Below are positions 1 to 13,974 of a stretch of DNA of 13,974 nt, one piece after another. Each line of letters starts with the position of its first letter. Within the stretch, counting starts at the first letter, position 1. The DNA is from Promethearchaeota archaeon (lineage in GTDB: Archaea; Asgardarchaeota; Lokiarchaeia; Sigyniarchaeales; SOKP01). The notes under the pieces were generated by a model. That model did no database searches and was not told the origin of the DNA. It was given only the letters and a program-made list of their open reading frames with translations. Where the stretch lies: positions 1 to 13,974 of the forward strand of contig JBHLON010000060.1 in the NCBI GenBank assembly GCA_048940445.1, in the 5' to 3' direction. The position numbers were made by a program, and so were the translations under genes.

Positions 1-93
1 CATAGATCGATTTCTGCGCTTGAGGCGATTAGTGACAATGCTGAAGATGTCGCAGACTATATAATTATGTTGACAATAGCTAAAAAAACTTAA
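1..93 (+). CDS. 3' end of a DUF47/PhoU-like (phosphate transport regulator family) protein, truncated by window edge
   Basis: Frame 1 reads HRSISALEAISDNAEDVADYIIMLTIAKKT* (TAA 91-93). LExIxDxAEDVAD is typical of the last helix of DUF47/PhoU-like proteins. Confidence 0.7.
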   Translation, partial: HRSISALEAISDNAEDVADYIIMLTIAKKT

Positions 94-240
94 TACTAAT
101 TTGTATTTAGAAAAATACAATATCAAATTGATTCATTTTAACCATAGATATATTTTTATCTCTCAATATTAAACGTTGAAAAGTTTTCAAAACCATCTTA
201 ATATTTTTGAAAAATGATTAGGAAATTAAAAAAGGAAAAA

Positions 241-2466
241 TTAAGATTTGAATCGTTTATTAATTAGAAGGGTTGAAATTATGACTAAAAAACCAATTAT
301 AATGAATGTATTATATCCTGGAATCGCTGGGGGAGTTGGAGTTTGTTCTGTAGTATTTTTGGTGATCAACACAGAATTTTGTCCAATATTGCCTCCTTTA
401 TCTCTTGCATAGAATGTAAGCGTCACATGACCATTCGGCAAACTGTTCCACGCACTTTCAGATATTACTCCGTTAAGAGAGCTAATAGAGATGTTTGTAG
501 CACCACCGTCTAATGAATACCAATAAGATTCTAAATTCGCTTCATCAATCGAGATACTGTATAATGGGGAGAAATCTGTAAATACTGTTCCAAATTGCGG
601 AGCGCTGATAGTAATTACGGGAGAAATCAAGTCCTTGGTAACCTGTACTTCGGCAAACGCTTCATTTCCCGCCTTATCCCGTACATGGAATCGAATCAAC
701 ACTGTTCCATGGCCGTATTTGGCCCATTCTGCCTCATCAATTTGACCTGTGAATTCTGTAAATGAATAGGTGGTTACTCCACCATCTAATGTATACCACA
801 TGATATCTATATTTGGCTCTACTATGGAAAGCTGAAATTGTGGTGTTTGAAAGCCTAGGATAGCATCTAATTGGGGAGAAATGATAGCTATGAGTGGAAG
901 ATTAATGTCTTTTCTTACTACAATTTCTGCTGAACCTTTATTTCCTCCCTCATCTTCAGCAAAAAACCTAATTGTGACGGTCCCATTACCGTACTTATCC
1001 CACTCTGATTGAGCAATGCTCCCTGTCAAGCTATAAATCGTGATATTAGTGATACCCCCATTTAATGTGTACCAATAAGATTTCAAGTTTGATTCAGTAA
1101 TTGAAATATCATATACTGGAGGGATATTTCCAAAGACGTTATATGAATCGGGTGAATTGATGGAAACTAATGGAATTATGAGATCCTTTATGACGAAAAC
1201 GTCCACATAAGATTCATGGCCTAAACTATCGTTGGCATAAAACCGAATCGGGATGGTACCACCATCTTTAGTTTCCCATGTACTTTGATCAAGTATTCCA
1301 ATAAAAGAATAAAGCGGTAAAACTGTCTCTCCGTAATCAAAAGAGTACCACATCGCGTTAAGATTGTGCTCAATGATGCTCAAATCATAATATGGAGCAC
1401 TCTGGCCCTCCACTTCATTCATTTGAGGAGAATTTACTATTATAATTGGACCAAGTATGTCTTTTCGCACAGTGACTGATTCATAACTAATATGATTAGT
1501 CGAATCGTTTGCGTAAAAGCCGATTACAACCGTACCATTCGGCATTTTATTCCACTCTGTTTGATCAATCGTCCCTGTGAACCCTATGAAAAGTATATTC
1601 GTAATACCACTATCTAGTGAATACCAAGTAGAATTCAAATCAGGATCATCTATATAAATTTCAAAATTAGGAGCAGTTTCTTGAAAGAGTTCATGATGCG
1701 TAGGTGAAATTATACTAACATTAATAGGATTTATATCTACCATTCCTTCGCTACACTTAATATCATCAACGTATCCGGTGATTCCTTGATGTCCACTTGT
1801 AATTCTAACATGTGTTATTTCTGTTGGATCATTAGTAATTGATGATTCTCCCACATATATATTATCTAAGTATGCTTTCACAGACCAGCTTGATATATTT
1901 ACTATCATTTTTAAGTTATACCAAGTAAATGGTATGTAGTTTCCTAGAAATATATTAGGGGAAGTGCTTGCTAAATATATTCCTCCATCATTATTCAATA
2001 CTAGAGATGCGTAATTTCTCCCCCATGTAGAAGCAGTGGGATTTGTAAATGATATTTTTATATTGGAATTATCCTTCCCTCCCTCCACTATTCCTGTAGG
2101 AGTTTCACTCATCAAATTTGCTTCTAACGTTAAAATGTTTGAAGAATATTGGATTTGTTTGTCTACTGCCGCTAACCAATAATCTTGTCCCGTTAATGTG
2201 AATGATTGTGTTCCACTTGAAGCTTGCTCATCTGTAATTTTTTGATAGCTATCTCCAGCCCCATTATAAGTAAGAATATACCCTGTTGGAAACGAATTAA
2301 CAGGATATGATTCGAAATCATCTTGAAAAATAATACTAACTTCACTTTCCTTAGGAGTGATGATCTTTGAGGAATCATCTTGCATATCAGATCCATTAAA
2401 AGCATTTTGAACCATTAGTAAAGATAAGATAATAATAAGAATTCCTAAACTGCAAATCTTTTTCAT
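241..2466 (-). CDS. Secreted cell-surface protein: signal peptide, lectin/LamG-like beta domain, five Ig-like repeats, Loki-CTERM-type sorting tail
   Basis: 741-aa ORF with N-terminal MKK+hydrophobic segment and a DDFESY-led beta-rich domain. Five repeats follow with consensus P..I.SP...P.F/Y.I.I.E.NL...WYSLDGG...G.I....W....G.V.I.FYA.D..G......V.KD. C-terminus is PTPPA-IPGY-hydrophobic helix-KRFKS. Confidence 0.9.
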   Translation of the reverse strand: MKKICSLGILIIILSLLMVQNAFNGSDMQDDSSKIITPKESEVSIIFQDDFESYPVNSFPTGYILTYNGAGDSYQKITDEQASSGTQSFTLTGQDYWLAAVDKQIQYSSNILTLEANLMSETPTGIVEGGKDNSNIKISFTNPTASTWGRNYASLVLNNDGGIYLASTSPNIFLGNYIPFTWYNLKMIVNISSWSVKAYLDNIYVGESSITNDPTEITHVRITSGHQGITGYVDDIKCSEGMVDINPINVSIISPTHHELFQETAPNFEIYIDDPDLNSTWYSLDSGITNILFIGFTGTIDQTEWNKMPNGTVVIGFYANDSTNHISYESVTVRKDILGPIIIVNSPQMNEVEGQSAPYYDLSIIEHNLNAMWYSFDYGETVLPLYSFIGILDQSTWETKDGGTIPIRFYANDSLGHESYVDVFVIKDLIIPLVSINSPDSYNVFGNIPPVYDISITESNLKSYWYTLNGGITNITIYSLTGSIAQSEWDKYGNGTVTIRFFAEDEGGNKGSAEIVVRKDINLPLIAIISPQLDAILGFQTPQFQLSIVEPNIDIMWYTLDGGVTTYSFTEFTGQIDEAEWAKYGHGTVLIRFHVRDKAGNEAFAEVQVTKDLISPVITISAPQFGTVFTDFSPLYSISIDEANLESYWYSLDGGATNISISSLNGVISESAWNSLPNGHVTLTFYARDKGGNIGQNSVLITKNTTEQTPTPPAIPGYNTFIIIGFLVIISTLLINKRFKS
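355..1734 (-). repeat. Five tandem 276-bp (92-aa) intragenic Ig-like domain repeats
   Basis: Repeat-terminal KD/KN codons fall at 1459, 1183, 907, 631 and 355, an exact 276-bp period with no net indels. Sequences are diverged but WY(S/T) and F(Y/F/H)xxD are conserved. Confidence 0.9.
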
Positions 2467-2756
2467 TTTCTTTCACAGTTGAAAATTTTTACTTAGATGA
2501 ATTTTGCCAAATTTGTTAATAAAAAAGTATGCAAGTTTCTATTTATAATTATTTGAAACAAATAAAATAGAGCTTATATTGTTTAAATTGATACTTTCTT
2601 AAATGAATATATTAGAAAAAAATACATCCATTATTGAGGAAAAATGCTAAGAGTTTCTAAGCTATATTTATTCATAGGTAGTTAATTAAGAAAGTTATAA
2701 AAATAAAAGCAAGAAAAGAGATAATATCATAACTAAAAATTATTTTTAAGATTATT

Positions 2757-4388
2757 ATGTCGGATCAAAAAATCTATTATAAAGATTGGCCAAAAGATAT
2801 TCCAAAAGTAATCAAAATCCCTAACAAGACATTAGTTGATTTTCTTGAAGATACTGTAAAAAAGTACCCAAATAATATTGTTTCTAATTTCATGGGGTTC
2901 CAATTGACTTATACTCAATTAAAAGATATAGCATATCGTACAGCAACCAAGCTAGTAGAATTAGGTGTAAGAAAAGGAGACACAGTCGCTCTTCAATTTA
3001 CTAATAATCCTGCTTATATTTCTTATTATTATGGGGTTCTAAAAATGGGCGGTGTTGTTACAAATCTTTCACCATTGTTTAAAAGTTTAGAAGTTAAAAG
3101 ACAGCTAAATGACAGTGATGCAAAAATTTATATTGGATGGGAAGGATTTAATGGGATTGTTGATCCTATTATCGAAGAAACTGAAGTGAATCATAAATTC
3201 TATAGCAATTTAGGTCCTTATCTAACACCGGATCCAATGGCTCCACCGGAATTTCCCATGGGTGGCGAACCTACATTTGAGGACCTTATTCGGGAAACAA
3301 AACCTAATCCTCCTAATGTTAATATTGAACCAGATGATTTAGCAATGCTTCAATATACTGGTGGCACTACTGGTTTTCCAAAAGGGGCTATGTTGACTCA
3401 TAAAAGTATTGTAGCAAATGTTTATCAGATTAAAACATGGTTACCGGGAATTAAAGAGAGTGAAGACAATTTTTTAGCGGTATTACCTTTTTATCATATA
3501 TATATGTGTTTTGTAATGAATGCTGTAGTTCATTTAGCAGATACACTTACATGTGTCTTCAATCCTCGAGAGACACATGAAATTATAGAGGCAATAGAAA
3601 GCACAAAAATCACAGTATTTCCTGGGATTGCTCCTTTATTTAATAACATAAATAATTATGAGGGGATAGAAAAACATGATATGTCAAGCATTAAATATTG
3701 TTTTAGTGCTGCTGCTCCCTTACCAGATGATGTAAGAAATAGATTTGAAAAATTATCAGGAGCAAAAGTTCGCGAAGTATATGGTCTCACTGAAATGTCC
3801 CCAGCGGTTACAGCAAATACTTTTGGTGATAATTTTAAATCTGGTACGGCTGGGATGCCTTTACCAAATACCGAAGTAAAAATAGTTGGTGAAGATGGAA
3901 AAGTTCTTGCATTAAATGAAATAGGAGAATTATGGGTACGTGGACCACAGATGATGAAAGGATACTACAAAAGACCTGAGGAGACAAAAAATACTATTAT
4001 TAATGGATGGTTGAGAACTGGAGATATGGCATTGATGGATGAAGATGGAAGAATTGTAATAAAAGAACGGCTCAAAGATATGATTAAGTACAAGGGGCAT
4101 TCAGTGTATCCTACAGAAGTTGAGGATTTGCTTTTTTATAACGATCATATAAAAGATTGTGCAGTTGTAGGAATTATTGATAATGAAGGTAATGAAAATA
4201 TAAAAGCATTTATAGTATTAAAGGATGAATCTAAGGAGAAAGTTACTGAAGAAGATATCATTAATTGGTCAAAAGAAAACATGGGATATGAAAAGTATCC
4301 TCGATTTGTAGAATTTATTGATGAAGTTCCTAAAACTATAGTAGGCAAGATACTTCACCGAGAATTGAGAGAAGGAAAAGAAGATTAA
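2757..4388 (+). CDS. fadD: Long-chain-fatty-acid--CoA ligase (FadD-like AMP-binding enzyme)
   Basis: 543 aa with AMP-binding motifs YTGGTTGFPKG, YGLTE, GELWVRGPQMMKGYY, GWLRTGD and the terminal PKTIVGKI lysine motif. Substrate range cannot be determined from sequence. Confidence 0.9.
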   Translation: MSDQKIYYKDWPKDIPKVIKIPNKTLVDFLEDTVKKYPNNIVSNFMGFQLTYTQLKDIAYRTATKLVELGVRKGDTVALQFTNNPAYISYYYGVLKMGGVVTNLSPLFKSLEVKRQLNDSDAKIYIGWEGFNGIVDPIIEETEVNHKFYSNLGPYLTPDPMAPPEFPMGGEPTFEDLIRETKPNPPNVNIEPDDLAMLQYTGGTTGFPKGAMLTHKSIVANVYQIKTWLPGIKESEDNFLAVLPFYHIYMCFVMNAVVHLADTLTCVFNPRETHEIIEAIESTKITVFPGIAPLFNNINNYEGIEKHDMSSIKYCFSAAAPLPDDVRNRFEKLSGAKVREVYGLTEMSPAVTANTFGDNFKSGTAGMPLPNTEVKIVGEDGKVLALNEIGELWVRGPQMMKGYYKRPEETKNTIINGWLRTGDMALMDEDGRIVIKERLKDMIKYKGHSVYPTEVEDLLFYNDHIKDCAVVGIIDNEGNENIKAFIVLKDESKEKVTEEDIINWSKENMGYEKYPRFVEFIDEVPKTIVGKILHRELREGKED

Positions 4389-4556
4389 CTCTTACATTAA
4401 GTGTAAAATTCAAATTTTTAAGATCATTTTCCTTTTGATCATTATTATTAAAAATTTATTTTTTATTCAGAATCTTTAGATTTATACGCTTTTTTGAACC
4501 TTAATTTATAAGGCATTATACTCATTTTTTTATGTTTATTTCGATTTGAGTATTAT

Positions 4557-5033
4557 ATGAAAACAGAAAAAGCTATGTTTGGTGCTGGTTGTTTCTGGGG
4601 AGTAGAATCTAGATTTCATAAAGTTAAAGGTGTAGTAGATACGGTTGTTGGATATGCTGGGGGTGATTTTGAGAATCCCACTTATAAGGATGTTTGCACA
4701 GATAAAACAGGTCATGCCGAGGTTGTTCAAGTGACTTACGATCCCGAAGTAATATCCTATGAAAAATTATTGGAAATATTCTGGGATATACATAATCCTA
4801 CAACACTTAATCGACAAGGTTGGGATGTAGGAACTCAGTATCGATCTGTTATCTTTTATGAAACGGAAGAACAAAAAGAAAAAGCTTTAAAATTGAAAGA
4901 GAAACTTGATAAATCTGGAAAATATAAGAAACCTATTGTAACACAAATAGTTCCTTATTCAACATTTTACAGAGCAGAAGAATATCATCAACGATATTAT
5001 GAGAAAAATAAGAAAAAAACCAGTATTTTTTAA
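4557..5033 (+). CDS. msrA: Peptide-methionine (S)-S-oxide reductase MsrA
   Basis: GCFWG active-site motif, plus GYAGG, TGHAEVV, RQGWDVGTQYRS and AEEYHQRY. Confidence 0.97.
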   Translation: MKTEKAMFGAGCFWGVESRFHKVKGVVDTVVGYAGGDFENPTYKDVCTDKTGHAEVVQVTYDPEVISYEKLLEIFWDIHNPTTLNRQGWDVGTQYRSVIFYETEEQKEKALKLKEKLDKSGKYKKPIVTQIVPYSTFYRAEEYHQRYYEKNKKKTSIF

Positions 5034-5038
5034 AATCC

Positions 5039-5088
5039 ATCAAATTTTTTTGATAGTTTAAAACTTAACTTTTAACTTTTAACTTTTT
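5039..5088. terminator. Putative terminator region between convergent msrA and glucoamylase
   Basis: Small inverted repeat ATCAAA-tttt-TTTGAT (5039-5054) with a T-run, then 3x TAACTTT (5066-5086), in a 55-bp convergent spacer. Confidence 0.4.
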
Positions 5089-7488
5089 TTATTCAATTTG
5101 TATATTGTAATCCTTTCCTTCCCATTGATCATTATGAGACCAATGAAAAGTGAAAACTAATTGAGTTCCTGTTTTAAATTGAGCTGTGGGTAAGTCAACA
5201 TAGTACAACCCTAATCCTGAATCTCTAGTCTGAGAATCCTGTGCTGTTTTCCAGCTATCAGTACTCCAATGAACGATTGCAGGAGATGGAAGTTCCACTC
5301 GTAAAATGTTACTCACTTTCATTTTCCGGCTCTTATGATTATATCTCCACAGAGTAAGGTTGGAAGATACTTTATTAATAACATATCTCTGAAATGTTTG
5401 ATTAGGCATATCAAATATCTTTTTATCATTTAAAGAACGCAATAGTTTAATATATTCTGCATGTGCCCATACTAAAGGCATAGCAGACCCGGAAGGAAAA
5501 CCATTAAATAAATCTTTCTCTGGTATATCTTCAGAATCCCAAACTTGTTCGGGTATAAGGCCTCCTGGACCAGCTTGAGACTCTATAACTTTTAAAAGTT
5601 TTTTAGCTTGTTCAATATCACCTTTAGCGATTTCATAATGAGCTCGTTCACCAGCTAATAAAGGCCACCCTCTTCCAATACCTACTCCATCAAACGGATC
5701 TCCATTTTCATGTTCTCCATAACCATCTTGATTATAACGATGCCAAACTGGTCCATTTTTAGTATTTGTTTTGAGTAGTGCATCGATAACTTTAACTGTA
5801 TTTATAATTTTTGGATTATTAGCAGATCGCAATCCAAATCTTACAAGAGCTAGCGCATCCGGACTTACTATATATTCAAATTGGGCCCTACTTTGACTAG
5901 GAGGTCTATTTTTAATAGGCACATATCCATCAGCCGGTGAAGCTGCATCTGCCACATCAGGAGGACTTATTCGAACATAATAACCATCAATTTTTAATTT
6001 TTGTGTTAAATTGGAGTGAGTCACATAAGTCCACCGTTCAATATTTGAATTCCACGCATCAGCAATTTCAATTAAATATTTGGCAATCTCTTTTTCTCCA
6101 AAACTTTCAGCAAATTCTGCAGCCACTAATAGTGCTGCGACTTCAACGGCTAGAGTGAATGGAGAATAACCAGGATCCTCTTCCCAACGATCTTCTTGAG
6201 AGACAGGGCCATTACACACTAAATAACTTGCTGCTTTCTTGATTGTTGGCCAGAATTCTATTCCTTTTAACTGACCAGTCATATTAAGAGCATTTGCAAG
6301 CAAAATAGGGAAAGCGGTTTCATCCATTTGTATTCCTTTCCAATAAATTGTACCATCTAGCCACATATTTTGGGGCCAATGTCCATCTTCTTCTTGTGTA
6401 CTCATTAAATATATAAAAAGTTGTTTTGCACTTGTAATATCGCCAGCAGCTAAAAGTCCCCCTGCAGTTTCGACTAAGTCTCGAGGCCATACTATATGAT
6501 AACCACCTAAATCATTATCACTCCTTGTATAGCCCCATGGAATGGATAGGCTTGCAATTGAACCATCTGAAAATCGCTTATCCATATGTGTTCTTAATAC
6601 AGCCGTACTTATGCGATAAAAATTAACTTCTGTATTATCACTAATATGATCTAGTTTCAAACATTTTTCTTGGAATTCTAACCAAGTTTTTTCGTATTCC
6701 TCAGTTAATTGATCGAAATCTTTAAATAAAGTCGTACGTGCTAGTTGTCCTGCTTCTGCGGCATTGGTACCAAAAGCTAATGCTAAAACTATGTTTTTTT
6801 TTGATTTAGAAAGTGTAATTTCTCCTATTAATGCAATATTCCCATCAGAAGCACGCGAATAAAACATTTTCATTTTTTTATTCTGTTTAATATCTTGCCA
6901 ACCATCACTAAATCCAACATATCCACAACTCATATTGAGGAAAGATGTAGAACACGCAAGTGCGAGAGTAACGTCTTCTCTTTCAGCAAATAACATTTTA
7001 ATGCCTTTATAATCCCCAATCCATCCGTTATTCCCTAAACCATAATTTTTAATATGGGGATTTAAAAGTACATAAAGATGGAAATCATTTTCATTTTCTT
7101 CTAAAAGTTCAAAATTTATTTTCTGTAGCAATACTGGACGTCTTGGATCACTTAAAATTACTTTTTCTATGCGATAGTGATTTTTTTTAGAAGTATTGAT
7201 AACTTTAAAAGCGGGTACTCCTCGTGTTATTTGAATGATTTCATGATTACAATCTTTTTTTTCATCTTCAAAAAGATCTTTCCCATTGCTTATTAAAAAT
7301 TGCAGATCTTTAATATTTATTTGATCGATCCGTGGAAAAAATACTTCAGTTACAATTCCCTTAGCAATTGTAAACCATAGACGACTTGAGCTAGTATTTG
7401 ATGTACCTACTCCACTTTTAGAACTTACTGCCCAAGTAGGAGAGATCCCTGGATAACCAGGTGGATTGTTTTTATTATAATATATCAT
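5089..7488 (-). CDS. Glucan 1,4-alpha-glucosidase (glucoamylase, GH15) with glucodextranase-N-like domain and C-terminal CBM-like domain
   Basis: 799 aa. N-terminal PGxPGISPTW...KSGVGT...LWFTIAKGIVTEV. GH15 motifs WPRD, QEDRWEE (acid), LIPEQVW (base) and MPLVWAHAEY. No signal peptide. Confidence 0.93.
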   Translation of the reverse strand: MIYYNKNNPPGYPGISPTWAVSSKSGVGTSNTSSSRLWFTIAKGIVTEVFFPRIDQINIKDLQFLISNGKDLFEDEKKDCNHEIIQITRGVPAFKVINTSKKNHYRIEKVILSDPRRPVLLQKINFELLEENENDFHLYVLLNPHIKNYGLGNNGWIGDYKGIKMLFAEREDVTLALACSTSFLNMSCGYVGFSDGWQDIKQNKKMKMFYSRASDGNIALIGEITLSKSKKNIVLALAFGTNAAEAGQLARTTLFKDFDQLTEEYEKTWLEFQEKCLKLDHISDNTEVNFYRISTAVLRTHMDKRFSDGSIASLSIPWGYTRSDNDLGGYHIVWPRDLVETAGGLLAAGDITSAKQLFIYLMSTQEEDGHWPQNMWLDGTIYWKGIQMDETAFPILLANALNMTGQLKGIEFWPTIKKAASYLVCNGPVSQEDRWEEDPGYSPFTLAVEVAALLVAAEFAESFGEKEIAKYLIEIADAWNSNIERWTYVTHSNLTQKLKIDGYYVRISPPDVADAASPADGYVPIKNRPPSQSRAQFEYIVSPDALALVRFGLRSANNPKIINTVKVIDALLKTNTKNGPVWHRYNQDGYGEHENGDPFDGVGIGRGWPLLAGERAHYEIAKGDIEQAKKLLKVIESQAGPGGLIPEQVWDSEDIPEKDLFNGFPSGSAMPLVWAHAEYIKLLRSLNDKKIFDMPNQTFQRYVINKVSSNLTLWRYNHKSRKMKVSNILRVELPSPAIVHWSTDSWKTAQDSQTRDSGLGLYYVDLPTAQFKTGTQLVFTFHWSHNDQWEGKDYNIQIE

Positions 7489-7494
7489 AATTAA

Positions 7495-8880
7495 CTACCT
7501 CCCAAGTTCCAGTGGATGTTTACCTCCACGCCAATGTTCCTCAATTTCTTCTAAAGTTCGTCCTTTTGTTTCTGGGACATATAAGTACGTAAAGAAGATT
7601 GCAACAATTCCTATTGCTGCATAAAGCCAGAAAGTTCCAAAAGTTCCTAATAATTGTGTCAATGTTAGGAATGTAAGCGCAATAATAAAGTTAGCACCCC
7701 AATTCACTTCAGTTACAATACTCATCGCAATACCTCTAATTTTTAAGGGATAGATCTCAGAAATTAGTAGCCAAAAAACTGGACCTAATCCAATTGCAAA
7801 GAAACCCACATATGCCATTAAATTTATAGCAACTAAGGATCCTAAACCATTTAATAACCCAGGCAAGAAAAATACTACTCCTAGTATTGTTAGAGTCGCT
7901 GACATACCAAATAAGCCAATAAGTAATAATTTGCGTCTTCCAACTCTATCTAGTAAAAATATAGCAACAACAGTTAATGCAACATTCACTAATCCTACTT
8001 CAAAAGCAGCAAAAATTGCATTTGATGAAGATACGATTCCAGCAGATTGGAAAATTAGCGGTGCATAATATATAACAGTGTTAATACCTGTAAGTTGCTG
8101 GAATAGTGCTAAGGAAATACCAATTATTAAAGCTGGTTTGACTAAGGGATTTAATAATTCTTTTCTCCCACCTTTTTGCTTATTCAAACTCTCCTTTATT
8201 TCCTGTATTTCATCATCAACGTTAGTATTGTTTCGAATTTTCTTCAAAATATTTCGTGCTTTATCAAAATATCCATGATTTATTAACCATCGAGGACTAT
8301 CAGGCATACGCCACATTCCTATCATTAAAATAATACCAGGGATTACAGCTAGCCCAAACATATATCTCCATCCCCTAATTAAAGAGAATCCAAAATCTAC
8401 TAAATATGATATTACAATACCTATTGTGATAGACAATTGATTGAATGTGACTAGAAATCCACGAATTTTTGGAGGGGCTGATTCTGAGATATAAAGTGGA
8501 GCCACAAACGATGCTATACCAATTGCTATACCTACTATTATTCTTCCAATAATTAGTGTAGTAACATTTGGAGCAAAAGATGTGCCGACCGCGCCCCCAG
8601 TAAATATAATAGCTGCTAAAATTATGACTTTTCTTCTTCCATAACGATCTGCTAATTCTCCTCCCAAAAAGGCTCCCAAAATAGCACCTATTAAGACAGA
8701 ACTTACTAATAATTCTTCTACAAATGAAATTAATCCAAAATCTTCTTTAATAAAATTAATTGCCCCAGAAATTACTCCAGTATCATAACCGAATAGCATT
8801 CCACTTATTCCAGAGATAATTGCTATAACATATATAAATTTATTATTGCCTCTTTTTTCATTAATCGCCTTAATACCCAT
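7495..8880 (-). CDS. Sugar porter family MFS transporter (GalP/XylE/GLUT-like)
   Basis: 461 aa, about 12 hydrophobic segments. Motifs GYDTG, DRYGRR, PLYISE, PDSPRWL, QQLTGINTVIYY, DRVGRR, GPVFWLLISEIYP and PETKGRTLEEIE. Only 6 bp from the glucoamylase, so probably one operon. Confidence 0.95.
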   Translation of the reverse strand: MGIKAINEKRGNNKFIYVIAIISGISGMLFGYDTGVISGAINFIKEDFGLISFVEELLVSSVLIGAILGAFLGGELADRYGRRKVIILAAIIFTGGAVGTSFAPNVTTLIIGRIIVGIAIGIASFVAPLYISESAPPKIRGFLVTFNQLSITIGIVISYLVDFGFSLIRGWRYMFGLAVIPGIILMIGMWRMPDSPRWLINHGYFDKARNILKKIRNNTNVDDEIQEIKESLNKQKGGRKELLNPLVKPALIIGISLALFQQLTGINTVIYYAPLIFQSAGIVSSSNAIFAAFEVGLVNVALTVVAIFLLDRVGRRKLLLIGLFGMSATLTILGVVFFLPGLLNGLGSLVAINLMAYVGFFAIGLGPVFWLLISEIYPLKIRGIAMSIVTEVNWGANFIIALTFLTLTQLLGTFGTFWLYAAIGIVAIFFTYLYVPETKGRTLEEIEEHWRGGKHPLELGR

Positions 8881-8936
8881 TTTTACTCACGATTTTAAAA
8901 ATTGATTTGATTCACAGTAAACCAGTACATATAATG

Positions 8937-8944
8937 TTTATAAA
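8937..8944 (-). promoter_or_regulatory. Putative TATA box of the sugar porter-glucoamylase operon
   Basis: TTTATAAA about 57 bp upstream of the ATG at 8880. The AT-rich background lowers confidence. Confidence 0.35.
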
Positions 8945-9273
8945 AATATTGTTTACGAAAACTAGATGAGTTTTTAACAGAATACGAAAGAGGATTTTTA
9001 ACAATTTCTTTCAAAATACCTAAAAGGTTAAAGAATTATTCTAATAAAGGTTTTCAGAGTCCTACTGAGAAAGAATATTGTGAAAGTGAACTATTAGAAA
9101 TCATTATCAATGAGCGTAAATAAGAAAAATAACTCTTTATATAATTTGTAAAAATAATCGCTTAAATAATTAAATAGACCTAAATATGTTGGGTTTTTTT
9201 TTATAAGGTATAAAAACAACCTTTTTGATATCTATATTTTTTACTAGATTAAAAGATGTTAAAGTGAATTAAG

Positions 9274-9777
9274 ATGGGAATCTTAACAGAAGATGAAATA
9301 AAAAATTTACCAAAACGCTTCGAAACAGTTCCGTATAGTACATTTTTTAAAGTGTGGTATGCTTTACAGAAAGCTATCCCTCATGAACAAAAAGGAGAAG
9401 TTTTCACAAAAATTGGGAGAACTATCGGAAATGAATTTGAAGATGAAGGAATAGGAACTATTGATGAGTTTCTTGAACGTTTACAAGAGTTTTTGGAGAA
9501 AGAATGGGCTATTACAGATAACGCTAAAGTTGACTTTATAAAAAACGAAAATGGAGACGTCATAAAATTACTAGCAAAACAAGATAGTTGTAAAATGTGT
9601 TATGCTAATACCTATTATAAGTTTCACGACAATGGAAGTCCATCCTGTATGTTTCCACAGGTAATTATGGGAGTCTTAAGCAAAGTGAGGAAAAAGTTCG
9701 GGTTTAAAAATTTACGATTTGACGGTGTACAGAAAGGTGGAGTAGGGGAATGTGCCATGGTCTGGAATCTCAAATAA
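9274..9777 (+). CDS. V4R-like small-ligand/metal-binding domain protein (stand-alone)
   Basis: 167 aa. KIGRTIG helix followed by CKMC...PSCMFPQVIMGVL...GECAMVW. This Cys pattern and G..IG helix are typical of V4R/H-NOX/Bet3-fold proteins. Confidence 0.65.
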   Translation: MGILTEDEIKNLPKRFETVPYSTFFKVWYALQKAIPHEQKGEVFTKIGRTIGNEFEDEGIGTIDEFLERLQEFLEKEWAITDNAKVDFIKNENGDVIKLLAKQDSCKMCYANTYYKFHDNGSPSCMFPQVIMGVLSKVRKKFGFKNLRFDGVQKGGVGECAMVWNLK

Positions 9778-9821
9778 CAAAATTTCTTATTATTTTTATT
9801 ATTCCTATTAAATTTGATCTC

Positions 9822-9932
9822 TTATAAATCTTTTAATCAATATCCTTCTTCTATTAATTTGACCACGTATGCTTTGAATCGAGTTGCTTAACCACCATCC
9901 ACAATATCGTGATCTAGATGTGCTGTGATTCC
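9822..9932 (-). pseudogene. C-terminal remnant of a 2-oxoacid dehydrogenase E2-like acyltransferase catalytic domain
   Basis: Minus frame reads GITAHLDHDIVDGG*ATRFKAYVVKLIEEGY*LKDL*. It carries the catalytic DHxxxDG motif (9894-9914), two in-frame stops (9888-9890, 9837-9839) and no 5' part. Not in the ORF track. Confidence 0.85.
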
Positions 9933-9948
9933 CTAATTTATAATTGTT
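9929..9948 (-). repeat. Copy P' of the 20-bp promoter segment at 11775-11794
   Basis: ttccctaatttataattgtt vs ttcccaaatttataattgtt, 19/20 identical. Contains TTATAAAT on the minus strand. Confidence 0.7.
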
Positions 9949-9963
9949 AAGCTAATCATCTCT

Positions 9964-9995
9964 AACTAACAAAAAAAAATTACGAAATTGTAATA
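9964..9995. repeat. Intergenic element X' (copy of 12847-12886)
   Basis: aactaacaaaa (11/11) plus aaaaattacgaaattgtaata (18/21), separated by an 8-bp indel relative to X. Core palindrome TTAC-N6-GTAA. Confidence 0.6.
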
Positions 9996-10045
9996 CATTA
10001 ATAAATACGTACACAATAAAGATCAATCTGTTTTATCAAGGATGA

Positions 10046-10402
10046 TTATGTAACACTATAATACTCTAAGACCTTTAAGGCAAATCTGCTTGAAACTGTT
10101 GAAGGACCACCTCCCATTTCAATCCCTACTTCAATCGCCTCTAAAATTTGCTGTTGAGAAGCACCAGATTTCAAAGATTCCTTAATATGCCATTCCATAC
10201 AAGATTCACAGTTTATCACGATCGAAATACCTATCGCGATTAATTCCTTGTAGATTTTTTTAAGAGCACCGTCTAAATATGTTTGCTTTTCCATTTTTAA
10301 AAAAGCCTCATAAACTTTAGAACCAAGTTCTTTTACCTTTTTATCAATTTCATTCCTATCTTTAACAATTTTTTCAATTTTTTTTCTATCTTCTTCATTC
10401 AA
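10046..10402 (-). CDS. Carboxymuconolactone decarboxylase / AhpD-like family protein
   Basis: KELIAIGISIVINCESCMEWH (CxxC...H) and EAIEVGIEMGGGP. The ORF track opens at 10414, but a GGTGA Shine-Dalgarno at 10408-10412 favours the TTG at 10402. Confidence 0.88.
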   Translation of the reverse strand: MNEEDRKKIEKIVKDRNEIDKKVKELGSKVYEAFLKMEKQTYLDGALKKIYKELIAIGISIVINCESCMEWHIKESLKSGASQQQILEAIEVGIEMGGGPSTVSSRFALKVLEYYSVT

Positions 10403-10525
10403 AAGAATCACCAAAATTTAATTAATATCATAAATAGATTAGGATTTTGTTCTATAAATAGATGAATTTATTGAAGTTGCAAGGAACTTACGATATAAAA
10501 TTTTTAAAGATAACTAAGCTGGTTT

Positions 10526-10637
10526 CTAATCTATGAAAATATTATAATAAACAAAAATTAGTAGAACATCTAAATCCTTGTTTAATAGAAGATATTGATT
10601 AATTAAATACTGATGGAACAAAAGATAAGGTCCAACC
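10526..10637 (-). pseudogene. 3' remnant of a paralogue of the 12977-13681 hypothetical gene
   Basis: 10521-10621 matches 12972-13072 at 94/101 nt, and weaker similarity extends to 10637/13088. VGPYLLFHQYLINQYLLLNKDLDVLLIFVYYNIFID* vs VGSYALFHQYLINQYLLLNKNLDVILIFIYYNIFID*. Confidence 0.9.
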
Positions 10638-10841
10638 TGTGAATGATATTTACTCCCCAGATTTCTGCTCATATTTCCTTCTGAGTTTTTTCCCCAATGT
10701 AACATCCACTTCAAAAAATCCCGTCATATAATGCTTCTTCAAGAACACACCATATATTTCACTTAATAATCTGCGATCTTTCGAAAATGAGTTAACAGTA
10801 TAATTTCCTATGGAATCATTGAAATCATTTCTATTTTTCAT
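10632..10841 (-). pseudogene. N-terminal remnant of an E2-like acyltransferase (catalytic-domain-only family)
   Basis: MKNR...FSKDRR...KHYMTGFFEVDVT...KSGE*ISFTGW. The TAA at 10650-10652 is one substitution from AAA, which would restore the family motif GEKISFTGW. The frame then runs into unrelated sequence. Confidence 0.8.
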
Positions 10842-10894
10842 GATTTGACAGAAGAGATTTAAAATTAAAAATTTTTATTAAAAGAGTCAATTAG

Positions 10895-11737
10895 TTACCT
10901 TTTCGGAATACCATCCGAGCATGAGACTCCTACTTGGCATAGACCACACGCATAAATATCGATCCCATAAGTTCGATTGATAAAGGGAATCGTACTTGTT
11001 ACATGGGGCGCACAAATCATTTTATCATGGCGATTTTCGAAGGATATGGCGTTTACAGGACATCTGGAGATACAATCTCCGCAACTTATGCAAAATGCGT
11101 ATGGATCTGAAGGGCGATTAACAGCATCACTTGGGAGTGTTAAATCAATTATGATACTCCCGCACCTCATTGCTTTTCCTCGTGCATTGATAAACCCATC
11201 AGATAATCCAAAAGAGCCCATACCTGCCGCGAAACAATTATGCCTATGAGACCAGTTAGACGCCCAAATTTTTCGGTTAATTTTAAATAGCTTCTTATCA
11301 AGAGTAGGCGCAAAAGCATTAATTCCTAGCTTTTTTAATTCCTCTACTAAATAAGATTGAATATTCATGTTTGCTTGTTCCCCAAAAAGCCTGGTTTGAG
11401 CCCATCTTTCAGAAGGCATTGTTTTAGAATAATATAGGTTTTCCATCTTAGTTTTATGACTAATAGGTAAAATATAAGCTACTACGCTTAGATTTTTATC
11501 ACTGAATGCAATATTATTCTTTTTACAATACCAGTCATAGGCCTCAGAAGGAGTTAGATGAAATTCGCCAATAATCTTTTTATATCTAGTATAAATGGTA
11601 TCGTTTCCGTCAGCAATACCTATGAGTACGTCTGGTTCGAAAATATGTGACCTATCAAGTTTATTCAGTTTATTACATTCATCATTTTCAAGGAATTGAT
11701 TGATTTTATTGACAAACCACTCCTTATTTACTTCCAT
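10895..11737 (-). CDS. QueG/reductive-dehalogenase-like 4Fe-4S (probable cobalamin-binding) protein of unknown function
   Basis: 280 aa. WSHRH..FAAGMGSFGLSDGFI...G...R.GSII, CISCGDCISRCPVNAI, DKMIC and CGLCQVGVSC. AGGAG Shine-Dalgarno before the ATG. Confidence 0.85.
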   Translation of the reverse strand: MEVNKEWFVNKINQFLENDECNKLNKLDRSHIFEPDVLIGIADGNDTIYTRYKKIIGEFHLTPSEAYDWYCKKNNIAFSDKNLSVVAYILPISHKTKMENLYYSKTMPSERWAQTRLFGEQANMNIQSYLVEELKKLGINAFAPTLDKKLFKINRKIWASNWSHRHNCFAAGMGSFGLSDGFINARGKAMRCGSIIIDLTLPSDAVNRPSDPYAFCISCGDCISRCPVNAISFENRHDKMICAPHVTSTIPFINRTYGIDIYACGLCQVGVSCSDGIPKR

Positions 11738-11774
11738 ACTCCTAACTTCATAAATAATAGTATTCTGACTTTAG

Positions 11775-11794
11775 TTCCCAAATTTATAATTGTT
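11775..11794 (-). promoter_or_regulatory. Putative BRE/TATA promoter P of the QueG-like / E2-like unit
   Basis: Minus strand AACAA-TTATAAAT-TTGGGAA, with the TATA about 45 bp upstream of the ATG at 11737. Duplicated at 9929-9948. Confidence 0.55.
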
Positions 11795-11846
11795 TATGAA
11801 TTTTTTATATATCCTATATATCAATTATCGAGTATAATTCCATAAA

Positions 11847-12770
11847 TTATAATATCAATTCCCATTGCTCTTCGGTTAAATCTTGCCCCCAAATAGGGTG
11901 AGATTTAGATTCAACTAATCTAAATCCATGCTTTTTATATAATCTACGAGCTATTATAAGATCACTGAAAGTTCCTAATATAACCTTCTGATAACCTCGA
12001 TTTTTGCTGAAATTAAGTGCCTCATTAATTAATTTTGTTCCAATTCCATAATTTCGCATGTGAGGTTCAACAAGAAGCCATCGGAGTTGTGCAATTTTGT
12101 CGTCATTTTTAGTAATAGCAATTGAACCTATAATCTCATTTCCCTGCTCAACAATCCATAATTTTTCTTTTTTTGGATCATAACTTTCGATAAATTCTGC
12201 CATGTATTTAGCCACATAAGCTTCAAAAGTCTCATCAAGTTGATATTCCTTTGCATAAATCACTCCATGTCTGTATGTTATATATCCTATATCACCAGGT
12301 CTATGAGAACGTAAGCTATAAAATTCTGGTTTTTTGGTTTCACTCTTAAAAATTCTTTCGATAGTGCTCATCGAGTTGATTAATTGATCTTGCTGTTCAT
12401 CTGATATGTCTGTAAGCAACGCTTTAATTTGATTATTTGCTCTATTTTGAAGTTCCAAAATTGCTTGTTTTCCGTCTGATGCTAATGAAAGAATTTGTTT
12501 ACGTAGATCCTTATTTGATTGTTTCTTTTGAATTAACCCTTTATCTTCAAAACTATTTAATATTCGGCTGAGGTATGCCGGATCCAAGTGAATTATTTTA
12601 ACAAGCTCGCTCGCAGTTGTGGTTGTTAAACGGTTAATTTCAAACATGATTCTTACTTCAGTTAAAGAATATTTACTTTTTAGGAGCGTTCTATCTAACA
12701 GCCCTAATAAATTGGTATAAAAACGATTAAAACTTCGTATTTCTGCTATTTTTTCCAAATTTGCTTTCAT
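11847..12770 (-). CDS. Bifunctional MarR-family HTH regulator / GNAT acetyltransferase
   Basis: N-terminal IRSFNRFYT...YSLTEVRIMFEI...LDPAYLSRIL...D.RKQILSL (wHTH). C-terminal AQLRWLLVEPHMRNYGIGTKLI (acetyl-CoA motif A) and ARRLYKKHGF. Confidence 0.93.
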   Translation of the reverse strand: MKANLEKIAEIRSFNRFYTNLLGLLDRTLLKSKYSLTEVRIMFEINRLTTTTASELVKIIHLDPAYLSRILNSFEDKGLIQKKQSNKDLRKQILSLASDGKQAILELQNRANNQIKALLTDISDEQQDQLINSMSTIERIFKSETKKPEFYSLRSHRPGDIGYITYRHGVIYAKEYQLDETFEAYVAKYMAEFIESYDPKKEKLWIVEQGNEIIGSIAITKNDDKIAQLRWLLVEPHMRNYGIGTKLINEALNFSKNRGYQKVILGTFSDLIIARRLYKKHGFRLVESKSHPIWGQDLTEEQWELIL

Positions 12771-12801
12771 TAGTATTTAATCTATATTATGATTCTATCA
12801 A

Positions 12802-12845
12802 TATAAACTTTGACTATGTCAACTAATTACTTGACATTATCAAGT
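12802..12845 (-). promoter_or_regulatory. TATA box plus tandem palindromic operator upstream of MarR-GNAT
   Basis: TTGAC-tat-GTCAA (12810-12822) and ac-TTGAC-att-ATCAA-gt (12829-12845), with cores 21 bp apart. They lie directly upstream of a minus-strand TTTATA (12802-12807), about 32 bp before the ATG. Confidence 0.75.
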
Positions 12846-12846
12846 G

Positions 12847-12886
12847 AACTAACAAAATTAGAGATAAAACTTACAAAACTGTAATA
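12847..12886. repeat. Intergenic element X (copy at 9964-9995)
   Basis: aactaacaaaa-ttagagat-aaaacttacaaaactgtaata, containing the palindrome TTACA-N4-TGTAA. Confidence 0.6.
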
Positions 12887-12976
12887 TTTTACCAAGTTTT
12901 AAGTAAGTATTAAAGTAGATTTTATATAAAAAAATTTAGTTGCTGTTTATAATGTTATAGATATTCAATTCGGTTT

Positions 12977-13681
12977 CTAATCTATAAAAATATTATAGTA
13001 AATAAAAATTAGTATAACATCCAAATTCTTGTTTAATAAAAGATATTGATTAATTAAATACTGATGGAACAAGGCATAAGACCCTACCCACTCATACTCT
13101 AAATTTATCTTTATAAAAATCAATTCGCTCAAATCCAATGTAGACATATTATCATACACATAGGGGATGTATGTGAAATTCAAAAACCACCTAAAATCTA
13201 ATTCCCCTGATCCTTCTACCTTCAAAAGAAGTGATTGATTGTTTTGATCCTTTAAGTCAAATATCGTATTGTTGTTATAAGTTAAGTATAATTTGGATTG
13301 ATTATCACCCGAAAAAGAATAACGCAAATATTGATGATAATCACCACCAAACAATGAATATAATCCTCGCCACCATGATCCCGTATCAGTTTCAATACGA
13401 CTCTTCAGAAAATTTATTAAATTCCTATCAACATAACTGCTAATACCCTTATATATGGGATATGGAGGTATGTAATCATTATTATGCAAATAAGCTGTAT
13501 AATTCAAATTTTCGACTTTATCTATGATTTCCTCTCGATTTGAAAAATCTATATTATATTCTGTTATATAATAAATTCTAGCCTGAACTACAATTATATT
13601 GTAAAATACTGGTACGAGAATAATTGCCGCTACTAAAATACTGAAAATAAAAATGCAGATTAAGGCTTTCTTGTGTTTCAT
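12977..13681 (-). CDS. Hypothetical single-pass membrane-anchored protein
   Basis: 234 aa. MKHKK plus a hydrophobic anchor of about 25 aa, then a Tyr/Asn-rich domain with several NxS/T sequons. Coding status is supported by mostly synonymous or conservative divergence from the paralogous fragment at 10526-10637. Confidence 0.8.
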   Translation of the reverse strand: MKHKKALICIFIFSILVAAIILVPVFYNIIVVQARIYYITEYNIDFSNREEIIDKVENLNYTAYLHNNDYIPPYPIYKGISSYVDRNLINFLKSRIETDTGSWWRGLYSLFGGDYHQYLRYSFSGDNQSKLYLTYNNNTIFDLKDQNNQSLLLKVEGSGELDFRWFLNFTYIPYVYDNMSTLDLSELIFIKINLEYEWVGSYALFHQYLINQYLLLNKNLDVILIFIYYNIFID

Positions 13682-13974
13682 TTGGTTTTTTCGCCTTTTT
13701 ATTCTAATGGTAATTAAGCTGCTTTACCAGATTTGGAAATTTTTTCTTCAGCTCATTTTCAAAATGAGTAATTATTACTTAAAAATCTTATCTTTGAAAA
13801 ACTAACCTTCTAAAAACCTTGAATAAATAGATTTATAATTTTTGCTCCAATGTCTTTTTGTAGTACAACAATTGCCAAAATGGAGAAAAATAATTCGAAA
13901 ATTTTGGGGTTTAGGAAGCTGGAGCTCAAAACATATGTATCGCCCCATGACCCACACCACCGGTCTGTCCCCAC

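Follow-up and report, generated by a model that had tools for sequence, protein, structure and literature searches.

Repeated Landmarks of the Locus

The question raised by this locus is whether short landmarks that occur twice on one strand mark a cassette-like site of gene capture, as the initial annotation proposed, or whether they have another origin. The window (the whole stretch of 13,974 nt that was analysed, a contig of a Loki-type Asgard archaeon) carries three such landmarks: the tail of a hypothetical gene (hyp) and the elements X and P. Each was found twice on the minus strand, on which all features given here with coordinates lie, in the same order and orientation and at the positions claimed. 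The hyp tail pair (13088-12955 versus 10637-10504) extends over 134 nt with 85% identity, has a core of 117 nt with 88.9% identity and is the sole significant repeat of the region in a whole-genome comparison. X (12886-12847) is 40 nt long and has the palindrome TTACA-N4-TGTAA as its head. Its second copy X′ (9995-9964) has an 8-nt deletion, the two matching at 18/21 positions before this gap and at 11/11 after it. P (11794-11775) and P′ (9948-9929) are identical at 19 of 20 positions. The differences in spacing between unit A, which holds H (the hyp tail), X and P, and unit B, which holds H′, X′ and P′, were also given correctly (~440 nt and ~1037 nt).

The significance of these matches was assessed by composition-aware local alignment against 1000 dinucleotide shuffles and 2090 AT-rich genomic chunks. 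The score of X was reached by two shuffles and one chunk and that of P by none in either set. The collinear chain X+P (observed score 51.0; maximum 39.4; z ~10) was likewise equaled in 0/1000 and 0/2090 cases. Significance is weaker with plain +2/−2 scoring (p ~0.011 for X and ~0.08 for P). In the 3.64-Mb genome P with at most one mismatch is found at just two sites, P and P′, while the 21-nt head of X with at most three mismatches is found at four. No further similarity between the spacers of units A and B rises above shuffles. Homologies plausible by eye, between A and B spacers, with the spacer upstream of X in the sister genome G017 and with L074 downstream of the CMD gene (see below), do not exceed dinucleotide shuffles and were therefore not used, the exception being the CMD upstream spacer compared to L074 (z = 14). 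tRNA scans, Rfam and a bacterial promoter/terminator scan gave no result.

Genes Retained in the Two Versions

The intact genes retained differ between the two versions: version A has MarR-GNAT and a QueG-like gene without CMD, and version B has CMD. The MarR-GNAT fusion gene (11847-12770; 307 aa) is preceded by a putative operator and promoter region (12771-12846) with two TTGA-type palindromes and a predicted TATA-like box. Its product shares 93% amino acid identity with the G017 counterpart, and the gene is present in 4 of 42 genomes of its own genus and in 16 of 40 genomes of the sister genus g21. The left edge of the module is conserved in relatives, all of whose DNA alignments begin at 12828-12852. 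Synonymous divergence from G017 is 9%, versus ~36% for the flanking genes. This low value was not taken to prove that the gene is foreign cargo, since the tract of low divergence has its centre on the gene and tapers off to either side, a profile that a separate homologous exchange would explain equally well.

The CMD module (10046-10491) consists of a spacer of ~76 nt and an intact downstream ORF of the AhpD/CMD family (10046-10414). Module and 76-nt spacer are orthologous to the gene that immediately follows MarR-GNAT in L074/L080 and five genomes of g21. The MarR-GNAT-CMD linkage is ancestral, and CMD, initially read as a captured cassette, is no random passenger: in the sister genus it is the conserved partner that follows MarR-GNAT downstream. 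MarR-GNAT and the AhpD-like CMD gene are thus old partners that are held apart in this genome. The QueG/RdhA-like gene (10895-11737) is intact and codes for a 4Fe-4S protein of 280 aa, every family match of which lies under the curated cut-offs.

The hyp gene (12977-13681) is intact as well; its 234-aa product has an N-terminal hydrophobic segment and was assigned to no Pfam or NCBIfam family. Homologues are found in Promethearchaeota only, at identities of up to 65%, with a patchy distribution in its own genus (6/41 genomes) and tandem arrays in g21. Tail copy H (12955-13088) comprises the last 37 hyp codons, the stop codon and ~22-33 nt downstream. The orphan copy H′ (10504-10637) runs from codon 197 to codon 234 and on through the stop codon into the 3′ flank. 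A core of 33 nt is identical in H and H′, and the 111 coding nt of H′ contain 13 mismatches and no frameshift. Even to sister-genus homologues the hyp tail has a nucleotide identity of 85-87%. A paralogue could therefore be the source of H′, and dating of the event by the divergence between H and H′ was abandoned for the same reason. None of the relatives' genomes has hyp at this locus or adjoining CMD or MarR-GNAT.

Nature of X and P

Orthologues of X are located upstream of MarR-GNAT in G017, where it is perfect (TTACAATTTTGTAA), and in G019. X′ seems by eye to keep G017-like flanks lost by A and to have A's tail TTTTGTTAGTT as well. Three different sequences adjoin the left edge of X, namely the spacer of a 106-aa gene (G017/G019), hyp together with 90 nt (A) and CMD together with 50 nt (B). 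None of the 18 sister-genus and 8 metagenomic MarR-GNAT loci inspected, the right-hand neighbours of which vary, contains X, and this counts against the proposed role of X as a capture junction. No X-type palindrome follows MarR-GNAT or the QueG-like gene, and none was detected at the variable junctions of these 26 loci. Genome-wide, TTACA-N4-TGTAA is not enriched (12 occurrences versus ~18 expected from our own rough estimate by base composition). A function of X as a genome-wide operator or regulon motif was discarded on the basis of this count and of its presence upstream of only one of the seven paralogues of the 106-aa family. As judged from these comparisons, X is a locus-specific palindromic element.

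P is predicted to be a TATA-like promoter element positioned 38 nt before the ATG of the QueG-like gene. It is identical in G017 (20/20), and in G043 and G049 related sequences precede the QueG-like orthologues by 34-42 nt. Instead of being the mark of a capture site, P belongs by its sequence and position to the QueG-like gene itself, as its conserved promoter region. P′ would accordingly be the relic of a lost second QueG-like copy, and version B would once have carried P followed by that gene. An assignment of P′ to E2 coding sequence was rejected, the sequence at that place of the G017 E2-like gene being unrelated. Both X and P are probably regulatory DNA of the locus rather than recombination sites.

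Disruption of the E2-Like Gene

MarR-GNAT, P, the QueG-like gene, an intact 275-aa E2-like gene, whose product matches PF00198 (E = 1.7e-16), and orf167 form a single run in G017. Window segments 10631-12848 and 9194-9930 align to this run at 84-89%, and relative to G017 506 nt of E2 are replaced in the window by a 700-nt patch made of H′, CMD, X′ and P′. The E2 N fragment (10636-10841; codons 1 to ~69) has an in-frame TAA (10650-10652) and 79% nucleotide identity to G017, with 14, 8 and 21 mismatches at the three codon positions. The C fragment (9837-9930; codons ~240-268) has an in-frame TAA (9888-9890) and a premature TGA (9837-9839). Both had been recognized in the initial annotation and are genuine: the intact protein of G017 has their counterparts at codons 1-75 and 240-274. 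E2 is wholly deleted in G019; three differences in gene content among G000, G017 and G019 show that the region is plastic.

The sequence is contiguous across E2 in G017, yet at the head-to-tail junction J1 of the window (10631-10637) E2 codon ~70 abuts hyp codon ~197 with the microhomology GGTTGGA (GGTNGG). At junction J5 (9929-9931) P′ is fused directly to the E2 C fragment with an AA microhomology. The unit boundary is an illegitimate junction inside two coding sequences, E2 and hyp, that killed E2. The annotation is corrected accordingly: neither the two E2-like stubs nor the orphan tail of hyp nor a chimeric ORF of 62 aa is a gene.

Origin of the Arrangement

The region probably records a single unequal recombination, head to tail, that involved two versions of one locus. 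Since one illegitimate junction joined the two versions and destroyed E2, the region is an ordinary rearrangement scar and no cassette-capture site. The first part of the initial proposal, two diverged collinear versions of a scaffold (hyp tail, X, P, E2) that carry different intact genes, is upheld; the second, X and P as a cassette-like site of capture, is not. The order of events can be inferred as follows. The starting locus would have consisted of hyp, X, MarR-GNAT, P, the QueG-like gene and the E2-like gene, followed by orf167 on the opposite strand. A break inside E2 at codon ~70 would have been joined through a 6-7-nt microhomology to hyp codon ~197 of a second version, putting version B directly behind version A. 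Version B would then have lost the redundant or dispensable MarR-GNAT′, QueG′ and E2 codons 1 to ~240, its remains being the orphan hyp tail, CMD as an intact gene, and X′ and P′ as short relics. E2 was destroyed and both of its stubs are decaying. The second version recognizably shares only 134, 32 and 20 nt with the first, and the presumed parent arrangements (hyp-CMD-X… or hyp-X-MarR-GNAT) are present in none of the genomes examined. Deletions alone do not turn the sister-genus order, in which CMD follows MarR-GNAT, into an order with CMD before X′, and one or more additional rearrangements are required. The two versions may well have been sister copies in one genome, generated by tandem duplication in situ and followed by complementary loss; they may equally well have been alleles from a pair of related lineages that became stacked through tail-anchored illegitimate recombination.

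A single event could also have generated the patch, with a double-strand break or broken fork in E2 followed by serial template switching (microhomology-mediated break-induced replication). The hyp tail, the CMD module, X and P would have been copied as short stretches before return to E2, and a full second copy would never have existed. The shared pieces are indeed short (134, 32 and 20 nt), they follow the order of the template and microhomologies of 2-7 nt lie at their edges, and such a patchwork spares the two independent deletions otherwise needed to leave P′ as a 20-nt island. We nevertheless consider it unlikely: X′, with the G017-like flanks that it seems by eye to keep and that are absent from the present A copy, was not copied from A in its present form, and the copies differ by 5-12%, which makes the event old and indistinguishable from duplication plus deletion. 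To our knowledge there is no archaeal precedent for a patchwork of this type.

The two remaining explanations are less probable still. X (and P) would act as an integron-like site-specific capture point if self-contained modules of a single gene, such as MarR-GNAT and CMD, were moved in or out by a recombinase encoded elsewhere. The three sequences that abut the left edge of X, the sharp homology edges of the MarR-GNAT module in all relatives and the plasticity of the region speak for this explanation. It is very improbable in view of the 26 loci that lack X, its unenriched palindrome, the promoter position of P, the vertical partnership of CMD with MarR-GNAT and the gene-killing position of the unit boundary. 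Furthermore, Pfam searches of the window ORFs of at least ~120 aa and of the two 62-63-aa junction ORFs found no recombinase, in agreement with the initial annotation, although such a gene might lie beyond the contig end, which is only 293 nt from hyp on its upstream side. The least probable explanation of all is an assembly artefact that concatenated variants of the locus from two strains. The metagenome-assembled genome from which the window comes has 139 contigs, and the window is an entire 14-kb contig, but the junctions share 2-7 nt only, far less than any assembler word size, and the sole repeat is 117 nt at 89%. Both E2 stubs also have independent stop mutations, as expected for a real old pseudogene, and the same architecture is found on at least eight other contigs.

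Recurrence in the Genome and Comparison with Known Systems

Taken alone, the locus is the scar of a rearrangement, with pseudogenes, in a single metagenome-assembled genome. An intact gene followed by cargo and by an orphan tail (a diverged 3′ copy in the same orientation) is, however, found at nine or more loci of the genome, here and on contigs C13, C4, C49, C65, C96, C119, C134 and C130. Orphan 3′ tails were counted nine times in this genome, 5′ stubs at most once. G019 provides the empty site for the MeaB locus and for the 94-aa gene on C13. It is conceivable, as a tentative reading, that the locus is one of at least ten products of systematic integrase-free gene gain in this Asgard lineage. 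The conserved tail of a gene would serve as the anchor for DNA of related lineages, microhomology would join the far end of this DNA, and the incoming version of a locus would thereby be stacked in front of the resident one. If so, the regulatory scaffold X-P would survive here in two forms side by side, that of the donor and that of the recipient.

Among known systems, integron gene cassettes have in common with the locus single-gene differences beside short repeated sequences. They differ in that no IntI and no attC-type sites at cassette ends are found here, the genes have their own promoters and boundaries lie inside genes; the attC-like repeat that terminates every cassette at its 3′ end has no counterpart in X, a 14-nt palindrome situated 5′ of MarR-GNAT and 3′ of CMD. 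Prophages and islands can integrate into the 3′ end of a gene and displace a pseudo-tail, as e14 does in E. coli icd. A direct repeat of a gene 3′ end (33-nt identical core; 134 nt in total) flanks a gene block here too, but neither integrase nor phage or element genes are found between H and H′. The enclosed block, MarR-GNAT, the QueG-like gene and the E2 stub only, is the ancestral local operon, syntenic with G017.

Tandem segmental duplication with complementary gene loss resembles the locus in that one novel junction joins downstream E2 to upstream hyp, the landmarks are in direct order and each copy retains a different gene subset. The second copy is, however, reduced to three short relics and one gene: hyp tail, X and P alone are shared and not the whole unit, the spacers are unalignable, without significant similarity, and the position of CMD is beyond deletions alone. 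Homology-facilitated illegitimate recombination, or Campbell-type additive integration, is described in Acinetobacter and Streptococcus. The cargo here differs in being syntenic with sister genomes and not foreign, and no hyp donor or empty site was found; the likeness lies in a gene with its tail, cargo and orphan tail, in the microhomology junction and the lack of an integrase, and in the repetition at no fewer than nine loci. This recurrent pattern may reflect the way in which Asgard archaea acquire and reshuffle accessory genes in the absence of dedicated recombinases, and the locus, for which an intact outgroup locus is available, is a well-resolved example of it.

Gene order and repeated landmarks

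The window (13,974 nt) takes up all of contig C35 in a 3.64 Mb metagenome-assembled genome with 30% G+C. The locus, read on the minus strand, opens with a hypothetical gene (hyp, 234 aa; 13681-12977), whose protein has homologues only in Promethearchaeota/Lokiarchaeia records. There follow element X (12886-12847), a MarR-GNAT gene (12770-11847), element P (11794-11775), a QueG/RdhA-like Fe-S gene (11737-10895) and the N fragment of an E2-like gene (E2N; 10841 to about 10636), together named version A. Version B comprises an orphan hyp tail (10637-10504), a CMD/AhpD-family gene (10414-10046), X′ (9995-9964), P′ (9948-9929) and the E2-like C fragment (E2C; 9930-9837), beyond which orf167 is encoded on the opposite (plus) strand. 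A 62-aa chimeric ORF (10526-10714) begins within the E2 stub, in a different reading frame, and closes with the 37 codons of the orphan hyp tail; annotators would likely call a gene here.

The hyp tail repeat spans 134 nt (85% identity) and its 117 nt core (88.9%) is the region's only significant repeat genome-wide. X/X′ and P/P′ were assessed by composition-aware scoring against 1000 dinucleotide shuffles and 2090 AT-rich genomic chunks; plain match/mismatch scoring was less decisive. The X/X′ score was matched by two shuffles and one chunk, and that of P/P′ by none in either set. With at most one mismatch, P has only two sites in the 3.64 Mb, P and P′ themselves. The initial annotation had noted that the landmarks occur twice in the same order, and this is confirmed. 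The score of the collinear X+P pair (51.0; control maximum 39.4) was reached by no shuffle or chunk.

A broken E2-like gene

The sister genome G017 carries in one run MarR-GNAT, P (20/20), the QueG-like gene, an intact E2-like gene of 275 aa (PF00198, E 1.7e-16) and orf167. The window matches it over 10631-12848 (89%) and 9194-9930 (84%), while 506 nt of G017 mid-E2 sequence are swapped for 700 nt. E2N has an in-frame TAA (10650-10652), E2C a TAA (9888-9890) and a premature TGA, E2N mismatches are spread across codon positions, and a second outgroup genome, G019, has lost E2 wholly. These features mark E2 as a destroyed gene, with the version B patch lying inside it. The junction between E2N and the orphan tail (J1) falls within GGTTGGA, which reads as E2 and as hyp sequence alike. 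In another genome a CMD/AhpD-family paralogue precedes a full, lipoyl-less E2-like gene by 41 nt (L070:6176-7319, G054:C30); the two families are also neighbours in the B unit, an adjacency that may hint at a functional link.

Elsewhere in the window, a GH15 glucodextranase-like gene and an MFS sugar porter (5089-8880) separate PMSR from orf167, an interval occupied in G017 and G019 by a 360-aa Fe-S protein and a 395-aa ATP-pyrophosphatase-like gene. Third-codon-position divergence to G017 is 36-37% for orf167 and PMSR, 24% for the QueG-like gene and 9.4% for MarR-GNAT (window 11847-12770 compared with loci L042 and L043). MarR-GNAT is moreover present in only four of the 42 genomes of its genus; these observations suggest recent exchange among these lineages.

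CMD, P and X

The two single-gene modules had been read as swapped passengers at a candidate capture site beside X. CMD is instead an old partner of MarR-GNAT: window segment 10490-10055, including 76 nt of spacer upstream of CMD, is 81% identical to the DNA directly after the MarR-GNAT stop codon at locus L074, and the common order in sister genus g21 is small GTPase (divergent), MarR-GNAT, CMD, M28 peptidase. This CMD orthologue is absent from G017 and G019. Deletions alone could not turn the sister-genus order into the present one, in which CMD stands upstream of X′.

P lies 38 nt ahead of the QueG-like start codon, and related sequences (ATTAAAAAYTTGGGAA) precede the QueG-like orthologues of G043 and G049 by 34-42 nt. 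To judge from this conservation, P is the QueG-like gene's own promoter region rather than a capture junction, and P′ is thus what remains of a second, lost copy of P-QueG-like. In G019 a run of N masks the position expected for P (L043:10170-10270, G019:C71).

The head of X is a palindrome, and the orthologous element occurs in G017 (perfect TTACAATTTTGTAA) and G019. X′ shares with copy A the tail TTTTGTTAGTT, and by eye its flanks seem G017-like and lost in copy A; if this resemblance is real, X′ would be a fossil of an older state of this locus and not derived from A as it now stands.

Cassette capture at X would account for different genes standing beside X and X′. X is however absent from the MarR-GNAT loci with variable neighbours (8 metagenomic, 18 from the sister genus), nor is its motif enriched genome-wide, and we regard capture as very unlikely. 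A patchwork made in one step by template switching is improbable. An assembly chimera could also stack two versions of a locus, but the junctions share only 2-7 nt and so could not have been created by an assembler, which makes this explanation scarcely credible.

Origin of the stacked versions

The arrangement is probably explained by a single illegitimate head-to-tail junction between two locus versions, joining E2 codon ~70 to hyp codon ~197, which accounts at once for the recurrence of the landmarks in order, the hyp tail standing alone and the division of E2. Version B would then have lost MarR-GNAT′ and QueG′, which were redundant, along with most of E2; these losses, with CMD absent from version A, would yield the present state. 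The two versions might be sister copies, to which we give somewhat less than an even chance; alleles of related lineages, combined by a tail-anchored route, are held with similar reserve. We do not choose between them because pooled orphan/intact mismatches by codon position (98, 79, 162) fit long neutral decay, the last ~30 hyp codons are 85-87% identical in nucleotide sequence even across genera, and the parental arrangement of either version was found in no genome examined. In sister-genus genomes, two or three hyp-family genes stand in tandem (L116, L117 and L118 in G122, G126 and G127; L072 in CP070831); one G126 copy has an internal TGA.

Recurrent orphan tails in the genome

Genome self-comparison identified at least eight further loci where cargo of 0.7-9.6 kb separates an intact gene from a diverged orphan copy of its own tail farther downstream, and they count in favour of alleles combined by the tail-anchored route. 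The intact genes comprise a thiolase, Zn-ADH, HDAC-like, GT2, beta-CASP, MeaB, an unnamed gene on contig C130 and, on the adjacent contig C13, a 94-aa gene; no integrase was found at these loci. Seven of them (L107-L113; C4:48.5-59.4, C49:10.0-12.9, C65:0.3-3.3, C96:67.4-69.2, C119:69.9-73.8, C134:112.5-116.2 and C130:0-2.1 kb) have an intact housekeeping-type gene with the orphan tail (80-84% identity) downstream in every case, and cargo including LRR proteins, a CitMHS transporter, TetR with a methyltransferase, and an F420 oxidoreductase. The C134 locus also holds a ~90-nt element (L112:2116-2206; C134:114115-114206) that recurs on C78, C101 and C110, and several times in G017, G047 and G054; it gave no tRNA (ARAGORN) or Rfam match.

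Two loci have informative counterparts in relatives. The MeaB site is empty in G019, which was counted for the allelic, tail-anchored route. C13:1-3400 (L106) is the syntenic continuation of the locus past window position 13974. Here the 94-aa gene's 3′ end recurs as a 111-nt direct repeat (42-152 and 1692-1802) on either side of a 130-aa gene and an LRR gene, with two more genes after the second copy; G019 is empty at this site and G017 has one 270-aa gene. The C13 tails are 98% identical and their flanking cargoes unrelated, which likewise counts for alleles joined through their tails.
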